Below are positions 1 to 64,000 of a stretch of 64,000 nt of DNA, piece by piece (within the stretch, counting starts at the first letter, position 1; every line of letters starts with the position of its first letter). This stretch comes from a virus. The translations under genes were made by a program, and so were the position numbers. The stretch lies in IMG/VR virus record IMGVR_UViG_3300027963_000040; one strand, 5' to 3'. The notes beneath the pieces are model-generated. The model did not search any database. It saw nothing but the letters and a program-made list of their open reading frames with translations, and was not told the origin of the DNA.

Positions 1-178
1 CGTAATCGTTATGATGGTGAACTACGGAACCGATTTTTTTATCGCCCTTGTGGATATCGTAATGCTTTTCAACAGCTTTTACGGGATGATCTTCGTCGTC
101 GGTTACATCCTTGGGATGCGTTGTTTTAGTTAGTTTTAAATCATAGTTTTCTTGAAGTTCGTAATTTTCTTCAGACAT
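1..178 (-). CDS. 5' part of a head-core/scaffold-region protein (truncated by window edge)
   Basis: Hand translation from ATG at 178: MSEENYELQENYDLKLTKTTHPKDVTDDEDHPVKAVEKHYDIHKGDKKIGSV..., open to base 1. GGAGA SD and late promoter upstream; lies after gp21, where T4-likes have gp22/core proteins. Confidence 0.6.
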   Translation of the reverse strand, partial: MSEENYELQENYDLKLTKTTHPKDVTDDEDHPVKAVEKHYDIHKGDKKIGSVVHHHNDY

Positions 179-207
179 TAAAGGTCTCCCTTCCAATTTG
201 TTTAGTT

Positions 208-215
208 TATTTATA
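208..215 (-). promoter_or_regulatory. T4-type late promoter TATAAATA
   Basis: Exact consensus on the minus strand about 30 nt upstream of ATG 178. Confidence 0.8.
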
Positions 216-888
216 TTAGATTTGTTTTTGACGAGAGAGACTTTAGGAAGCTCTCATAGATACCGAACTTACCTTGCTCGATCTCATCCATACGCATTTT
301 CTTCATTTCTTTACGTGTTTCATATAGTTTCTCTTGATACCAAGATTCTGTAGATGCATCATAAACCCACTCAGCTCCTTCCATAATACCTTTGACAAAA
401 GCATTAGGAGCAGAAGGATCAGCTACAATATCCGCAGCTGTAGCAAGATGAAAATCATCCTGTACTTCCATGATACCTTGTTTGTTCGGCTTCAAAGAAC
501 CAAGACCACGAGAAGAAACGCCAAGATTAGCACCAGACTTCAGCAGACCCTTAGCAATATTACCCATTGGTGTATCTATAAGTCTAGCTTTACCAATGAA
601 ATTTGAACCATCACGCTTTAGTTCTGTAATCATATGAGAAACACGATCAAGATTAATCTGAGGTCCGGCTGGGTGACCGAGCTCGCCATAAGCTCTTTTC
701 TGATTGATATTGTTCTCGATGTATTTATTGACTGCGGTTTCTAAAACAGGTAGGCTGTAAATACGACCATTGCGGTTAGGAGTATCAGCTTGCATGAAGA
801 TACCATGGATGTAATGGTCTTTAGAACCATCTTCTTTAGCTTCGTAGAGGTATTCGACCTCTTCGGTTAGTTCTGTAATGAGTTTCAT
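211..888 (-). CDS. gp21: Prohead core protease
   Basis: MKLITE start; NRNGRIY, GELGHP, GVSSRGLGSL and DIVADPSAPNAFV motifs; T4 gene order. Confidence 0.96.
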   Translation of the reverse strand: MKLITELTEEVEYLYEAKEDGSKDHYIHGIFMQADTPNRNGRIYSLPVLETAVNKYIENNINQKRAYGELGHPAGPQINLDRVSHMITELKRDGSNFIGKARLIDTPMGNIAKGLLKSGANLGVSSRGLGSLKPNKQGIMEVQDDFHLATAADIVADPSAPNAFVKGIMEGAEWVYDASTESWYQEKLYETRKEMKKMRMDEIEQGKFGIYESFLKSLSSKTNLI

Positions 889-897
889 TTTTATAAC

Positions 898-1176
898 CTA
901 ATTCGTGAATGCAATAGGAACAGCCACTAGTGTTGTCGCTGTATTATTAGAAGTTAATATATCAGTTGGACTTTTTTGAACAATCAAAGTTTCGCCACCA
1001 ATAATAGACATTGTCCATTTAGTAGTAGTATTGGTTGAATCTTTACACGTTATTAAAGCCAAAGATGTGACTGCAGAAGCATGAGAAAGCTTGACTAATC
1101 CGCTATTACCATATGAACTAAATGTTGTGGTGTTACAAACAGATTCAACACCAAGAGGTTTGATTATTGCACTCAT
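898..1176 (-). CDS. Small conserved head-region/virion protein
   Basis: 92 aa ORF coupled to its neighbours, between the core gene and gp21. Confidence 0.65.
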   Translation of the reverse strand: MSAIIKPLGVESVCNTTTFSSYGNSGLVKLSHASAVTSLALITCKDSTNTTTKWTMSIIGGETLIVQKSPTDILTSNNTATTLVAVPIAFTN

Positions 1177-2771
1177 ACGTTTCTTCCTGTATTAACGTCG
1201 ACCGAGTAATTCGGGAATGTGTTTCTTGGAGCTCCGGTCATATCGATACCACCATCAACAGGTGCCGTTTGCTCGTCTTCTTCTTTGTCTTTTGAATGAT
1301 CGCCGTAGACCATGTAATCATGAACTGCAGATACGTGATCTTTAGCAACTGCAATCTTTGCTTGCACCCATGGTTCAATCATTTGTTCATCACCCAGTTG
1401 CATAGCAAGATGCAACGCTTTATTTGCAAGAGCACGCAGTTGCGTTTTTGCCATTTCAGCGGATTCATCGCCGTCTGAACCGCCAAGTAGAGGAACTGCT
1501 AGGTCTTCCTTGATCGACGCTTGATGATGTCTGATTACACTATTAGCTACGTGTGCAGCTGTTGTATCATTTAGTTCCGACGTTTTTCTACCGGGTAGAC
1601 TTGCGCTGTATTTTGTGATGTCTTTACGACTTGCGACTACGCGAGAACCAGGCGTTTTTTTATCTTTATACGCCGAATAAGGATGAATAGAAGTTAACTT
1701 TTCGCCTTTGTAATGAAGATCGTATGTCGGTTTGCCGTCAGGGTGCGCAGTGGTTGATTTCTTACCAGTTTTGACCAGTTTGTAGTCTGGATGTAAATCT
1801 GTTGCTTCGACGATTTCGGTGGAGCCAACTCCGTGTAGAGCTCCTGAATTAAAACCCTCTGTTTCTTCTCCGAGGTGTGGAGTTACAGTAAACTTGTGGG
1901 TTTTACCGAGAGTTCCGGTTCTAGCCTTTGATCTAACATGAACTGTTTTACCGTCGTTCTTTGTTACCATACCGTAACTTTTGTCGCCTGTACCATGCTG
2001 ATAGAAGTCAGTGTGCATACCAACATCCATACCCTTCGCCATGTCTGGGTGCATCTTACCCTTGGCGCCATATTCGCGATGGTTTACTTCGTTGATTGGC
2101 TCAACTTCTTCGTTAGTCTTCTTTGATTTTTCTGGGTGCATGCTGTAATAAGCACCAAGAGCCATACGCTGACGTTCTTCGCCTGACTTACCAGCGAACT
2201 TCTGATCCTTTGACTTGCGGAAATCCCTGATTATGTCGCCAGCTGAAGTATTTTTTGTGAGAACTTCTTTGAGAGTCTTTTTTGGCTTAGAACAGTCAGC
2301 CATTTCGTGGACTGGGCAAGAAACACCTTCCTCGGTCATGTTGCACTTTGCGACTTCATTAGCTTCGTGCTTTATCGTGTATTGTTTGCCGGACTTATCT
2401 TTAGCTACAGAATAACCTTTACCAACAAACTTTACGGTGGCTTTGGATTTGAAATCCGGATTGTTTTTGCTAGGGGAAACGTCGACCTCGTCACCAACCT
2501 TCTTAGCTTCATTTACACTTTCTGAATCTTTGATATTTTTACGACCATGTTTTGTTTCTTTAGCAAGAGCAGGCTTGATGTTCGTAGCCTGATACAACTC
2601 ATCGGTATTACCAACGCGATCTGAATGCTTCTCAGTCTTGTGCAGTTTTACGAATTCTTGTTCGTTCGGAGCCTTCGGTTCGTAATCAACACCAGGATCC
2701 TTACCAGTTGAACCTGGTACGACTTTGGAGGTTTTTACGCCGTTTAAGATATCTTTAAGCGTCTTCGCCAT
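1173..2771 (-). CDS. Prohead core/internal protein, modular, with many gp21-type cleavage sites
   Basis: Occupies the gp68 slot; K/E/H-rich; repeated hydrophobic-x-E motifs (VNE, LKE, INE, IVE, IKE). Confidence 0.7.
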   Translation of the reverse strand: MAKTLKDILNGVKTSKVVPGSTGKDPGVDYEPKAPNEQEFVKLHKTEKHSDRVGNTDELYQATNIKPALAKETKHGRKNIKDSESVNEAKKVGDEVDVSPSKNNPDFKSKATVKFVGKGYSVAKDKSGKQYTIKHEANEVAKCNMTEEGVSCPVHEMADCSKPKKTLKEVLTKNTSAGDIIRDFRKSKDQKFAGKSGEERQRMALGAYYSMHPEKSKKTNEEVEPINEVNHREYGAKGKMHPDMAKGMDVGMHTDFYQHGTGDKSYGMVTKNDGKTVHVRSKARTGTLGKTHKFTVTPHLGEETEGFNSGALHGVGSTEIVEATDLHPDYKLVKTGKKSTTAHPDGKPTYDLHYKGEKLTSIHPYSAYKDKKTPGSRVVASRKDITKYSASLPGRKTSELNDTTAAHVANSVIRHHQASIKEDLAVPLLGGSDGDESAEMAKTQLRALANKALHLAMQLGDEQMIEPWVQAKIAVAKDHVSAVHDYMVYGDHSKDKEEDEQTAPVDGGIDMTGAPRNTFPNYSVDVNTGRNV

Positions 2772-2991
2772 CTTCCTGGTCCTCTACTTCTTCTGTTTCT
2801 AGTTCTTCTTCAGTTTCATAATCGTCAGAAGGGTTTACGAACATGTTCATTGCCATTTGTTGTTTCTTACCTTCAATCGCCGAAGCAACCCTATCCTGAA
2901 GAATAGCCTTGAAAGCGTCTTCAAAATCGATAGGCTTCTGAATTGAACTGAACTTGATAAGATCTGCTACCCGAGCTTCAATTTCCGTCAT
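2755..2991 (-). CDS. gp67: Prohead core protein (gp67-like)
   Basis: Small protein with an acidic C-terminus, directly downstream of the portal gene. Confidence 0.75.
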   Translation of the reverse strand: MTEIEARVADLIKFSSIQKPIDFEDAFKAILQDRVASAIEGKKQQMAMNMFVNPSDDYETEEELETEEVEDQEDGEDA

Positions 2992-3002
2992 GTCTATAAT
3001 CC

Positions 3003-4709
3003 TTATTTATTTCTTGATAATATTTGCACTGCTGATCTATATTTAGATTCATCCTGTATAGAACGTTTATCTTTTTTACTTAACAGATTAACCGTTGCTT
3101 CGGCTTCTCTTATTTTTTTAGCTTGCGCATCATCTTCGGGTGGTGACTCTTCTTCATCAGGAGGTTGTTCGCTCCCATCAGATATTTGATCGTCCATTCC
3201 ATCCATAGGAGAAGGAGGATTCCAGCGAGGATCATCCTGCTCTTCTTCAATTTGCTTGTCATGTTCTTCAATATCATCATCTGACTGCTGAAGGATATTT
3301 TTACGTGCCCACTCGTGCGAGTAGTACTTACCAAGTAGACCACCCTGATCCATAGTCATCATGAGCTGAGCTCGATTCTGAACCACTTCGGAATTCTTCA
3401 GCTCGGTGAAGTAGTTGTCTTTAGCGAAATCGAATCGAATATCCGGAGCAATATTCTGCCAATCCTCGATCGACATAATACCTTTCAGAACCAGCTGCTT
3501 TTCTAACAGTGAAGTGAATAGTGTGCTGAAACGACCGCGAAGTCTTGAAATAAACTTAGAGAACTTCAGTTCGTCTCTTGTAACTTCTGTTGCTCTACCA
3601 AGAGAGAACAGAGCATCAGAATTTAGGCGATTCACAGGCACGTTTAGAGTTTGATACATCTTTTTCTGGAAGTAAAGAACATCATCCATCTGACCGAGCG
3701 TTTGACCGCCTGGTAGTGTAGTTACTTCCGTACCACGTCCGCCTTCTCTACGAGGCAGCCAGTAGTCTTCAAGCATCGTCATGAACTTTCTGTCGTCGCG
3801 AACTTCACCGGTGGCGCCATCGTAAATCAAACGATTTTTGTGCTTGACCATAATGTCGCGAACATACTGCTCAGCCTTCATCTTAGGCAAGTTACCAACA
3901 TCGATATACCAGATACGACGCTCAGGAGCGCGCGCGAGGCGGTAAATGACTAGAGCATCTTCGAGAGTGCGAAGCTGATTTAGTGCTTTGATTGCTTTGT
4001 GAAGATATGAGAGAACCATTGTTCCCTGAGTGTCAGACAATCCGGATGTAATATACACAACCGAGTCTTTGGCGATCTTCATACCAGTTGTTGAAGGACC
4101 AACTACCTTATTACCGTAGTTGAAACCCTTGTCGTTGAAGATGAAGTATTCGTTTTGAACTTTTGGAACGACAGCCTCATGACCGTCTCCACCAGGAACT
4201 TTTCTTTTTGCCACTTCACGAACTTTACGGATTTTTCTAGGATCAACGTATCTTACTTCTTTGATACCAGCACTTACGTTCTTTTCATCAATAACAACGT
4301 GGTAATACAATCTACCATCAATGTACCAGCGACGGTAGATATCGTATGCTCTTGATTGGAAATCTAGAATGTTCAAAACGTTTTGGAATTCGTCTCGAAT
4401 GGCTTTCTTGACCTTGTCTGTGACTTCAAGGTTGTCGAGAACAATACTGACGATATTTTGTTCGTCGATTGATATTGATTCGTTAACGATTTCATCTACA
4501 GCCGAATCAATTTCAGGCTGTAGAGACATTTCTCTGTACTTAGTTACTAACTCGGCTTCGGTTCTTACCGTCCCGTCTAGGTCAATATAAGTGCCGTAAG
4601 CACCACCTGCGGCAACGATAACTGCTCCGTCGTCTGCTTCTTTCGGAGCAAAAGACGGAGCTGTATCAACAGGAACTTTACGTTGGAATTCGAATCCGAA
4701 TAGTTTCAT
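3003..4709 (-). CDS. gp20: Portal vertex protein
   Basis: YRLARAPERRIWYIDVGNLPKMKAEQY and MLEDYWLPRREGGRGTEVTTLPGGQ motifs. Confidence 0.98.
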   Translation of the reverse strand: MKLFGFEFQRKVPVDTAPSFAPKEADDGAVIVAAGGAYGTYIDLDGTVRTEAELVTKYREMSLQPEIDSAVDEIVNESISIDEQNIVSIVLDNLEVTDKVKKAIRDEFQNVLNILDFQSRAYDIYRRWYIDGRLYYHVVIDEKNVSAGIKEVRYVDPRKIRKVREVAKRKVPGGDGHEAVVPKVQNEYFIFNDKGFNYGNKVVGPSTTGMKIAKDSVVYITSGLSDTQGTMVLSYLHKAIKALNQLRTLEDALVIYRLARAPERRIWYIDVGNLPKMKAEQYVRDIMVKHKNRLIYDGATGEVRDDRKFMTMLEDYWLPRREGGRGTEVTTLPGGQTLGQMDDVLYFQKKMYQTLNVPVNRLNSDALFSLGRATEVTRDELKFSKFISRLRGRFSTLFTSLLEKQLVLKGIMSIEDWQNIAPDIRFDFAKDNYFTELKNSEVVQNRAQLMMTMDQGGLLGKYYSHEWARKNILQQSDDDIEEHDKQIEEEQDDPRWNPPSPMDGMDDQISDGSEQPPDEEESPPEDDAQAKKIREAEATVNLLSKKDKRSIQDESKYRSAVQILSRNK

Positions 4710-4724
4710 TTATTTTATTTTTCC

Positions 4725-4751
4725 AAAACGGAGAGGAGTAATCTCCTCTCC
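4725..4751 (-). terminator. Rho-independent terminator between gp19 and gp20
   Basis: Perfect 9-bp stem GGAGAGGAG-ATTA-CTCCTCTCC followed by GTTTT on the minus strand. Confidence 0.7.
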
Positions 4752-4775
4752 TTCACAATATATATTATTTTACAA

Positions 4776-5348
4776 TCAGCCGCCAGGCTCGCCGGTGTCG
4801 ATAGCAGCACCAGTTCCACCAAACTGAATCGGAATCCAATAATCGTAAGAGAATGTTACATCGAACGTCTGAATAGCGTTTGTGTTATCCCAGTCCAGAG
4901 CCATATTAGAAACGGTTGTCGGAAAAATACCAACAAACTGATAAGATCTAATAGCGGTGCCTTCCTTAGAGAACTGTGTTACATAAGCATCTGTATTCTT
5001 GTAACTGTTTGCCGCAAGAAGCTTTACGTTTCCGACAAACTGATTGATCTGATTTGACCAATCTTCAAACATATTTCTTACTAGATAATCTTCATCATTC
5101 ATAACCGTGACGGACCAATCGGCGAAAGTACGATCGCCAGCCAACTTAATCTGACGACCAAAATACGGAACGTTTACTGGATCGATAGTTGCTGCCGGAA
5201 CTTCGGAAGCGCGACAAGTAAAAACAAACTTATCGATTGTCGCTTGATCTTCGCCGATATTTGGATTGATCTGAACTTGAAAAAGACTTGGTCTTGCGCC
5301 ACCTAACGTAAGACCGCGACTTTTGAAGTCATTGATATTAAAAGCCAT
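4776..5348 (-). CDS. gp19: Tail tube protein
   Basis: GGARPSLFQV, GRQIKLAGDRTFADWSVTVMNDED and FDVTFSYDYW motifs. Confidence 0.96.
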   Translation of the reverse strand: MAFNINDFKSRGLTLGGARPSLFQVQINPNIGEDQATIDKFVFTCRASEVPAATIDPVNVPYFGRQIKLAGDRTFADWSVTVMNDEDYLVRNMFEDWSNQINQFVGNVKLLAANSYKNTDAYVTQFSKEGTAIRSYQFVGIFPTTVSNMALDWDNTNAIQTFDVTFSYDYWIPIQFGGTGAAIDTGEPGG

Positions 5349-5376
5349 GTTCGTTACTCCTGTTTTTCTTTATTTA

Positions 5377-7488
5377 TTAGAACTGACCGATGATTGTTGA
5401 GAACTGAACGCCAGTTCGAACAGCCACGAAATTCAGCTGAATAAAGTTGATTGAACGATTTGGCTTGATGTAAATATCACCCCAGAACTCATTTCGATCA
5501 ATTCTTTCTGCTGTGTTATTTGTGGAGTCGCAAACAACCAGGAAGTCAGTTATACCACGACGAGCCTGAACGTCACGCAGATAAGGAACGACTAGGTTCT
5601 TAAACTGCGATCTTGTAAATTCATCGTTGAACTCAAACAGAGAGAATCTTGAAGCATTAGAGATTGATTTTTCAAGATTGATGAATAGACGACGAACATT
5701 GATATGATCGAATGCAGAAGGCTTCTTTGTTCCAGTCTTATCACCGAACAGAACGGTTCCTTGACCTGGGAATGTTACAATCGGATTGATCGAGTTTTTG
5801 TAAAGGAGATCTCTTTCGAGCTTTACTGGATTATAACGAAGCTTTACAATGTTTTTAATCTGACCGCGATTGAAACCGGCTGGAGAAAACCAAGCATCGT
5901 TTGTTGCTTCTGTTCTTGCTGCAAGACCAGCGATATCGCCGTTCAGAGGAACATAACGATAAACGTCGTTATAACGATCGTACATATACTTGTAACTTGA
6001 GTCGTACACAGCGTATGTAGAATCAGAAAGAGCGCCAAACCAGTTAACAAGCGAAGTAGCTTCCGCCCCAACGTTGCTCTTTACAAGAGAATCATCTGGA
6101 GAGATGAATGCAACGCAGTCTTTACGAGCTTCGGCGATATTCTGAATCAGATAATTCGCAAGCTGAAAGTTATTTACAGTCTGACCATTTACAGTTGTAG
6201 AACCGCCAGTTGGTTTACCCTGCATCAGTAGAGCAATATCGACTGTCTCTGTAGATTTATAAAGATCATACGCAGAAGCAAGAATGTTTAGAGGGGCTGT
6301 TGATTCTGTATAACCATCAGTTCCACCAGCGAACGATAGAGACAGAGGAGACATGTTAGATGAACTTGCGATATTCAGAGCAACATTTGAAACAGCACCG
6401 GTACGATCGTTAGCCCACCATACGTAAGCAGAACCATCGTTGATTACTGTTTTATAGTAAAGTGAAGCGCCTGCCTGAGACTTAGCATCAGTAGCACGGG
6501 AAACGTTCTCGTAAACTTCTAGAACTGCGTTAGGAATTCCAGTGAACATACCGTCTTGGTCAACAACCACTACGTGCATAGTATCAACGGCTGAAGTGTT
6601 ACCGAAGTTTGTATTATAGTAAGAAGATACAGGAGCTCCATCGACTCTGTCGAAGAATTCCCAGTTTCTTGTCAAACCGATAACCGTGGTATTACCGTTA
6701 GTTGTAGTATTAGCGGTGAAATCGGTTGAAAGCTTGTAACCGCTATCGAAGTTTAGTGCAAAAGTTGCTACTGAAGCATTGGCAGTAACTGATCCAACAG
6801 AAGTAACTTTCAGATACTGAGTTCCGATAGAACTGTTTCCTACAGTTACAGCATCACCGACTATTAAACCATTCGCGATTGTATTTGCATAAGTGTTAGC
6901 TGCGCCAACAACGCCATCAGAAGTGAACGAGAAAGTACCTGTGTTCGAACCAATGCTTAAAGAGAAAGAACCAGTAATCGTGTTACTTGTTACGGTTCCA
7001 ACAAGAGCGAGGTTTGAGCTGTATGCGTTAACGCTGTCGCAAACCGAGATCTTCAGCGATGTTCCAAGATAACCAGGATACTTTGCGATATAAACTGCAT
7101 TTGAAGAAGTGTTACCATCACGAACGTTTAGATAATCATTTCTGTTCTTTACAACGTTAGCCGCTACGTTTGCTACGTTCGTATTTGCAATCGCGTTAAA
7201 CGCGCCTTGAGCAGCATTTGAGCTAGTCGTATTGGCAGCACGAACTACGTAAAGAGAAGAACCGTAACCAAGAAAGTTAGCGGCAGTGAAAAAAGTCTCG
7301 TAGTTGTTTGATGTTGGTTTACCGAATGTGTTAACGAGAACGTTTTCATCGGTTACCAAAAATCTTTCGCCAACCGGACCCCAGCGAAAAATGCCGGCAA
7401 CTGCACCGGTTGAAGTGGCTACGCCTGGAACAACTGTAGTAAGGTCGACCTCAGTTACGTTTACGCCAGGACTTATTTGATATGGCAT
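5377..7488 (-). CDS. gp18: Tail sheath protein
   Basis: SPGVNVTEVDLT, WFSPAGFNRG, INVRRLF and IKPNRSINFIQLNFVAVRTGVQF motifs. Confidence 0.98.
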   Translation of the reverse strand: MPYQISPGVNVTEVDLTTVVPGVATSTGAVAGIFRWGPVGERFLVTDENVLVNTFGKPTSNNYETFFTAANFLGYGSSLYVVRAANTTSSNAAQGAFNAIANTNVANVAANVVKNRNDYLNVRDGNTSSNAVYIAKYPGYLGTSLKISVCDSVNAYSSNLALVGTVTSNTITGSFSLSIGSNTGTFSFTSDGVVGAANTYANTIANGLIVGDAVTVGNSSIGTQYLKVTSVGSVTANASVATFALNFDSGYKLSTDFTANTTTNGNTTVIGLTRNWEFFDRVDGAPVSSYYNTNFGNTSAVDTMHVVVVDQDGMFTGIPNAVLEVYENVSRATDAKSQAGASLYYKTVINDGSAYVWWANDRTGAVSNVALNIASSSNMSPLSLSFAGGTDGYTESTAPLNILASAYDLYKSTETVDIALLMQGKPTGGSTTVNGQTVNNFQLANYLIQNIAEARKDCVAFISPDDSLVKSNVGAEATSLVNWFGALSDSTYAVYDSSYKYMYDRYNDVYRYVPLNGDIAGLAARTEATNDAWFSPAGFNRGQIKNIVKLRYNPVKLERDLLYKNSINPIVTFPGQGTVLFGDKTGTKKPSAFDHINVRRLFINLEKSISNASRFSLFEFNDEFTRSQFKNLVVPYLRDVQARRGITDFLVVCDSTNNTAERIDRNEFWGDIYIKPNRSINFIQLNFVAVRTGVQFSTIIGQF

Positions 7489-7534
7489 TTGTTATCTCCT
7501 TTCGAAAGTATATAATAATCGAGCGTTTCAAACT

Positions 7535-7542
7535 TATTTATA
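7535..7542 (-). promoter_or_regulatory. T4-type late promoter TATAAATA
   Basis: Exact consensus upstream of gp18. Confidence 0.85.
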
Positions 7543-9181
7543 AAAACCCGTGTTCTGGCTCGTCGCTCATCCATCCTCTAATAGTCGGAGCCTCGACTAT
7601 CTCTGCATGCGTCATGCCATTATCAACAAATCCAAACGGAGTAAGATCCTGTGAAATTTCTTCATCTGTTTTTTCGCGGAGCCTCGAAAGTGTATTTATC
7701 GATGTCAATTCTTTGAAATACATCTGATCCGAAAGCCAGGCGAACAGAACCAAACCCATAACCATATCATCATGTTTGCCGGACTCAGCTTCGTAGGACA
7801 ATCCTTTTCTGGAAAAAGTAGAGAGTTCGCTAATAGTTTCAAAATCATTTATTACAAACTGATTTTGTTCGATGAGAAGCTTCAAGATTGAACAACCGAC
7901 AGATTTTACTGATTTTGTTGTTCTGATACCTTTGTCGATATTACCGCCGAAACCTGAAGTGATTCTCTTGCCGTTTCTGCCAGCTGATTCTGTGAACAGA
8001 ACGTTATCGTATTCAAAATCATAATGTAATGAATTTGCTACCTGACCACCCATGTTATTGATTTCAACAAGAACAACAGCGCTGTTATACGATTTGCAAA
8101 CTCTGAAAACAATCTCAGCATAGTCAATTGGCGACACTAGATTGTTACGGTAAGTGCAGACCTGTTTGTAAGGCATAGAATGAACGTCTATTATACTGAA
8201 TGCCGAGTAGTCTAAACCTTTGCCCTCTGAAACGTCGACGATACAGACGTAAGGGCGATCTTTCACAGGTTGTTCAAATAACTGTAACCCATTGTTTTTA
8301 TGCATTGGTATTTTGTATACGAGCTCTTTTAGTTTCCAACCAGCGATAAGAGTACCAGAGCTACCTTGGAATTCTACACAGTATTCTTGATCAAACTTTT
8401 CTGTATCAAAATTCATCGCGGAAAGAGTGTCTTTTCTCCAGGCTTCGTCTCTTCCTGGAACGTCATGCCACATGACTTTGATTGGCTTGTAATTGTTTTT
8501 ACCTTCGGACGAGTTCTGCCAGATTTTGTAGAAGTGATTTAGACCGTTTGGAGTTGAAACCAAAACGATCTTTGATTCGGTGCCGGATGAAATTGTAGGA
8601 TAAACGGATGTGAAGAATTCGTCCCAGTTCTCAATGAACGCAGCTTCGTCGATAAACAATAGGTTGATAGAGTAACCACGAATGTTATTAGAAGAAGTAG
8701 CAGCTGCTATGACTCGGCTATTATTCTCTAACTCAAACGATCCTTTGTTCCATTCTTTTACACCCTGTTGCAACCATTTAGGAAGATACTGATACGCCAG
8801 CTGAATACGCCCAAGGATTTCGCGTGCTGTATCACCTTTATTTGCAAGTAAAGCGACGGTTTTGTCGGCATGGAAAATGATATACCAAAGAATGAATCCA
8901 CAAGTAGTAGTTGACTTACCAGCCTGTCTAGCCGTAGCGATGACAGTGTATCTTTCTTCTGCCATCGTCTTGAGCATTTGTTCTTGATATGTATAAGGAA
9001 CGAAGTTAACCAGACCACGGTTGATGTTGATGATCTTCATGTAAGTTGTAACGAAGTATACAACATCGTTTTTGCACTTCATGTATTCTTGCACTAATTC
9101 CGGAGTCCAGTTTACGGAGACTCCGCTGCGCTTTAGATTAGGATTACCAAGATAACTTCTGAAATTGTTAATCTCATTCAC
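7538..9181 (-). CDS. gp17: Terminase large subunit
   Basis: Walker A ARQAGKST, Walker B LLFIDEAAF, STPNGLNHFY, and nuclease motifs DVSEG and HDDMVM. Confidence 0.98.
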   Translation of the reverse strand: MNEINNFRSYLGNPNLKRSGVSVNWTPELVQEYMKCKNDVVYFVTTYMKIININRGLVNFVPYTYQEQMLKTMAEERYTVIATARQAGKSTTTCGFILWYIIFHADKTVALLANKGDTAREILGRIQLAYQYLPKWLQQGVKEWNKGSFELENNSRVIAAATSSNNIRGYSINLLFIDEAAFIENWDEFFTSVYPTISSGTESKIVLVSTPNGLNHFYKIWQNSSEGKNNYKPIKVMWHDVPGRDEAWRKDTLSAMNFDTEKFDQEYCVEFQGSSGTLIAGWKLKELVYKIPMHKNNGLQLFEQPVKDRPYVCIVDVSEGKGLDYSAFSIIDVHSMPYKQVCTYRNNLVSPIDYAEIVFRVCKSYNSAVVLVEINNMGGQVANSLHYDFEYDNVLFTESAGRNGKRITSGFGGNIDKGIRTTKSVKSVGCSILKLLIEQNQFVINDFETISELSTFSRKGLSYEAESGKHDDMVMGLVLFAWLSDQMYFKELTSINTLSRLREKTDEEISQDLTPFGFVDNGMTHAEIVEAPTIRGWMSDEPEHGFL

Positions 9182-9603
9182 TTTTTCATATCCTCGATCA
9201 TCTTCTGAAGCTCGGATGTCGAACCTACAAAAAGATTGTTCGTAACGTGTTTTTTCGCTTCTTCATCCTGAGGAACATCCGCCTTGTCAATCGTTCTGAT
9301 CTGCTGCTGTATGTCAAGCAACTGTTTAGATGCGTTTGTGACTGTATCCATAAGTTTAGCGAGGACCTCGAACGCTCTTGGATTTTGAGACTGATCTGCG
9401 ATAGTTGCAAGTTTTGCGATAGCGTCAGTACCATTTTCTATAACCTCTCGAACGTTCGCGCGCGCGAAGGTAAAATCTTCTTTAGCCGAATCATTTCTCG
9501 CCGTGTTAACGATAGTAGAAATTGATTTACTATAGTCTGGTGGAACAATTGGTCCCAGATTCAATGCCCTGTCGATTGGGCTCTCATCATCATTATTGTC
9601 CAT
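9178..9603 (-). CDS. gp16: Terminase small subunit
   Basis: PRAFEVLAKL and NNLFVGSTSELQKM motifs; directly upstream of gp17. Confidence 0.93.
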   Translation of the reverse strand: MDNNDDESPIDRALNLGPIVPPDYSKSISTIVNTARNDSAKEDFTFARANVREVIENGTDAIAKLATIADQSQNPRAFEVLAKLMDTVTNASKQLLDIQQQIRTIDKADVPQDEEAKKHVTNNLFVGSTSELQKMIEDMKK

Positions 9604-10429
9604 AATCCCGTTCCGTGATGTTAGTTACGTAGCCAAAATCGTCTGTTGCAACAATATTAGCAACTGGTATCGAAAGGCTAGAGTTTGAAGTTGGTTTACC
9701 ATTTGCAGTCAATCCAGGCTGCACCTGGATGTATGATACAACTGGATTGGATGTATTTGCGACAATGTCACCTTTTACGACAAAGAATTCTGTATTCGAA
9801 AACTTGATAACTTTGGAAGTTTTTACCGGACCGTATAGATAAGCTTTCATAGTGAAATCAAGATTCCAAACCATCGATCTGCGTTCTTTGAAATCGCCTT
9901 CGTATACGTCTTCAAGATTAACTCTATTCAGAACGACCGGTATGTCCATGGTCACATTCATCTCGGGAATAAGATGAACAGTAGTTGTCCAGTCTGGTGT
10001 GAAGTAAGGTAGAATCTGCTCTACGATTTTGTTACCATCTTCGGCATTCTTTACAAGCACGCTGAGTTGAAAGTTGATGTTGTAGGGAACTGGCATATAC
10101 TGATATTTGTTCTTCGACTTATCATCCGGGTCTACTACTGCAATACGATTAATCGTCTGGAGTTTTCTAGAACCATCATAGTCGAAGCCAGTCATTTCGA
10201 ACGCCATCATCGGTAATGGATACGTCGCTGTTGGGCGATCAATATTAGGATCCTGAACCACACGAGACAGCATTTTGTCTTTTGGTCCGTATGTAATCGG
10301 AACTCTTTCGACAAGATTCACGTTACCATTTTTATCTGTTCTGCTGATGTAGATACCGTTGAACAAAGTTCCGAACAGGATAATGTATTTACGGATCGAT
10401 GAGAAGTAGAATGGTGTTGATGAGAACAT
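9593..10429 (-). CDS. gp15: Tail sheath stabiliser/terminator
   Basis: IRKYIILFGTLFN, VPITYGPKDK and EQILPYFTP motifs. Confidence 0.94.
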   Translation of the reverse strand: MFSSTPFYFSSIRKYIILFGTLFNGIYISRTDKNGNVNLVERVPITYGPKDKMLSRVVQDPNIDRPTATYPLPMMAFEMTGFDYDGSRKLQTINRIAVVDPDDKSKNKYQYMPVPYNINFQLSVLVKNAEDGNKIVEQILPYFTPDWTTTVHLIPEMNVTMDIPVVLNRVNLEDVYEGDFKERRSMVWNLDFTMKAYLYGPVKTSKVIKFSNTEFFVVKGDIVANTSNPVVSYIQVQPGLTANGKPTSNSSLSIPVANIVATDDFGYVTNITERDYGQ

Positions 10430-11171
10430 CAGATTTTGCCCTCACTGAAAGGATCTTTTTCGGTAAAGTCAATAAAGTCATCCGATCCCAGCGGGAAGTT
10501 ATCAGTTCCTTGCTGAATCGTATCGTTTTCAGACGCTGGATTGATAGTTTCAGGTTTGTAACCCTCTACAACCAGATAATTACTATCTTCATCAGTCAAA
10601 TTGACACCCTCTTCATTCATAATAGCATAATCAAGAATATTAACAGAGTAATTTTGCTGAATTGCATCGATCTCAGGAATACCAGTGTTGAATTGTTCGT
10701 TGCTGTATTCGAAGAGCTCACAAATCAGTTCCCAAGTCTGCAAAGCACCGAACTGATAAAACATCTCGAACTTATTGACGAACTTGATCTGGAAACATTT
10801 GCGATTCAGTGGGAAGTAAATCAGATCGCCTTCGTTCGGTCTTACCTGATCAGTTACAATAGCAACTTCCTGATTGAACGTTCTCTGGGCAATGCTGAAT
10901 ACAACCTGATCGCGAATCTGCAGTCCAAACTTAGACATGAAGTTACCATCGCCAGTAAATCCATCAATTGATTTGATGTAGAGCTCTACCATGATAGCAT
11001 GATTGTATTGTGATGAATCGTCTTCGCCGAGAAGCTTATCATAGTTGGTGATAACGCGAGGAATGTAATACATATCCTCGCCGTAGATTTTGATAGACTC
11101 TATGATCAGATCCTCGTAAAGGTTCTGTTCGTTACTAGCAGCAAAATTATTGAAAAAAAATTGGTGGCCAT
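10429..11171 (-). CDS. gp14: Neck protein gp14; natural start (ATG 11171) is one base out of frame at a T8 run
   Basis: Body has SKFGLQIRD, RPNEGDLIYFP and ELFEYSNE motifs. The N-terminus MATNFFFNNFAASNEQNLYEDLIIESIKIYGED is recovered only if one base is added at 11153-11160. The ORF track starts at the internal ATG 11073. Confidence 0.88.
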
Positions 11172-11830
11172 TAGGCTATACCTCCTGCGGTCTTTGACTT
11201 GTTAGCTCTTCTTTTTTCCCAACCAAGTCTAACTTTTTCTTTCCACTCTTCTGACTGATAATAGCCGGATTCAACACGTTTCTTTTGAGAAACTTTACCA
11301 GCGTCAGAAGCTAGTTTTTTTGTGTTTGGGTTTGACGATCTGGACTCGCTCATTTTTTTTCTCGACTCTTCGCTGTGTTTGCTTCCAACTCTAGAAGCAA
11401 TAACAGCAGCCGCATGTTCGGCACTATTTTTAGAGTTTTTTCTTCCGGCGTGAAGTTTAGCGGCATGCTCTTTCGATATACCATTAGGAAATCTTTTTTT
11501 GTACGCTTCTCTCAATTTTTTTCTGTGTTCCTCGGTCATTTGACCTTTAGCCCAACCATCAAAATAAAAGCCATCGTTGTTATGTCTGTTGTAAAATCCC
11601 TCATTTAGTTTAGCGTCAACAGATTGAAGAATTTTTGCTTCCAATTTTCTTATGTCCGCATGTTTCCCTCTAGCAACGATCTGCCTCGAGAAATCTTGAG
11701 GTCTCCGATTATACTCTTCCATCATGTATTTACTAGAACAAACGTAACCGTCATCCGTCGAACCTTTATGAGATCCGACATACAACTTGTTATTAACTTT
11801 ATCTGTCCAACAGTACACGAAAGCTTCCAT
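11171..11830 (-). mobile_element. Free-standing GIY-YIG (Seg-like) homing endonuclease with NUMOD3-like basic repeats
   Basis: N-terminal AFVYCWTD...LYVGSH...YVCSS and FYNRH; C-terminal HSEESRKKMSE and MTEEHRKKL repeats; inserted between gp13 and gp14. Confidence 0.88.
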
Positions 11831-12636
11831 TAGGCTGCTCCAACAAAACCGAGAACGGTTTGCAGTAAAGGAACAGAAACGGCAAGACCGAATAAAATTC
11901 CGATCATATCCGTAACTGGAAGTGAATAGCTAATGATCATCTCGCGTTCTAGCTCTCCACGCTCGCGTATGGCATCATCGTAGATTCTCTGACCATTAAA
12001 CTGAATACCACCTGGTAGAGTCATGCCAGTAAACTTAGAAAGGTTTGCTCCCCACTGCTGCTTGATCAAGCAAGTAGCATAGCGAAGAAGCCAACGATCT
12101 TTCCATACGTCAGGAAATAATGCCGGATCGACAATCTGATAAGCCTCTACAATGATGTAGTCACCAGTATTGACAATCTGCCAGTCCATATCAATGTAAA
12201 GGCGATTGATGTTTCTGTTATAACGAATAGGCTGCTGACCGACGAGCATCTGTTCTAAGAACTGAACGTGAGTCAGCGCCATGTAATAAGGAACCATTGA
12301 TACAGAAGTAAGAGTGTAAAGATCGTTCAGAGCGATCTGATAACGAATGTTGAACAGGTTGTTGGTGTTCAAGCCTTGACCAATTGGAAATAAGTTAACA
12401 GCACCAATAATATTCTCAGGCATTGTAATATATTTGTTAATCTTATCAGCATCTGTAATCTGATACTTGTAGAAGGTTCTTTCGGAGCCATCGAAGTGAT
12501 AATCCCAGTAATACTTCAATGCTTCATCAATACGATCATCAACCTGATCATCGTCAACGTTGATTTCGATTACAGGTTTACCAAGAGTTCTTAGGCAATA
12601 CTCTTTGAACTGGTCTTTTGTTGTCGGCGTTGCCAT
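11830..12636 (-). CDS. gp13: Neck protein gp13 with an atypical hydrophobic C-terminal extension
   Basis: YCLRTLGKPVIEINVDDDQVDDRID and KQQWGANLSKFTGMTLPGG motifs; likely start MATPTT at 12636 with GGAG SD. Confidence 0.95.
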   Translation of the reverse strand: MATPTTKDQFKEYCLRTLGKPVIEINVDDDQVDDRIDEALKYYWDYHFDGSERTFYKYQITDADKINKYITMPENIIGAVNLFPIGQGLNTNNLFNIRYQIALNDLYTLTSVSMVPYYMALTHVQFLEQMLVGQQPIRYNRNINRLYIDMDWQIVNTGDYIIVEAYQIVDPALFPDVWKDRWLLRYATCLIKQQWGANLSKFTGMTLPGGIQFNGQRIYDDAIRERGELEREMIISYSLPVTDMIGILFGLAVSVPLLQTVLGFVGAA

Positions 12637-12673
12637 TAAAGCTCCTATATACAAGAAAATCGCGTGTTACTGT

Positions 12674-12681
12674 TATTTATA
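12674..12681 (-). promoter_or_regulatory. T4-type late promoter TATAAATA
   Basis: Exact consensus upstream of gp13. Confidence 0.85.
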
Positions 12682-12692
12682 AAGGATGAAGT

Positions 12693-13340
12693 ATGAGCTT
12701 ACAAAAAATAAGATTTAGCGAACTTGATTTTAAATATGATACCGACAGATTATTAAAAGAACTCAATATATTAAAATTTGTTCAATATTTGACTGATGCA
12801 TCAACTCATACTAATCACTATAAAATGCCCATATTCAATCAATCACAAATAAAAAATTGTAAAATTTGGAAAGGTATTAATTTAACAAATCCGCCCGATT
12901 CAGTTTTTATAAAAAATTCTAGTTTGAGCAAAATCCGTAATGAGAATAGCGAACTAGAGTGGGTTTGGGTCAAAGAATTTCCTTACATGCAATATATAGT
13001 CAAGAGTCTAGGTTTTTTAAAAACAAATCTTGTAAGAGTTCTTGTTTTAGAACCCGGATCTATCGGTCCCGTTCACAACGATAACTCTACTGGATCTTAC
13101 TATAGTGTTAACAGAACGTCGATAACTCTTAACATAAGCGATGGCGGAAGCCCATTGGTTTTTTTGAACGGAAACGAAATTCATAGTAAGATGCCTGGTC
13201 CTACATTTCTATTTAGAGATGATTGTTGGCATGGGATTCCGGAAACCAAAACACAAAGGTTTCAAGTGAGAATAAACGGAATGATTAACGAAACTGTAAA
13301 TAAATTGTTATTACAAAATACAATTATGGAGATTATCTAA
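12693..13340 (+). CDS. 2OG-Fe(II) oxygenase, aspartyl/asparaginyl beta-hydroxylase-like
   Basis: Cupin strand VRVLVLEPGSIGPVHND (HxD), distal WHG and RFQVRING. Confidence 0.75.
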   Translation: MSLQKIRFSELDFKYDTDRLLKELNILKFVQYLTDASTHTNHYKMPIFNQSQIKNCKIWKGINLTNPPDSVFIKNSSLSKIRNENSELEWVWVKEFPYMQYIVKSLGFLKTNLVRVLVLEPGSIGPVHNDNSTGSYYSVNRTSITLNISDGGSPLVFLNGNEIHSKMPGPTFLFRDDCWHGIPETKTQRFQVRINGMINETVNKLLLQNTIMEII

Positions 13341-14200
13341 TGAAAATTTACCTTGATCAAGTTCCCGACTCTTTGACTGTTATGGGACACATAAAAGCGA
13401 CAACGGATTGGAACAAAGCTTGCGAATCTGTTAAGCCGAAAACAAAAACACATCAATATGAATTCATTATACAGGATTTTGATCAACAATCAATCTTTAA
13501 TGCAATTCAACATAGCCTTGCAATCTATGGAGAACATGGCTGGAAATCTTCTGAAGGCGAATCAAAAGATTATGTCGGATTCAGTCTTGTTTACAATCCA
13601 GATCATCAGGAGTATTCGAATCTTCATAGTAGCACTCTTGGAACCTCTAAAAATCAAAAAAATCAATTTTTTTGGGGTAAAACAGAAACTCATACAAAAT
13701 TAAAAAATAGTTATTTCGATACGCTCGGATTTAATAAACAAACTCCTGCTAGTCAGTTTGATGCGCTCGGAAAGTTTCTTTCTAGAAGAAAATGTCAAAT
13801 GATACGAGGAAGATTATCTTCTATAGATGGTACACAAATAGAAAATACATCTGTTGGCTGGCACAGAGACGAACCCGTATTTGAAAATTTAAGATTGAAC
13901 GTGCCAATTGTTACTACGAAAGATTACCTATTTCAGATGGAAGGTAAAGAACCTTGTCATCTTGAAGTCGGTAAAGCATACAGCTGGGATACAAATACGC
14001 CTCATAGAGTTTTTAATACAAAGTGGTCCGAAACGAAACGGACACATCTTGTTATAGGTTTCAGCCCTTGGTTAAATTATAACGAAAAAGAACGTTATTG
14101 GGAATCAAATGAATTTTATGGAAAAAAACATCCATTTGATATGCTGATAGATGAAGATGTGTTCGCCGGTCTAGATTATAATCAGATGTTCCATTCGTAA
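13340..14200 (+). CDS. 2OG-Fe(II) oxygenase, aspartyl/asparaginyl beta-hydroxylase-like
   Basis: WHRDEP (HxD), LRLNVPIVT, HLEVGKAYSWDTNTPHRVF and RTHLVIG; TAATG coupling to the upstream oxygenase. Confidence 0.78.
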   Translation: MKIYLDQVPDSLTVMGHIKATTDWNKACESVKPKTKTHQYEFIIQDFDQQSIFNAIQHSLAIYGEHGWKSSEGESKDYVGFSLVYNPDHQEYSNLHSSTLGTSKNQKNQFFWGKTETHTKLKNSYFDTLGFNKQTPASQFDALGKFLSRRKCQMIRGRLSSIDGTQIENTSVGWHRDEPVFENLRLNVPIVTTKDYLFQMEGKEPCHLEVGKAYSWDTNTPHRVFNTKWSETKRTHLVIGFSPWLNYNEKERYWESNEFYGKKHPFDMLIDEDVFAGLDYNQMFHS

Positions 14201-14610
14201 CGATGTGCTGTCGGTTCAATACCGAGGCTTTTAAAATTCTCAATCATTTCAGGTGAAGCGAGTAATGAAACGATAGTTGTCAAACGTTTCACACCAAGTT
14301 CTTTTAATGCGTCAATAGCCATCTGACGTGTCGTGATTGCAATTCTTTGTTCTCTATATTCCGGTTTCACATAAGTCAAATTAGAGTCGTAAAACTCCGA
14401 CGTGATTTTATGATAAACCCTAATTCCTACTGGAACATCATCAACTTTTAGTAGGAAAAAAATGCCATTCGTAACATTGATATGAGGAATTTCTGGAGCT
14501 AGAGCTCCTTTTTCCATTAATTCTTTCCAGGAATCTCCCCAAAAACCAGCAACAATACCGAAACGTTCTTTATTTTCTTCTGGTTTTACTTGTTCAATTG
14601 TAATATTCAT
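14182..14610 (-). CDS. GNAT-family acetyltransferase
   Basis: Acetyl-CoA motif A-like YVKPEYREQRIA; 142 aa with a GNAT-like pattern. Confidence 0.7.
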   Translation of the reverse strand: MNITIEQVKPEENKERFGIVAGFWGDSWKELMEKGALAPEIPHINVTNGIFFLLKVDDVPVGIRVYHKITSEFYDSNLTYVKPEYREQRIAITTRQMAIDALKELGVKRLTTIVSLLASPEMIENFKSLGIEPTAHRYEWNI

Positions 14611-14623
14611 TTAAATCTCCAAT

Positions 14624-16036
14624 TTACTTTTTTGCAACTGTTGGAATTGCTTCTTCTCTAATCTGCGGTACTAATTGCTCAATGCCTCTAATTTTACCCC
14701 ACAAATCTTGTCTATCTTCTGGTAGCTGATAATCTTCATCAATAGCAGTAATCTTGTAAGGAAGTGCTCCGGTAGCGGCTTCTAACGCAATAGCAAAGAA
14801 TGGAAGATGATCCGAGTAAGCTGCATCACAAGACAACTTGAAATACTCTCCTTCAAGAAACATACAGGAACCTTTACATACCTGTAATAGAGGACACTTG
14901 GCGCAATCATCTCTGAACTTCCAATGCGTCGATGTATTCAATTTCACATTGGCTAATTGATTAACATGCCCAATTCTATGAGACTTACCATTCGGAGCTT
15001 TTGAAACAGCCGTGACATTCTGACAGGTGAGCACATTGCCCTGAAGATCAACAGCCATGGTATCTTCTTGATCCATACCACACTTCTGACCTAAAGTGTC
15101 GGCTGATCTGTAATTACCCCAGCTATTAAGCCATTCTTGAACTCTTTGTTTGACAATGATGAAACGATTAATATCATTATTACGGATCGCCATCAAAGTA
15201 GTCATTCTATGACCTACATGTTCTTCATCACCTTGTGGCACATTTTTTTTACCACCTTCATCATATACATCGATGAATCCACCTTCACCGATCATGAAAT
15301 TGCTCTGTGGATTTAAATTAAACAGATCCTCAAAGAATGTCTGAATACTAGCGCGATCCATGTTTTCGCGATGCACCATTGAATTGATGCTGATTCTACC
15401 TTCAGGAAGGAAGCGATTGAATAATTTAAACAAGATTTTTCTTTGAACTGGATCTTCAAACGGATCTGGACCTCTTACATTCTGACCTGGACCATCGTGA
15501 GATACAGCCATGCTAAAACCCATGTCATACAACCAATCAATGATTTCTTCTGTGATCAAAGAGCCGTTAGTAATAACCGAAAATTTTGTTTTTGGATATT
15601 TTTCACGAAGACGTTCAGCCAATGGCTTCATGATCTTCCAATACACAAAAGGTTCACCACCCCAGAATTCAATTTTCTCTGGTGGGATCTTAAGCCAACT
15701 GTCCATGTTATTGATAAATCGATCCATCAATTTTGTATTCGAATGATCGATGTTCGGTACAAATCTTTGAGAACAATATTCACAAGAGTAGTTACAAGAA
15801 AGACCCATCTGAATCTTCAGAAGTTTAATGTCCGACTTACTACCTGGAGTATTGACTGAGATTGGCTTTACAGCATCGTTTGACTTTTGAGACCATACCG
15901 GTTTGATGTTAACCAATTTGTTCTTAGAATCAAAAATCTCAGAAGTCATATTATCGTAAATATAACTTACTTGATCCAATTTTTCAATTTTGTTATCAAC
16001 AAAAACTGGTTTGGTACATTCTAATAAAAATTTCAT
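14624..16036 (-). CDS. Radical SAM enzyme with SPASM domain (peptide/protein maturase type)
   Basis: CNYSCEYC (CX3CX2C), FWGGEP, ITNGSL and SHDG; C-terminal C...C...CAKC-X5-C-X3-C-X11-C. Confidence 0.93.
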   Translation of the reverse strand: MKFLLECTKPVFVDNKIEKLDQVSYIYDNMTSEIFDSKNKLVNIKPVWSQKSNDAVKPISVNTPGSKSDIKLLKIQMGLSCNYSCEYCSQRFVPNIDHSNTKLMDRFINNMDSWLKIPPEKIEFWGGEPFVYWKIMKPLAERLREKYPKTKFSVITNGSLITEEIIDWLYDMGFSMAVSHDGPGQNVRGPDPFEDPVQRKILFKLFNRFLPEGRISINSMVHRENMDRASIQTFFEDLFNLNPQSNFMIGEGGFIDVYDEGGKKNVPQGDEEHVGHRMTTLMAIRNNDINRFIIVKQRVQEWLNSWGNYRSADTLGQKCGMDQEDTMAVDLQGNVLTCQNVTAVSKAPNGKSHRIGHVNQLANVKLNTSTHWKFRDDCAKCPLLQVCKGSCMFLEGEYFKLSCDAAYSDHLPFFAIALEAATGALPYKITAIDEDYQLPEDRQDLWGKIRGIEQLVPQIREEAIPTVAKK

Positions 16037-16064
16037 TATATATTTCCTTTATATCATTCACTAT

Positions 16065-16484
16065 TTATTTACACTGACAATTACAATCACATGCACAATC
16101 GCATGCACAAGCACAATTACAATTACAGTTATTGGTAACAACACCATATGGATTGCAATTATAAGTGCAAGCACAATTGCAATTGTATTGAAGCCAATAT
16201 CTACCGTCACAATTTGCACAATTTACATTATAACAATTTAGACAATTAACACAATTAGTTGGAAAATCGCATGCACAATTACAATTACAGGCACAATTTC
16301 CATTATTACAATTACCGTCATTGTTTTTCTGATACCATTCTTTATTATGAGAAGTGTTCAAATCCCAACCACGTTGACCATCTTTTGTATTATAATAGAT
16401 GTCTGACATAGCAAACTGACCACCTGCGCCAATAACAGAGCGCACGTCACCAAAAGATATTGTTCCTGAAGTAGGTGTTCCCAT
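16065..16484 (-). CDS. Asn-Cys repeat protein (25 Cys), candidate rSAM substrate/fibre-tip protein
   Basis: N-terminus MGTPTSGTISFGDVR; all 25 Cys lie in the last ~81 aa; ends CQCK. Confidence 0.8.
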   Translation of the reverse strand: MGTPTSGTISFGDVRSVIGAGGQFAMSDIYYNTKDGQRGWDLNTSHNKEWYQKNNDGNCNNGNCACNCNCACDFPTNCVNCLNCYNVNCANCDGRYWLQYNCNCACTYNCNPYGVVTNNCNCNCACACDCACDCNCQCK

Positions 16485-16505
16485 ATCAATTTATTTCCGA
16501 ATTAT

Positions 16506-16913
16506 TTATTTACACTGACAATCACAATTACAATTACAATTACAATTGTTTTGAACACATTGTGAAGCATTGCAATTATACGGTCCGCAATTTCCATCAT
16601 TACAGTTATTTTGTAACCCATAACCACCGCAATTGATACAATTAACATTTCCTGCATAAACACAATTTTGACAATTTTGTGGGAAATCGTAGCAATTACA
16701 GTTGAAAGTACAATTGCCGTTATTACAGTTGCCTTCGTTGGTCTTGTTGATATAAGCTTTACCGTAATAGTTACTCATAGCATAAGATTGTTGACCAGGT
16801 CTGGTGTTATTGTAAACATAAGCCATATCGATGATTGTACCACTGGCGCCACCGCCATTGATTTCAACGTGAATATCATTTAAGCTTAAAGGACCACTGC
16901 CCGGTAACGTCAT
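16506..16913 (-). CDS. Asn-Cys repeat protein (18 Cys), paralogue of the preceding ORF
   Basis: N-terminus MTLPGSGPLSLNDIHVE; shares GNCNNGNC, DFPxNC, LQxNCN and CQCK; starts immediately after the stop of the S74 fibre gene. Confidence 0.8.
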   Translation of the reverse strand: MTLPGSGPLSLNDIHVEINGGGASGTIIDMAYVYNNTRPGQQSYAMSNYYGKAYINKTNEGNCNNGNCTFNCNCYDFPQNCQNCVYAGNVNCINCGGYGLQNNCNDGNCGPYNCNASQCVQNNCNCNCNCDCQCK

Positions 16914-16914
16914 G

Positions 16915-18180
16915 TTAAATTCTCTTTTCTAGTTCTTCAACTTTAGCGGAAAGCTCTTTGATGGCTTCAATTAACAACGGCACAATCTTTTCATACTGAA
17001 CCGTTTTATAGTTTTCGCCTGATTTAGAGACATATGTATCCTCATCTATATATTCTCTATCAAATGGAGCCATCTGCACTGCTTCGGGAAGAATTGCTTC
17101 AATTTCGTGAGCAATAACACCAACTTGTTTGCTTTGATCTTTATAACCAAAACCTGCGGCAGTATCATTGCTATTGAATGTCACACCACGAATTGCTTTG
17201 ACTTTATTCAGAGCATCTGGTATTAGAGTGATATTGGTTTTTAATCTTACATCAGAGTAATAAGCAATGATGTTACCCGAAGTATGTGTTTCACCTGAAG
17301 TGTAAGTCGAGCGAGTGAGAACAATATGAGCGCCATCCCAATAACTTGCAACCGCAAGGGTACCTTCGTAATATACTGGACCAACAACACCGCTTGATTG
17401 CACATAGCCATTGAAATCAAACCTGTCACCACCATTGAAGTATAATCGCCTGTCGCCATTTCCAAATACTACTTGTCCTGTGCTACCACTACTTATGTAG
17501 GTACGAATTGACCCCGTTACCCCGATGTCAGAGGTAAATGTATCACCTGCTCTATTTGCAGGTGTATAACCCAATCTTGCTGGAATGTTTGTATAATAAG
17601 ATGATAGCTGTCCGCTAAAATAAGTTGCATTGTTAACAGTGCCATTAATTGCATTAGAATAAGCAGTTGCAGAATTGCCAGTGATTTGACTTTGAATTGT
17701 AGCAAGAGTTACGCCGCCATGATATGTGCTATTATTAGAAGTTAACGTTGCAACGTTAGCCGATAAACCAGCTGTAGTTTGATAGAGTGCAGCAGAATTA
17801 GCAACAGCATTACTGTAGGCAGAAGCAGCATTACCAGTGATCTGACCTTGAACCGTTGTTAATGTCAACCCACTAAAGTTATTTGAATTATTAGCAGTAC
17901 CTTGATAGATTGTGGAATTGACTGTAACACCAGAAAGTGATAATTGTCCACCAGTAATACTTGTGTTAACAGTAGCATTACCAACAAAATATGATGATGT
18001 ACTTATTGTGACGTTAGCACCAACCACAATTGATGTGGTAGCATTAGCTGTTGCTGTATTAACGGATGTTGCATTGAGTGATGTTGCAGTGATGACTGAT
18101 GCATTGACTGCAGTTGAATTAGCTGTGAAGTTTCCGTTGACGGTTAGCCCGTTCTTTACTACGAAATTGTTATTTGCCAT
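16915..18180 (-). CDS. Tail fibre with C-terminal intramolecular chaperone (peptidase S74-type)
   Basis: YYSDVRLKTNI, VGVIAHEIEAILPEAV and YEKIVPLLIEAIKEL coiled coil. Confidence 0.88.
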   Translation of the reverse strand: MANNNFVVKNGLTVNGNFTANSTAVNASVITATSLNATSVNTATANATTSIVVGANVTISTSSYFVGNATVNTSITGGQLSLSGVTVNSTIYQGTANNSNNFSGLTLTTVQGQITGNAASAYSNAVANSAALYQTTAGLSANVATLTSNNSTYHGGVTLATIQSQITGNSATAYSNAINGTVNNATYFSGQLSSYYTNIPARLGYTPANRAGDTFTSDIGVTGSIRTYISSGSTGQVVFGNGDRRLYFNGGDRFDFNGYVQSSGVVGPVYYEGTLAVASYWDGAHIVLTRSTYTSGETHTSGNIIAYYSDVRLKTNITLIPDALNKVKAIRGVTFNSNDTAAGFGYKDQSKQVGVIAHEIEAILPEAVQMAPFDREYIDEDTYVSKSGENYKTVQYEKIVPLLIEAIKELSAKVEELEKRI

Positions 18181-18213
18181 CTCAGTTCCCTATCCCTTGA
18201 GATTGTTTTTTAC

Positions 18214-18221
18214 TATTTATA
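18214..18221 (-). promoter_or_regulatory. T4-type late promoter TATAAATA heading fibre, Cys-rich ORFs, rSAM and GNAT
   Basis: Exact consensus about 33 nt upstream of ATG 18180. Confidence 0.8.
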
Positions 18222-18591
18222 CCCAAGGTAAAGCTTTAGGCAATATAGGATTTTTTAAAAGATTTAATTTTTTTTGCAATAATTCATTAATTTTATCATC
18301 CGGAGACAATGCATATTTTTCGCCAGGCATTTGTCCAGGTATAGTTTTTGCTGTAATTATACTTTTAATCCATGACACAATAAGATCTTTGTTTAGTTCG
18401 TTAAATGGTACATAATCTTGCGGTAGAACATCGACAGCGGTGAATTCAGTTTCGCCATCAAAAACGACTGTATTACCATCTTCGTCGATTGCAATTTTTT
18501 TCCAATGAATTAACACAACAGCATCAGGATGATCCGGTGATTCATTTCTTACATATAAATTAGTAATTTCCCAATCATATTTTATCGTCAT
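18217..18591 (-). CDS. Fibre-associated hypothetical protein
   Basis: MTIKYDWEI...YVPFNELNKDLIVSWI...LPW pattern, typical of small proteins next to fibre genes. Confidence 0.65.
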   Translation of the reverse strand: MTIKYDWEITNLYVRNESPDHPDAVVLIHWKKIAIDEDGNTVVFDGETEFTAVDVLPQDYVPFNELNKDLIVSWIKSIITAKTIPGQMPGEKYALSPDDKINELLQKKLNLLKNPILPKALPWV

Positions 18592-18594
18592 TGT

Positions 18595-20424
18595 TTATTC
18601 TTTCTGTAAGAGTTTTAACTGTTTTTTCAAATCCTCAACTTCACCAAGTAGACCTTTTACAGCCTCAACCAAAACTGGTATTAGTTTTTTTTCATCTACT
18701 GTTAAGTATGGGTCTTCTGGATCATAATTGATGTCATCTTTCGGTGTGAGCGTCCCATCAGCTTCTTTATTTTTATATTGTAACAACTGAACTGAAGCTG
18801 CTTGAGGTAATACTGCTTTGACTTCTTGTGCAATAAGACCTATCTGCACACCAGGCTCGGTATTCTCTAATATTTTGTTGCCAATATCATTCCATTCGAA
18901 ACGATAACCGTTAAGACCATTAATGATATCACGCCAATCATCAATCTTTTTTATATTCTTTTTGAGGCGTCTATCTGACCAATAAGCTATGATATTACCT
19001 GTGGCATATATATTACCGCCTGCTTCAAATAGCCAACGTGTTACATCGTCTTGTGTACGAAAACCATGAGACCACTGATTTGACGCACCACCTCTATAAT
19101 ACGAAGTGTCACCATAAACAAAATTCAATCGTGCCCAGCCTTCAGAAGAATAATTCCAAGTTCCAGTATTAAGGTTTAAATAATTTAATCGTGACTGTCC
19201 ATTTGGATTGCAATAATACCCAGTGTCATCACTATCGTAGAATATAGGAGCTCTTAATGAACCACCCGCCTGAAGAAAAGCGCTCGTCTCAAAGTTAGTG
19301 CCATTAAAGTATAGATAGTTACCGCCGTTACCAAAATAATAAACACCAGTAGTTGGCGAGCCAGGTCTATAAGCATTTACATCGCCTGCAACATGAAGCT
19401 TATATGTCGGTGAAGTCACACCAATTCCCGTGTTACCATTAGAATCAATACGCACGCGTTCAGCATTATTTGTAGCAAAAACCAATGTTCCATCAGCTGG
19501 TGAAAACATTCCACCGTCAGTATCATTGGTGCCAAAAGAATATCCAGCAACACCCGTTCCATAAGTTGCACCACCCAAAGCCCTGATACCACCATTCACA
19601 TCAAGTCTTGCGGTTGGTGAAGTTTGATTGATTCCCATATTACCACTAGAATCAATACGCACACGTTCAGCTGATGATGTATACAAACTTATGATTCCAT
19701 TGGCAGCACTTCCAAGTTGCCCAATATGCATTACCATATTATTTGCAATAGAAAACATTCTGGGATTATTTGTACCAGCAACATCAACATATAAGCCCAC
19801 GGTTGTATTGTCTGGGTTTAGAAAATTTATTTCTCCACCTTCGCTGCTGCCGCCATTTAAGAATGTACCAACACCATCAGTTTTACTACCACCAACTACA
19901 TGCAATTTACCAGTGGGAGATGCCGTACCAATACCTACGTTACCATTAGCAACAAAATAAGCTGAAGTTCCAATAGTGAATGTGTTAGTAGAAGAGCTAT
20001 TAGCAAATGTGGCAGTGCCTTGGTAAATTGTAGAATTAACGGTTACACCTGATATAGAAATCTGACCTGCAGTTATATTTGTATTTACTGATGTATTGCC
20101 GACATAATGCGTTGTAGCATTGATAAATGAATTTGTACTAACATATAAAAATGAGCTAGAAGATAAAGTGACATTGCCAGACACATTAGCGGCGCCAACA
20201 ATATCAAGTTTTGCTGTAGGAGATGCAGTACCAATACCTACGTTTCCATTAGCAACAAAATAAGCTGAGGTTCCAATTGTTGCAACATTGGTCGTTGTGG
20301 TCAAATTAGCCGAATTAGCAGTACCAACAGACATCGATGTAATAGCAGTCGCATTAGCGGTTATGCTATTATACATAGCATTTGCTATAAAACCAAAATT
20401 TGAGAGATCATTTGTAATAGTCAT
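18595..20424 (-). CDS. Tail fibre with GNVGIGT repeats and C-terminal S74 chaperone
   Basis: GNVGIGTASPT and ERVRIDSxGN repeats; YWSDRRLKKNI; GLIAQEVKAVLP. Confidence 0.88.
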   Translation of the reverse strand: MTITNDLSNFGFIANAMYNSITANATAITSMSVGTANSANLTTTTNVATIGTSAYFVANGNVGIGTASPTAKLDIVGAANVSGNVTLSSSSFLYVSTNSFINATTHYVGNTSVNTNITAGQISISGVTVNSTIYQGTATFANSSSTNTFTIGTSAYFVANGNVGIGTASPTGKLHVVGGSKTDGVGTFLNGGSSEGGEINFLNPDNTTVGLYVDVAGTNNPRMFSIANNMVMHIGQLGSAANGIISLYTSSAERVRIDSSGNMGINQTSPTARLDVNGGIRALGGATYGTGVAGYSFGTNDTDGGMFSPADGTLVFATNNAERVRIDSNGNTGIGVTSPTYKLHVAGDVNAYRPGSPTTGVYYFGNGGNYLYFNGTNFETSAFLQAGGSLRAPIFYDSDDTGYYCNPNGQSRLNYLNLNTGTWNYSSEGWARLNFVYGDTSYYRGGASNQWSHGFRTQDDVTRWLFEAGGNIYATGNIIAYWSDRRLKKNIKKIDDWRDIINGLNGYRFEWNDIGNKILENTEPGVQIGLIAQEVKAVLPQAASVQLLQYKNKEADGTLTPKDDINYDPEDPYLTVDEKKLIPVLVEAVKGLLGEVEDLKKQLKLLQKE

Positions 20425-20615
20425 TGATTATTACTTTCTTCTGCTGGCTTGATAATAAGATCGTCAGATTCAACTAATTGCATGATGTTGGCGTAGTCAG
20501 TGTTGGCTGGGTCGATGGGCACAGATGAAGTAACGCCATTGATATCGACCCTTATGCCGCCAATTGTTGACGTGCCTAAAATGCAATAATATTGCGCGTT
20601 TGTGTATTTCTGCAT
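20421..20615 (-). CDS. 64-aa fibre assembly/chaperone-like protein (copy 2)
   Basis: Starts at MQKYTN (20615); VPIDPANTDY motif; near-identical C-terminal half to 21640..21834. Confidence 0.75.
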   Translation of the reverse strand: MQKYTNAQYYCILGTSTIGGIRVDINGVTSSVPIDPANTDYANIMQLVESDDLIIKPAEESNNQ

Positions 20616-20617
20616 TA

Positions 20618-21643
20618 TTAAAGCTCCGCTGCAAAAGTTAAATAAGTAGTCGAATCTATTGTAGAAAATGCAAACCCGGCTGGAACAGACACTGCCGCAA
20701 ATCGCATTGCCATTGAACCGCTGCCCGCAAATATTGATGGAGTTCCAGATATATTCCCTGCCGTCCATGTACCAACAATTGTTGCAGTTGGATTTGCTCT
20801 CATTGTTGCTGGATAAGTCAATGTTAAAGTGCCGTAGTTACCCGAAGTGGCATATCCAGCAAAATAAATATCAGCAGCCGTGTTGCCGCCAAGCTTTAAA
20901 AAATACCGCTGGCACAGCATCAACGTCTCGCCAATCGGCAGCCGCTCAAATGGAGTAGCTACACTACCAGCTTCTAGTTGAACATTGCCAATTGTCCAGG
21001 TTCCGGAAGTCTGCGCGCCCACCGTCAGCACAATCTCAATCCCGGTTGTGGCTGCGCTCGGGACGCTGACAGAAGCTGTGTAGTTAGTGACGGTGCTAGT
21101 CACGGTAAACGTGCCGGTGGCAATCTGCGTGCGCGTGGGGCTTGCTAACGTGCCAAAGGTATCAGCCGTATTGGCGTAGTAAGCCGTCCATGTCACTGTA
21201 GTCAGCAGCGAGTTTGCCAGATCAACGCTAAAGGTTGCCGTGCCGTTGTTTAGATCATAACTATTGATAGCCTCAACTCGCTGACCAAAACCGATTGCAG
21301 TAACGCTCGCCGCTCCTGTGAACCTGTAACGATACTGATCGATACCAGAACCAGCAACACGTTGCCCTGTTACGTTAGCTCCAGTACAATAACCATAGAA
21401 ACGATCCACGCTGTAGGCTAGAGCAGCTGCAGCAGTAAATGTTTGCGCCGATCCAGCATTGCGCTGGTCAACAGCCATACCGCCATTAATGATTCTATTA
21501 CGGCGATATCCATTTGTTAATGTTGGTAATACCGTAGTACCATTGATTGTCATTCCAGTCACTGCAGTATTATTAGCAGTTATGCTATTATATACAGCAT
21601 TAGCTATTGTAGCTACCTTGGAAAGACCTACTGAATCAGTCAT
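20618..21643 (-). CDS. Tail fibre/receptor-binding protein (RRNRIING domain)
   Basis: RRNRIINGGMAVDQRN...QLEAGSVATPFERLPIGETLMLCQRY; paralogous to the C-terminal half of 21837..23957. Confidence 0.8.
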   Translation of the reverse strand: MTDSVGLSKVATIANAVYNSITANNTAVTGMTINGTTVLPTLTNGYRRNRIINGGMAVDQRNAGSAQTFTAAAALAYSVDRFYGYCTGANVTGQRVAGSGIDQYRYRFTGAASVTAIGFGQRVEAINSYDLNNGTATFSVDLANSLLTTVTWTAYYANTADTFGTLASPTRTQIATGTFTVTSTVTNYTASVSVPSAATTGIEIVLTVGAQTSGTWTIGNVQLEAGSVATPFERLPIGETLMLCQRYFLKLGGNTAADIYFAGYATSGNYGTLTLTYPATMRANPTATIVGTWTAGNISGTPSIFAGSGSMAMRFAAVSVPAGFAFSTIDSTTYLTFAAEL

Positions 21644-21834
21644 TGATTATTGCTTTCTTCTGCTGGTTTGATAATAAGATCACCAGATTCAACTAGTTGC
21701 ATGATGTTGGAATAGTCAGTATTGGCTGGGTCAAGTGGGACAAACGAAAGCACTCCATTGATGTCAACAGAAATACAAGTCACGATACCGCTGTATTTAT
21801 CTGTAATATATTGAATATTAGTGTATGTAATCAT
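21640..21834 (-). CDS. 64-aa fibre assembly/chaperone-like protein (copy 1)
   Basis: VPLDPANTDY motif; follows the RRNRIING-domain fibre. Confidence 0.75.
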   Translation of the reverse strand: MITYTNIQYITDKYSGIVTCISVDINGVLSFVPLDPANTDYSNIMQLVESGDLIIKPAEESNNQ

Positions 21835-21836
21835 GA

Positions 21837-23957
21837 TTATAACTCCGCTGAAAGAATACCAGGACCTGAGTAAACTAGAGGTTGACCAATTGTACCAGCA
21901 TTGGATGTTGAAGTACCGTCAAATTTTATTCCTTGATTGTTTATAGAAATATTTGCAACAGTTGCTGTCACACCTCCAAAACCAATAAGTTGAAAAGATG
22001 TTGAAGTTCCACTAAGAGTTGGAGCTGCGCGCATTGTCCCAGGAAACTTAAAAAATGTTGCCCCGGCATTAGTACTATACATGGTTCCCACCGGACCAAA
22101 CTCCCCAGAATTAGGCAGCACATTGCAATATCGCTGACATAACATTAGCATCTCACCAATCGGCAACCGTTCAAATGGTGTGGCTACACTACCAGATTCT
22201 AGTTGAAAATTACCAATAACCCAAGTTCCAGAAGTCTGAGCACCTACGGTAAATACAATCTCGATACCAGTTGTGGCTGCAGCTGGAATACTAATTGAAG
22301 CGGAATAATTTGTCACTGTGCTTGTGACAGTAAAAGTTCCTGTTGCAATTTGTGTGCGTGTAGGACTTGCTAGCGATCCAAATGTATCCGCTGTATTTGC
22401 ATAATAAGCAGTCCACGTCACTGTTGTTAATAATGAATTTGATAAGTCAACACTTAAAATGGCTGTGCTATTATTTAAATCATAGCTATTGGAAGTTTCG
22501 ATACGCTGCGCAAAACCAATTGCTGTAACACTTGCTGCACCAGTAAACTGATAACGATATTGTGTTGTACCAGAACCAGCAACACGCTGACCTGTTACGT
22601 TAGCACCAGTACAATATCCATACCATCGATCCACACTATATGCTAAGGCTGCTCCTGCAGTAAAAGTCTGTGCTGAACCAGAATTGCGCTGGTCAATTTG
22701 CATTGCACCATTGATGATTCTATTACGTCTGAATCCACCAGTACTTGGATATACAGAATTGCCATTCATTGAAATAGCAGCTGCAGTAATATTTGTGTTT
22801 ACAGTTGAATTGCCAACAAATGCAGAAGTTGCATTGACAACAACATTTGATCCAACTAAAAGAGAAGCATTGCTGACTGATAAGTTAGCAGTGAAACTTA
22901 GTGTATTAGACCAAGTGTATTGAGCTGTTGTATTGATTGCAGCAAGTGAAACCGAATTATATCCAACAACATCGACGATATCATTTGATAAAGCTGCAGC
23001 AGCAAGAACAACAGTTGAACCATTTGTTGCTGTTACTTCAGTACCATTGATTAGCTTCACACCATTCTTGTATACGTCAATATAGTTAACAGTATAACCG
23101 CCAGTTATAGTAAATGATGTATTGACAGTGGAGTTAGCCGTGAATGTTTGTCTGACATAAGTTGCTCCACTTATAAGTGATCCAACACCTTGATAACCAA
23201 ACACATCAACAACTTGACCATTCAATGGAGCAGTAGTAAAGTTAACAGTTGAACCTGAAGTGACAGTCACATCAGATCCGGGAACTTGTTTTACACCACC
23301 GACAAAAACTTCAATAGCAGAAGGTATGTAACCGCCAGCTATGGTGAAAGTATTACTAGTGCCGTTAGCTGTAAACTGTTGAGATATGTAAGAAGAATAG
23401 CTATATGATCCGGTACTAAGTGTACCAGCATTGAATGCAACAACATCAATAACTGTATTACTTGGTGCAGCAGCAGCTAAAGTAACAATGCTACCACTTG
23501 TTACATCAACATCGGTGCCATTGATTAGTTTTACACCGTTCTTGTAAACATCAATATAACCGGGACTATATCCACCCACTATTGTAAATGTCGTATTTAC
23601 CGTAGCATTAGCAGTGAATGTTTGTCTTATAGAACTAGCACCCGATGAAGAGCCCCAATAAACACCAGATCCATTTGATGTTAAAATCTGATTAGCTGTT
23701 CCAGTAGAACCATTTGCAATCAATCTTTGCGAATTACCGATAGCAACTGTTGTTGTATTAACCGTAAAACGCGAAGTTGCATTACCAACAGCAATAGTTG
23801 TATTGTTCGATCCAATTTCGAAAATACCAGTAGCGTTAGCCGAGAATAAAATTCCGTCAGTAGTATTGATAGCAAGCTCTCCGGAAGACACTGTTGTTGT
23901 CGTTGGACGAGTACCACTTACTGCATTTCTTCTTAGCTGAAAGACTGTATTAGCCAT
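21837..23957 (-). CDS. Tail fibre with Mtd-like N-terminus, three ~75-aa repeats and RRNRIING domain
   Basis: FQLRR...GELAINTTDGILF N-terminus; three xQxFTAN...GGY...I(D/E)V(Y/F)xxGVK repeats; likely start MANTVF at 23957. Confidence 0.82.
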   Translation of the reverse strand: MANTVFQLRRNAVSGTRPTTTTVSSGELAINTTDGILFSANATGIFEIGSNNTTIAVGNATSRFTVNTTTVAIGNSQRLIANGSTGTANQILTSNGSGVYWGSSSGASSIRQTFTANATVNTTFTIVGGYSPGYIDVYKNGVKLINGTDVDVTSGSIVTLAAAAPSNTVIDVVAFNAGTLSTGSYSYSSYISQQFTANGTSNTFTIAGGYIPSAIEVFVGGVKQVPGSDVTVTSGSTVNFTTAPLNGQVVDVFGYQGVGSLISGATYVRQTFTANSTVNTSFTITGGYTVNYIDVYKNGVKLINGTEVTATNGSTVVLAAAALSNDIVDVVGYNSVSLAAINTTAQYTWSNTLSFTANLSVSNASLLVGSNVVVNATSAFVGNSTVNTNITAAAISMNGNSVYPSTGGFRRNRIINGAMQIDQRNSGSAQTFTAGAALAYSVDRWYGYCTGANVTGQRVAGSGTTQYRYQFTGAASVTAIGFAQRIETSNSYDLNNSTAILSVDLSNSLLTTVTWTAYYANTADTFGSLASPTRTQIATGTFTVTSTVTNYSASISIPAAATTGIEIVFTVGAQTSGTWVIGNFQLESGSVATPFERLPIGEMLMLCQRYCNVLPNSGEFGPVGTMYSTNAGATFFKFPGTMRAAPTLSGTSTSFQLIGFGGVTATVANISINNQGIKFDGTSTSNAGTIGQPLVYSGPGILSAEL

Positions 23958-24412
23958 TAGCTCCAATCATCTTTCTTTTTATTTACTTTTTTCTCTTCGC
24001 TTGGAATTTTTTGATGTGAATCAAGTAGTGTTTGATATTCAACTTGAAGTTTTTGATAAGCATCATTCACCAAATTATAATTATTCATATGCTCTTCATA
24101 GTTCTTTTCGATCTTGTCACATTTTTCTTTCAGATCACCAAGAGCAATGATTTCATCTCTATACCTTGCATGTTCATCACGATAGGTATCTCTTTGAATA
24201 GTCGTAGCTTCAAGACCAGCTAGAAGTTGTGTGACTTGTTCAGATAGAGTAAAATTTTTATCTGTCTCTTCTCTGATGGAAGTATCTTTTGCTTTTAATG
24301 AATCATTAAGCAGAGAGATTTTAGCCTCAGCTTCAAGACATCTTCTCATAACATCAATGATAAATGTTTCTTGACATTTCATGTAAGACAAAGTAAATTT
24401 TTCATCAGTCAT
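23957..24412 (-). CDS. Coiled-coil hypothetical protein
   Basis: Heptad-rich, 151 aa; GGAG SD. Confidence 0.7.
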   Translation of the reverse strand: MTDEKFTLSYMKCQETFIIDVMRRCLEAEAKISLLNDSLKAKDTSIREETDKNFTLSEQVTQLLAGLEATTIQRDTYRDEHARYRDEIIALGDLKEKCDKIEKNYEEHMNNYNLVNDAYQKLQVEYQTLLDSHQKIPSEEKKVNKKKDDWS

Positions 24413-24427
24413 AATAAAATTCTCCTA

Positions 24428-27391
24428 TTAGAAGGAACCACCATCAAGTGTTCCATAAACGAGCGTTGAGCCATTGGATTGTAGAACATAACCATTTGTT
24501 CCAAGATTTAGTTTTGATAAAGATGTAGATCCACTTGCAACAATAATATCACCAACAGCAAACGAAGTCAAACCAGTACCACCAACGTTTGCAGACAAAG
24601 TACCAGTTACAATATTCGTGGCGTCAGTATAGTAAGTGGCTGGTTGACCATTTAGATTTGTAGCATTACTAGAAGTACCACCATAGCTAGTCGAGTTAAT
24701 CGTGACACCGGATAGTGATATCTGACCTGCGGTAATATTGGTGTTGACCGTAGAGTTACCAACGAAGTGCGACGTTGTATTTATGTAAGAATTTACACCG
24801 GCATATACAAAGCCGAAGTTCGTGTTCGTGCCAGTGAAGTTAATATTACCGGAAACTGTAAAGTTACCAGATGTATTAACAACGGCGGAACTCAATCTAG
24901 CATCGGGTAATGTACCAGTCGTAAGATTGGTTGCATTAGTATAAATGGCTAAACCATTTACAAAGAAACCATTCGTATTAACTACAGCATTGACTGTAGC
25001 ATTACCAACTGCTAGAGACGAACCATTCAGAATCGCTGTATTACCGGCATTGATTGTAATCGACGAATTTGTAGTCGATACATTGATTGTAGAGTTACCA
25101 ACAATTAGATTTGCCTGGAATGTTTGAGTTCCAGTTATTGTAAATGCTGCTGATGTATTAACAACATTGGCGCCAAGCTGCGCGTAAGGAAGTGTACCGG
25201 TCGTAATGTTAGTTGCGTTAGTATAGTAAGACGCAGGCTGACCATTCAGATTATTGGCGTTATTCGCCGTTCCTTGATAAATCGTAGAGTTAACAGTTAC
25301 ACCAGAGATAGAAACCTGACCAGCGGTGATGCTTGTATTTACAGTTGTGTTACCTGTAAATAATGCCGTAGTACTAACTACTGTATTCGCACCGACATAC
25401 ACCGCACTGAAATAGTTGTTAGTACCAGTGAAATTGATATTACCAGCAACTGTAAAATTAGCCGAAGTGTTTACGTATACAGAAGCTGCAGCGCCAGCAA
25501 GATTATTGGCATTGTTAGCGGTGCCAGAATAATTGGTCGCAGTGATTGTCGCACCAGAGATGCTAATCTGACCTGCAGTGGTGTTTGTATAAACTGTGGC
25601 ATTACCAACCGCAACCATGGTTGTATTGATAACAACATTTGCACCAACAAACAATCCGTTATTAAAATAATTATTTGTTGATGTGATATTTAAATTACCG
25701 CCAATAACAAAATTACCAGAAGTGTTTACGATGGCTGAACTATGTCTAGCATCAGGCAATGTTCCGGTAGTAATGTTGGTAGCATTAGTATAATAAGAAG
25801 CGAGTTGCCCATTCAGGTAAGTTGAATTATTTGACGTACCGCTGAAATTCGTAGCATTAATCGTACCGTAAGTTGTAGTGTTACCTACGTAAAGATTATT
25901 TGCTTGGAACGGAGCGATATTGAACGAATTGTTTGACTGATCAATGTAAACACTTGCATCTGGTTCTGGAATATAACCATCGAATACTTTCCAAACACCA
26001 GTTACGTGGTCTCTGAAGAAACCAGTATGGTGATATGTTCCGTCATTATAAGCAGCAGCAAAACCAAGATCCGGATTTGTATCTGACTGACCTCTAGCAA
26101 GACCACCTGATGTATAAGCAGCTGAGTTAGTATTAGCAACTTTAAACGTAGTCGAATTAGCTACCGTAACAACATAAGTGCCATTATAGGACGAAGGTGT
26201 TACATTAGTTACTAGAACAGACCAAGTAGGAGCAAAATTATTATTTGCAGTGAATGTAATAACACTACCATTTCCGCTGATATTACTGATGTTTGTCAGA
26301 ACACCTTGGTTCAAGAATAGCATGTTATCGGTATACGCTACGGTATTACCATTGATAACATTATAAGAACCACTAACCGTTAAGTTACCTGTGATTACTA
26401 CAGAGCCACCTAGATTAGTATTTCCAAGTGTTGAAAGAGTTCCAGTGTTTACGGCAGTAGAGTTTACAGTCGTGTAAACGCTGGTATTACCAACAGTGAT
26501 TTGAGTTGTGTTAACAACGACATTTGCGCCAACAACAAGACCGGAAGCATAAACATTTGTAAACTGATTATTCGCACCAGTAAAATTGATATTGCCTGCT
26601 ACGGTATAGTTACCCGAAGTATTAACATAAGAACCAGAAGAAGCGCCGCCAAGATTATTAGCGTTATTCGCCGTACCGGTGTAAATTGTAGAGTTGACTG
26701 TCGCACCAGAGATTGCAATCTGCCCAGCCGACATATTTGTATTGACTGTAGCATTACCAACAAACGCAGAAGTTGTGTTAACAGTTACATTGGCACCAAT
26801 GTATAAACCCTGGGTGAAATAATTGTTGGCTGCAGTTAGATTAAGATTGCCACCAACCGTAAAGTTACCAGATGTATTGACGTATACAGATGCCGCAGCT
26901 CCGCCGAGATTATTGGCATTGTTGGCTGTACCGGAATAATTGGTTGCATTTACAGTACCAGCGCCGATACCGACTGTATTCGTGGTTTTATCAAACGTGA
27001 AACCAGCCGAAGCGTTCAGAGATATAGAATCGTTAAACTGAATTTGAGTATTAGAACCAGCAACTCCTGGTAATGGAGTGTACCAATAAACGTTTGCTCC
27101 ATTGGTTGCAAGTAATTGCCCAGCACTACCTAAAGATCCATTTGCATAGACAGATCTGACGTTTACCGTAAGGACTTTAATCTGATCTAGGAAACCGGTA
27201 GAGTTTGCTACAAGAGCTTGATTGGCGGTTAATACGCCTGGAAATCTAGCACCACCAATAGCAACAATTGAACCGTTCGGGCTACCAATAAAAAGTTGAT
27301 CGCCATTAGAAGTATAAGCAAGCTCGCCATTGGCCAATCCAATAGGATTAGCATTGGTAGTACTACGCTTGATTTGAATCTGATTAGCCAT
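24428..27391 (-). CDS. Long tail fibre, N/T-rich with internal repeats
   Basis: IQIKRS...LANGELAY N-terminus; repeats YYTNATNITTGTL and GTANNANNL; ends LDGGSF. Confidence 0.82.
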   Translation of the reverse strand: MANQIQIKRSTTNANPIGLANGELAYTSNGDQLFIGSPNGSIVAIGGARFPGVLTANQALVANSTGFLDQIKVLTVNVRSVYANGSLGSAGQLLATNGANVYWYTPLPGVAGSNTQIQFNDSISLNASAGFTFDKTTNTVGIGAGTVNATNYSGTANNANNLGGAAASVYVNTSGNFTVGGNLNLTAANNYFTQGLYIGANVTVNTTSAFVGNATVNTNMSAGQIAISGATVNSTIYTGTANNANNLGGASSGSYVNTSGNYTVAGNINFTGANNQFTNVYASGLVVGANVVVNTTQITVGNTSVYTTVNSTAVNTGTLSTLGNTNLGGSVVITGNLTVSGSYNVINGNTVAYTDNMLFLNQGVLTNISNISGNGSVITFTANNNFAPTWSVLVTNVTPSSYNGTYVVTVANSTTFKVANTNSAAYTSGGLARGQSDTNPDLGFAAAYNDGTYHHTGFFRDHVTGVWKVFDGYIPEPDASVYIDQSNNSFNIAPFQANNLYVGNTTTYGTINATNFSGTSNNSTYLNGQLASYYTNATNITTGTLPDARHSSAIVNTSGNFVIGGNLNITSTNNYFNNGLFVGANVVINTTMVAVGNATVYTNTTAGQISISGATITATNYSGTANNANNLAGAAASVYVNTSANFTVAGNINFTGTNNYFSAVYVGANTVVSTTALFTGNTTVNTSITAGQVSISGVTVNSTIYQGTANNANNLNGQPASYYTNATNITTGTLPYAQLGANVVNTSAAFTITGTQTFQANLIVGNSTINVSTTNSSITINAGNTAILNGSSLAVGNATVNAVVNTNGFFVNGLAIYTNATNLTTGTLPDARLSSAVVNTSGNFTVSGNINFTGTNTNFGFVYAGVNSYINTTSHFVGNSTVNTNITAGQISLSGVTINSTSYGGTSSNATNLNGQPATYYTDATNIVTGTLSANVGGTGLTSFAVGDIIVASGSTSLSKLNLGTNGYVLQSNGSTLVYGTLDGGSF

Positions 27392-27750
27392 TAAAAGCTG
27401 CCCCCGTCTAGGTCCATTTGTCTAATGACATATTTATTGTTTGTTGTATTGAACACCAGCGTGCTGTTATTTGCCGGAGGATTTTGTGAAAGCTGAACGT
27501 CGGAAATCGAAGACACGGTGATATTCGCTATACTATTAGCTACAAGATTTGATGCATAAACTATCGCGTTCGCGTAAGTCGTGGCATCATTAGCCAACAT
27601 AACAGTCGAATTAGAATACCTACTAAGATCAGAAATGGCTGAAGTGGTTACAACAGGAACACTGGATGGCACTGTCAAAAGCGAGCCGTTTTGATTGACT
27701 ACCTTAACTTTATATTGGTTATTCGTTATCGATTTAACTACGAAAGCCAT
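27391..27750 (-). CDS. Small fibre-related virion protein
   Basis: ISDVQL...NSTLVFN motif; ends LDGGSF like the adjacent fibre. Confidence 0.65.
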   Translation of the reverse strand: MAFVVKSITNNQYKVKVVNQNGSLLTVPSSVPVVTTSAISDLSRYSNSTVMLANDATTYANAIVYASNLVANSIANITVSSISDVQLSQNPPANNSTLVFNTTNNKYVIRQMDLDGGSF

Positions 27751-27752
27751 GA

Positions 27753-28079
27753 TTACCTCGTCACTTGTGGAGTGACCGTTACAATTCCTTCAACAATACG
27801 CGATCGAACCCCAGTAAGATCTTCGACCTCAACATCATATACATAACGACCTGCAACAATACTTCCCGTTGTTGCAGCGCCCATAGAAAGAGTTACTTGT
27901 CCATTACTATTCAATCCGACATTGAATGTGTAAGCGCTCGACGAAGAATATGTTTTTCTAATCTGAGAATTAGCCGTATAGCCTGTGAAATCGATTGGCT
28001 CGTCTGATATGTTGTGGATTGTATACGTTGTATTGAACGTAGCTCCCTGGTCGATTACAATGTTTATTTTAGCTGCCAT
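27753..28079 (-). CDS. Conserved virion/baseplate adaptor-like protein
   Basis: NIVIDQGATF...GRYVYDVEV...RIVEGIVTVTPQVT pattern. Confidence 0.72.
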   Translation of the reverse strand: MAAKINIVIDQGATFNTTYTIHNISDEPIDFTGYTANSQIRKTYSSSSAYTFNVGLNSNGQVTLSMGAATTGSIVAGRYVYDVEVEDLTGVRSRIVEGIVTVTPQVTR

Positions 28080-28088
28080 GTCAACCTC

Positions 28089-29696
28089 TTATGGAACTAT
28101 AGAAGTTCTGATGAATTTAGCAACAACATTTGCTGTAGATGGTGTTAGCTGTAATGCAATATTACCACCGTTAATAATAACGTCAAAAGTTCCAAGAGAA
28201 ACGATGTTGAACAGAGTCCCGTATTCAGTTAGGTAAGGAGTTGTTCCGTCGTGTATAATTGAAATTTTTGTGATGTGGTAATAAGGATTTGGCGTCACCG
28301 TAGAGTCCGAAAGCTGCACGGTGTATTCGTATGAACGATATGTGGATGCCGAGACGCTGTCTATATTAGCAGCTGCTGTGCTATTCGTGAATGTATAACT
28401 ATTTGCGAATTGATGACTGATACCGTTTAGTAACATTCTACCAGCCACAGCAACATTGGAAGATAATGTTGTCACACCAGCAACAGCCAAAGTATTTGAA
28501 AGCGTTGCGTTGCCTGTAACGACGATCGTGTTAGTAAACGTTGCGTTGCCCGTCACAGCTATTGTATTCGAAACAGTTATTGCCGAATTTACAGCAACTA
28601 CGGTTGTGTTTACCGTTAGTATTTGCGACCCACCTGCAGTTATTCCAAAAGTTGCTGTTGCAGGTCGATAAATTCCCGTGTCAGTGTTACTAGTGAACGT
28701 AATCGCAGGAGCTCCAGCAGTGCCAGCTGGAACGAAAACATTATTTGAAATTATTACATTATTAGGATAAGAATTTGAAACGTATATTGAGTTCCAATAC
28801 GCGGTCGTATTACCTAAACTGTAAACAGCATTTGACGAAGGAAGCAAAGAATTCGCGAAACTGGTCGTTCCAGTAACGATAAGATTTACTGTATTCGTGG
28901 TAGTTCCGTAAATGCTATTCGCATATACGACGGACCACCAACTGTTGGCATTACCGAGTTTGATAAAATTGTTTGAAAAAGGTATAATATCTCCACCACT
29001 AGTACCGGCATATGCTAGATTTCCGCCAATTGAAACGCTACCCTCAATTCTCAAATTACCAGCAATATTACTCGTCACTGCTCCAGAAACGTTCAGCTGG
29101 TTTACATTAGCAAGACCACCAATCAAAACAGAATTAGCAAAAGTTGTATTGCCGACAATCGTAGTATTTGTTGTGTTTGCTAATAGCGTATTGCCGTTAA
29201 TTGTAAGAACGGAAAACGAACCGTTTGCTTTTATTGCCGTATTACCGGTTATTGTAGCGATAGCATTAACGTTGAAGGAGGTAGAGGTTACATTTGTTAC
29301 AGATGAATTGACGTTCAGGTAATTACCACCAAGCGTAGTATTGCCGCCTGTCGGAACGATATAAACAGCATTAGACGTGATTACAACATTCGAAAACGTA
29401 GAGTTAGCGTTGAACGATACTAGATTTGATCCAACGTAAGTGAAAGCTGTATTTGTTATTAGATTGAGCGTATTACCGACAGCAAGAGTTCCTCCGGCAA
29501 TACCCGTATAAGCCACGAGAGTGTTCGCTCCGAAATAACCATTTACATAGCCATTACCGGTCGACAAAGAACCGGCAGTAGATGTGTCTATGGTAACTGC
29601 GTTTTGAGATGCGATACTAGCAAGAGTATTTGTTACGGTTATCCAAGTACCGAAGGTATCTGTATTCGATACGACGTTGGCTACTGCAATAGTCAT
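28089..29696 (-). CDS. Fibre-like virion structural protein
   Basis: TDTFGTW N-terminus, beta-repeat body, C-terminal IIHDGTTPYLTEYG domain. Confidence 0.72.
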   Translation of the reverse strand: MTIAVANVVSNTDTFGTWITVTNTLASIASQNAVTIDTSTAGSLSTGNGYVNGYFGANTLVAYTGIAGGTLAVGNTLNLITNTAFTYVGSNLVSFNANSTFSNVVITSNAVYIVPTGGNTTLGGNYLNVNSSVTNVTSTSFNVNAIATITGNTAIKANGSFSVLTINGNTLLANTTNTTIVGNTTFANSVLIGGLANVNQLNVSGAVTSNIAGNLRIEGSVSIGGNLAYAGTSGGDIIPFSNNFIKLGNANSWWSVVYANSIYGTTTNTVNLIVTGTTSFANSLLPSSNAVYSLGNTTAYWNSIYVSNSYPNNVIISNNVFVPAGTAGAPAITFTSNTDTGIYRPATATFGITAGGSQILTVNTTVVAVNSAITVSNTIAVTGNATFTNTIVVTGNATLSNTLAVAGVTTLSSNVAVAGRMLLNGISHQFANSYTFTNSTAAANIDSVSASTYRSYEYTVQLSDSTVTPNPYYHITKISIIHDGTTPYLTEYGTLFNIVSLGTFDVIINGGNIALQLTPSTANVVAKFIRTSIVP

Positions 29697-29699
29697 TTG

Positions 29700-29915
29700 T
29701 TACTTCTGCCCTATCAGTTGTCTCAGCAGAGATTTGATCTCTTCTATATCATTTTTCATTTGTTGATTTTCGTCGACGATCTTCTTTAGTTTCATTTTCT
29801 CTTCGCGTTCTTCTTTGTATTTATTTAACTCTTTTACATTAGTGTTGAGAATCGCATTGCTTTGTTTTTCTCTGATTAAATTTTTATTGTCTTTTACTTT
29901 TAAAAATTCCGTCAT
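29700..29915 (-). CDS. Small conserved hypothetical protein
   Basis: LIREKQSNAILNTN...MKNDIEEIKSLL coiled coil. Confidence 0.7.
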   Translation of the reverse strand: MTEFLKVKDNKNLIREKQSNAILNTNVKELNKYKEEREEKMKLKKIVDENQQMKNDIEEIKSLLRQLIGQK

Positions 29916-29916
29916 G

Positions 29917-32415
29917 TTAGACCTGCAGAGCCAAACATCTCATATCGGACATTTTGGGAACGATTTGATACGTGTCGGACACGAGAACGATTTTAACGGC
30001 AAACACTTTAAACGTATCAAACACGCCGTCTGCAGAAGTTATGTAACGCGCAATACTGTTATTGTTGGCGTATTTGAACGCTCCAGCCTGAGACTGCATA
30101 CCAGGAATCAAACCAACAGCGCAGTTAGAAGAAACGAACGAAAGGTTAGAAGCCAATACCATCGAAGTTGAATTTGCGATTTGATTTACCTTTCGTACGT
30201 TAATTTTTCCGGTTGTATTGTCTGTGATATAGATAAAATCACCAGCATTGAAAGGATCGGTTGATCCGACCGAAACATTAGCTGAAGTCGCGTTAACACT
30301 AGCCGAATTGGCGACGATCTGAACAGAAGTAGGAAGATCGTATACGAGTTCTACATAGTCTTCTTTGTTCACAAGACTGCTTATGAGAGCCGTACTTGTC
30401 GTTTCAACTAATGCAGACCAATCTTTAGCTTGAAATGTATCGCTGTCAGAACCAGCAAGGAATTTACCATACACTTTTAAATCAGTGCCTGGGGGTCTAT
30501 ATGCAGTTACGTAACAAACCAAATCTTCAGCATCTTGCTGTTCGGCTAGAATAACATTTTTTGAAATATAACGAGTCGCGCTCGAAGAAATATTGCCCGT
30601 CTCTCCGAATGTGGCGACAGCCGTTATGTTAGCCGTAATAGCCTGCGTGGCGTTATAAATGCTGGTGTTTGAGATATTGAAAGTCGAGATCGAAGAAACA
30701 TTTGATGACACTACGTTTGTAACGTGCAGTATAGATGAGTTACTGAAGAATACAGTACCGTTGGACGTAACGGTAGAATTAGCCTGTTGAACGGCATCGC
30801 CAATTGCGAAATTACCAGCAGAGTTGCTGTAAGATATGACGAAACCGTTTATTGAAGTATTCGGATAAACAAGATTATGTGTGGTCGTTACAGAGTTTCT
30901 GATTGTGTCAATGTACGGAGTGATTTTTGTATTCGATGTTTGAAGAGTCGCTGTTACAGTTAGAGAACTGTTTCCTACACCAGCTGATGGCGGATTAGCG
31001 AATTCGCTACTTCTTGACATAATTATTCTAGTTTTATCTATGAAATCATATGGAATTTCGTTGGCGATTGAATAGCTCGCGCTATCGCTTGTTCTTCCGG
31101 TATTATTACCTGTGCCAGAAAAATTCCAATATGTTGCTGTCATATTAGGCTCAACATCTGGAATCGTAGTCGTGATACCTTCATACATCAAATCGTAAAC
31201 GTCGCTAATTACAACGGAAGCTCCAGAAGTTCTACCTATCAACAGAGCGCCTTGACAATTAGCAAAATTAGACGTTGCATTAACAGCGACCGAAGTCATT
31301 GTTAAAAACATATTGTCCCCACCAGTTATGCTTGAAAAGTTACCGGTAAGATTGGCATCATTTTTTACTCTACCAATGATAGCTGCAGGATCAGTAAACT
31401 TTAAAGCTCCAGAAAGAGTTAGCGTTCTAGAAGCAGCCGAAGCGCTGTTAACTTGTAAAATCTGAAAGTTAGTTTTTGCGCTCGTACCAACGTAGATAAA
31501 ATTGCCTACGGCGAAATCTGTTGTCAAAGAAGTGTTTGCGTCGGGAACTGTTATTACGTTACAAGCTGAGGTTGTTGCAACGTTTGCGTAAACAGCAGAA
31601 GGAGCGGTTGTTATAGTATTAGATGTAGCCCCTCTCAGACCGCTAACGGCATCAAAAGATCCGTAAGTATTGCTCAATAATACTTTGGTGTTGCTTGCGT
31701 AATAAACAGTACCATACGCGGTGGATTGCGCGAGGTTCGCTGTTGAAGTTCCCAGAGGTTGGAATACCATTTCGCCGTTCGCAAAGGTATTGGAACCGGA
31801 GATTGTAAGAGATGTATTACGCATATAGTTGTTTGAGACTACCAGCTTCTCTTGTTTTAAAAAATCACCAATTTTATCAGTTACAACCAGGTGATCCGTC
31901 AACGCATTATTAAACACCGCTGTCGCCGAAGAAGAAGTAAAATTAGCGATATATGCGGTGTACTTTAAACTTTCGTTTTGCGCTGGAGTGAAATTTAAAT
32001 CGTTTGAAGAGATAAACAGAGAACCAAGTTGATTGTTGTTGGTGATAGGAACGTTCGAAGATACGTCAGTTCCTCCGAGAGCACCAACCCAAATTTGATA
32101 TTTTGAATCATTGGCAACTGGAGCAACAATAATCGCGTACTGCTCATTCGTTCTCAACATTACTGGAGTATCAAATTCAAATGTCGTCGCACGAGATGCG
32201 TCCGCGCTTGTAGTCACTGCCGATGATTCGATAGTCTTTGATCCATATGGAACCACTATGTTTGTCGGAACACCATTATTCGTTTCTCTAATCTGAACTT
32301 CAACTCCAAAAATAGTCGATTTTTGCTGAAAATAAAGATCAAGCTTTGTTAGAAAAACTGCTTCGACGCCAGTAGAAGGCTCATTAATGATGAATGTTTG
32401 TGCAATTGGTTTCAT
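29917..32415 (-). CDS. Large virion structural protein (C-terminal partner of the DUF4815/VrlC-like protein)
   Basis: PIAQTF...FLTKLDLYF, GSLFISSN and FKVFAVKIVL...PKMSDMRCLAL motifs. Confidence 0.75.
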   Translation of the reverse strand: MKPIAQTFIINEPSTGVEAVFLTKLDLYFQQKSTIFGVEVQIRETNNGVPTNIVVPYGSKTIESSAVTTSADASRATTFEFDTPVMLRTNEQYAIIVAPVANDSKYQIWVGALGGTDVSSNVPITNNNQLGSLFISSNDLNFTPAQNESLKYTAYIANFTSSSATAVFNNALTDHLVVTDKIGDFLKQEKLVVSNNYMRNTSLTISGSNTFANGEMVFQPLGTSTANLAQSTAYGTVYYASNTKVLLSNTYGSFDAVSGLRGATSNTITTAPSAVYANVATTSACNVITVPDANTSLTTDFAVGNFIYVGTSAKTNFQILQVNSASAASRTLTLSGALKFTDPAAIIGRVKNDANLTGNFSSITGGDNMFLTMTSVAVNATSNFANCQGALLIGRTSGASVVISDVYDLMYEGITTTIPDVEPNMTATYWNFSGTGNNTGRTSDSASYSIANEIPYDFIDKTRIIMSRSSEFANPPSAGVGNSSLTVTATLQTSNTKITPYIDTIRNSVTTTHNLVYPNTSINGFVISYSNSAGNFAIGDAVQQANSTVTSNGTVFFSNSSILHVTNVVSSNVSSISTFNISNTSIYNATQAITANITAVATFGETGNISSSATRYISKNVILAEQQDAEDLVCYVTAYRPPGTDLKVYGKFLAGSDSDTFQAKDWSALVETTSTALISSLVNKEDYVELVYDLPTSVQIVANSASVNATSANVSVGSTDPFNAGDFIYITDNTTGKINVRKVNQIANSTSMVLASNLSFVSSNCAVGLIPGMQSQAGAFKYANNNSIARYITSADGVFDTFKVFAVKIVLVSDTYQIVPKMSDMRCLALQV

Positions 32416-32427
32416 TTACTTCCTACT

Positions 32428-35400
32428 TTATCTTCTTGGTGGTCCGAAGCCTTGACTGATCTGTGAGATATTTGGTGGTTCATTTTCAGGTGGGCAATGC
32501 GGATTTGGAATGCTTGTATCAAAATACTGCCAAGTGTCAGTCATCACTTGATTTTGATAAACAGTTCTCGTTTGTTTTTCTTCTTCTATATTTATCGTTC
32601 CAGATCTCACCTGTAGATTTGTTTTGCTTTTTTGGACAGATAAAGCAGAACAGAATAGCTTGGTTGAACATTGAGTTTCAACTGCGCCTTCGCCTACGGT
32701 TAGATTACTAATGTCAGTAATGCGGAATTCAAGTTCGCCTTGTTTGAACAATCCAGCTGGGATAGCCAGAATACCATAGGCATTACCTGATGCATTGCTG
32801 TATAAAGCTTTACCCCAATCTGTAATACCAGCGTACTGGAAATTACCAGAAGCTTTAGAAATATAAACTAAATTTCCTGCGTCAGTGAAATTATTACCAC
32901 CGGAAGGAACTAAAGCTCCGGAGTAAGGAGCAAGAGGAAGAACGTCTTGATCAAGAGCAATTCCGTCTAGAAAGACGTGCAGCCTTGTATTCGGTTTCAT
33001 ACCTCTCGCGTAGAAAAAAATCTGCCTAGCTGGAACAAACTTCTGAACCGATACATCCGTAACATAATTTCCGATTTCTACATTTGTATCAGAAACGGCT
33101 GTGCTAAATCTTTTGTTGATCTGTTGCTGTTGTTTAGAAAGAGTTGTTGTAACATTAGTTTGCCAAGTTTGAAGCTGACCAGCTGCATAGTTACCACCGC
33201 TATTTCCGATTTGATTGTCACTAGATTGTTGACCAACAAATTGCGCTGACCCATAATCAGTCCAGTTACCGTATTGCGTTCCAAACATAGAGTTTAGAGA
33301 ATTTGTAGCGTTAATAAAGTTAGACGACAAATCTAGATTACTATTGATCACCGGACCTTGTGTGATATCCGAGTCAAGAATACCAGGGGGATCAAGAACA
33401 ACTGTGCCGCGATACGTATATTCACCTTGTGTGCATTTTAAATATTTCGAAGCGAAAGGCTGTTGTTGAATTATGTTGTTTGAAGTATGAGGAAGCATTA
33501 CGACATAACCCTTTATAACCGCAGTAGAAGCGGAAGGATTAAATTTCATACCAATAGTCTGCTGACGGAAATAAGGTCTAGCCTCAGATTTAGTTTCATC
33601 AATCGCGATCATATAATTAGGATCGTTTGTATTACCGATTGAATGGTTCTTAAACGGATCAACAAGGATACCATTTTTAAAACGATTCTGACCTGTATCG
33701 CCGCTACGAACAAGAAGCGAAGATGTTGCTTGTTCAAGCAGAGATAAAGAGGTGTAGTATTCTAGTCTGTCAATACGCGTATTGATTTTATTGATATCAG
33801 CCATCGTATAACGTTTTGTTTGTAGAATGCTGGTCTGAACAGCATAATCATAACGATTATATGTCTTGGCTTCTGCTGGAGTTAGCGAAGGATAAGGTGC
33901 AACAGTAGCAATACCAATGGTCATCGATCCAGGAAGTTCCGGAGGCGGTGCCGGGTTGATTGCTGGCGTTCCCTCGGTTACGAGAATCTCACCGGAAGTT
34001 GCTAAGGAGATTCTATCTTTTCTTGGGAGATAATATTGAATTGTTGACTGGTAGTTTGTTCCCGGAGTTGGTAGATACGAACCATTCGCGCCATAAGAAT
34101 AAAGAGTCAAAGTGCCCGAAGGATTGATCGTAGCAGACCCAACAGAAGAAGCGTTCGCGACTGCCGTATTAACAGCGTAAGGGCGGAAATCGACGCTATC
34201 TCTCAGATCAAACAAAGAACCGATTGTTGAAGTGTACTGAGGAATCTGATAAGTTTGAATAGCCGAAGTATTTGATGTGTTTGCATCATCGACAGGGTAA
34301 GAAGCTGCGTTGAAGAAACCTACACCCTGAGAAGGGGACGCAACAAAATTATCTACAGAAACAAGTAGCGTTGCGTTTGGAGCAATTGGAGCTGTTGTTG
34401 TAAGATAAGCAAACCCATAATAACTATCTCTTTGACCATTATCGATTCTGAAAGATGTAACTCTATCCGGATTTGATGTCGAATACGTTCCGCCGCTGTT
34501 ATCAACGTAAACAGAATTCAATTTTAGAACATCAGGGATACCAAGGCACCAAGGACCAGTTGTTCCTCCGGAGTTTGTATTAGCCTGGATTTTTACGTAA
34601 GTCGATTTATTGATAATTTTGTCAATAGGTTTAGTGCCAGAACGAAGAATATCAAAGTAAACAGATGCATCGAAGTTAGCATTGGCTGTTTCACCAAGAG
34701 CGATGTTTGCTGTCGTTGTTGAAGTAATATTGATTGTTCTGGTTGAAGTCTGAAAGTTTAAAGGAGATCCAGCTGGCCAAGTCTTTTGATGATTAAGACC
34801 TGAAGAAACAAAAACGAATGCCGAATCAACAACCATAGACGTATTGTTAGAAATCGACTTGATAAGTTTCGTTGCTGTATTACAATACAAATAATCACCC
34901 ACACCGTAATCGGTCAAGAACGTAGTAGAAGAACCAACGACGTTTGGAGAAGAATTACTTACAGAAACCGTTCCAGTTTTGTTATTACTATAGCCAGTTG
35001 TTACAGGAATTACAATGAACGTATTTTCTGCAGACTCTGTCAGATATCCTGTTCCGTAATTAAATGTTTCTGTTCCCGATCCAACCGCAGAAGCTAGAGT
35101 AAGAGATAGAGAACCACTTGTCGCTAGGAATGTAGCGTTTGCTCTGTTTCTGTAAGCATACTGAGCTGTCGAAGAAAACCCTTCGCGGCGAATAGCTTTT
35201 TGTCCAAAAGGAAATATCGCTGTTTCACCAGCAGATTCTTGAATCTTAGCAATAAAATTTCCGTTGAAATTTTTATCTAGAATGATATCAGCTACTGCCT
35301 TTAAGCTTCCATTATAGTAGATAACGCTTCTAACATCATCAATTTTCTGACCAGCAGACATAGAGATATTGAAAACATAAAGGGAGTATTCAGCGTCGAC

Positions 35401-36720
35401 TCCAGGCACACCAGAGTAATATTCAACGCCTCGTACGTAAGCTGTACCAATTTTTGTAGAGGAAGAATAAGATGTACTTAGAAACGTCTTTCCGGCTATG
35501 GCTGTTTTTGCGACGCTGTGTAATTCGACTTGCGCAAGTTGATCATTATTGAAATCGCCAACAAACTGATTTACATTAAAGTAATATCCGAAATTGGAAG
35601 TGACAAGCTGATTTGTTAGTGTTACATAATCAGTTGCTTTACGTAGGTCGGCTGCATTGTTGTTGATAAACTCTACTCGATAACCCTTGACGTAACCAAT
35701 ACCTGGAGAAGAAATAATACTGAGATAAGTTGAATTAGCCGTGTTCTCTGTGTAGTTGTATTTTTTGTCAGTGCTCAGAAGAAACGGATTTACAATATAG
35801 TCACCGTTCGTTTCAAACGTGCGGCGAGCTGTATCTTTTGCTATAGCAGCATATTGAGGATCATTCTTAATTGAAACTGGCAAACCATTCTTAAAATCAC
35901 AAAGCGAAAAGAAAGTTGCCGTATTAGATACAGAGTTTGATGCTCTTGAAACCAACATAGGGACGAGCTTTAAACGATGAGCTCCGGGAGCGTCGTAGTT
36001 TGGAGAGCCAGCAGCATTATCAAGAAGCGATGTGTCAATTTCCGGTGTAACGATTTCCTCATCAGCTTCAAATCCGACAGAAACCCCATCAGGTATATTA
36101 TTGTATCTGTTAACAACCAAAGTTTGAGGTTCGACGCGAATGAAAAATCCTTTTTTGAAGATTACACCCTCGGTTGTAGTGAAGGCATAACCTTTACCAG
36201 TTGAATTTGTAACAGTCGCTACAACTACATTACCAACATTAACAGCGGAGTCAGTTTTGATCTGAACAGTCTCATTGTTGGCGAATACGGTTTGCTGAAA
36301 TCCATTCGCATACGTTGATGAATTCAAATATTTAAGATAAAGCGTATTCAGATTAGGATTTTCTGATTCGTAACCACTCAGAGCGTTTACAACGCGAGCT
36401 TGAAGACCGTTTGTGTTAATTGCAATTTTACCGACGAAATCGTTAATGTTAGAAATAGCGGAGTTGTTTGCATAGTTGTCTTTGATTTTTACGTAATTGT
36501 AAGAATTGTCGAATGTGAACGCGCAACCTTCAACGACAGAACCTTCTTTGAAAATATGACGACCGAACTTGTCAATCTGATCTTGTAGAATAGTCTGCAT
36601 CTGATTGAGTTCGCGTGCCTGAACAGCCGAAGCTGGACGATAAAGTACGCGGTAAAAATTCTTTTTTACGTCGTAATCGTCGAAGTAAGGCTTGCGCGAA
36701 AGATCTGTGTCTAGTTCCAT
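32428..36720 (-). CDS. DUF4815/VrlC-like large virion protein
   Basis: PYFDDY...FYRVLYRP...VQARELNQMQTILQDQI, APGAHRLK, RLEYYTSLSLLE and RFKNGILVDPF motifs. Confidence 0.85.
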   Translation of the reverse strand: MELDTDLSRKPYFDDYDVKKNFYRVLYRPASAVQARELNQMQTILQDQIDKFGRHIFKEGSVVEGCAFTFDNSYNYVKIKDNYANNSAISNINDFVGKIAINTNGLQARVVNALSGYESENPNLNTLYLKYLNSSTYANGFQQTVFANNETVQIKTDSAVNVGNVVVATVTNSTGKGYAFTTTEGVIFKKGFFIRVEPQTLVVNRYNNIPDGVSVGFEADEEIVTPEIDTSLLDNAAGSPNYDAPGAHRLKLVPMLVSRASNSVSNTATFFSLCDFKNGLPVSIKNDPQYAAIAKDTARRTFETNGDYIVNPFLLSTDKKYNYTENTANSTYLSIISSPGIGYVKGYRVEFINNNAADLRKATDYVTLTNQLVTSNFGYYFNVNQFVGDFNNDQLAQVELHSVAKTAIAGKTFLSTSYSSSTKIGTAYVRGVEYYSGVPGVDAEYSLYVFNISMSAGQKIDDVRSVIYYNGSLKAVADIILDKNFNGNFIAKIQESAGETAIFPFGQKAIRREGFSSTAQYAYRNRANATFLATSGSLSLTLASAVGSGTETFNYGTGYLTESAENTFIVIPVTTGYSNNKTGTVSVSNSSPNVVGSSTTFLTDYGVGDYLYCNTATKLIKSISNNTSMVVDSAFVFVSSGLNHQKTWPAGSPLNFQTSTRTINITSTTTANIALGETANANFDASVYFDILRSGTKPIDKIINKSTYVKIQANTNSGGTTGPWCLGIPDVLKLNSVYVDNSGGTYSTSNPDRVTSFRIDNGQRDSYYGFAYLTTTAPIAPNATLLVSVDNFVASPSQGVGFFNAASYPVDDANTSNTSAIQTYQIPQYTSTIGSLFDLRDSVDFRPYAVNTAVANASSVGSATINPSGTLTLYSYGANGSYLPTPGTNYQSTIQYYLPRKDRISLATSGEILVTEGTPAINPAPPPELPGSMTIGIATVAPYPSLTPAEAKTYNRYDYAVQTSILQTKRYTMADINKINTRIDRLEYYTSLSLLEQATSSLLVRSGDTGQNRFKNGILVDPFKNHSIGNTNDPNYMIAIDETKSEARPYFRQQTIGMKFNPSASTAVIKGYVVMLPHTSNNIIQQQPFASKYLKCTQGEYTYRGTVVLDPPGILDSDITQGPVINSNLDLSSNFINATNSLNSMFGTQYGNWTDYGSAQFVGQQSSDNQIGNSGGNYAAGQLQTWQTNVTTTLSKQQQQINKRFSTAVSDTNVEIGNYVTDVSVQKFVPARQIFFYARGMKPNTRLHVFLDGIALDQDVLPLAPYSGALVPSGGNNFTDAGNLVYISKASGNFQYAGITDWGKALYSNASGNAYGILAIPAGLFKQGELEFRITDISNLTVGEGAVETQCSTKLFCSALSVQKSKTNLQVRSGTINIEEEKQTRTVYQNQVMTDTWQYFDTSIPNPHCPPENEPPNISQISQGFGPPRR

Positions 36721-36734
36721 TCTATCCTCTTAAA

Positions 36735-39700
36735 CTAAAATTTAATAACAATACGTATTTCTTCTTTGGAAGTCGCCGAACGAGTAACTGGCGTGAAACT
36801 TTCAGTATAAATCATTTTTCCAGAATCTCTAACTAGATCTGGGTTTGTAATCAGTAAGTAATTATTGCAAGTGCCAGCAGCGCCCGAAGTTTGTCCGTTA
36901 ATAGCGTTCGAACCAGCCTGAAAATTATTTACGTCAGATACATCATTCAATACGAGTACTGGATACACCCCAGTAACGTTTGCTGTTGCAGCAACTCCAT
37001 TATTTATAGTGCGACCCGAGCCGAATGACAGGTTTGCGCTTACAGAAGTCAATTTTAAGTAAGTCGAATTCGCAAAAGTGCAAATACCGTTAGCGTTGGT
37101 TGTCGTGTCCGTGACTGTTTGACCGATCGTAAAAGCACCGCTGATTATTGAAATAGACAGATCTTTTTCGTCGGTCGCTGAAACGATTCTACCACTAGCC
37201 ATCGAAATATCTTGCTGAACATACTCGTTTTTAGAGAACGCGCCAGTATTCGCAGTGAGAGTTACTCTCGCAGTTTGATTGAAACGATTACCGAAATTCG
37301 AAGATACATCGATAGTTCCGTTTGAAGCGTAGATACTAGAAACCGTAGCGTAAGCATTTACGATGGCGTCGTACATAACATCGCCAGTAGCAAACTGACC
37401 AACAACGTTGCTCATGAAGTATACAGTATTGCTTATTACTGAAGTGATTACACCAACAGAGCCTGAATTCGATTGCGTAATGATCTCAGCCGAGTTTCCG
37501 ACAGGGAAGTAGATTGTATTAGCGGTAACAACATTTGACGTTGTGTTCGAATAATAACCTTGAACTGTGTTAGAAATATTGAACGTTCCCTTTACATTCT
37601 TTAATTGAAGGAACGTAGAGTTACCATATACAACAATTCCTGCAGCATTTGTACTTGACTGTAAAGCGACCTCGCCATTCGCCCAAGTTCCAGAAGTGCT
37701 GTTTAAAGTCAAATTAACACGATCAAAATCGGTAAGAGTTATTTTAATGTCTCTGAATTGTGGATTTTGTAAGATACCTACTTTTCTGTAAGAACCATAG
37801 CCAAGGATCTTATAGCTCTCGTTTGTAATTGTGTCAAACTTAGCGTCAACCCCAACGTATCTTCCGCCTAGTTCGGTTACAGAATCGTATCCATGCCCGT
37901 ACAATGGAGAGATAATTGCTCTGGCTTTAGCTCCGATACCGTAGTTTGTGTTGGCGTAAATTGAAACGTTAGCTTGAGTGTATCCGGTGCCTGGATTTAC
38001 AATGTTAATACCAACAACGTCGTAGCTAGAATTAGCTGCAGTGTTGACAACAGCAATAGCAATGGCATTCGAACCATCTCCAGTTATGCTTACGGTCGGT
38101 CCGATCTGATATTCGGTCTGATCGTTCGGGAGGTTTAATTGAGAGACTAGAGTCGCATTACCACTCGACGCGCTGTTCGCTGTCGTTTTAAAAAATACTG
38201 GGTAACCGAGTTTAAACGTTCCGTTGGGCTTGTTGATTGTAATATTCGGATTACTTTGCACAGACACAATCTGCGAAAGCTGTAGCGAAGATTCTCCATT
38301 TACGTAAAATTGAGTTCCTCCGCTGTTAGCCTGCCAGGATCCCGATACGCTCGATAAGATTACAGTCGAAGAGTTTGAATACGCGATAATTGCATTTGCG
38401 CCTTGGTTAACAAGACCGGAATTGGTCATATTAACTTTCTCACCCACGGAGAAATACACTCCAGCAATAGAAGAATTTGTAATAGAAACCTGCACAGAAG
38501 TTAGGTTAGTGTTCGAAACGTACCCATTCGTTCTTTTAATTACAATAGATGCAGGCTGCGCCGCTACATTCATTTTATAGTGAGAATTGTTAGAGGCTGT
38601 AAAGGAAACACCAAAAGGTAGATCTGTAATCAAAACAGTGGTGTTTACGTTGTTTGCAACCCTACGAATATTACTTACTGTATTAGCACCAACTCGAATA
38701 TATTCTCCGTTCGCATAACCATTAGCTGAATCATTCAGCTGAGTTCCGTATCCGCGAACAATCTGATTGTCACAATACATAATAGCTGTAGCGGTCTGAC
38801 CTTGAAGAGTATGCCCAGTTGAACCTACACCTTTGGTTAAAGCTATGCGGGAACCTGTTGCAGTTGCTTTTAGAGCAACAACAGTTGAGTTTGCAAATTC
38901 AATATAATAAGTTGTACCAGATGTAAGACCGGCTATTGCCGTATTACCAGCAGAAACTGTATAGGTAATTAGATCGTTGGCAGTATAAAAAGCTGTGGCA
39001 GAAGCTACGTTTGCGACCAAATAAGTTACGGTCGTATTACCAGTAGCTGTTCCACCGGTTGAGTTAGTGATAGCTATATTTGATACTGGAATAGTTCCAG
39101 ATAAATCAAAACCTACTCCAGTATTCGCGATTGTAAACGCGAGACTACCACCTGTTGAGTTTGTCGTAAAAGTGACAGTGGCATTGGTTGTTGCCGATTT
39201 AACTGTTATGATATCATTATTGTTATACCCAAGAGCGATTCCTCCAGACAAAGAAATATTGTCTAAACGAGTAAGATTAATAACGTTATTTGAACCACCA
39301 CCAGTTCCAGCAGTGACCGCAGTGTTAGAGTTGAATGTCTGAGCAGCAGGAGCGGATATTGTAAGAGTTGGAGCTACGAAATAAGAATTACCCACAGCTG
39401 TAATATTGATAGCTGAAATCTTACCACTAGCATTAGCCTGAGCATTAGCAGTTGCTCCGGATCCAGTTCCATTGGCTGTGATTGTTACTGTAGCGTTAGC
39501 TGTATAACCGGAACCAGCAGTTGTAACAAAAGCAATATTACAAGATCCAACGTTACCGACAGAGACGTTTCCGGTCTTTAAGGTTCCTGAGTACGCTGCG
39601 TCAACGATTGGAAACCCATTCTGGAAAAGTGTGTTCGCTGCATATCTTGTTATCTGCACGACAGAACTATTGGTTGCTAATACCTTACCAGAAACGCCGG

Positions 39701-40646
39701 TATCAGACTGCGACACCGTAGAATTAGAATTAAAGTAGCCTTGCGCATACAAGTAATTAACTTCATCCACAGGCTGTTCGATGAAATATCCCGTCGCGAC
39801 AGTTCCAGACACATCGGCGAGATCTAGTCTTGTGTAAGTATCAAACGGTTCGTTTACGTATATCTGCTTTGAAGTTCCATTAGACGAAGAAATTTCGCGA
39901 ATCTGACCTGCTCCGAACCCTGATTTTAAATATATCGAAGATTTTACATAATAATCGTCTGTGTTAGAAGACGATTGAGGAAGCTGAATTACGTAATTAC
40001 CGACCGTTCCGCCGATATAGCCAGTTTCATAAACGAAGTAACTATTTCCTCCATCGGTAATTTTAATAACATCAATAGAACCCGGAGTTGTGTTTCCTTG
40101 AACAGCAGCGTTCGTGCTAACTGGAATATAATTTGCGGTTGTGAATTTAGAGTTTGATGATGCGTCGATCGTATACATGTATTTCCAGACGTAACCATCG
40201 CCAGTTTTAAACGTCCCGGAAGTGGACGTAAGAGTTGGTTTTACGTAGGATGTAGTGCCGTTGTTATTGTCGATACACTTATACACTTCGTATTTGTCGG
40301 TTACAACGTAGAATTTTTTTGAATAGAGATCGGTAACCGTCTGATCGTAAACGTCGTACTTGGTGTTGATAACCCAGTCGTAACGCGGAATCAAATTACT
40401 AACGTCTGAATCAGTAAGAAGTTTACCGTAAAGCAGATCGTCATATACGGTTTGTTCCACCTGAGCAACCGAATTGTTAGTTCCTAATACTGCATAATCG
40501 TCATCACCACCAGAGCTGTTAGCCCAAGGTTGTGGTCTAGACGCAAACATGTAATAACCATTTCTGTTATTACGAATGTCAGTGATGAAACCGTTTGCCT
40601 GATTTATGTAATGGTTAATCGTAAGTGTTGCCATTAGTTCGCCCAA
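36735..40646 (-). CDS. gp8: Baseplate wedge protein gp8-like with very large insertions
   Basis: VYKCIDNN, TGDGYVWKYMY, GHGYDSVTELG and C-terminal RSATSKEEIRIVIKF; the ATG at 40634 may be the real start. Confidence 0.85.
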   Translation of the reverse strand: MGELMATLTINHYINQANGFITDIRNNRNGYYMFASRPQPWANSSGGDDDYAVLGTNNSVAQVEQTVYDDLLYGKLLTDSDVSNLIPRYDWVINTKYDVYDQTVTDLYSKKFYVVTDKYEVYKCIDNNNGTTSYVKPTLTSTSGTFKTGDGYVWKYMYTIDASSNSKFTTANYIPVSTNAAVQGNTTPGSIDVIKITDGGNSYFVYETGYIGGTVGNYVIQLPQSSSNTDDYYVKSSIYLKSGFGAGQIREISSSNGTSKQIYVNEPFDTYTRLDLADVSGTVATGYFIEQPVDEVNYLYAQGYFNSNSTVSQSDTGVSGKVLATNSSVVQITRYAANTLFQNGFPIVDAAYSGTLKTGNVSVGNVGSCNIAFVTTAGSGYTANATVTITANGTGSGATANAQANASGKISAINITAVGNSYFVAPTLTISAPAAQTFNSNTAVTAGTGGGSNNVINLTRLDNISLSGGIALGYNNNDIITVKSATTNATVTFTTNSTGGSLAFTIANTGVGFDLSGTIPVSNIAITNSTGGTATGNTTVTYLVANVASATAFYTANDLITYTVSAGNTAIAGLTSGTTYYIEFANSTVVALKATATGSRIALTKGVGSTGHTLQGQTATAIMYCDNQIVRGYGTQLNDSANGYANGEYIRVGANTVSNIRRVANNVNTTVLITDLPFGVSFTASNNSHYKMNVAAQPASIVIKRTNGYVSNTNLTSVQVSITNSSIAGVYFSVGEKVNMTNSGLVNQGANAIIAYSNSSTVILSSVSGSWQANSGGTQFYVNGESSLQLSQIVSVQSNPNITINKPNGTFKLGYPVFFKTTANSASSGNATLVSQLNLPNDQTEYQIGPTVSITGDGSNAIAIAVVNTAANSSYDVVGINIVNPGTGYTQANVSIYANTNYGIGAKARAIISPLYGHGYDSVTELGGRYVGVDAKFDTITNESYKILGYGSYRKVGILQNPQFRDIKITLTDFDRVNLTLNSTSGTWANGEVALQSSTNAAGIVVYGNSTFLQLKNVKGTFNISNTVQGYYSNTTSNVVTANTIYFPVGNSAEIITQSNSGSVGVITSVISNTVYFMSNVVGQFATGDVMYDAIVNAYATVSSIYASNGTIDVSSNFGNRFNQTARVTLTANTGAFSKNEYVQQDISMASGRIVSATDEKDLSISIISGAFTIGQTVTDTTTNANGICTFANSTYLKLTSVSANLSFGSGRTINNGVAATANVTGVYPVLVLNDVSDVNNFQAGSNAINGQTSGAAGTCNNYLLITNPDLVRDSGKMIYTESFTPVTRSATSKEEIRIVIKF

Positions 40647-40666
40647 TTACCTTTATGCTATTTATT

Positions 40667-42898
40667 TTAAGAATAAGCGCGAATTTCGATAATGTCACCA
40701 AGAGCAGCTGCCGAATTCAACGCTACTGAAACCCCATTTGTTGCAGTAAATTCAGAATTTGATAATTTGATACCCTTGAACTCATGAATTTCTCCAGCTC
40801 CAGTTCTTGTTTCCAAAATATTTGCATTGGTTCCTCCTATAGTGGTTGACAGCGCAATCGAGCTCGAATTTGCAAATGTAACGTAGTAGTATGTATTGCC
40901 TGTTAAATTAGAAATTGCCGTATTACCGACAGGAACGCTATAGTAAATCGGATCATTCACATCGATGTAAGTGTTTGCATTCGTAACTGATAATACATCT
41001 GCGGTATTATTTGCATATGATGTGTTCGCTATAATTTTATAATTTCGGTAGACATCTAAATTACCAGCTGTATAACCAGTTTGTGGAGTAAACAAAGTCT
41101 GATTGGCTGAAGCGACGAATATATCGTATTTTGTTTTTATAAAAGCTTCTGCTTCAGATTGCTCGGACGTAAATTCATTTTTTAATCTGAAACTTCCAAA
41201 CAAAGCAATACCGGATGGGTGTATCAAATCCTCGACGATGGTTTTGTATACGTTCAACATTCTGTTAACTAAAATATCGTACGAGAAATCTTGATAGTAA
41301 TAGCTATCTTGTATTTTCATAATATCGCTTACGAATCCTTTATTGCTTCTCCAGTAACCAGTTCCTTTTCCTTCCGTGTCGATAACAGCTGCACCCGTCA
41401 CAACAACTCCTTGATTTACAGGCGTCGAAAGGAAAACCGTGTCTCCGGGAGAGAAACCGAAACCAGAATCAACAACTTCTACAGCCGTAGCCACACCTTG
41501 AGAATTAGCAACAGTTGAAGTGATTAAAGCATCTCGACCTTTGATTCCGCCGAATCCATCCGGATATCTTTGACTGGCGACTTTAGGTTCCAGTACATTG
41601 ATATACGGATTTGAAGAATAACCAACTCCGGGATTAATCTGAGATAGGAATGCAATGGTGCCGGCTTCAATAGTCTCGAACGATAACGTATCGTTAATTA
41701 CAGAGTTTAAATTAGCCACAGGATTTTTTGGAGCAAAAGACCAATTGGCATTCAAATTTGCGTTAAGATAATTGTTTATGTAATCCGTATTAACATATAA
41801 AATTTCTTTGTTAACGAGACCGCCAACTTTAAATGTCGCTCCTGTTCCACCACCACCAATGACGCTCAAGACAGTTCCTGAAGCGCCATTCGAGTTGGTT
41901 ACTGTATCACCAACGTAAAAATTTAGATTAGAACTAAAATTGATCATCTGAACGAACGTTGTGTTAGAAAACGTGATAGTGCCATTCGCTGCAGTGTTCG
42001 AACTAACTAGCTTATCTCCAATCGCAAAAGACCCAATCGTATTTGAAACATTTAAATATAGAGACGTCGCGACTGTCACTACTGCATTAACACTGTAACC
42101 GCTACCGCCGTCAATCAGGTTGAACTGAACCTTACCATTCTCGTCTCTTATACCTGCGATTCTAGCCTTACCATTAACGCCTGTTCCGGATATATCTACC
42201 AAATCGCCTTTTTTGAACCCCAAACCGCCATTTTCAATAGCAACTGCAGTAAGCGAACCAAGAATTACAGGAGCATTATTTAAATTTATTTCAGGAACTG
42301 ATTCAGAAAGAATTCTCTCTCCGTATTTGAATCTACCGTCAATCGTTGAAAGATAAAGCACATGCATAAAACGATTGTTAACGATTTTTTGATTAACTGA
42401 TTCAACAACAGCAGTCGCGTTTCGGCTACTATTGTAAATTTGTTTACCAATCAATTTTTCCAAGTATTTACTGTCAGACACTTCAATGTATCTTGGAATG
42501 ACCCATTCGCCATCTGATGGTTTAAAAAGAAAATCACCGGGAATGTATATTTCAATTGATTCATTATAAAGAATTCTGAACAGCAACTCGTACGCGCGCG
42601 GAGTTCCTTTTGATCTGTAAAGATCAAGAATATGCTTGACGAGTAGTCGTTTGTCCGCTATAATAGACTCTGGAAGTGATTGAAGATAAGTATTCTTAAA
42701 GTACTTAACGAAGTTTGCTTCCGTTGAATCAACGTCGACATAGTCAAGTAGAGACCTAGAGTGATACAGAGCATTACCGGGTGATTCGAGCCACTCATAA
42801 TACGCTTTCACGAACGCAATGAAGTTCGGACCTTCTTCTTTATAAAAAGCAGGAAACTGCTGGGGAATGAAAGGGGATACAAGCTTCTCAATAGACAT
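40667..42898 (-). CDS. gp7: Baseplate wedge initiator gp7-like
   Basis: FIAFVKAYYEWLE, LYRSKGT, IQDSYYYQDFSY and LIHPSG motifs. Confidence 0.82.
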   Translation of the reverse strand: MSIEKLVSPFIPQQFPAFYKEEGPNFIAFVKAYYEWLESPGNALYHSRSLLDYVDVDSTEANFVKYFKNTYLQSLPESIIADKRLLVKHILDLYRSKGTPRAYELLFRILYNESIEIYIPGDFLFKPSDGEWVIPRYIEVSDSKYLEKLIGKQIYNSSRNATAVVESVNQKIVNNRFMHVLYLSTIDGRFKYGERILSESVPEINLNNAPVILGSLTAVAIENGGLGFKKGDLVDISGTGVNGKARIAGIRDENGKVQFNLIDGGSGYSVNAVVTVATSLYLNVSNTIGSFAIGDKLVSSNTAANGTITFSNTTFVQMINFSSNLNFYVGDTVTNSNGASGTVLSVIGGGGTGATFKVGGLVNKEILYVNTDYINNYLNANLNANWSFAPKNPVANLNSVINDTLSFETIEAGTIAFLSQINPGVGYSSNPYINVLEPKVASQRYPDGFGGIKGRDALITSTVANSQGVATAVEVVDSGFGFSPGDTVFLSTPVNQGVVVTGAAVIDTEGKGTGYWRSNKGFVSDIMKIQDSYYYQDFSYDILVNRMLNVYKTIVEDLIHPSGIALFGSFRLKNEFTSEQSEAEAFIKTKYDIFVASANQTLFTPQTGYTAGNLDVYRNYKIIANTSYANNTADVLSVTNANTYIDVNDPIYYSVPVGNTAISNLTGNTYYYVTFANSSSIALSTTIGGTNANILETRTGAGEIHEFKGIKLSNSEFTATNGVSVALNSAAALGDIIEIRAYS

Positions 42899-44721
42899 TA
42901 AATTGGCACTACCGTAATGTTTAGATTAGCATGATCAATCTGAATCAAATCGTTTCCGCTTGCCATAATATCTTGATTCGCAGGCGAAGCGAAGAACTGT
43001 ATTGACGACGAATCAACAAATCCGTTAATCGTTATCTGATTTAGAGATATTGCACCGTTTACGTAATTGATTGACCCTGCGGTTGAATAAGACTCGTATC
43101 CGGGAAGAGTAACGTCTCTCAGATAAACGTTCTTCGAAGAGTTCGTTACTACGATTTTACCTCCTGGTAATTGATTGATTAAGAAGGTATTATTGATTGG
43201 ATTATAATCCGTATACTGGTAACTTCTACCGCCACTTATAAACGTAGTCGAAGAAAACGAACCTGGAACGATTGCATTTCGATAATTGATATCGATGTAA
43301 GTGTCAGTGTTCAAATCTGGATTTACATCTTTTCTCATAACGATAGTTGTTTCGTTACTACTGATGCTCTGATCTGAATCGTTGATTGCGGCTTCCAGTC
43401 TTGAGAGTTTGAATTCGATATCAAAGTCAGTCAAGTATTCGGTGTCGTATATTCCTATCGCCTGGTTTACGATTGATTGCACGTCGGCTAATGTTTTGAT
43501 CGTCGCGGCACTGTCGAATTTGACTTTAGAAGTGACTAAGAGATATAGATAATTTGGATCAATGACTTTAGGTTTGATACCTAATGTGCATTTGTTTTGA
43601 AGATATGTTTCGATGTTTTGTTTCTCTAGATCTGAGAGAGGAGCTCCGGAATAGGTCACCGGAGTGATGAACACTTTACCGAATTGAACCGAACCAACAA
43701 CCGATTCGCCTCCGAACACATTCACTGTTTTGACTTCGGTAAAGTTACCAAGAACCATATTCTTGAAATCAGACATCGTAACAGCTCTGTCCTGAGTCTG
43801 ATAATGTCTTGGCGCGTTGTACCTAATAGAGTCGATTGTTTCCGCCGAAGCGCCGCCAGAGCTTCCCTTGCCGAATACAGTGATGGTCGGACTCAAGAAA
43901 CTTCCTAGACCGTTTATCACCCCGATGTTATCGTCAAGTGTGAAGTTCGTAGAGCCGTCTGCAAAGGAACCTGAGCATGTTCTATACGTCGTGTAAACCA
44001 GAGCATTATTCAGAGGCTTACGACCAAACACTCCATCTCCGAAAACAATTTCATAACGAGTGTCTTCCGTAGCCTGAAGAAAGTAAATCGTAGAGTTCGA
44101 AGTAAGACCGTAAAGGTTTGGAGCCAAATTAAAATAAGTGTTCGCCTGACTGTTATTTTCTGAGACGAGAACAACCATAGAATCTGTATCGATATTGTCG
44201 TTTGTCATAACGAAACGCTGAGCTTCAATTGAACTGTCTACAACGAATGCATCGCTGATATATATGCCTTCGTATATGTTTAGATTGGCAGTAAAGTAAC
44301 CACCCGAAGGGTAGATCACATGCGACTGGTTTGTTGTATATGTAAACGTACCGTTGCCTGATTTACCGGTAAATTTAGTTCCCGAAGGAATCGAGAGCAC
44401 CGAAAGACCAGTCTGAGGAAAACGCACGTTGATTTGCGCTTCAGATGACTTGGCTGATCTTGGTATGTAGTTTAGTTCTTTGGCTCTTGAGATAACGCTG
44501 TTACGCAGCTGCGCCGAGTCTAGGAACATCTCAGATACAGCCATGTTCATATAAAATGCATTCAGGTGTGTATTGTATGTTAGGATGTCAAGCAACACAG
44601 ACATATTAGAACCATTGAAATCGTAGTCAGCGAATTGCTTCTGTGTTTTCAGATACGTTTTCAAACTTGCTTTTAGACTATCGAAGTCTAGATTTACCAG
44701 ACTGATTGAGTTATTTGTCAT
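42898..44721 (-). CDS. gp6: Baseplate wedge subunit
   Basis: LDFDSLK, DYDFNGSNMSVLLDILTYNTH, FGDGVFG and QDRAVT motifs. Confidence 0.95.
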   Translation of the reverse strand: MTNNSISLVNLDFDSLKASLKTYLKTQKQFADYDFNGSNMSVLLDILTYNTHLNAFYMNMAVSEMFLDSAQLRNSVISRAKELNYIPRSAKSSEAQINVRFPQTGLSVLSIPSGTKFTGKSGNGTFTYTTNQSHVIYPSGGYFTANLNIYEGIYISDAFVVDSSIEAQRFVMTNDNIDTDSMVVLVSENNSQANTYFNLAPNLYGLTSNSTIYFLQATEDTRYEIVFGDGVFGRKPLNNALVYTTYRTCSGSFADGSTNFTLDDNIGVINGLGSFLSPTITVFGKGSSGGASAETIDSIRYNAPRHYQTQDRAVTMSDFKNMVLGNFTEVKTVNVFGGESVVGSVQFGKVFITPVTYSGAPLSDLEKQNIETYLQNKCTLGIKPKVIDPNYLYLLVTSKVKFDSAATIKTLADVQSIVNQAIGIYDTEYLTDFDIEFKLSRLEAAINDSDQSISSNETTIVMRKDVNPDLNTDTYIDINYRNAIVPGSFSSTTFISGGRSYQYTDYNPINNTFLINQLPGGKIVVTNSSKNVYLRDVTLPGYESYSTAGSINYVNGAISLNQITINGFVDSSSIQFFASPANQDIMASGNDLIQIDHANLNITVVPI

Positions 44722-45143
44722 TAACGTACTCTTCTTAGGAACAGGTTTACACTTTGCACTTGCATACTATTTATTATTGAAAAAATGATATTGATAGCGA
44801 CACGGTCCTCTTCTGAGAAAGAAGTAACACGCACTTCAATCAGATTGACTCTTGGTTCATGAAAACGAATAGCGTTTCCTATAGCGAATCTAAGATTTTC
44901 TTCCATAATGACATCGTTAGGCTCGAATAAAGAAGCATACACATCCGAACCAATATTAGGCTGGAATGGTCTTTCGCCTAGATTGGTTAGAATGATGTTC
45001 TTTAGTGCCTGCTTGATTGATTGCTCGTTCTTTACACGACCAAGATCTTTGGTGATTGGATGTGGAGTTAGACCGTCAAGGAAGTCCGAGAACAGATCCG
45101 GAGTTACTTTTGTTTGGGTAAAATGATCTGATCTTGTTGACAT
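44721..45143 (-). CDS. gp25: Baseplate wedge subunit gp25
   Basis: IKQALKNIILTNLGERPFQPNIG and HEPRV motifs. Confidence 0.93.
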   Translation of the reverse strand: MSTRSDHFTQTKVTPDLFSDFLDGLTPHPITKDLGRVKNEQSIKQALKNIILTNLGERPFQPNIGSDVYASLFEPNDVIMEENLRFAIGNAIRFHEPRVNLIEVRVTSFSEEDRVAINIIFSIINSMQVQSVNLFLRRVR

Positions 45144-45147
45144 TTGA

Positions 45148-45408
45148 TTATCCTGCAGATATATCTGAAACTGAAGAAGATGCTGAGTGACCGCAAGATG
45201 CAGAGTCTCCAGATCTGACTACACCCTTTCCATTAACAAATACTTTGCTCGATCCACCAACCATTACAGCGCTGTTGTGTGGAGTTTTACCGTGGGGAGT
45301 TACTGAATCGCCAATCAGCGCTATTTTCTTGCCATGCGCAAAAACATTGGAAGAACTTGCTATAATAGAACCACCAGCATTATCCCCATATACACATATA
45401 CCAGCCAT
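45148..45408 (-). CDS. PAAR-like spike tip protein (gp5.4)
   Basis: GD..., VFVNGKGVVRSGDSASCGH; located between gp5 and gp25. Confidence 0.88.
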   Translation of the reverse strand: MAGICVYGDNAGGSIIASSSNVFAHGKKIALIGDSVTPHGKTPHNSAVMVGGSSKVFVNGKGVVRSGDSASCGHSASSSVSDISAG

Positions 45409-45417
45409 GTATTATCC

Positions 45418-46206
45418 TTATGGGTTAAGATTGAGCGGATTACCGACGATCTTGGTTTGACCGAAAGATTCAATCACAGTCTGACCGGTAGATAGAATAT
45501 CTATGTTAGATCCTTGAATCTCAGTCTTATCTTGAGATGTCGACAGAACTCTACCTTGAGAATCGATAGTCACATCGCCACTGATTGTCTTTAGTGTAAT
45601 CGTCTCGGCTTCGACCTCAAAATTCTTACACTTGATTCGTATGTTACCACTACTAATGATTTCAATATTACCACTAGAAGTTACAGACCAATCATCGTTT
45701 AGTATTTCGGTCTTTACGCCGTTGATATGCGTTACTGAATCTGTTCCAACACTTTTGTATTCTGCTCCAGCAATACCTACTGTTTCATCGCCACCGATTG
45801 ATTCATATTTATCACCAACAATAGTCTGTGATAAAACACTACCAACGCCGACGACATACTCGCCACCCGCAGCCATGTATCGGTTACCAGCGGTCTCTTC
45901 TTTGACAGAACCATCAACATTGACATTCATTACGCCTTTTACTTTTACATCGTAATGACCATCAATAGTAGTGCTGAAACCATCGCACATATAGTAATAT
46001 GCTTTACCAACTGAATTGACCACGGTTCTTCCGTCTTTATCAATTTCGGCGTAGCTACCTTTAGTATGAGCGATTCGCAGACTTTCTTTATCCGGAGTGT
46101 CATTGATATGAATCTCATGACCGCTGCGTGTAATCGTTGATTGATTATACGGGTATTCGGCTTCGAATGTAGATTCCGGATGGCGTCTGTTATTTGCGTC
46201 TGACAT
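45418..46206 (-). CDS. gp5 C-terminal beta-helix needle encoded as a separate gene
   Basis: YPYN...TRSGHEIHINDTPDKE...HTKGSYAEI followed by 8-residue (V/I)xGxxxxx repeats. Confidence 0.85.
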   Translation of the reverse strand: MSDANNRRHPESTFEAEYPYNQSTITRSGHEIHINDTPDKESLRIAHTKGSYAEIDKDGRTVVNSVGKAYYYMCDGFSTTIDGHYDVKVKGVMNVNVDGSVKEETAGNRYMAAGGEYVVGVGSVLSQTIVGDKYESIGGDETVGIAGAEYKSVGTDSVTHINGVKTEILNDDWSVTSSGNIEIISSGNIRIKCKNFEVEAETITLKTISGDVTIDSQGRVLSTSQDKTEIQGSNIDILSTGQTVIESFGQTKIVGNPLNLNP

Positions 46207-46215
46207 AATATATCC

Positions 46216-47850
46216 TTATGTTACATTCAAACCGGTACGCATGTTTTGGCGTTGCCTTGCCAATACTCCTTGCGAACGCATGAAATTGTTTACTGGCTGT
46301 GTTGTGCTACTCGACGTATACGTAGCCTGACTTATGTTAGTTTGAAATACAGAGCGAATGCCTGAAACAACAGTTGGTATCAAAGCAGCTACAACTCCAG
46401 CCATTTGAGCTCCACCAGCACCAGCACCTAATACTTTAGACATACCAAATGCCTGCGTAAAGTTAAGGCTACCAGAGACTGCCTTCGATAATGTATCAAA
46501 TGACAGAGGCTGCCCACTCAGTAATGTATTACCAATAGTAGATGTGAAATGATTCTGGGCTGCAAAGGTAGTATGTTCCTGCGCGCTCGCGTAGTTCGGC
46601 TCTCCATTTCTTGGAGTGTAAACAGAAGGATTAGTTCCGTTCGGATCTTTCCATTCAATGAATCCAGGATACGGATCATTGTCAACTGTATAATATTGCT
46701 GAATGTATCCGTCAGGTGGAGTAGATAATGTATAGGTCGCGCTTGGTTTTGCTGATGTTGCTGTAGCTACAGAGATTGCAGGAGGCGCAGGAACTGACGC
46801 AATCAATGAATTGAGCTGGGAATTTGTGGCGTTAGTTATAGCAGCACCAGCTGCAGTTACTGCTCCCGTGGCAGTGTTTATAACTGTATTGATACCACCG
46901 GTTATTGCTCCAACAGCTGTATTCAATCCACCAATAACAGAAGCCATTGCGTAGTTAGCTGTATCAAATACTCCCTGATTGATAAGATTTACACCACATA
47001 CTCGAATATTCAATGCGTTTATAAGTTTCTGAACTTCCTGTACTTTAGAGACAGCAGCATTCAGCATACCGAGAAGCTTGAACAAACCAATCTTTTGGGC
47101 AAGTTTCAGTAGAGCGTTTTTGATCGCCTGAATTGCTGTATTTACAATTCCCGAAACAATACCGGCGACCGTGCTTCCTAGGAAACTTATTATTGAACTG
47201 ATCGAAATAAGGTTGTTGTTCAAACAAGGAAGCGAGGCGAGCGTACCAAGAGGATCAACAGCGTTTACAATATCAAGAACGTTCATACTGCTGTTTTTAT
47301 TATACGAAGCAGTAGTCGGTAGAGTTGGATTAGCCATTTTTGACTCTACAAGGCTAGTCAAAACTCCGCCAGTTGTGTTACTGACTGCTATGATATCAGT
47401 CTGACCCGAATCGATATCCGAAATACTTACTCTGTTTTCATTCAGTGATGTGTACGGATTGTTTGGATTACCTTGGCTTCCAGGAGGTATACTTCCGGTC
47501 GCTGTATCGATCGTCGGAGCGCCACCAGTTGTCTGACCCTCTACCGGATCTCCTGCTCTCCCGACAGCACCAAGAATAATAGGAAGCTGATGATCGGCAT
47601 CAGCCCATTGCCCAAATACTCTAGATCCAACCACAAGACCAACAGGAGCAGTTCCCATACGACCATTAGCGGCTGAGGTTACAGGCTGAACAACCTGCGC
47701 CCAGGGTAAAGCATCATCAGGTATGTTCGTTTTATCGTCGTGTCTACCGTAGATTCTAACTTTGACTCTACCTGATTGATGCGGGTCGTGGACGCTAACT
47801 ACTTCAGCAATGAAAATAGCCGATACCTGCCCAAAATTACGATCTGTCAT
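46216..47850 (-). CDS. gp5: gp5 N-terminal OB-fold hub protein without lysozyme domain
   Basis: DPHQSGRVKVRIYGRH...LPWA...GSRVFG...PIILG OB-fold, followed by a long Ala/Gly/hydrophobic region. Confidence 0.85.
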   Translation of the reverse strand: MTDRNFGQVSAIFIAEVVSVHDPHQSGRVKVRIYGRHDDKTNIPDDALPWAQVVQPVTSAANGRMGTAPVGLVVGSRVFGQWADADHQLPIILGAVGRAGDPVEGQTTGGAPTIDTATGSIPPGSQGNPNNPYTSLNENRVSISDIDSGQTDIIAVSNTTGGVLTSLVESKMANPTLPTTASYNKNSSMNVLDIVNAVDPLGTLASLPCLNNNLISISSIISFLGSTVAGIVSGIVNTAIQAIKNALLKLAQKIGLFKLLGMLNAAVSKVQEVQKLINALNIRVCGVNLINQGVFDTANYAMASVIGGLNTAVGAITGGINTVINTATGAVTAAGAAITNATNSQLNSLIASVPAPPAISVATATSAKPSATYTLSTPPDGYIQQYYTVDNDPYPGFIEWKDPNGTNPSVYTPRNGEPNYASAQEHTTFAAQNHFTSTIGNTLLSGQPLSFDTLSKAVSGSLNFTQAFGMSKVLGAGAGGAQMAGVVAALIPTVVSGIRSVFQTNISQATYTSSSTTQPVNNFMRSQGVLARQRQNMRTGLNVT

Positions 47851-49085
47851 GCGCCTTCCTCAAATCTACCCTTCAATGCTTCAATGATGCAAGTATATCT
47901 AGGTCTCTCCTGAACCAAACCAATCTTATGATGGATTCTAGAAATCAAAAACTTCCCAGACATCAGAGGATCTTCTTTCATATTATTAGTCGTCGCTGAT
48001 CTGTTTGGTAGCGCACAATTGATTGTCACTCCAGCAGTCAGCTGAGTGTCGCCAGGAACTCTTATCTTCAATGCATTTTGTAATAATTGAGCTATGTATG
48101 CCTGGAAGTCAGCAGTTGATTCTGGGATGTGAGTAACCGCTCTTTGTGATATATCGATAGGAATCAGTGATTGCGGTGGGATTCTAGCATTGAAATAACG
48201 ATTTATGAATCCGGATGAAACATCAGTTCCTTTTCCGCCATCTTTGTAGCTAGTATCAGAAGTTTGAACATCCTTCGTTTCAAACTGCCAGGTAGTAAAG
48301 TTAAAAGACGTTACTCTTCTTGGTCCACCAAACGTGATACGATCAATAGAAGAAAGCTGTTGCGGAATAGAAAATGCCAGAATGTTATTGTCTTGTTCGT
48401 TGCTCAGCGAGTTGATATTGATAGCGCCAGACTGCTTGAACTCTTTTACAGGCTCGGTCGCAAATCTAGACTCAATCGTGCAGAACCTCAGTAGCTGCTC
48501 TTCATTTTCTCTTGTTTCAAAAAATACATATGAAGAGGAACGATTCTCTTCTGTAGAAACCGATCTAGCTCTGATCATTTTGATTGCTTCGAATGGACTC
48601 TTGTGAGGAACTAGAACGTTCTGATTACCTCTGGTCTCTTCGACCTCAATTCTTTTTTTAGTAAACAGATATCGATCACATATGTCTTTGACCATATTCG
48701 AACAAAGATCATCATAGCTTTTTTGAACATAATTAGTCTTGGCGTACATTGCTTCTTCTGAAACACACTTCAAAACATATGTTTTCGCTCTCTGGCTATC
48801 CAGCTGTTGCTGGTCGCCGATCTCATATAGAGCAAACGTGTAGTTGGCTTCTTTGAGGTTTGGACTTTTGAATGTGAATGTGCAAGTCTCGTCGCCAAGC
48901 AATCTTAGATTACCAATAATGTCCTGCGTATCCAGAACCGTGATGTCACACACTACTCCAGGAGTAAAAATACTCTCGTAGATAGATGCAGACACAAACG
49001 ATCTGGTTAGATTGAGACTTCCGCGCTGAGAAGTTACAATCAAATTTGATACTAGGACATCGCCAATAGACAAACTATTTGACAT
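47847..49085 (-). CDS. Baseplate hub protein (gp27-like position)
   Basis: IYESIF, YVFFET, VPGDTQLTAG and SGKFLISRIHH motifs; between gp53 and gp5. Confidence 0.7.
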   Translation of the reverse strand: MSNSLSIGDVLVSNLIVTSQRGSLNLTRSFVSASIYESIFTPGVVCDITVLDTQDIIGNLRLLGDETCTFTFKSPNLKEANYTFALYEIGDQQQLDSQRAKTYVLKCVSEEAMYAKTNYVQKSYDDLCSNMVKDICDRYLFTKKRIEVEETRGNQNVLVPHKSPFEAIKMIRARSVSTEENRSSSYVFFETRENEEQLLRFCTIESRFATEPVKEFKQSGAININSLSNEQDNNILAFSIPQQLSSIDRITFGGPRRVTSFNFTTWQFETKDVQTSDTSYKDGGKGTDVSSGFINRYFNARIPPQSLIPIDISQRAVTHIPESTADFQAYIAQLLQNALKIRVPGDTQLTAGVTINCALPNRSATTNNMKEDPLMSGKFLISRIHHKIGLVQERPRYTCIIEALKGRFEEGA

Positions 49086-49086
49086 A

Positions 49087-49962
49087 TTACCTCAATAGAG
49101 TTTTCAGTTCTTTGGCGAGCTTACCGGAATAATCGCTCTTCAGAACTTGAATGGTTTTGTTTCTCTCGTTGATCTCATTTTCGTAATCGTAGAGGTAAAC
49201 GGGATCCCAGTAATTCAGTTCCTCTGCTGGTATATTGCTGACAAGAAGTGTAGCTGCTGTATAGTTTTTGCTCTCTGCGCTTTCTCTACCAACAACTGAC
49301 ATCGTATTGATACCAACGTCTTCGGTTACAATACCTGAAGTATGATGTATCGTGAGAGATGTTGTTGACTTGCCACAAACCTGACCACTACCGATTAAAG
49401 TTGAATTGCGGTACACGTTTACGATCTCATCAGTTATATAGTCTGAACCATCTACATTGTAACTAACAACATTATTGGTTGATCTCTTCCAGTCAATTGG
49501 TTTTCTCTTATAACCAAGAGGAGTAGTCGACTGGTATACATCTCCATATATGGGCTCGTAGAACTTCTTCAACGTTTGAGTGATCGTTTCGAACTGCGAA
49601 ACGGAGATAGAATCCGGGTATGAATACCAGTTGTTCCTGTAGTATTTGATCTTGGTTACTGAATTAACGTATGAACCATATTTCTTTACTATGAAGTCTT
49701 GGAAAGTTGTCTGATCCATATACCAATCATAATAAGGATCGACGATCTTGTTCGTTAGATGTAGAATCCAGCCCATATACTCATCGTTGTAATAACGATC
49801 AGCAATGTTGTCAGCTCTTTCGCCCTCTCCAATATCATATGCGTAGTATAGCACAGGACTGCTGTAAACAGCATTTAGAACAACTGCACGCTCTGTGATG
49901 TTACGAACGTAGTTGTTCGCGTATTGGATTATTGGGAATTTTTCGAAGTACTTCTCAGCCAT
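49087..49962 (-). CDS. gp53: Baseplate wedge component
   Basis: YFEKFPIIQY, GERADNIADRYY, IVDPYYDW and YENEINERNKTI motifs. Confidence 0.9.
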   Translation of the reverse strand: MAEKYFEKFPIIQYANNYVRNITERAVVLNAVYSSPVLYYAYDIGEGERADNIADRYYNDEYMGWILHLTNKIVDPYYDWYMDQTTFQDFIVKKYGSYVNSVTKIKYYRNNWYSYPDSISVSQFETITQTLKKFYEPIYGDVYQSTTPLGYKRKPIDWKRSTNNVVSYNVDGSDYITDEIVNVYRNSTLIGSGQVCGKSTTSLTIHHTSGIVTEDVGINTMSVVGRESAESKNYTAATLLVSNIPAEELNYWDPVYLYDYENEINERNKTIQVLKSDYSGKLAKELKTLLR

Positions 49963-49978
49963 TTACGGAATCCTTATC

Positions 49979-51010
49979 CTAATTAGGATTTTCTCCGGGT
50001 GTAACCCCTGTTAACAATCTAGCATTACGAGCTATAGCAGCAATATCGTCGAAAGCATTACCTTCAAAATCATTATTAGTCCAATATTCGATTTCTTGCA
50101 TCTGAATGCTAAACGTTACAGCAGTCGGAGCTTGAGAACGTTTGAAAAATGACGGACCGGATCCAGCAGCGTAATTAACATCTACACTTTCAACAATACA
50201 AGGTTTGAATCTGTAAAGGAATTCGCTAGAAGGAAACAAACTTATAATAACTCTACTTGGGAAAGAGAAAAACAACCCATTGCCTTCAGAGACACCTGGG
50301 GAAGCGTGAAATTGAAATGTTCTAACCAAATCTCTGATTATACCAGATTCTTGTTCATCTCTTGGCATAAGTTTCCAGGAAAAACTGTGTTTCTTGAAAT
50401 TGGGATTTTTGAATAGAACTGTCTGATAAGGATTTACAGCTATTCCAGAATAAGCAGATGCTGCAGCTACAACTTGTGGTACTTGTCTTTGAACAGCTTC
50501 GATTGTAGCACCCTGTGCGGCAGATAAACCAGTCTCAAGCGCTTTTCCTAATCCTTCTTCAAGTCTAGAACCACCTGTAGCAGATGAACTTGTTCCAACA
50601 GCCGATTCCAAAGCAGCGCCGACAGCAGGTCCAAGAGATTCTGTTGCGTAAGAAACGCTCAAATTGTCTTTCAAATTACTAGGTAAAGGTAAACGAACAG
50701 TTCCAGTAGACCTTAAAAACGGAGAATCATTGATTGATCTTTTTTTGTATTCTTGAAAACTGAAAGAAACATAAAAATCTCTATTGTTCTGAACGAGATC
50801 TCTAGGGAAAATAAGACCTTGCTGAAATTGAGCAGCCATTCCAGCTCTTCTGTTATACAGTTTAACAGCATCCGCAGTTGTATAAACTGCTATTGCAGCA
50901 GCTGCTAAACCCTGAGCAGCTGCTATTCTGTTTGCTGTTATTCCAACTCTTGCAGCTACATCCGCTAAATTCGTTGGTGTATTTCTTGGTTGGTTTCCTG
51001 TTCCCGACAT
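49979..51010 (-). CDS. gp48: Baseplate tail-tube cap
   Basis: NPYQTVLFKNPNFKKHSFSWKLMPRDEQES motif. Confidence 0.85.
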   Translation of the reverse strand: MSGTGNQPRNTPTNLADVAARVGITANRIAAAQGLAAAAIAVYTTADAVKLYNRRAGMAAQFQQGLIFPRDLVQNNRDFYVSFSFQEYKKRSINDSPFLRSTGTVRLPLPSNLKDNLSVSYATESLGPAVGAALESAVGTSSSATGGSRLEEGLGKALETGLSAAQGATIEAVQRQVPQVVAAASAYSGIAVNPYQTVLFKNPNFKKHSFSWKLMPRDEQESGIIRDLVRTFQFHASPGVSEGNGLFFSFPSRVIISLFPSSEFLYRFKPCIVESVDVNYAAGSGPSFFKRSQAPTAVTFSIQMQEIEYWTNNDFEGNAFDDIAAIARNARLLTGVTPGENPN

Positions 51011-51025
51011 TCCTAGTTTACCTTT

Positions 51026-51052
51026 GATAAATACTGGTTGCTTCTATTTATA
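51026..51052. promoter_or_regulatory. Face-to-face late promoters serving the divergent gp48 and gp4 operons
   Basis: TATAAATA on minus at 51045-51052; GATAAATA (one mismatch) on plus at 51026-51033. Confidence 0.7.
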
Positions 51053-51066
51053 ATGAAATTGAGAAG

Positions 51067-51510
51067 ATGGCAAAGTACACACAAGGCTATTTCAAACCAA
51101 GAAACCCGAAAAAATACAAAGGCGACCCAACCAATATCGTGTATCGATCTAGTTGGGAGCTTCGCTTGATGACTCATTTTGATCAGCATCAGGATGTCGT
51201 ATGGTGGAAGTCAGAAGAGACAATCATACCTTATCGTTCACCAGTCGATGGAAAAATGCATCGATATTTCCCGGATTTTCTTATAAATACAAAGAACAGA
51301 CAGGGATTGAGCGAGACGATGCTGATCGAAGTCAAACCGAAAGCGCAGACAGTCGAGCCTAAGAAAAAATCAACGGTGACGAAGCGATACCTGAATGAAG
51401 TCTTTACATGGGGAGTTAACTCCGCCAAGTGGGCAGCTGCTGAAGAATATTGTAAAGACAAAGGCTGGAACTTCGTCATCATGACAGAGAAAGAAATCTA
51501 CGGTAAATGA
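51067..51510 (+). CDS. gp4: Head completion nuclease
   Basis: YKGDPTNIVYRSSWE, HRYFPDF, IEVKP and NSAKWAAA motifs. Confidence 0.94.
   Translation: MAKYTQGYFKPRNPKKYKGDPTNIVYRSSWELRLMTHFDQHQDVVWWKSEETIIPYRSPVDGKMHRYFPDFLINTKNRQGLSETMLIEVKPKAQTVEPKKKSTVTKRYLNEVFTWGVNSAKWAAAEEYCKDKGWNFVIMTEKEIYGK
51282..51289 (+). promoter_or_regulatory. Internal late promoter TATAAATA
   Basis: Exact consensus inside gp4, upstream of gp2. Confidence 0.55.
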
Positions 51511-52103
51511 CCGCATACATTTTTCAACAACTATCGCAGCGCGGCAAAGCAGAAGGTATAGACAGGTCTGATGTAGAAGAAGCGCGCGAATGGTTTAGAC
51601 AGGCTGCGCTGGATGTTCGCACCGTCAACCGTCGCCGAATGATGAATGACAAAAAGAACATCAAGACTGTTCTGGATCAGAAGTCTATTGGCAAAATGTA
51701 TACGTTCTTCTACGATCCAAAACACAAACAGACACTTCCTTACTACGATTTGTTTCCACTGATTTTTCTTGTTGATTTCAAAGACAACGGATTTTTAGGA
51801 ATCAATCTACATTATCTCCCGCCTGTATTGCGCGCGAAACTTATGGATGCTCTGTATCAGATCGTAAACAATACCAAGCATAACGATACAACAAAGTTGA
51901 AGATCTCTTATCAAGTCTTGGCTTCCGCATCTAAATATCGTTGGTTCAAGCCATGTCTGAAACATTATCTTTGGGATCATGTCGCGAGTAACTACCTAAA
52001 TATTGAACCTACCAACTGGGATTCCGCGCTGATGCTACCGACAGAACAATTTAGAAAAGCGACCAAGGAAAAAGTCTGGCGCGAGTCGAGAGAGATGATC
52101 TAA
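51507..52103 (+). CDS. gp2: DNA end protector protein
   Basis: YDPKHKQTLPYYDLFPL, GINLHYLPP and PCLKHYL motifs. Confidence 0.94.
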   Translation: MTAYIFQQLSQRGKAEGIDRSDVEEAREWFRQAALDVRTVNRRRMMNDKKNIKTVLDQKSIGKMYTFFYDPKHKQTLPYYDLFPLIFLVDFKDNGFLGINLHYLPPVLRAKLMDALYQIVNNTKHNDTTKLKISYQVLASASKYRWFKPCLKHYLWDHVASNYLNIEPTNWDSALMLPTEQFRKATKEKVWRESREMI

Positions 52104-52840
52104 TGTTCAACATCGCAAGATTTTCGGCTCACATAAATAATAGTGGAACTGTCCAAACTAACAAGTTCATTGTAAGAATCCCACCGCCCATAATTTTGCA
52201 AAATGGGTTCGAAGTGGTACAAAGATCAATCGAATACAGAGCGAACTCAGTAAAAGTTCCCGGAGTCGATCTAGACACTCAAAACGTTTCGCGTTATGGT
52301 GTGGGTCCATCACAGAAATTCCCAACCAATGTAAACTTCACGGACGTTGATATCAACTTCCTCGATAACAATAACAATGCTTTTTGGAAATACTTTGCGA
52401 AATGGATGAATGGGATATTTGACTATACTGGGGTGAGTGGAGGAAGTCAGCCTAGCTATAAAGTTGAATACAAACAGTACTATCAGACAGATATTCAAAT
52501 ATTTGTTTTTGATAATGCTGGTCGTCAAACCAACGCTATCATTTTGAAAGAAGCTTTTCCGATTTCGTTGAGTGATGTTAGTTTGTCTTGGAGCGAAAAT
52601 AATCGCCTGTATGAATTCAGTGTAAGATTTTCATTCAAAGAATGGTTTTACAGTGGTTACGACATGGGTGTATATGAATCTGGTGCAACTATAGGTCCTG
52701 GTCAAACAGCACAAGTAGTTCCGCAAAGAACTGAATCGCCTAGACCACCAACAGGTGTCAATCAAGCAGTTGGAAATGAAGGTTTTATTGGTCTAAATGG
52801 CGAAGTATCACCGACACCAGTATTCCAAACAGGATCATAA
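52103..52840 (+). CDS. gp54: Baseplate tail-tube initiator (gp54-like)
   Basis: Tube-protein fold motifs LKEAFPISLSDVSLSW and FSVRFSF; T4 gene order. Confidence 0.75.
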   Translation: MFNIARFSAHINNSGTVQTNKFIVRIPPPIILQNGFEVVQRSIEYRANSVKVPGVDLDTQNVSRYGVGPSQKFPTNVNFTDVDINFLDNNNNAFWKYFAKWMNGIFDYTGVSGGSQPSYKVEYKQYYQTDIQIFVFDNAGRQTNAIILKEAFPISLSDVSLSWSENNRLYEFSVRFSFKEWFYSGYDMGVYESGATIGPGQTAQVVPQRTESPRPPTGVNQAVGNEGFIGLNGEVSPTPVFQTGS

Positions 52841-52862
52841 ACATTAACAATGGAGATACATT

Positions 52863-53585
52863 ATGCCACTACCTAAAATCAAACACCCAATTTACGAATT
52901 TCATATTCCATCATCTGGTTTCGATCGTAAGAAAGTAGAACCTTTCCGCCCGTTCCTAGTCAAGGAAGAGAAGCTTCTGTTGATGGCTAAGGCATCGGAA
53001 GATTCAGGTGACATGCTCAGAGCAATCAAGCAAGTCGTAAACAACTGCGCTATCAATGATTCATTTGATGTTGATAAGCTGGCTATTTTCGATCTAGAGT
53101 ATCTCTTCATTCAGCTGAGATCTGTGTCTGTCAATAACGTCGTGAAGGTTTCTTACCGAGACAACGAAGATCAAGAGCTATACAATTTTGAAATTGATCT
53201 GAAAGAAATCGAAGTCAAGTTCCCGGAAAAGGTTGAGAGGGTCGTAAAGATCACCGACGACATGGGAATTCAGATGCGTTATCCGCCAGCATCTTTGTTT
53301 GATGACAAAGAGTTTTTGAAATCAGGCGACGATGCATTTTACGAATTGATTGTTCGTTGTATCGATAAGATCTACGACGGTGACGATATCTTCGATCCAT
53401 CAGACTACACCAAGAAAGAAATAGAACAATTCCTTGACGATGTCGGTGTTGATGTTTTTCAAAAGATACAAGACTTTATGTCCAATGTTCCCAAGTTGTA
53501 TTACAAGATCGAATACAAAAACAAGAATGGAAACAATAGGGTGATTGAGCTAACAACGCTCTCAGATTTTTTTACGTTGGATTGA
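52863..53585 (+). CDS. gp26: Baseplate hub assembly protein
   Basis: MPLPKI, FRPFLVKEEKLLLMA, FDLEYLFIQLRSVSV and terminal LSDFF motifs. Confidence 0.92.
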   Translation: MPLPKIKHPIYEFHIPSSGFDRKKVEPFRPFLVKEEKLLLMAKASEDSGDMLRAIKQVVNNCAINDSFDVDKLAIFDLEYLFIQLRSVSVNNVVKVSYRDNEDQELYNFEIDLKEIEVKFPEKVERVVKITDDMGIQMRYPPASLFDDKEFLKSGDDAFYELIVRCIDKIYDGDDIFDPSDYTKKEIEQFLDDVGVDVFQKIQDFMSNVPKLYYKIEYKNKNGNNRVIELTTLSDFFTLD

Positions 53586-53755
53586 ACCATAATACTCTAG
53601 AGAATTACTACGTTTCCATATTCTCGCTGGTTCAACACCATAAATATTCTGTTGCAGATATTGAAAATCTTTATCCTTTCGAACGTGACATCTTTGTTGA
53701 AATGCTCCTGCAATATCTAAAAGAGCTTGAAGAGCACAGGAGAAAAAATGCCTAG
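53582..53755 (+). CDS. gp51: Baseplate hub assembly catalyst gp51 (not in ORF track; -1 frame relative to gp26)
   Basis: Hand translation LNHNTLENYYVSIFSLVQHHKYSVADIENLYPFERDIFVEMLLQYLKELEEHRRKNA*; no N-terminal ATG and no properly spaced SD. Confidence 0.85.
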   Translation: MNHNTLENYYVSIFSLVQHHKYSVADIENLYPFERDIFVEMLLQYLKELEEHRRKNA

Positions 53756-54209
53756 ATTTGCAACACCGGATCCGGATGACGACAATAGTTTCCCAAGACC
53801 TGCGCAGGATGAAGTGAGAGCGATCAATAACTCATCTCGAATTCCTGTGGGTACTTTTGGTTCATCTCAAACGCAGATGAACCCAGCAGTCGGTCTGGCT
53901 CAGGCTGAGATCGATGCTATGATAGCAAAAGATCAGATAGCAAAACAAAACGATCACTGGGCTAAAACATATTGGCGTCCGGCGATGGGTTGGCTGTATA
54001 TGGCTATCTGCGCATTTGATTTTATAATATTTCCGCTTCTCTCTATTATCCTACCGATATTCAGAAATGTTGTTGGTGTGGATTTCCCATACACAACCTG
54101 GCAGCCTTTGACTTTGTCTAGTGGTGGTTTGATTCATATGGCATTCGGCGCTATTCTTGGTGTAGCTGCTTGGACACGCGGTCAAGAAAAGATTGCAGGT
54201 AGATCGTAA
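53748..54209 (+). CDS. Holin-like membrane protein (GTA 3TM holin type)
   Basis: WRPAMGWLY...FDFIIFP...HMAFGAILGVAAWTRGQEK; ATG 53748 with AGGAG SD. Confidence 0.75.
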   Translation: MPRFATPDPDDDNSFPRPAQDEVRAINNSSRIPVGTFGSSQTQMNPAVGLAQAEIDAMIAKDQIAKQNDHWAKTYWRPAMGWLYMAICAFDFIIFPLLSIILPIFRNVVGVDFPYTTWQPLTLSSGGLIHMAFGAILGVAAWTRGQEKIAGRS

Positions 54210-56989
54210 TGGCAAAAAGAGCTCTACCGGCAGCAAATAGAGTAACATCAATTGCTAGTGGAGCTGCGCGTGCAGCAACGAGACTTGGGTCTGCTGCGTT
54301 CAATAAAATGTTTCCTACGCTTGGTAGGATTCTAAATAAAAGTTCTGGTTCTAAAACTGACAGAGAAGAGTACGATTCTAAAAGAACTAGAACATCGTTG
54401 AATGCTTCGTTCAGCAAAAACAACGATACATTCAATGCGATTATTGACGCGCAAAGTAAACAAAATCAATTACTAGAACAGATTCTGTCTGGTCTGAAAA
54501 GATCATCTAATCCTCAGTCAGCTTCATTATTGCCTGGGCTGTTGGGTGGTGGAGAAAACGACGGACCGAATATTCCTGATCTACCTGGATTAGATAGACC
54601 AGAACGCCGTCAAAAACCAACAGCAAGAACTAGATCTCCTAGATCTCGCTGGTCTAGATTTATGAGATTTCTACGTAGAAGAGCGCCTGCGATATTCGCC
54701 AGAATAGGAGCTAGATTAGCTACGAGTGCGGGGTTAGCTACGGTTCCTATTGCTGGTTGGCTTGTCGCAGCAGTTACTATCGGTCTCGCTGTTTCGGATG
54801 TTTATGCTCTGTATCAACTTTGGCAAGAGTTTAATTCTTTACCTGAAAACGAACAAGACGACGATGAAGATGAAGATCAAACTCCAGCGCCACCTCCACC
54901 GAGCCCAGAAGAACTGGCAACTGCTGAGCGTCAGCAAGAAGCTACTAGAGAAAATCTTGGCGACGTTAGCCAGATGGGTGATACACAAAATGTCACTCCA
55001 TCAGAACAACCTGTACTCGATGCGCAAAGACAACGTTCTGAGGAAAGAAGAGAGCAGGCTGGTCTTACGGAAAATCTAGAAGATCCCGAAAGACAAAGAA
55101 TAATGGAAAGGCTAGCTCGAGCGAGAGAGTTAGCAAACAGACCAGGTCAAAATGGCGTTGCTGCGCGAAATTCTATTCCTAGAATAGAAGCAGAATTAGA
55201 AAGACACAACGCAAGAAATCCTATTTCCCAGGAAGACGCGTCTAGAATTCAACAACCATCGGCTCCAGTAACAGTAAATCAACCAGCAGCACCAACGAAT
55301 CCGCCGGTTGTAGCAGCTCCACCTGCATCTGTAGCAGCTCCAGGATTATCTGAACCGTCAGCTACGCCAGCAACAAAAGAACCAGTTGTAGTACCAGCAC
55401 CAGCATCGCCAGCTGCAACACCGGTAGCAGCAGAGCCACCAACCAAACCACCAGCTCCAGCTGCTCCAGCAACAACTGAACTACCAGCTGCGAAACCAGT
55501 AGTAGAGCCTCCACCTGCACCAGAGACAACATCTCAACCAGCTGCAGTGCCGGTAGTAACACAACCAATAACTCCAGCTGCCGAGCCAGCAGTAAAAGCC
55601 CCATCGACTGCAACTCCAGTAGTAACTCCACCTGTTACACCATCAGCTCCAGCTGGTCCGCGCGAAACGCCAACAGAAATACAAACAGAATATGAGACGG
55701 ACGAAGAAGAAGTTCCAATGATGGAACTTGAAGTCTCAGCTGATAGAGAAACTGGTGCGCAATCGTCAAGATGGAATGTATTAGAAAAAAATGCTGGCAA
55801 ACCATCGAAGCAAGCCGAGCTTCCTGAGGCATTCAATGCTATAAGACTTGAGGGTAACACTCTTATCTATGATTTTGATAAAATTCGTTACGAAGCGGGT
55901 CTTATCAAGTTTGAAGGCGAAGGTGCTACGTCAAAACCAGCTGCTTCTCCTGTAAATAGACCAAGCCCATCCGGAGCTCCACCACCACCTCCGCCTCCCG
56001 CGAGCGTGAATAGAGCGCCACCTGCTGGTTCTTCTGGAACTGACGCAACTCCAATCAGCGCAGGTCCTGCGTCTGCAACTACTGGTGGCGGTAATGCAAC
56101 TGGAACCGACACCGCTTCGATAAGTGCAGGTCCAGCTTCGGCTCCTACTGGTGGAGGAAACGCTACAGGTACTGACACTGCACCAATCAGTGCAGGTCCA
56201 GCTTCTGCTCCTACAGGCGGAGGCAATGCGACTCGTGTAAATGCTCCTTCTGTAACATCAACCGGAGGAGCAACTCCATCATTCTCTGGTGGCGATCAGC
56301 AGGCTATGGAAATGATAAAGAGACATGAAGGAAAAAGAAACGCTCCATACAGAGATAGTCTGGGATTATGGACAGTCGGCTACGGTCACCTGATAGGAGA
56401 CGGTAGATCGCTACCAGCTGAATGGAACAGAACGTTCTCAGATCAAGAAATAGATGCCTTGTTTGCACAAGATTATGCGAAACACAAACAGGCTGCCGAG
56501 AGAATACCTGGTTTTGAAAAGGCAAACGACACAGGAAAAGCTGCTATCATCGATCTAACATTCAACATGGGTCCCGCATGGTTTAGAAGATTTCCGAACG
56601 CATCGGCTGCTTTGGCAAGAGGTGATTTTGAAACGTTCGCGAATGAAATGCAAAACTCTCTTTGGTTCCGACAGGTTGGTAGAAGAGGTCCAACGATCGT
56701 AGCTATGCTTAGAGCTGGTAGTAGTGGAGGAGCACAAACAGCTGCAACACAAACGCCAGCTGCACCTTCTTCAGGAGGTAGCGTTGCTCAGGCATCGACA
56801 GAAAGAGTTACAGCTGGTAGAGAACAAACTATGAGCTCGCAACGTATGGTTTCTAACTTCAATCAACAATCGACTCAGAGAGAACAAACAGGTAAGCCCT
56901 CGCAAACATCTGTTTCCCAGAACGTCGGCGAAATTCCTCTGAGAGTAAGAATGCTTTCTACATTCAATCAACTAGCGCAGGCGTCATAA
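54209..56989 (+). CDS. Pro/Ala-rich tail/hub (tape-measure-like) protein with C-terminal T4-lysozyme (GH24) domain
   Basis: IKRHEGKRNAPYRDSLGLWTVGYGHL (E-x8-D-x5-T), DLTFNMG and SLWFRQVGRRG; hydrophobic segment near aa 170-200. Confidence 0.82.
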   Translation: MAKRALPAANRVTSIASGAARAATRLGSAAFNKMFPTLGRILNKSSGSKTDREEYDSKRTRTSLNASFSKNNDTFNAIIDAQSKQNQLLEQILSGLKRSSNPQSASLLPGLLGGGENDGPNIPDLPGLDRPERRQKPTARTRSPRSRWSRFMRFLRRRAPAIFARIGARLATSAGLATVPIAGWLVAAVTIGLAVSDVYALYQLWQEFNSLPENEQDDDEDEDQTPAPPPPSPEELATAERQQEATRENLGDVSQMGDTQNVTPSEQPVLDAQRQRSEERREQAGLTENLEDPERQRIMERLARARELANRPGQNGVAARNSIPRIEAELERHNARNPISQEDASRIQQPSAPVTVNQPAAPTNPPVVAAPPASVAAPGLSEPSATPATKEPVVVPAPASPAATPVAAEPPTKPPAPAAPATTELPAAKPVVEPPPAPETTSQPAAVPVVTQPITPAAEPAVKAPSTATPVVTPPVTPSAPAGPRETPTEIQTEYETDEEEVPMMELEVSADRETGAQSSRWNVLEKNAGKPSKQAELPEAFNAIRLEGNTLIYDFDKIRYEAGLIKFEGEGATSKPAASPVNRPSPSGAPPPPPPPASVNRAPPAGSSGTDATPISAGPASATTGGGNATGTDTASISAGPASAPTGGGNATGTDTAPISAGPASAPTGGGNATRVNAPSVTSTGGATPSFSGGDQQAMEMIKRHEGKRNAPYRDSLGLWTVGYGHLIGDGRSLPAEWNRTFSDQEIDALFAQDYAKHKQAAERIPGFEKANDTGKAAIIDLTFNMGPAWFRRFPNASAALARGDFETFANEMQNSLWFRQVGRRGPTIVAMLRAGSSGGAQTAATQTPAAPSSGGSVAQASTERVTAGREQTMSSQRMVSNFNQQSTQREQTGKPSQTSVSQNVGEIPLRVRMLSTFNQLAQAS
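56036..56233 (+). repeat. 3 x 66-bp coding tandem repeat (GTDxxxISAGPASAxTGGGNAT)
   Basis: Units start at 56036, 56102 and 56168; third codon positions have diverged. Confidence 0.9.
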
Positions 56990-56990
56990 A

Positions 56991-59882
56991 ATGGCAAATA
57001 CAAGTAATATGTCCTCGGAAACTGCAAGAAGAATGGCAATGGGTTTGTCTCCTTCTACCTTTAGAAGAGAAAGTGGCAAGGTTACAGAAAACGATATTCA
57101 AGAATTTCTCGCAGAGACCAGAGCTATGGTTTCAAAAAGAATGTCTGCCGACGAAGTCGAAGATTTTATGTACGATTTCGAAAAAAGAACACGTGCAGAA
57201 AATCCAATCAAACAACCTGTAAAGAAACCAAAAAGAGGTAGAAAAAAACTACCAACCAAACCAAAAATCGATTTGGGTGATTCGGTTGTTATTGTCGATA
57301 AAAACGAAAATGTTAGCACTGTTGTTCCTGCAGAAGCAAAACCTCAGGGAAACGTTCCGTTAGAGGCTAAGACGCAAGAACGTCAAAGCGATCGTCAAAG
57401 TTTCAAAGGAATGGCGAAATCTGGAGTTCTAGGTTTAGGTTCTGCAGCATTCAATAAAATGTTTCCGACTCTCGGTAAAGGATTGGATACTCTAAAAAGC
57501 AGATTAGAAAAACAAGAGAAAAACACAGCAGACAACAACACTGCGAACAAATCTTATTCGCGTCAAGTCGAACGTTCTTCGATTTTCCTCAATACTATGT
57601 CGGAAAATCTGAATAAAACAAACGACATATTACAACAGATATTGGCTGTTGTAAACAGAAATGCAACGAATAATCAAGTGCCTGCTGCAGCTGGTGGTTT
57701 GGGAGGGATCCCTAACATCGATTTACCAGATGGAAACAGAGGTGGGTCGCAACAGAGAAGAACCCAAACCGTACCAGATACTTCTCCTCGCGCAAAACCT
57801 AGAATGAGTCTCGGTAGAGCAGGTATGTTTGGCGGAATTGCTGCAGGCGTAGCTGGTTTGGGAGCTTGGGCATATAGTGCTTTCAGTGGTCGTGGAGAAG
57901 ACAATGCACAACCAGAACCTCCGCAAGCTGCGCAACCAGTACCACAGGATGCACCACCAGCATCAAAACCAACCCCGCAGGCTACACCGTCAGTATCTCA
58001 GTCACCACCTGCAGCTGCTCCCGGAACAGAATACGATATCACAACTGGAGCTCCGATTGGCGCACCAGCTGCTAGAGTGCAAACACCACCACAAGCTGCC
58101 ACACCAGCAGCTACACCAACGCCAGCTACGACCGAATTGACTCCGAGACAAAGAGGTATGGTCGATAGATTTTTGAGAAGTAAACAACTACAGGAAGATC
58201 AAACCGCTAGGGAACTTGCAGAAAATATTGTTACAAGAATAAGACAAACTAACAGTTTAAGCTTAGATGAGCGTAGTTTAGACAGCAATTATACGAGAAT
58301 AAGAATTGGTCAATCGCCCATAGGTATGTTGATCGCACACCAACCCGTAATACCTGGTCAAATATTCACTAGCAATCAAATGCGCGCTATTGGAGATGGT
58401 ATTATGATGAACGGCAGGCAACATTATCCAGCCGTTGTTTTAGAACAATACGATAGACAAAAAAACGGAAACGCTACGCCAGAACCAGCAGCTGCGCCAG
58501 CACCGGATAGCGCGACTACAGCGCAACCTTCAACGAATGAAGTAGCTGCATCAGAATCTAGACCTGGTATTAGAATAGGTAGAGAAATAGGTGAATCTTC
58601 AAGAGTAGCTGCCCCACCACCAACTGCTACAACACCAGCGCCAGTAGTACCACCAGCTGGAAACGAGACAGAAGATCAAATATACAACAGACTACTACAA
58701 GAGCAACCGGAAAACTTCAGAAACAATATTGATGTTCAGAACGATGCTAGAGCTGAAGCAAGGCTGAGAGCTAGAGCGAGACAAGCTTCACAAACAGCCA
58801 CTCCAGTTTCAGCACCACCAGGACCGGTTACAGAACAAACAGCAACTCCTGAAGCTTCTGGTGCTGTAAACCCTATGACTGATCCGAGTGGATTCAACGC
58901 ACGTATTCTGAATGTTCGAGCTCAAGAGATATTATTCAAAGCTGATAAGTTTGAATATTCAGAAGGGTTTCAGTTAGCTACTGGTTCGCCAACTCCTACT
59001 CCTGGTCCTGCTGCCGGTGCTGAAGGACCTTCCTCCGCTGGCGGTGCAACTCCTGGTCCTACTCCAGCAGCGACTACAGGTATGGCTAGTGCAGCTTCAC
59101 CAGCAGGTGTACCTGGAGTTACACAAATCGGATCAGCCAATATCACTGGTCTTGATTTCGCAGCTGGCGTTGATCAGAGAATCAACCCTGGTATCGCAGA
59201 TAAGACGAAAGAAATCCAATCTGCTTTCGGTAAGAAGCTAACCGTGACGAGCGGATTCAGAGACCCAGCTAGAAATGCCAGAGTCGGTGGTGCAGGTGGT
59301 TCAAAACATCTGACCGCTGATGCTGTCGACGTTCAGTTTCCTGGTAACCAACAGGAAACCATTGATCTTATCAAGGTGGCTTCCGAAAAAGGTGCTGGTG
59401 GTATCGGCGTATACAGACCTGGTTTCTTGCATATAGATACCGGAGCAAAACGCGTATGGGGTCCGGATTATAAAGCAACGAGCATACCTGATTGGGCTAA
59501 ACCCGCTCTTGATGAACATATGGGTAAACCTGCCTCTAAAGCAGGAGGTGGAGCGGCTGCGGGTGGAGGGGAAACTGCAAGCCCAATGCCAGGCGGTCAG
59601 CAACAAGCCGCAGCTGGAGCAGCATCTCCTTCAGCGCCAGCGGCAACTCCAGAGCCTTCAATGCCTTCTTCTGGAGCGGCAATGTCTTCGGCTTCTGTTG
59701 CTGATGAAACAGCTTCCAGACCAAGCGCAGGACCAACAGCACCACCACCTGATACAACAGCACCTATAACCGCAGCGCCACAGAGTCCGAGCCTACCAGG
59801 CATTGATCCTAATAATCCAGGATCTGTTGAACCTGCGGATGCTGGAATACGTTACTCAAGATTGTTCAACATCGCGGCATAA
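56991..59882 (+). CDS. Pro/Ala-rich tail/hub protein with peptidase M15 (Zn peptidoglycan peptidase) domain
   Basis: VTSGFRDPARNARVGG...SKHLTADAVD...GIGVY...FLHIDTG. Confidence 0.82.
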   Translation: MANTSNMSSETARRMAMGLSPSTFRRESGKVTENDIQEFLAETRAMVSKRMSADEVEDFMYDFEKRTRAENPIKQPVKKPKRGRKKLPTKPKIDLGDSVVIVDKNENVSTVVPAEAKPQGNVPLEAKTQERQSDRQSFKGMAKSGVLGLGSAAFNKMFPTLGKGLDTLKSRLEKQEKNTADNNTANKSYSRQVERSSIFLNTMSENLNKTNDILQQILAVVNRNATNNQVPAAAGGLGGIPNIDLPDGNRGGSQQRRTQTVPDTSPRAKPRMSLGRAGMFGGIAAGVAGLGAWAYSAFSGRGEDNAQPEPPQAAQPVPQDAPPASKPTPQATPSVSQSPPAAAPGTEYDITTGAPIGAPAARVQTPPQAATPAATPTPATTELTPRQRGMVDRFLRSKQLQEDQTARELAENIVTRIRQTNSLSLDERSLDSNYTRIRIGQSPIGMLIAHQPVIPGQIFTSNQMRAIGDGIMMNGRQHYPAVVLEQYDRQKNGNATPEPAAAPAPDSATTAQPSTNEVAASESRPGIRIGREIGESSRVAAPPPTATTPAPVVPPAGNETEDQIYNRLLQEQPENFRNNIDVQNDARAEARLRARARQASQTATPVSAPPGPVTEQTATPEASGAVNPMTDPSGFNARILNVRAQEILFKADKFEYSEGFQLATGSPTPTPGPAAGAEGPSSAGGATPGPTPAATTGMASAASPAGVPGVTQIGSANITGLDFAAGVDQRINPGIADKTKEIQSAFGKKLTVTSGFRDPARNARVGGAGGSKHLTADAVDVQFPGNQQETIDLIKVASEKGAGGIGVYRPGFLHIDTGAKRVWGPDYKATSIPDWAKPALDEHMGKPASKAGGGAAAGGGETASPMPGGQQQAAAGAASPSAPAATPEPSMPSSGAAMSSASVADETASRPSAGPTAPPPDTTAPITAAPQSPSLPGIDPNNPGSVEPADAGIRYSRLFNIAA

Positions 59883-59932
59883 AAAAAGACGCCGAACAAC
59901 TACTTTCGAAAAAAGTAGCCGAACGGCGTCTT
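59881..59932 (-). terminator. Long-hairpin terminator after gp32, between convergent genes
   Basis: Minus strand GACGCCG-UU-CGGCUACUUU-loop-AAAGUAGUUG-UU-CGGCGUC followed by U7. Confidence 0.8.
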
Positions 59933-59953
59933 CCCCTGGCAGGACTCTAGAGT

Positions 59954-60889
59954 TTAGGTAGCGAGCTTCTTCAGCTTTGCAAAGAATGCCGTATCATCAT
60001 CGTCATCATCGGATGTTGAAGGAGCAGCTGCTGTGCGCTCCTGCTTAGGAGCCTGCCAAGGCAGATCGTCCTCATCTTCAGCAGGCTTACGAGATGCCGC
60101 TGCCGCCCGAGCAGCCGAAGGAGCTACGCTCCCATTATCATTCAGACCCAGAACCTTATTCAGCTTCGCCTTCAGTTCCTCATAGGTCTTGAAGTTAGAA
60201 GGAGCAAGGAAAGCCTGCAGCGAGTGTTCTTGCTTCCAAACCGACTCCATCTTATCGTCGTCTTCAAAGAGTGGTTCTGCCGAAGAGAATTCTGACTTAT
60301 CGTAGTTGCGATAACCATCAACGTTACGAATCTTCAGCTTGAAGTTTGCACCAGTCCAAAGATCGAACGGGTTCATCGGCTTCTCATCCGCATACTGCGG
60401 GTTCATAGCATCGTTCAGCTTGTCGTAGATCTTCTTACCGAACTTGAACAGAAACACCTTACCGTTATTTTCCGGATTAGCCTGATCCTGAATGATGTAG
60501 ACATTGGCAATATAATTCATCTTACGCTTCTGAGCACGAGCCTGTTTACGACTCGCGGACTCATCATCGCTGGACATATTCCAAAGAACGCTGTTCATCT
60601 CTGCAACAGGGTCGGTCTTACCGATAGTTGTCAGGCAGTTTTCGATATACCAGCTTCCGGTCGGACCCTTGAAGCCATGCTCGAACATCCGAATGAACGG
60701 AACTTCTTCCTCGCCAGGAGCGGGAAGGAAACGAATAACGGCATAACCGTTACCAGCCTTATCGACGTTAGGATACCAGAAGCGAGTGTCCTTGCCGCCA
60801 TCGTTTTGTTGATTCAGCTTTGCCAGTTCTGCTGTCAGCTTCTCAAGAGACTGACCGCCACGCTGAGCCTTGAGTTTTGCAAAATCCAT
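59954..60889 (-). CDS. gp32: Single-stranded DNA-binding protein
   Basis: DKAGNGYAVIRFLPA, WYIENCLTT, NFKLKIRNVDGYRNYDKSEF and an acidic tail. Confidence 0.97.
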   Translation of the reverse strand: MDFAKLKAQRGGQSLEKLTAELAKLNQQNDGGKDTRFWYPNVDKAGNGYAVIRFLPAPGEEEVPFIRMFEHGFKGPTGSWYIENCLTTIGKTDPVAEMNSVLWNMSSDDESASRKQARAQKRKMNYIANVYIIQDQANPENNGKVFLFKFGKKIYDKLNDAMNPQYADEKPMNPFDLWTGANFKLKIRNVDGYRNYDKSEFSSAEPLFEDDDKMESVWKQEHSLQAFLAPSNFKTYEELKAKLNKVLGLNDNGSVAPSAARAAAASRKPAEDEDDLPWQAPKQERTAAAPSTSDDDDDDTAFFAKLKKLAT

Positions 60890-60956
60890 ATGTATTCTCC
60901 GTATGTTTTGTGTATTTGTATAATCGTATGTCTTGTGTAGGAGTTTCCTCCAACAC

Positions 60957-60990
60957 TATTTATACTACGCCTTTTCAACGAAAAAGTCAA
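60957..60990 (-). promoter_or_regulatory. Composite sigma70 (TTGACT-17-TAGTAT) plus late (TATAAATA) promoter for gp32
   Basis: -35 at 60985-60990, -10 at 60962-60967, overlapping TATAAATA at 60957-60964. Confidence 0.75.
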
Positions 60991-61552
60991 GCACTATTTT
61001 GTTGACCTTTTCTTTGTCGTAATTAACGAATGGCGTGTATTTCTTGATCAGCTGACCGATCTCTTGCCAGATGACATCTTCTTTTAGCTGTTTGTTCCAA
61101 TACCTATAACACCCTACAAGATCCGTTAGGATACAGGCTGTTTCGATATTGATTTCGCCACCAAGATACAAAACCAAAAGATGACTTAACTGGCGATCTT
61201 CGATAGCAAAATTACGATCAAAAGGAAACTGTAGTTTGCTCAAATCTTTTTGTAACAGACAAGTCAAACTCTCTTTTCGTTTTAACCAATCCTGATAGGT
61301 TTTTTCTGCCCCATCGGAATATGCTATGTCGCGTATCCAAGTCTTCGGATACTTGACAAAATTAGCAAGCATGAAACCATGCGGGTCTCTATGCTTGGCA
61401 ACCTTCTCGAAAAAGAATTTATCTTTGCGCTTACTGAAAGAATTTTCAGCATCTCCTCTAACCTTACCGTAGTATTTGAAATAATCATAAGAGGAGCTGT
61501 TGAAATGTCTACGTAGAGCCATGTAGTCTTGGTATACCTCTGACGGAGTCAT
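60965..61552 (-). CDS. gp59: Helicase loader
   Basis: YMALRRHF...YDYFKYYGK...KRKDKFFFEK; T4 gene order gp33-gp59-gp32. Confidence 0.92.
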   Translation of the reverse strand: MTPSEVYQDYMALRRHFNSSSYDYFKYYGKVRGDAENSFSKRKDKFFFEKVAKHRDPHGFMLANFVKYPKTWIRDIAYSDGAEKTYQDWLKRKESLTCLLQKDLSKLQFPFDRNFAIEDRQLSHLLVLYLGGEINIETACILTDLVGCYRYWNKQLKEDVIWQEIGQLIKKYTPFVNYDKEKVNKIVLDFFVEKA

Positions 61553-61554
61553 AT

Positions 61555-61806
61555 TCAGATTGGCAGCTTTGCTGTCTTCTTAAGGATGTTGAGGTTTTCT
61601 GCTTCAATCTGAATCATAGACTTCATCATAGGATCCTTCTTGATTAGAGTTGCAGCAAACTCAACTTCGACGTTGTTGATGTCACACCAATGAACAACAG
61701 CGTCGATGTATTCCATGTTATTTTCATTACAAAGTTTTCTTACGTCTGAAGAGAATGTTAGACACTTGGCTGGGATTTCTTTATCTGTTAATTCTAGCTC
61801 AATCAT
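61555..61806 (-). CDS. gp33: Late transcription coactivator
   Basis: YIDAVVHWC...IEAENLNILKKTAKLPI; likely start 61806. Confidence 0.88.
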   Translation of the reverse strand: MIELELTDKEIPAKCLTFSSDVRKLCNENNMEYIDAVVHWCDINNVEVEFAATLIKKDPMMKSMIQIEAENLNILKKTAKLPI

Positions 61807-61808
61807 TT

Positions 61809-62432
61809 TCAATCCCATAGAGATTCATAATACTTGGCAAACAGACGCAGACCGTTTCTCATACGCTCTTTATGTTTTTCAAGACCCTTATGGTCGATTT
61901 TAAATGTATCGTTCGGACCATTGACCAGCTTGTCATCAATGATTTTAAAATCACTCATGCCAGAATAATAAGATTCTTGCCAATCCTCTCTGGCATGCTG
62001 CCTAAAAGCCCAGGTCATTTCACTGAGAACCCAAGCCCAACGAGCCTCTGCGTGAGCGTCCGTATGACCGCAATTCTTCTGTTCTTCAGACAATTCAGGA
62101 GCGGAGGTCGACTTGATGTTGTCGGGAACATCGTCGTCATCCACATAAGGATAACCCTGTTTGCTTTCCTGCAGCTTCTCAAGCATAGGAACCACGATCA
62201 ACGCAAGAGTGTTATCCATGTTCCATACGTCGTAACCGTGAATATGAACGCAGATCTTACGCTGCCGTTTCTCGTAAATCCACTCGCAGAATTTACGAAA
62301 CCATTTGACATCGTTAAGTTTCTCGCCCAGCTTCAAAACGAAATCTGAGTGAGGATCCTTCCAAAAGAAGATCTTCTGAACGATCTGATACGGACCAATC
62401 CAGTCTCTATACGGTCCGATGTTAATTTTCAT
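61809..62432 (-). CDS. Conserved phage hypothetical protein
   Basis: 207 aa; YDVWNMDNTLA and GLRLFAKYYESLWD. Confidence 0.75.
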   Translation of the reverse strand: MKINIGPYRDWIGPYQIVQKIFFWKDPHSDFVLKLGEKLNDVKWFRKFCEWIYEKRQRKICVHIHGYDVWNMDNTLALIVVPMLEKLQESKQGYPYVDDDDVPDNIKSTSAPELSEEQKNCGHTDAHAEARWAWVLSEMTWAFRQHAREDWQESYYSGMSDFKIIDDKLVNGPNDTFKIDHKGLEKHKERMRNGLRLFAKYYESLWD

Positions 62433-62694
62433 TTGAATCTCCGGTCACATGAACGCGAGCCAGTTTCTGTTCGCGAGTCCAGTCAACAAGATAATCGTTC
62501 AGTTCGTCATGAACGCGGATAGCTTCTTCGTCATCGATTTCGCGAGAAGAAACAACCATTTCACCTAGATGCATCTGACCAAACTCATCAGCCTCTTGCA
62601 TATGGACACTGTCTTCCGCCCATTCTTTTTTTTCAGTATCAACCACATACACCACGCGATACTGAGACAAAGCTTCAACTAGAAACTTAGCCAT
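62422..62694 (-). CDS. Hypothetical protein
   Basis: 90 aa; AGGAG SD. Confidence 0.7.
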   Translation of the reverse strand: MAKFLVEALSQYRVVYVVDTEKKEWAEDSVHMQEADEFGQMHLGEMVVSSREIDDEEAIRVHDELNDYLVDWTREQKLARVHVTGDSNEN

Positions 62695-62716
62695 TACGAT
62701 CTGTCTCCTTTTTCAA

Positions 62717-62893
62717 TCATTGGCGTCGTGTGACGCAGCTCATATCTAAATCTGTACCATTCAAAACTGATACAATAACTTCGACGGTTCGCATATCTTC
62801 AAGACATGCCTCGACAGAATTCGATGTCAAGCTGATGTTCATGGGGCTGCCTCCCAGCATGAATGTTATAAGAAGCACTGTAAAAAATTCCAT
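62717..62893 (-). CDS. Small hypothetical protein with a signal-like N-terminus
   Basis: Likely start MEFFTVLLITF at 62893 with AAGGAG SD; the longer ORF-track version overlaps a tRNA. Confidence 0.55.
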   Translation of the reverse strand: MEFFTVLLITFMLGGSPMNISLTSNSVEACLEDMRTVEVIVSVLNGTDLDMSCVTRRQ

Positions 62894-62917
62894 GATTTTC
62901 TCCTTTCGCGATAAGAA

Positions 62918-63011
62918 TGGTAGTCCCACCCGGAATCGAACCGAGACCGCGCTCCAATCCAGAGCATACCCAGTGTATAAGGCTGGCGTTCTACCGTTAA
63001 ACTATGGGACC
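62918..63011 (-). tRNA. tRNA with UAU anticodon (Ile by anticodon) and long variable arm
   Basis: GGTCCCA/TGGGACT acceptor, A73 plus encoded CCA, loop CTTATAC, ~24-nt variable region, GGTTCGATTCC T-arm. Confidence 0.75.
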
Positions 63012-63026
63012 AAACTAAAAATCAAT

Positions 63027-63153
63027 TGTGGCAGGTGAGGTATCTCCATGCGATCCACAGAACCGATGGTTCCCATTCTCCTTTTACGGATGATCAGTCC
63101 GCTCTACTGTTCTCGAGACTTGCGTAGCCATACAGTAGACTTTACTTACCACA
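63027..63153 (-). ncRNA. Structured ncRNA candidate between tRNAs
   Basis: Complementary ends (TGTGG.../...CCACA) and internal stems TCTACTGT/ACAGTAGA, GCGGA/TCCGT and GAACC/GGTTC; strand is inferred from the flanking tRNAs. Confidence 0.5.
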
Positions 63154-63159
63154 AACTTT

Positions 63160-63232
63160 TGGACCTGGTAGGACTTGAACCCACAACCAAACCGTTATGA
63201 GCGGTCCGCTCTAACCATTGAGCTACAGGTCC
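63160..63232 (-). tRNA. tRNA-Ile2 (CAU, lysidine type); Met not fully excluded
   Basis: GGACCTG acceptor, loop CTCATAA, no encoded CCA; resembles bacterial Ile2 rather than initiator Met. Confidence 0.85.
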
Positions 63233-63540
63233 TCAATCGAAAGCGCCTTCCGCAGTTCTTCGTAATAGCTTTTCGTATTTTCTAAATCTAACGAACTGAA
63301 AAAGAACAACACTGCACCTAGGAAAAAGAGACTGAATGACGCAGCTAAGCCAAACACAAAATAACTCGCAGCTGCTACGATCAATATCGCGTAAATATGC
63401 AGTTTCAAATCTCCGATGAAGTTTTCGTAGTCTTCATTTTGCTTAATCGTTACAGCTATAACAGCTGCAGCAAAAGACTTAGCGAAGAAATACAAAAAAA
63501 CGTTAACGAAAACAATCAGCAAGACCGAAAGCATTATCAT
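63223..63540 (-). CDS. Membrane hypothetical protein
   Basis: 2-3 hydrophobic segments; GGAG upstream; stop codon lies inside the 5' end of the CAU tRNA. Confidence 0.55.
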   Translation of the reverse strand: MIMLSVLLIVFVNVFLYFFAKSFAAAVIAVTIKQNEDYENFIGDLKLHIYAILIVAAASYFVFGLAASFSLFFLGAVLFFFSSLDLENTKSYYEELRKALSIEDL

Positions 63541-63551
63541 CTCCGAAAAAA

Positions 63552-63627
63552 TGGCGGACCTGGAGGGAATCGAACCCCCATCGTACAGCTTAGAAGGCTG
63601 ATGCCTTATCCGTTAGACCACAGATCC
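63552..63627 (-). tRNA. tRNA-Arg (UCU)
   Basis: GGATCTG/CAGGTCC acceptor, loop CTTCTAA, GGTTCGATTCC, encoded CCA. Confidence 0.92.
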
Positions 63628-63634
63628 ATAAGTA

Positions 63635-63663
63635 ATTATACCCTACTTCCGGGTAAAAGTCAA
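63635..63663 (-). promoter_or_regulatory. Near-consensus sigma70 promoter for the tRNA cluster
   Basis: TTGACT (63658-63663), 17-nt spacer, TATAAT (63635-63640). Confidence 0.85.
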
Positions 63664-63920
63664 TCGTTAATTTGGAACACCGAGAACCGAACACCTGGGT
63701 TTGATTCTGGCTTATACACACTGGCGTAAGACTCTTTACCACCACCGAGGCTGGGTAGAGTTACAACATAGCACTTTTCGATAGCTCTCCAGGGTGTCAT
63801 TACGTTCTTGTAATAACCGTAGCAAGGTTCTAGTCCATCTCGGTCACCGTTCTTGTTCTTACGGTAGTCAGGGACTCGGACTCGATGTCCATCGATAATC
63901 GTGAAATCGTAGCTTGTCAT
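63660..63920 (-). CDS. Hypothetical protein
   Basis: 86 aa ORF; AAGGT and TATAAATA immediately upstream. Confidence 0.5.
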   Translation of the reverse strand: MTSYDFTIIDGHRVRVPDYRKNKNGDRDGLEPCYGYYKNVMTPWRAIEKCYVVTLPSLGGGKESYASVYKPESNPGVRFSVFQIND

Positions 63921-64000
63921 TTATTTATACCTTCAACAGAATGGTGTTTTCGTTAACTCGATGCTGTAGCACGCAGGTCTTGAGCGAGGCTATCATCTTA

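What the first reader, a model, noticed from the sequence alone, without database searches (positions are those of the whole stretch)
12693..18221. Phage-encoded RiPP-like cassette that may chemically modify fibre-tip proteins: two Asn-Cys-repeat substrates, radical SAM/SPASM, GNAT and two Asp/Asn-hydroxylase-like oxygenases
Seen: behind a late promoter (18214-18221) the order is S74-chaperone fibre, Cys-rich ORF (18 Cys), Cys-rich ORF (25 Cys), rSAM with CX3CX2C and a 7-Cys SPASM domain, then GNAT. Two HxD...H 2OG-Fe(II) oxygenases converge from the other strand. The block sits between the fibre genes and neck gp13. Established: SPASM rSAMs next to Cys-rich peptides install Cys thioether crosslinks (sactipeptides; ranthipeptides such as PapB, Cys to Asp C-beta, and NxxcB, Cys to Asn C-beta), and AspH-type oxygenases beta-hydroxylate Asp/Asn. 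Inference: the substrates are structural fibre-tip proteins rather than secreted peptides (no transporter, protease or leader cleavage motif is nearby). The phage would then build a thioether-stapled, hydroxylated and possibly acetylated receptor-binding tip in the reducing cytoplasm. I know of no described system that post-translationally crosslinks a virion adhesin this way.
Basis: partly seen in the sequence, partly recalled or inferred. Interest (0 to 1): 0.93.

Follow-up and report, generated by a model that had tools for sequence, protein, structure and literature searches.

The report
Enzyme cassette maturing phage fibre tips
A T4-like phage encodes two small cysteine/asparagine-rich tail-fibre-tip proteins directly followed by a dedicated radical-SAM enzyme, a pairing that recurs beside tail-fibre genes in many unrelated phages and prophages; this suggests that these viruses chemically modify (probably cross-link) their host-recognition tips, which no paper I could search describes.

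Summary
On the minus strand, behind a TATAAATA motif, lie an S74-chaperone fibre, two paralogous Cys/Asn-rich ORFs (18 and 25 Cys), a radical SAM enzyme with a complete SPASM motif, and a weak GNAT. Two AspH-like oxygenases converge from the plus strand.

- **Pairing.** The rSAM clade sits next to proteins ending in a (Cys-x)n run in 43 of 52 prophage loci with enough flank. The background is 1 of 409 genes. The same holds in myo-, sipho-, podo- and Ackermann-type phages.
- **Fibre identity.** Those partner proteins are tail fibres, or small proteins encoded just after an S74 fibre.
- **N-domain.** The window's two ORFs share a folded ~58-aa N-terminal domain. In other phages this domain heads Gp38-type adhesins, which lack the rSAM.
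- **Free C-terminus.** The Cys run always ends at the C-terminus, or is exposed there by a self-cleaving Hint or S74 domain.

So these are fibre-tip proteins, not secreted RiPPs. The chemistry (thioether, hydroxylation, acetylation) remains inferred. The GNAT and oxygenases are accessory, not core. I found no paper describing this. Earlier agents of this scan reported the same system on other DNA.

The parts
18214..18221 (-). TATAAATA, a T4-type late-promoter-like motif 33 nt upstream of the fibre ATG
   Evidence: 9 copies in the window against 4.3 expected. Another copy sits before the gp13-like gene. The function is inferred.
16915..18180 (-). 421-aa tail fibre with a C-terminal S74 intramolecular chaperone. 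The predicted self-cleavage site is at ...NIIAYY|SDVRLK.
   Evidence: PF13884 E 1.5e-13. phrog_5668 tail fibre E 1.4e-30. The A/Y/S/D/K cleavage block is invariant in alignment A6.
16506..16913 (-). Cys/Asn-rich protein A (135 aa, 18 Cys). It has an N-terminal adaptor domain (residues 1-58) and a conserved Cys/Asn domain ending ...CNCNCNCDCQCK. Its start overlaps the fibre's stop codon.
16065..16484 (-). Cys/Asn-rich protein B (139 aa, 25 Cys), a paralogue of A (50% identity) with the same N-domain and the same C-terminal ...NCQCK.
14624..16036 (-). Radical SAM enzyme with a full 7-Cys SPASM domain (470 aa). It is the proposed maturase of proteins A and B.
   Evidence: (phrog_1802 E 2.5e-58).
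14182..14610 (-). GNAT-like acetyltransferase (142 aa), the last gene of the minus-strand run. It is a lineage-specific accessory.
   Evidence: A homologue appears only in L003.
13340..14200 (+). AspH-like 2OG/Fe(II) oxygenase (286 aa) with HxD...H...R conserved. It is a recurrent accessory of the cassette.
   Evidence: Homologues lie next to the rSAM in RSP15, L021, L024/25, L068, L075 and L098.
12693..13340 (+). Second probable cupin/AspH-like oxygenase (215 aa). The assignment is weak.
   Evidence: Atlas neighbours with PF05118. (HxD and distal His line up, E 0.21). No Pfam hit.

Best explanation
The two Cys/Asn-rich ORFs are small tail-fibre-tip (adhesin-type) proteins.

Their folded ~58-residue N-terminal domain is an adaptor that docks them onto a fibre. 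The likely partner is the S74-processed 421-aa fibre encoded just upstream, as Gp38 docks on Gp37 in T2/S16-type phages. Their ~75-residue Cys/Asn domain, which ends in a free C-terminal (x-Cys)n run, is the substrate of the adjacent radical SAM/SPASM enzyme.

The enzyme would modify the Cys residues in the host cytoplasm before lysis. The most likely product is Cys-to-carbon thioether cross-links (sactionine or ranthionine type, possibly onto the neighbouring Asn). This would give a compact, redox-insensitive tip. The AspH-like oxygenase(s), and perhaps the GNAT, add lineage-specific tailoring such as Asn beta-hydroxylation or acetylation.

**Shown:** gene content and motifs; the genomic pairing of this rSAM clade with (Cys-x)n-ended fibre proteins; the fibre context; and the sharing of the N-domain with adhesin-type proteins.

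**Inferred:** the enzyme-substrate relation, the type of chemistry, incorporation into the virion, and the docking partner.
For: **Pairing**
- 43 of 52 prophage loci with at least 2.5 kb of upstream flank carry a same-strand ORF with a (C-x)n run within 5 kb upstream of the rSAM. The background is 1 of 409 downstream genes and 0 of 128 other window ORFs.
- The same pairing appears in IMG/VR loci L003, L004, L007-L012 and L014.
- It also appears in every metagenome place with enough flank found starting from the Cys-rich protein.

**Fibre identity**
- 7 of 10 run-bearing prophage proteins hit PHROG tail-fibre families; L031 scores E 3e-82.
- The side tail fibre of Ralstonia phage RSP15 ends ...NCQCGN. 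Fibre gp028 of Achromobacter phage JWF has NCNCDCNCNCS directly before a Hint domain. Both lie beside rSAM homologues of 43-50% identity.
- The order S74 fibre, then Cys-rich ORF, then rSAM recurs in lambda-like, SU10-like and T4-like contexts.

**N-domain**
- AlphaFold2 pLDDT is 82-89 for this domain.
- A profile search gives 458 hits, and in the 150 best listed the match starts at residue 1-3. The C-terminal bodies include Pfam GP38 adhesin, phrog_2056 host specificity, Gly_rich_2, FN3+S74 and a beta-propeller.
- Two Gly-rich GP38-type members lack any rSAM within 5-8 kb.
- In the cultured Ochrobactrum phage ORM_20, an N-motif ORF overlaps the stop codon of an S74 fibre gene.

**Free C-terminus rule**
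- The run ends 0-4 residues from the stop codon in most loci, or is followed directly by a Hint domain (26 proteins) or an S74 domain.

**Enzyme**
- All cluster Cys are invariant.
- In a FastTree, rSAMs paired with N-domain substrates cluster together: 5 label changes against a shuffled mean of 9.6, reached in 0 of 500 shuffles.

**Precedent**
- SPASM enzymes install thioethers in proteins. CrpC acts on CrpA (PMC13692751). QhpD acts on QhpC; NxxcB and PapB are ranthipeptide enzymes (PMC10114670).
Against: - There are no biochemical or proteomic data, so the enzyme-substrate relation rests on gene neighbourhood alone.
- The rSAM scores far below the cutoff of every characterised maturase family, and Pfam finds no PqqD-like RRE. 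The reaction type therefore cannot be read from homology.
- AlphaFold2 gives no confident fold for the Cys domain, even with 60 sequences.
- The structural match of the N-domain to Gp38-domain proteins is weak (Foldseek E 0.2-0.7). No PDB sequence match exists.
- In some loci (L009, L010, L014) the Cys-rich gene is not next to a recognisable fibre gene.
- 9 of 52 prophage loci show no run-bearing ORF.
- The GNAT recurs only in the near-identical relative L003.
Confidence: 0.6

Rival explanations
1. The fibre-tip reading is right but the chemistry is different. The rSAM/SPASM enzyme might perform another radical reaction on the Cys run: Cys to formylglycine as in anSME, C-C or inter-chain links, or C-terminal macrocyclisation. 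Alternatively the run might mainly bind metal or form disulfides after lysis, like the HxH iron sites of the T4 gp37 needle, with the enzyme preparing it.
For: - NCBIfam scores are similarly low for PapB (66 bits), QhpD (55 bits) and anSME (39 bits, but aligned over the full length).
- The JWF homologue was annotated as a sulfatase maturase.
- CxC runs resemble metallothionein motifs (my own knowledge).
- The strict free-C-terminus rule would fit chemistry at the C-terminus. [quoted passage not shown]
Against: - Most characterised SPASM enzymes that sit next to Cys-rich substrates make thioethers (PMC10114670, PMC13692751).
- The anSME target motif C/S-x-P/A-x-R is absent from the ORFs.
- Nothing tested here separates these chemistries.
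Confidence: 0.2
2. The Cys-rich proteins are not virion parts. They would be assembly chaperones for the upstream S74 fibre, like T4 gp38 or gp57A, and the rSAM would modify or load them.
For: A gene immediately downstream of a fibre gene is the classic place for a fibre chaperone. T4's own gp38 is a chaperone rather than an adhesin (my own knowledge).
Against: - In prophages, and in RSP15 and JWF, the Cys run is the C-terminus of the fibre protein itself.
- Some variants carry their own S74 chaperone domain, which marks proteins that are themselves fibres.
Confidence: 0.1
3. This is a classical RiPP. The N-domain would be a leader, and the Cys/Asn core would be cut off and released as a bacteriocin or signal on lysis.
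For: - The layout of a Cys-free N-terminal part and a Cys-rich C-terminal core next to an rSAM/SPASM enzyme mimics RiPP clusters.
- CrpA also has a leader-like N-terminus.
Against: - There is no protease, transporter or cleavage motif.
- The N-domain is a folded domain shared with adhesin-type proteins that have no rSAM.
- The run is fused to full tail fibres elsewhere.
- The cassette sits in late structural operons.
Confidence: 0.06
4. The neighbourhood is incidental. The rSAM would serve another phage need, such as nucleotide or cofactor chemistry or counter-defence.
For: Phages carry other rSAM enzymes. Viperin-like and Campylobacter-phage rSAMs appear as weak hits.
Against: - The pairing ratio is 43 of 52 against 1 of 409.
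- It holds across four virion morphotypes and two proteobacterial classes.
- The rSAM tree tracks substrate architecture.
Confidence: 0.04

Closest known systems
CrpC/CrpA of Methanococcus voltae (Dieter et al. 2026, PMC13692751)
   Same: A SPASM radical SAM enzyme is encoded next to a large Cys-rich protein that has a Cys-free N-terminal part and repeated C-terminal Cys motifs. It installs intramolecular thioether (ranthionine) links in a protein rather than a short peptide. AlphaFold gives low confidence for that Cys-rich part as well.
   Different: - The window's rSAM is not a member of the CrpC family: TIGR04463 scores 33 bits against a cutoff of 525.
- The substrate motif differs: Asn-Cys runs here, C-x-x-Q/D in CrpA.
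- The setting is a phage late tail-fibre operon, not an archaeal metal-related cluster.
- There is no biochemistry for the phage system.
QhpD/QhpC of quinohaemoprotein amine dehydrogenase, and the ranthipeptide enzymes NxxcB and PapB (reviewed in PMC10114670)
   Same: These are rSAM/SPASM enzymes that link Cys sulfur to beta or gamma carbons of Asp, Glu or Asn. QhpD acts on a protein subunit.
   Different: - Scores are far below the family cutoffs: QhpD 55 of 453 and PapB 66 of 340.
- No PqqD-like RRE was detected.
- The substrate here is a virion fibre tip with up to 25 Cys.
Gp38 adhesin on the processed Gp37 fibre of T2/S16-type phages (PMC12032242)
   Same: A small protein is encoded right after the distal fibre gene. 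It has an N-terminal attachment domain and a distal recognition domain. The window's N-domain also heads proteins whose body matches Pfam GP38.
   Different: - The distal domain here is Cys/Asn-rich instead of a polyglycine sandwich.
- It comes with a dedicated rSAM enzyme.
- The window ORFs themselves do not match PF05268.
- Homology of the N-domain to the T-even attachment domain was not shown.
Self-cleaving C-terminal modules of fibres: the S74 intramolecular chaperone and Hint/BIL domains
   Same: Family members of the Cys-rich protein carry either module directly after the Cys run. The upstream fibre has an S74 domain.
   Different: The window's two ORFs carry neither module. They simply stop after the run.

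Membership tests
Radical SAM superfamily | CX3CX2C motif for the SAM-binding [4Fe-4S] cluster, plus a PF04055 match above its cutoff | tested here: met
   CNYSCEYC is present. PF04055 scores 42.6 bits against 29.5. C81, C85 and C88 are invariant in 13 homologues.
SPASM subfamily | The 7-Cys motif CX9-15GX4C ... CX2CX5CX3C ... C for two auxiliary clusters | tested here: met
   TIGR04085 scores 33.2 bits against 27. C319, C338, C378, C381, C387, C391 and C403 are invariant.
PapB, QhpD, CrpC (TIGR04463), SCIFF and anSME equivalog families | Score above NCBIfam's curated cutoff | tested here: not met
   PapB 65.9 of 340; QhpD 55.5 of 453; TIGR04463 33.4 of 525; SCIFF 40.3 of 425; anSME 38.8 of 349. 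The enzyme belongs to a separate clade, phrog_1802.
RiPP biosynthetic cluster (classical) | A short precursor with a cleavable leader, an RRE on the maturase, and a protease and/or exporter | tested here: not met
   The block has no protease or transporter, and the rSAM has no PqqD/RRE Pfam hit. The N-terminal part is a folded domain shared with adhesin-type proteins.
Gp38 tail-fibre adhesin (PF05268) | A match to the Gp38 body with glycine-rich motifs | tested here: not met
   Neither window ORF has a Pfam hit. Only the N-terminal domain is shared with PF05268-bearing proteins such as P0127, 25.8 bits against 25.
Aspartyl/asparaginyl beta-hydroxylase (PF05118), the 286-aa ORF | Pfam score above cutoff, and 2OG/Fe(II) ligands HxD/E...H with a 2OG-binding Arg | tested here: inconclusive
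   It scores 21.6 bits against a cutoff of 22.6. H175, D177, H222, R223 and R234 are invariant in 4 homologues. The substrate is unknown.
GNAT acetyltransferase (PF00583), the 142-aa ORF | Pfam score above cutoff | tested here: inconclusive
   It scores 19.3 bits against a cutoff of 20.7. phrog_1249 acetyltransferase gives E 6e-6.
S74 intramolecular-chaperone fibre | A PF13884 match and the conserved Ser-Asp cleavage block | tested here: met
   E 1.5e-13 for the 421-aa fibre and 3.7e-16 for the 609-aa fibre. The AY-SD-RLK block is invariant.

The most novel reading that the evidence does not exclude
The rSAM may turn the free C-terminal (Asn-Cys)n tail of trimeric fibres or tip proteins into something with no counterpart in RiPP chemistry. 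One possibility is an inter-chain thioether knot that covalently locks the trimer tip. Another is a new sulfur- or metal-bearing structure that is itself the receptor-contacting or envelope-piercing element. This would make enzymatic radical chemistry a general, mobile step of virion tip assembly in myo-, sipho- and podoviruses of Proteobacteria.
Probability: 0.2. Interest if true: 0.92.

Novelty: new variant of a known kind. Interest (0 to 1): 0.8.

Why it matters
Receptor-binding tips decide phage host range. They are thought to be built only by folding, chaperones and self-cleavage. A dedicated radical-SAM enzyme, with optional oxygenase, ATP-grasp, desaturase-like and acetyltransferase partners, that matures the tip would add a new layer of enzymatic post-translational chemistry to virion assembly.

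It would also explain an orphan phage rSAM family (phrog_1802). It would extend protein-level thioether cross-linking, so far known from QhpC and CrpA, to viruses. And it would supply a portable module for making cytoplasm-compatible, disulfide-free, stable binding domains.

The idea is directly testable in the cultured phages RSP15 and JWF.

Tried and rejected
- Megablast of the block against 50,697 phage records gave no match.
- tblastn of ORF B against the phage records gave no match, probably because of low-complexity masking.
- Pfam, PHROGs and NCBIfam gave nothing for the two Cys-rich ORFs or the 215-aa ORF.
- AlphaFold2 on the Cys domain with 24 and then 60 sequences stayed below pLDDT 50, so no fold could be read.
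- VIA-align against PDB representatives found nothing with Z of 2 or more.
- PDB sequence searches with the N-domain profile, a GP38-type relative and the oxygenase family gave nothing usable.
- hhalign of the 215-aa ORF against the 286-aa family (E 0.21) and the 271-aa family (E 0.37) was not significant.
- No whole genome is held for this window.
- One tree script gave no answer. It was rerun with FastTree, where greedy gene calls under-label some substrates.
- Five literature searches for rSAM together with phage fibre, RBP or RiPP found nothing relevant. The cyanophage paper PMC12801897 mentions only an unrelated rSAM 'antibiotic' gene. One search found no paper on phage JWF, only general rSAM papers.
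- The idea that the 215-aa ORF stands in for the 271-aa accessory family was rejected.
Full report
**What is in the window**

The window is from an uncultured T4-like myovirus. Its large terminase is at most 56% identical to those of the Sinorhizobium phiM12/phiN3 group and the Pelagibacter and Methylophilales myophages. The block has no megablast match among 50,697 phage records.

The minus strand carries five tightly packed genes:
- a 421-aa fibre with a C-terminal S74 intramolecular chaperone (PF13884 E 1.5e-13);
- a 135-aa ORF whose start overlaps the fibre's stop codon;
- a 139-aa paralogue 21 nt further on;
- a 470-aa radical SAM enzyme after a 28-nt gap;
- a 142-aa weak GNAT after a 13-nt gap.

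TATAAATA lies 33 nt before the fibre ATG. Two plus-strand ORFs converge on the GNAT. The 286-aa ORF is a near-threshold Asp/Asn hydroxylase with HxD...H...R invariant among its homologues. The 215-aa ORF is AspH-like only through Atlas neighbours. A gp13-like head-tail adaptor flanks the block.

The rSAM has CX3CX2C and a full SPASM motif. All ten cluster Cys are invariant in 13 homologues. It scores far below the cutoff of every characterised maturase family and belongs to the unannotated phrog_1802. The counts of 18 and 25 Cys, with 15 and 16 as Asn-Cys, are correct.

**The two Cys-rich ORFs are a real protein family, not low-complexity noise**

A search found 27 short relatives. Their alignment (A1) has two parts.
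- The first is a Cys-free N-terminal domain of about 58 residues, with consensus MTLPASGxIS....N.E.G ... YY.KAWYQ.
- The second is a ~75-residue domain with about 14 nearly invariant Cys and 8 nearly invariant Asn. Its blocks read GNCNNGNC, NCNC, NCxNC, VNCxNCD, WLQNNCNCACTYNC and YNCNCxCxC.

AlphaFold2 folds the N-domain with confidence (pLDDT 82-89). It gives under 50 for the Cys domain, even with 60 sequences.

**The N-domain is an adaptor of small adhesin-type fibre proteins**

A profile of the N-domain finds 458 cluster representatives (E of 1e-3 or better). In the 150 best listed, the match starts at residue 1-3. Their C-terminal bodies vary:
- Cys/Asn-rich, 46 of the best 150;
- Cys-rich followed by an S74 chaperone;
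- Cys-rich followed by a Hint domain;
- Gly-rich bodies matching Pfam GP38 adhesin, phrog_2056 (host specificity) or Gly_rich_2;
- FN3 plus S74;
- a beta-propeller.

Foldseek and the Atlas point weakly the same way, to Gp38-domain phage proteins. In the cultured Ochrobactrum phage ORM_20, an ORF starting with this motif overlaps the stop codon of an S74 fibre gene.

This is the T2/S16 layout, in which Gp38 docks through an N-terminal attachment domain on the fibre Gp37 (PMC12032242). Homology to the T-even attachment domain itself was not shown.

**The rSAM clade travels with (Cys-x)n-ended fibre proteins**

*Cultured phages.* Ralstonia phage RSP15 (Ackermannviridae, 50% identity) has the order: side tail fibre ending ...NCQCGN, a 271-aa unknown, a homologue of the window's 286-aa oxygenase, then the rSAM. 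Achromobacter siphophage JWF (43% identity) has a fibre with NCNCDCNCNCS directly before a Hint domain, one unknown gene, then the rSAM.

*IMG/VR loci.* Eight of 14 loci carry N-domain Cys-rich homologues next to the rSAM. L008 has a 68-aa Cys-rich ORF after two S74 fibres. L005 has an N-domain, a short GNCQCDCAC stretch and a Hint domain.

*Starting from the Cys-rich protein.* Every place with enough flank shows the rSAM 0-2 genes downstream, usually with an S74 fibre directly upstream. These places include a lambda-like prophage, an SU10-like podovirus and other siphoviruses. The S74-fused form is followed by an ORF with the rSAM N-terminus.

*Controls.* Two GP38-type Gly-rich N-domain proteins have no rSAM within 5-8 kb.

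*Prophage scan.* A profile scan of 185,579 species genomes returned 78 loci. Most are in Beta- and Alphaproteobacteria: Limnohabitans, Polaromonas, Burkholderiaceae, Rhodobacteraceae and Bradyrhizobium.
- Of 52 loci with at least 2.5 kb of upstream flank, 43 have a same-strand ORF within 5 kb carrying a (C-x)n run, mostly CNCNC....
- The background is 1 of 409 genes downstream of the rSAM and 0 of 128 ORFs elsewhere in the window.
- Seven of ten such proteins are PHROG tail fibres; L031 scores E 3e-82.

*Tree.* In a FastTree of 78 rSAMs, those paired with N-domain substrates cluster together. The label needs 5 changes against a shuffled mean of 9.6, reached in 0 of 500 shuffles. The window sits in a starred all-N-domain clade. 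Relatedness alone can produce part of this signal.

**The free C-terminus rule**

In short forms the run ends 0-3 residues before the stop codon. In prophage fibres it ends 0-4 residues from the end in most cases. In 26 longer proteins and in JWF it abuts the catalytic Cys of a Hint domain (...CxCxC|CFPxxxxVxMADG). In others it is followed by an S74 domain.

So three different devices, a stop codon, Hint cleavage and S74 cleavage, all yield the same product: a protein whose last residues are the Cys run. That fits a distal fibre end, and a flexible tail that can be threaded into an enzyme.

**Accessory genes vary**

- A ~250-300-aa family with no Pfam match and an Ig-like C-terminus lies between the substrate and the rSAM in about 35 loci. 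It is absent from the window.
- The 286-aa oxygenase family recurs in about 10 loci.
- RimK-like ATP-grasp enzymes (L004, L005) and a pair of fatty-acid-desaturase-like proteins (L009, L014) occur elsewhere.
- The GNAT recurs only in L003, the near-identical relative.

The core of the system is therefore the (Cys-x)n-ended fibre protein plus the rSAM. The window's oxygenases and GNAT are plausible tailoring enzymes, but this is unproven.

**Mechanism and rivals**

The best-supported model is that the rSAM modifies the Cys-rich tip in the cytoplasm, most likely by thioether links. This rests on analogy with SPASM enzymes that act on Cys-rich substrates, including whole proteins. CrpC acts on CrpA (PMC13692751) and QhpD on QhpC; NxxcB links Cys to Asn (PMC10114670).

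Alternative chemistry, such as formylglycine, C-terminal cyclisation, inter-chain links or metal binding, is not excluded. A chaperone role, a secreted RiPP and a coincidental neighbourhood are each disfavoured by the fused fibre forms, the shared adaptor domain and the pairing statistics.

**Novelty**

Six full-text searches, including one for a paper on phage JWF, found no paper linking a radical SAM enzyme to phage fibre or receptor-binding proteins. The kind of chemistry has precedents; the biological setting does not.

Earlier agents of this scan reached a similar reading on other genomes. I treated those notes as leads. One of them gave me the CrpC/CrpA paper, which I then read.

**Limits**

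Noticed in passing
L007:3791-7443: A 162-kb IMG/VR myovirus carries two rSAM paralogues (438 and 480 aa, 46% and 70% identical to the window's) behind one Cys-rich N-domain ORF. A member of the 271-aa family lies between them.
   Followed up: partly
L004:7440-8670 and L005:2820-4062: A RimK-like ATP-grasp enzyme plus a conserved ~95-111-aa protein sit beside the rSAM/Cys-rich pair. They may form another tailoring module, for example C-terminal amino-acid ligation.
   Followed up: partly
L009:4378-5819 (same in L014): Two tandem fatty-acid-desaturase-like membrane di-iron proteins lie between the rSAM and a 295-aa Cys-rich protein. That protein's C-terminal extension (SKIIC...) is neither Hint nor S74.
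   Followed up: no
L056, L058, L066, L069, L071, L072, L076, L077, L086, L088, L092 (Rhodobacteraceae and related Alphaproteobacteria prophages): ORFs of 85-200 aa (stop-bounded calls, so the true genes may be shorter) ending ...CNCNCRC, or similar runs ending YC or RC, lie about 0.6 kb upstream of the rSAM. The greedy gene call missed them. In six of these loci (L058, L069, L076, L086, L088, L092) an S74 fibre lies further upstream, mostly followed by a member of the 271-aa family.
   Followed up: partly
window 15990-16241(+), 16061-16219(-), 16502-16663(-), 16668-16883(+): Several listed ORFs inside the Cys-rich genes are alternative-frame or antisense artefacts of the TGT/AAT-rich repeats, not genes.
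   Followed up: no
window 18217-18591(-) and 20421-21834(-): The other fibre genes are followed by different small partners. A DUF7936 protein (PF25590, E 2e-9) follows the 609-aa S74 fibre, and ~64-115-aa proteins ending ...DPANTDY...IIKPAEESNNQ follow the two RRNRIING fibres. So each fibre in this phage has its own downstream partner type.
   Followed up: no
window 11171-11830(-): A 219-aa ORF is inserted between the gp13-like and gp14-like genes. Its N-terminus (FVYCWTDKVNNKLYVGSHKG) looks like a GIY-YIG homing endonuclease. The relative L003 has a homologue with a different C-terminus.
   Followed up: no
L109:4001-4420 (Ochrobactrum phage ORM_20): A cultured phage has a 139-aa ORF with the N-domain motif but no Cys-rich body, overlapping the stop codon of an 894-aa S74 fibre gene. 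The deposited annotation starts this ORF 30 nt later and so misses the motif.
   Followed up: partly

Follow-up and report, generated by a model that had tools for sequence, protein, structure and literature searches.

The locus described here raises the question of what two small cysteine-rich proteins do between a phage tail fibre and a radical SAM enzyme, and whether they are substrates of the enzyme, parts of the fibre, or both. The window, a stretch of 64,000 nucleotides, comes from a freshwater T4-like phage contig with 41% GC and carries the cassette on its minus strand. The order on this strand is a tail fibre of 421 aa with a C-terminal S74 chaperone (16915..18180; PF13884, E 1.5e-13, and tail-fibre PHROGs), the Cys-rich proteins A (16506..16913; 135 aa) and B (16065..16484; 139 aa), a radical SAM/SPASM enzyme of 470 aa (rSAM; 14624..16036) and a GNAT-like acetyltransferase (14182..14610; phrog_1249, and PF00583 at 19.3 bits, which is below the cut-off). 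The stop codon of the fibre lies 1 nt ahead of the ATG of A, and a second S74 tail fibre of 609 aa, recognized by Pfam and PHROG matches, is found at 18595..20424 on the same strand. Comparison of the DNA from 14000 to 21000 with 50,697 phage records revealed no close relative, the sole match being 123 nt of the rSAM gene, to Ralstonia phage RSP15, and tblastn of A against cultured phages likewise gave no match. Searches of Pfam and NCBIfam with A and B found no family, with no Pfam hit to either protein at E<=0.01 and no S74 domain (PF13884) in either.

Both proteins consist of a Cys-free N-terminal module followed by an Asn/Cys-rich domain. In A, the module, named here for its 'LPxSGxIS' motif, spans aa 1-58 (16740..16913) and the domain, with its conserved Cys columns, spans aa 59-135 plus the stop (16506..16739), while in B the corresponding parts are aa 1-55 (16320..16484), which diverge from the family consensus, and aa 56-139 plus the stop (16065..16319). 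The first Cys is residue 63 in A and residue 59 in B. Fifteen of the 18 Cys of A are directly preceded by Asn, two by Gln and one by Asp, and 16 of the 25 Cys of B are preceded by Asn, six by Ala, two by Asp and one by Gln. When each Cys-rich tail was shuffled, the observed number of NC dipeptides was reached in none of 20,000 shuffles. The blocks GNCNNGNC, DFPxNC, LQxNCN and a terminal CQCK are common to the two proteins, and a 20-nt word comprising the last codons, the stop and 3 nt beyond is identical in both genes (16062..16081 = 16503-16522). The Asn-Cys counts, the Cys-free N-termini, the common blocks and the repeat had been described in an earlier note on this DNA, and each number given there was reproduced.

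The earlier note had also read the 20-nt repeat as a sign of duplication. The repeat is exact, being the longest exact match between the two genes, whose overall nucleotide identity is 62%, and BLASTP identifies A and B as homologues (E 2e-14). Their amino acid identity of 39%, or 50% in the family alignment, does not exceed what each shows to other lineages. A recent tandem duplication can therefore be rejected in favour of an old one or of an acquisition of B, and the 20-mer could stem from a 3' end that the two genes have in common or that has been homogenised. Each protein has a 97% identical counterpart elsewhere, A as an orthologue in L008/L030 and B as a protein on another contig of 59.8 kb (P0041). 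The further suggestion that the two paralogues match the two S74 fibres one to one failed on locus L001, where both fibres have an orthologue (87% and 78% identity) but there is a single Cys-rich gene.

We then asked how widely this architecture occurs. Residues 1-62 of A used as a query retrieved close relatives from lake metagenomes with the same architecture and synteny, their gene order being S74 fibre, Cys-rich gene, rSAM, GNAT and then the gp13 neck gene. A search with B yielded at least 203 related clusters within the 76-244 aa range alone, none of them named and with S74, in fused forms, as the sole Pfam domain. Judged by sequence comparison, A and B are members of a large, widespread and unnamed phage protein family of two modules, an N-terminal 'LPxSGxIS' module of ~55 aa and an Asn/Cys-rich domain of ~75 aa. 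In the latter, Cys is conserved in 16 columns, the Gln of a W/Y-L-Q motif is invariant, and the blocks NCNCG, xCxNC, (V/I)NCxNCD, NCNCACTYNC and GNCNNGNC recur along with a terminal (xC)n run, a pattern that marks it as a conserved domain and not as low-complexity sequence. Among 78 distinct cores, Asn occupies the position directly before Cys in 67% of cases versus 21% expected (z=45) and the position three residues before Cys in 33% (z=13.7), while position -2 is depleted of Asn. We know of no described precedent in ranthipeptides for Asn at -1 of Cys, the arrangement that dominates in the phage family. The number of Cys is even in 50 of the 78 cores and odd in 28, which neither proves nor excludes disulfides. 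In the AlphaFold2 (AF2) model of A, the Cys domain has no confident fold (pLDDT below 50).

The enzyme encoded beside these proteins is a member of both the radical SAM family (PF04055, 42.6 bits vs a gathering cut-off of 29.5) and the SPASM family (TIGR04085, 33.2 bits vs 27), and matches phrog_1802 with an E of 2.5e-58. C81, C85 and C88 of its CxxxCxxC motif (aa 81-88; 15773-15796) are invariant in 35 rSAM homologues, as are seven Cys of the SPASM region (C319, C338, C378, C381, C387, C391 and C403; aa 319-403, 14828-15082). At the N-terminus, F3 and Y27 are invariant and D28 and N29 near-invariant. The AF2 model (pLDDT 88.4, pTM 0.89) has three beta-strands in residues 1-35, no helix before residue 101 and no winged-helix RRE, and its nearest folds are anSME and CteB, followed by SuiB, ChlB and TigE. 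The best partial NCBIfam matches, namely PapB, geopeptide, nif11, QhpD, CcpM, SCIFF and CefB, are maturases of Cys-containing peptides. Family membership was rejected for the PapB-type maturase (NF047865, 65.9 bits vs a cut-off of 340), the SCIFF maturase (TIGR03974, 40.3 vs 425) and the CrpC family (TIGR04463, 33.4 vs 525, the RRE also being absent from the model). Because the scores fall far below every equivalog cut-off, the chemistry of the phage enzyme cannot be transferred by membership.

To assess how closely the enzyme and the Cys-rich family are associated, 77 IMG/VR loci with a family member were fetched through the GNCNNGNC block. This revealed an rSAM homologue on the same strand as the family gene in 74 of the 77 loci, and in the other three a contig edge lies within about 210 nt of the family gene. 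The two genes are mostly adjacent, usually with a few to 55 nt between them in either order, and their maximum spacing is about 2.4 kb. The rSAMs of the paired loci fall into 31 clusters at 80% identity, with 34-79% identity between clusters, and the phages concerned include T4-like, SU10-like, jumbo and other types, indicating that the pairing has been kept over a long divergence. The same pairing occurs in L001, L004, L022, L025, L026 and L029, and a reverse search starting from the rSAM recovered the same partners. A degenerate DNA pattern search also found the cassette in two cellular assemblies, a Polynucleobacter isolate contig and a Hyphomicrobiaceae MAG. The former (L117; Polynucleobacter sp. 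JS-Safj-400b-B2, 28.7-kb contig, about 277x coverage) carries an S74 fibre, a family gene and an rSAM in this order, and may derive from a phage or prophage that infects Polynucleobacter, which would offer a clue to the host range of the cassette.

This gene context strongly supports the Cys domain as the substrate of the co-encoded rSAM. We weighed against this the possibility that the domain binds metal or Fe-S clusters, or is knotted purely by disulfides, and that the rSAM acts on another residue or on another substrate such as the fibre. The (xC)n runs and a Cys content of about 25-30% do resemble metallothionein-like binders, an even Cys count prevails among the cores, and RSP15 has an rSAM with no Cys run at all. 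A near-obligate and mostly adjacent pairing over 31 divergent lineages is nevertheless hard to explain in this way, no Pfam metal-binding family matches, and the nearest enzymes to the rSAM, both in sequence and in fold, act on peptide Cys. We therefore consider a metal-binding or disulfide-knotted domain unlikely.

If the Cys domain is the substrate, characterized enzymes suggest what its modification might be. The closest parallel is CrpC of Methanococcus voltae, a SPASM rSAM shown experimentally to introduce ranthionine cross-links into the Cys-rich protein CrpA, whose N-terminal domain aids enzyme engagement and is shared by the paralogue CrpB (Dieter et al. 2026, PMC13692751). As in the phage cassette, a SPASM rSAM lies beside a Cys-rich protein, not a short peptide, with an N-terminal domain and a C-terminal Cys region, and there are two paralogous substrates with a common N-terminus. 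Unlike the phage enzyme, CrpC is a TIGR04463 member with an RRE; unlike the Asn-Cys pattern of A and B, CrpA has 17-residue repeats with CxxQ/D motifs, and the system is archaeal with no link to virions or fibres. Phages are not mentioned in that paper (PMC13692751). The rSAM/SPASM enzymes of PapB/PapA (freyrasin), NxxcB/NxxcA and CteB/CteA (SCIFF) likewise make thioethers from Cys to side-chain carbons: NxxcB bonds Cys to the beta-carbon of the Asn three positions before it, PapB forms six Cys-Asp links, and QhpD cross-links Cys to Asp/Glu in a protein subunit (PMC8326336). PapB is the best NCBIfam match of the phage rSAM, CteB is among its best fold matches, and the Asn acceptor of NxxcB at -3 has a counterpart in the enrichment of Asn at -3 in the phage cores. 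Unlike the phage proteins, the substrates of ranthipeptide enzymes are short secreted peptides, and the equivalog cut-offs are missed widely. QhpD/QhpC resembles the phage pair in that the rSAM/SPASM enzyme cross-links a structural subunit of a larger assembly, and TIGR03906 gives a partial match, although the phage rSAM reaches only 55.5 bits against a cut-off of 453 and QhpC differs from the phage proteins in being bacterial and periplasmic, with a cleaved leader and a dedicated protease. From the precedents of CrpC/CrpA, NxxcB, PapB and QhpD we infer multiple intramolecular thioethers in A and B, with Asn as the likely acceptor.

Other genes at these loci may contribute further modifications. 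In the window, an AspH-like oxygenase of 286 aa (13340..14200, plus strand; weak PF05118) is preceded by a second putative oxygenase of 215 aa (12693..13340, plus strand), for which no homologue was found in related loci; the two coupled genes (12693-14200) converge on the cassette. Homologues of the AspH-like gene adjoin the rSAM in L025 and in RSP15, L029 has a weak PF05118 match of its own, and further AspH-like copies lie <=3 kb away in several IMG/VR loci. Beta-hydroxylation of Asn/Asp in the Asn-rich domain is thus a possible second modification. The GNAT gene was found only in the closest relatives of the window (L001, L002, L004 and L008). In several lineages an unnamed protein similar to ORF047 of RSP15 is encoded between substrate and rSAM (L007:9901-10716, which is RSP15 ORF047 itself; L025:7252-7995; L069:6993-7700; L046:6394-7281; L059:7688-8581; L010:3232-3990), and this gene is absent from the window. 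RSP15 (L007; NC_030948.1 39516-42543) carries the rSAM, with 49% identity to that of the window, the AspH-like and the ORF047-like genes in its tail-fibre region, and a search of its whole genome for a Cys-rich protein gave out-of-frame chance matches alone. Cys runs are therefore not a necessary substrate of this rSAM clade.

The second part of the question concerns the fibre. The earlier note had described the N-terminus as fibre-associated, and we examined this with a profile of the N-terminus and by inspecting neighbours of its homologues. For residues 1-56 of A, AF2 predicts a small helical fold (pLDDT about 80-88). A search of 1.84 billion representatives with the profile returned 34 matches, all aligned from residue 1, about two thirds of which have the same Cys domain. 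Among the relatives are Cys-free proteins with C-terminal domains of the Gly_rich_2 or Lcl_C type or of unknown type, and hhalign aligned the module to the N-terminus of these Cys-free proteins over 52 columns with 98.7% probability (E 2e-16). The context of the Cys-free genes was inspected in eight cultured phages. In four, from four families (RSP15, phiKSUM, PhiImVa-1 and Pasto), the gene starts at or overlaps the stop of a gene annotated as tail fibre, and two more have a fibre context, within a fibre cluster in Lentibacter phage ICBM1 and after a probable fibre in PSTNGR1; VH7D is an exception and Astolliot is unannotated. In the Fusobacterium phage phiKSUM, about 2.8 kb separate the Cys-free protein and its fibre from an upstream gene annotated as radical SAM (L108:1-656). 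Among the family genes themselves, an S74 fibre ends <=13 nt upstream in 13 of the 21 clusters in which the family gene lies ahead of the rSAM, and the PHROGs most often matched by upstream neighbours belong almost entirely to the tail-fibre class. Both hhalign and its position at the fibre stop place A with the fibre-coupled 'LPxSGxIS' proteins. The fibre association was thus borne out for a separate, Cys-free module common to fibre-tied proteins, with Cys-free homologues mostly in fibre context among the eight phages and VH7D running counter to it, and these results lend circumstantial support to a role of the module in docking to the fibre.

The same module had been proposed to act as the recognition leader for the enzyme. 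The idea is weakened by gp028 of Achromobacter phage JWF and by a short ORF in L013, which keep the Cys run and the enzyme without the module; conversely, the module occurs widely without any rSAM. By analogy with the N-terminal domain of CrpA (PMC13692751), it may nevertheless serve both as a fibre dock and in enzyme engagement.

A gp38-like character, also suggested before, fits the position of A and B but finds no counterpart in sequence. Like gp38 of the T2/S16 type and tail-fibre assembly proteins, they are small proteins encoded behind a fibre, conserved towards the N-terminus and variable distally, and some relatives of the module carry Gly-rich domains. Pfam searches with 32 N-modules at E<=10 gave chance matches alone and no GP38, a PDB profile search with the module gave one chance match (E 1.5), the Cys-free relatives contain no GP38 (PF05268) at E<=1, and a BFVD fold search with the model of A found nothing at E<=0.001. 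The leads from this Foldseek comparison include proteins annotated as gp38, as weak and non-significant matches (E about 0.3-1). Membership in the gp38 family was rejected on these grounds, and gp38, unlike A and B, has neither a Cys-rich domain nor a maturase. The position directly downstream of fibre genes is also the classical one of tail-fibre assembly proteins, and A and B could be assembly factors absent from the virion, chaperones of the Tfa or T4-gp38 type whose N-module binds the fibre tip transiently. We regard this as very unlikely, given that no Caudo_TAP or GP38 match was found and that autoprocessing by S74 or Hint domains of their own, together with a dedicated maturase, typifies end products and not chaperones.

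These self-cleaving domains bear on where the Cys domain resides. Besides the stand-alone form of 125-173 aa seen in the window, the family has three others: a common form of about 215-230 aa with a C-terminal S74 intramolecular chaperone (e.g. P0024), a form that ends in a Hint domain, the first Cys of which comes after the last residue of the (xC)n run, and a form of ~300 aa, which we call type X, whose C-terminal domain of ~165 aa has a hydrophobic stretch at its end. Self-cleavage is common to S74 and Hint domains, and S74 is a hallmark of trimeric fibres. Among the matches listed, about 17 of 120 homologues have a C-terminal S74 of their own and about 10 have a Hint domain. JWF gp028 (L132:2793-4244) is a fibre of 483 aa whose body terminates in NCNCDCNCNCSC with a Hint domain directly behind it, and the rSAM encoded two genes downstream (gp030) is 43% identical to that of the window. 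In this layout a genuine fibre carries the Cys run at its distal end.

Type X accounts for about a third of family members and differs in context, none adjoining a fibre. In the type X loci (L078:3095-6903, L087, L014, L036 and others) the rSAM is always upstream and no S74 fibre is nearby, and several lineages, amounting to 6 of the 31 rSAM clusters, have FA_desaturase-like genes of membrane type, one or two of which lie between or beside the type X gene and the rSAM. An ESM Atlas search with the type X C-terminal domain returned unnamed viral clusters, below 0.9. These members look membrane-associated, unlike a virion tip.

The absence of a recognisable fibre neighbour for type X, L015 and L029, and the presence of a leader and a Cys-rich core beside an rSAM/SPASM enzyme, as in SCIFF, CcpA and CrpA, would suit a released product akin to a RiPP, in which the N-module is a leader, the core is modified, cut and set free at lysis to act as toxin, as signal or in metal chelation, and the proximity to fibres merely reflects late co-expression. 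Such a product is improbable in our assessment: the supposed leader is a folded module common to fibre-coupled proteins that have no rSAM, the fusions to S74 and to fibres put the Cys domain on proteins of the trimeric fibre type, and the loci examined showed neither a protease nor an exporter, a result that speaks against a secreted RiPP while not proving a location in the virion.

Taken together, our analysis favours, with moderate confidence, a reading of A and B as fibre-tip proteins that are matured by the rSAM, probably through thioether cross-links by analogy with CrpC/CrpA. The N-module would anchor the protein, most likely to the fibre or the baseplate, and the rSAM/SPASM enzyme would act on the Asn/Cys-rich domain as its dedicated substrate. 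Many of the Cys thiols could then enter intramolecular thioether cross-links of the ranthionine type, as the CrpC/CrpA, PapB, NxxcB and QhpD systems suggest, with the beta-carbons of neighbouring Asn residues as candidate acceptors, while the AspH-like oxygenases and the GNAT might add further modifications. This would give the fibre a rigid distal knob, resistant to reduction and to proteases. As a more tentative generalization, which we hold to be slightly less likely than not, many phages may harden the host-binding tip of their fibres in this way, using an rSAM/SPASM enzyme, often together with oxygenases, to convert an Asn-Cys 'ladder' into a thioether knob, possibly Asn-hydroxylated, that is anchored by the N-terminal adaptor or exposed by Hint or S74 cleavage.

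Radical SAM thioether chemistry is known for small secreted peptides, QhpC and, since 2026, one archaeal protein, and full-text literature searches turned up no publication on Cys-rich phage fibre proteins linked to an rSAM. If our reading is correct, enzymatic cross-linking would join the known repertoire of virion maturation, bringing a RiPP-type class of post-translational modification to virion proteins, and a gene pair found in hundreds of environmental phage lineages would be explained. Asn at -1 of Cys would then represent a new, previously undescribed rule of recognition or acceptor choice, and the modified domain a compact, genetically encoded and reduction-resistant scaffold for phage engineering and peptide chemistry. 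The N-terminal adaptor should be useful as a marker for unannotated genes of fibre accessory or tip proteins.

Small genes also lie behind other fibres in the window. A DUF7936 protein of 124 aa (18217-18591, minus strand) is encoded directly behind the 609-aa S74 fibre, the same position that A holds behind the 421-aa fibre. Two small minus-strand ORFs (20421-20768 and 21640-21834), nearly identical in their C-terminal ~30 aa (…DPANTDY…IIKPAEESNNQ), each follow a fibre-like gene (20618-21643 and 21837-23966, respectively), and these two fibre-like genes have a similar core.
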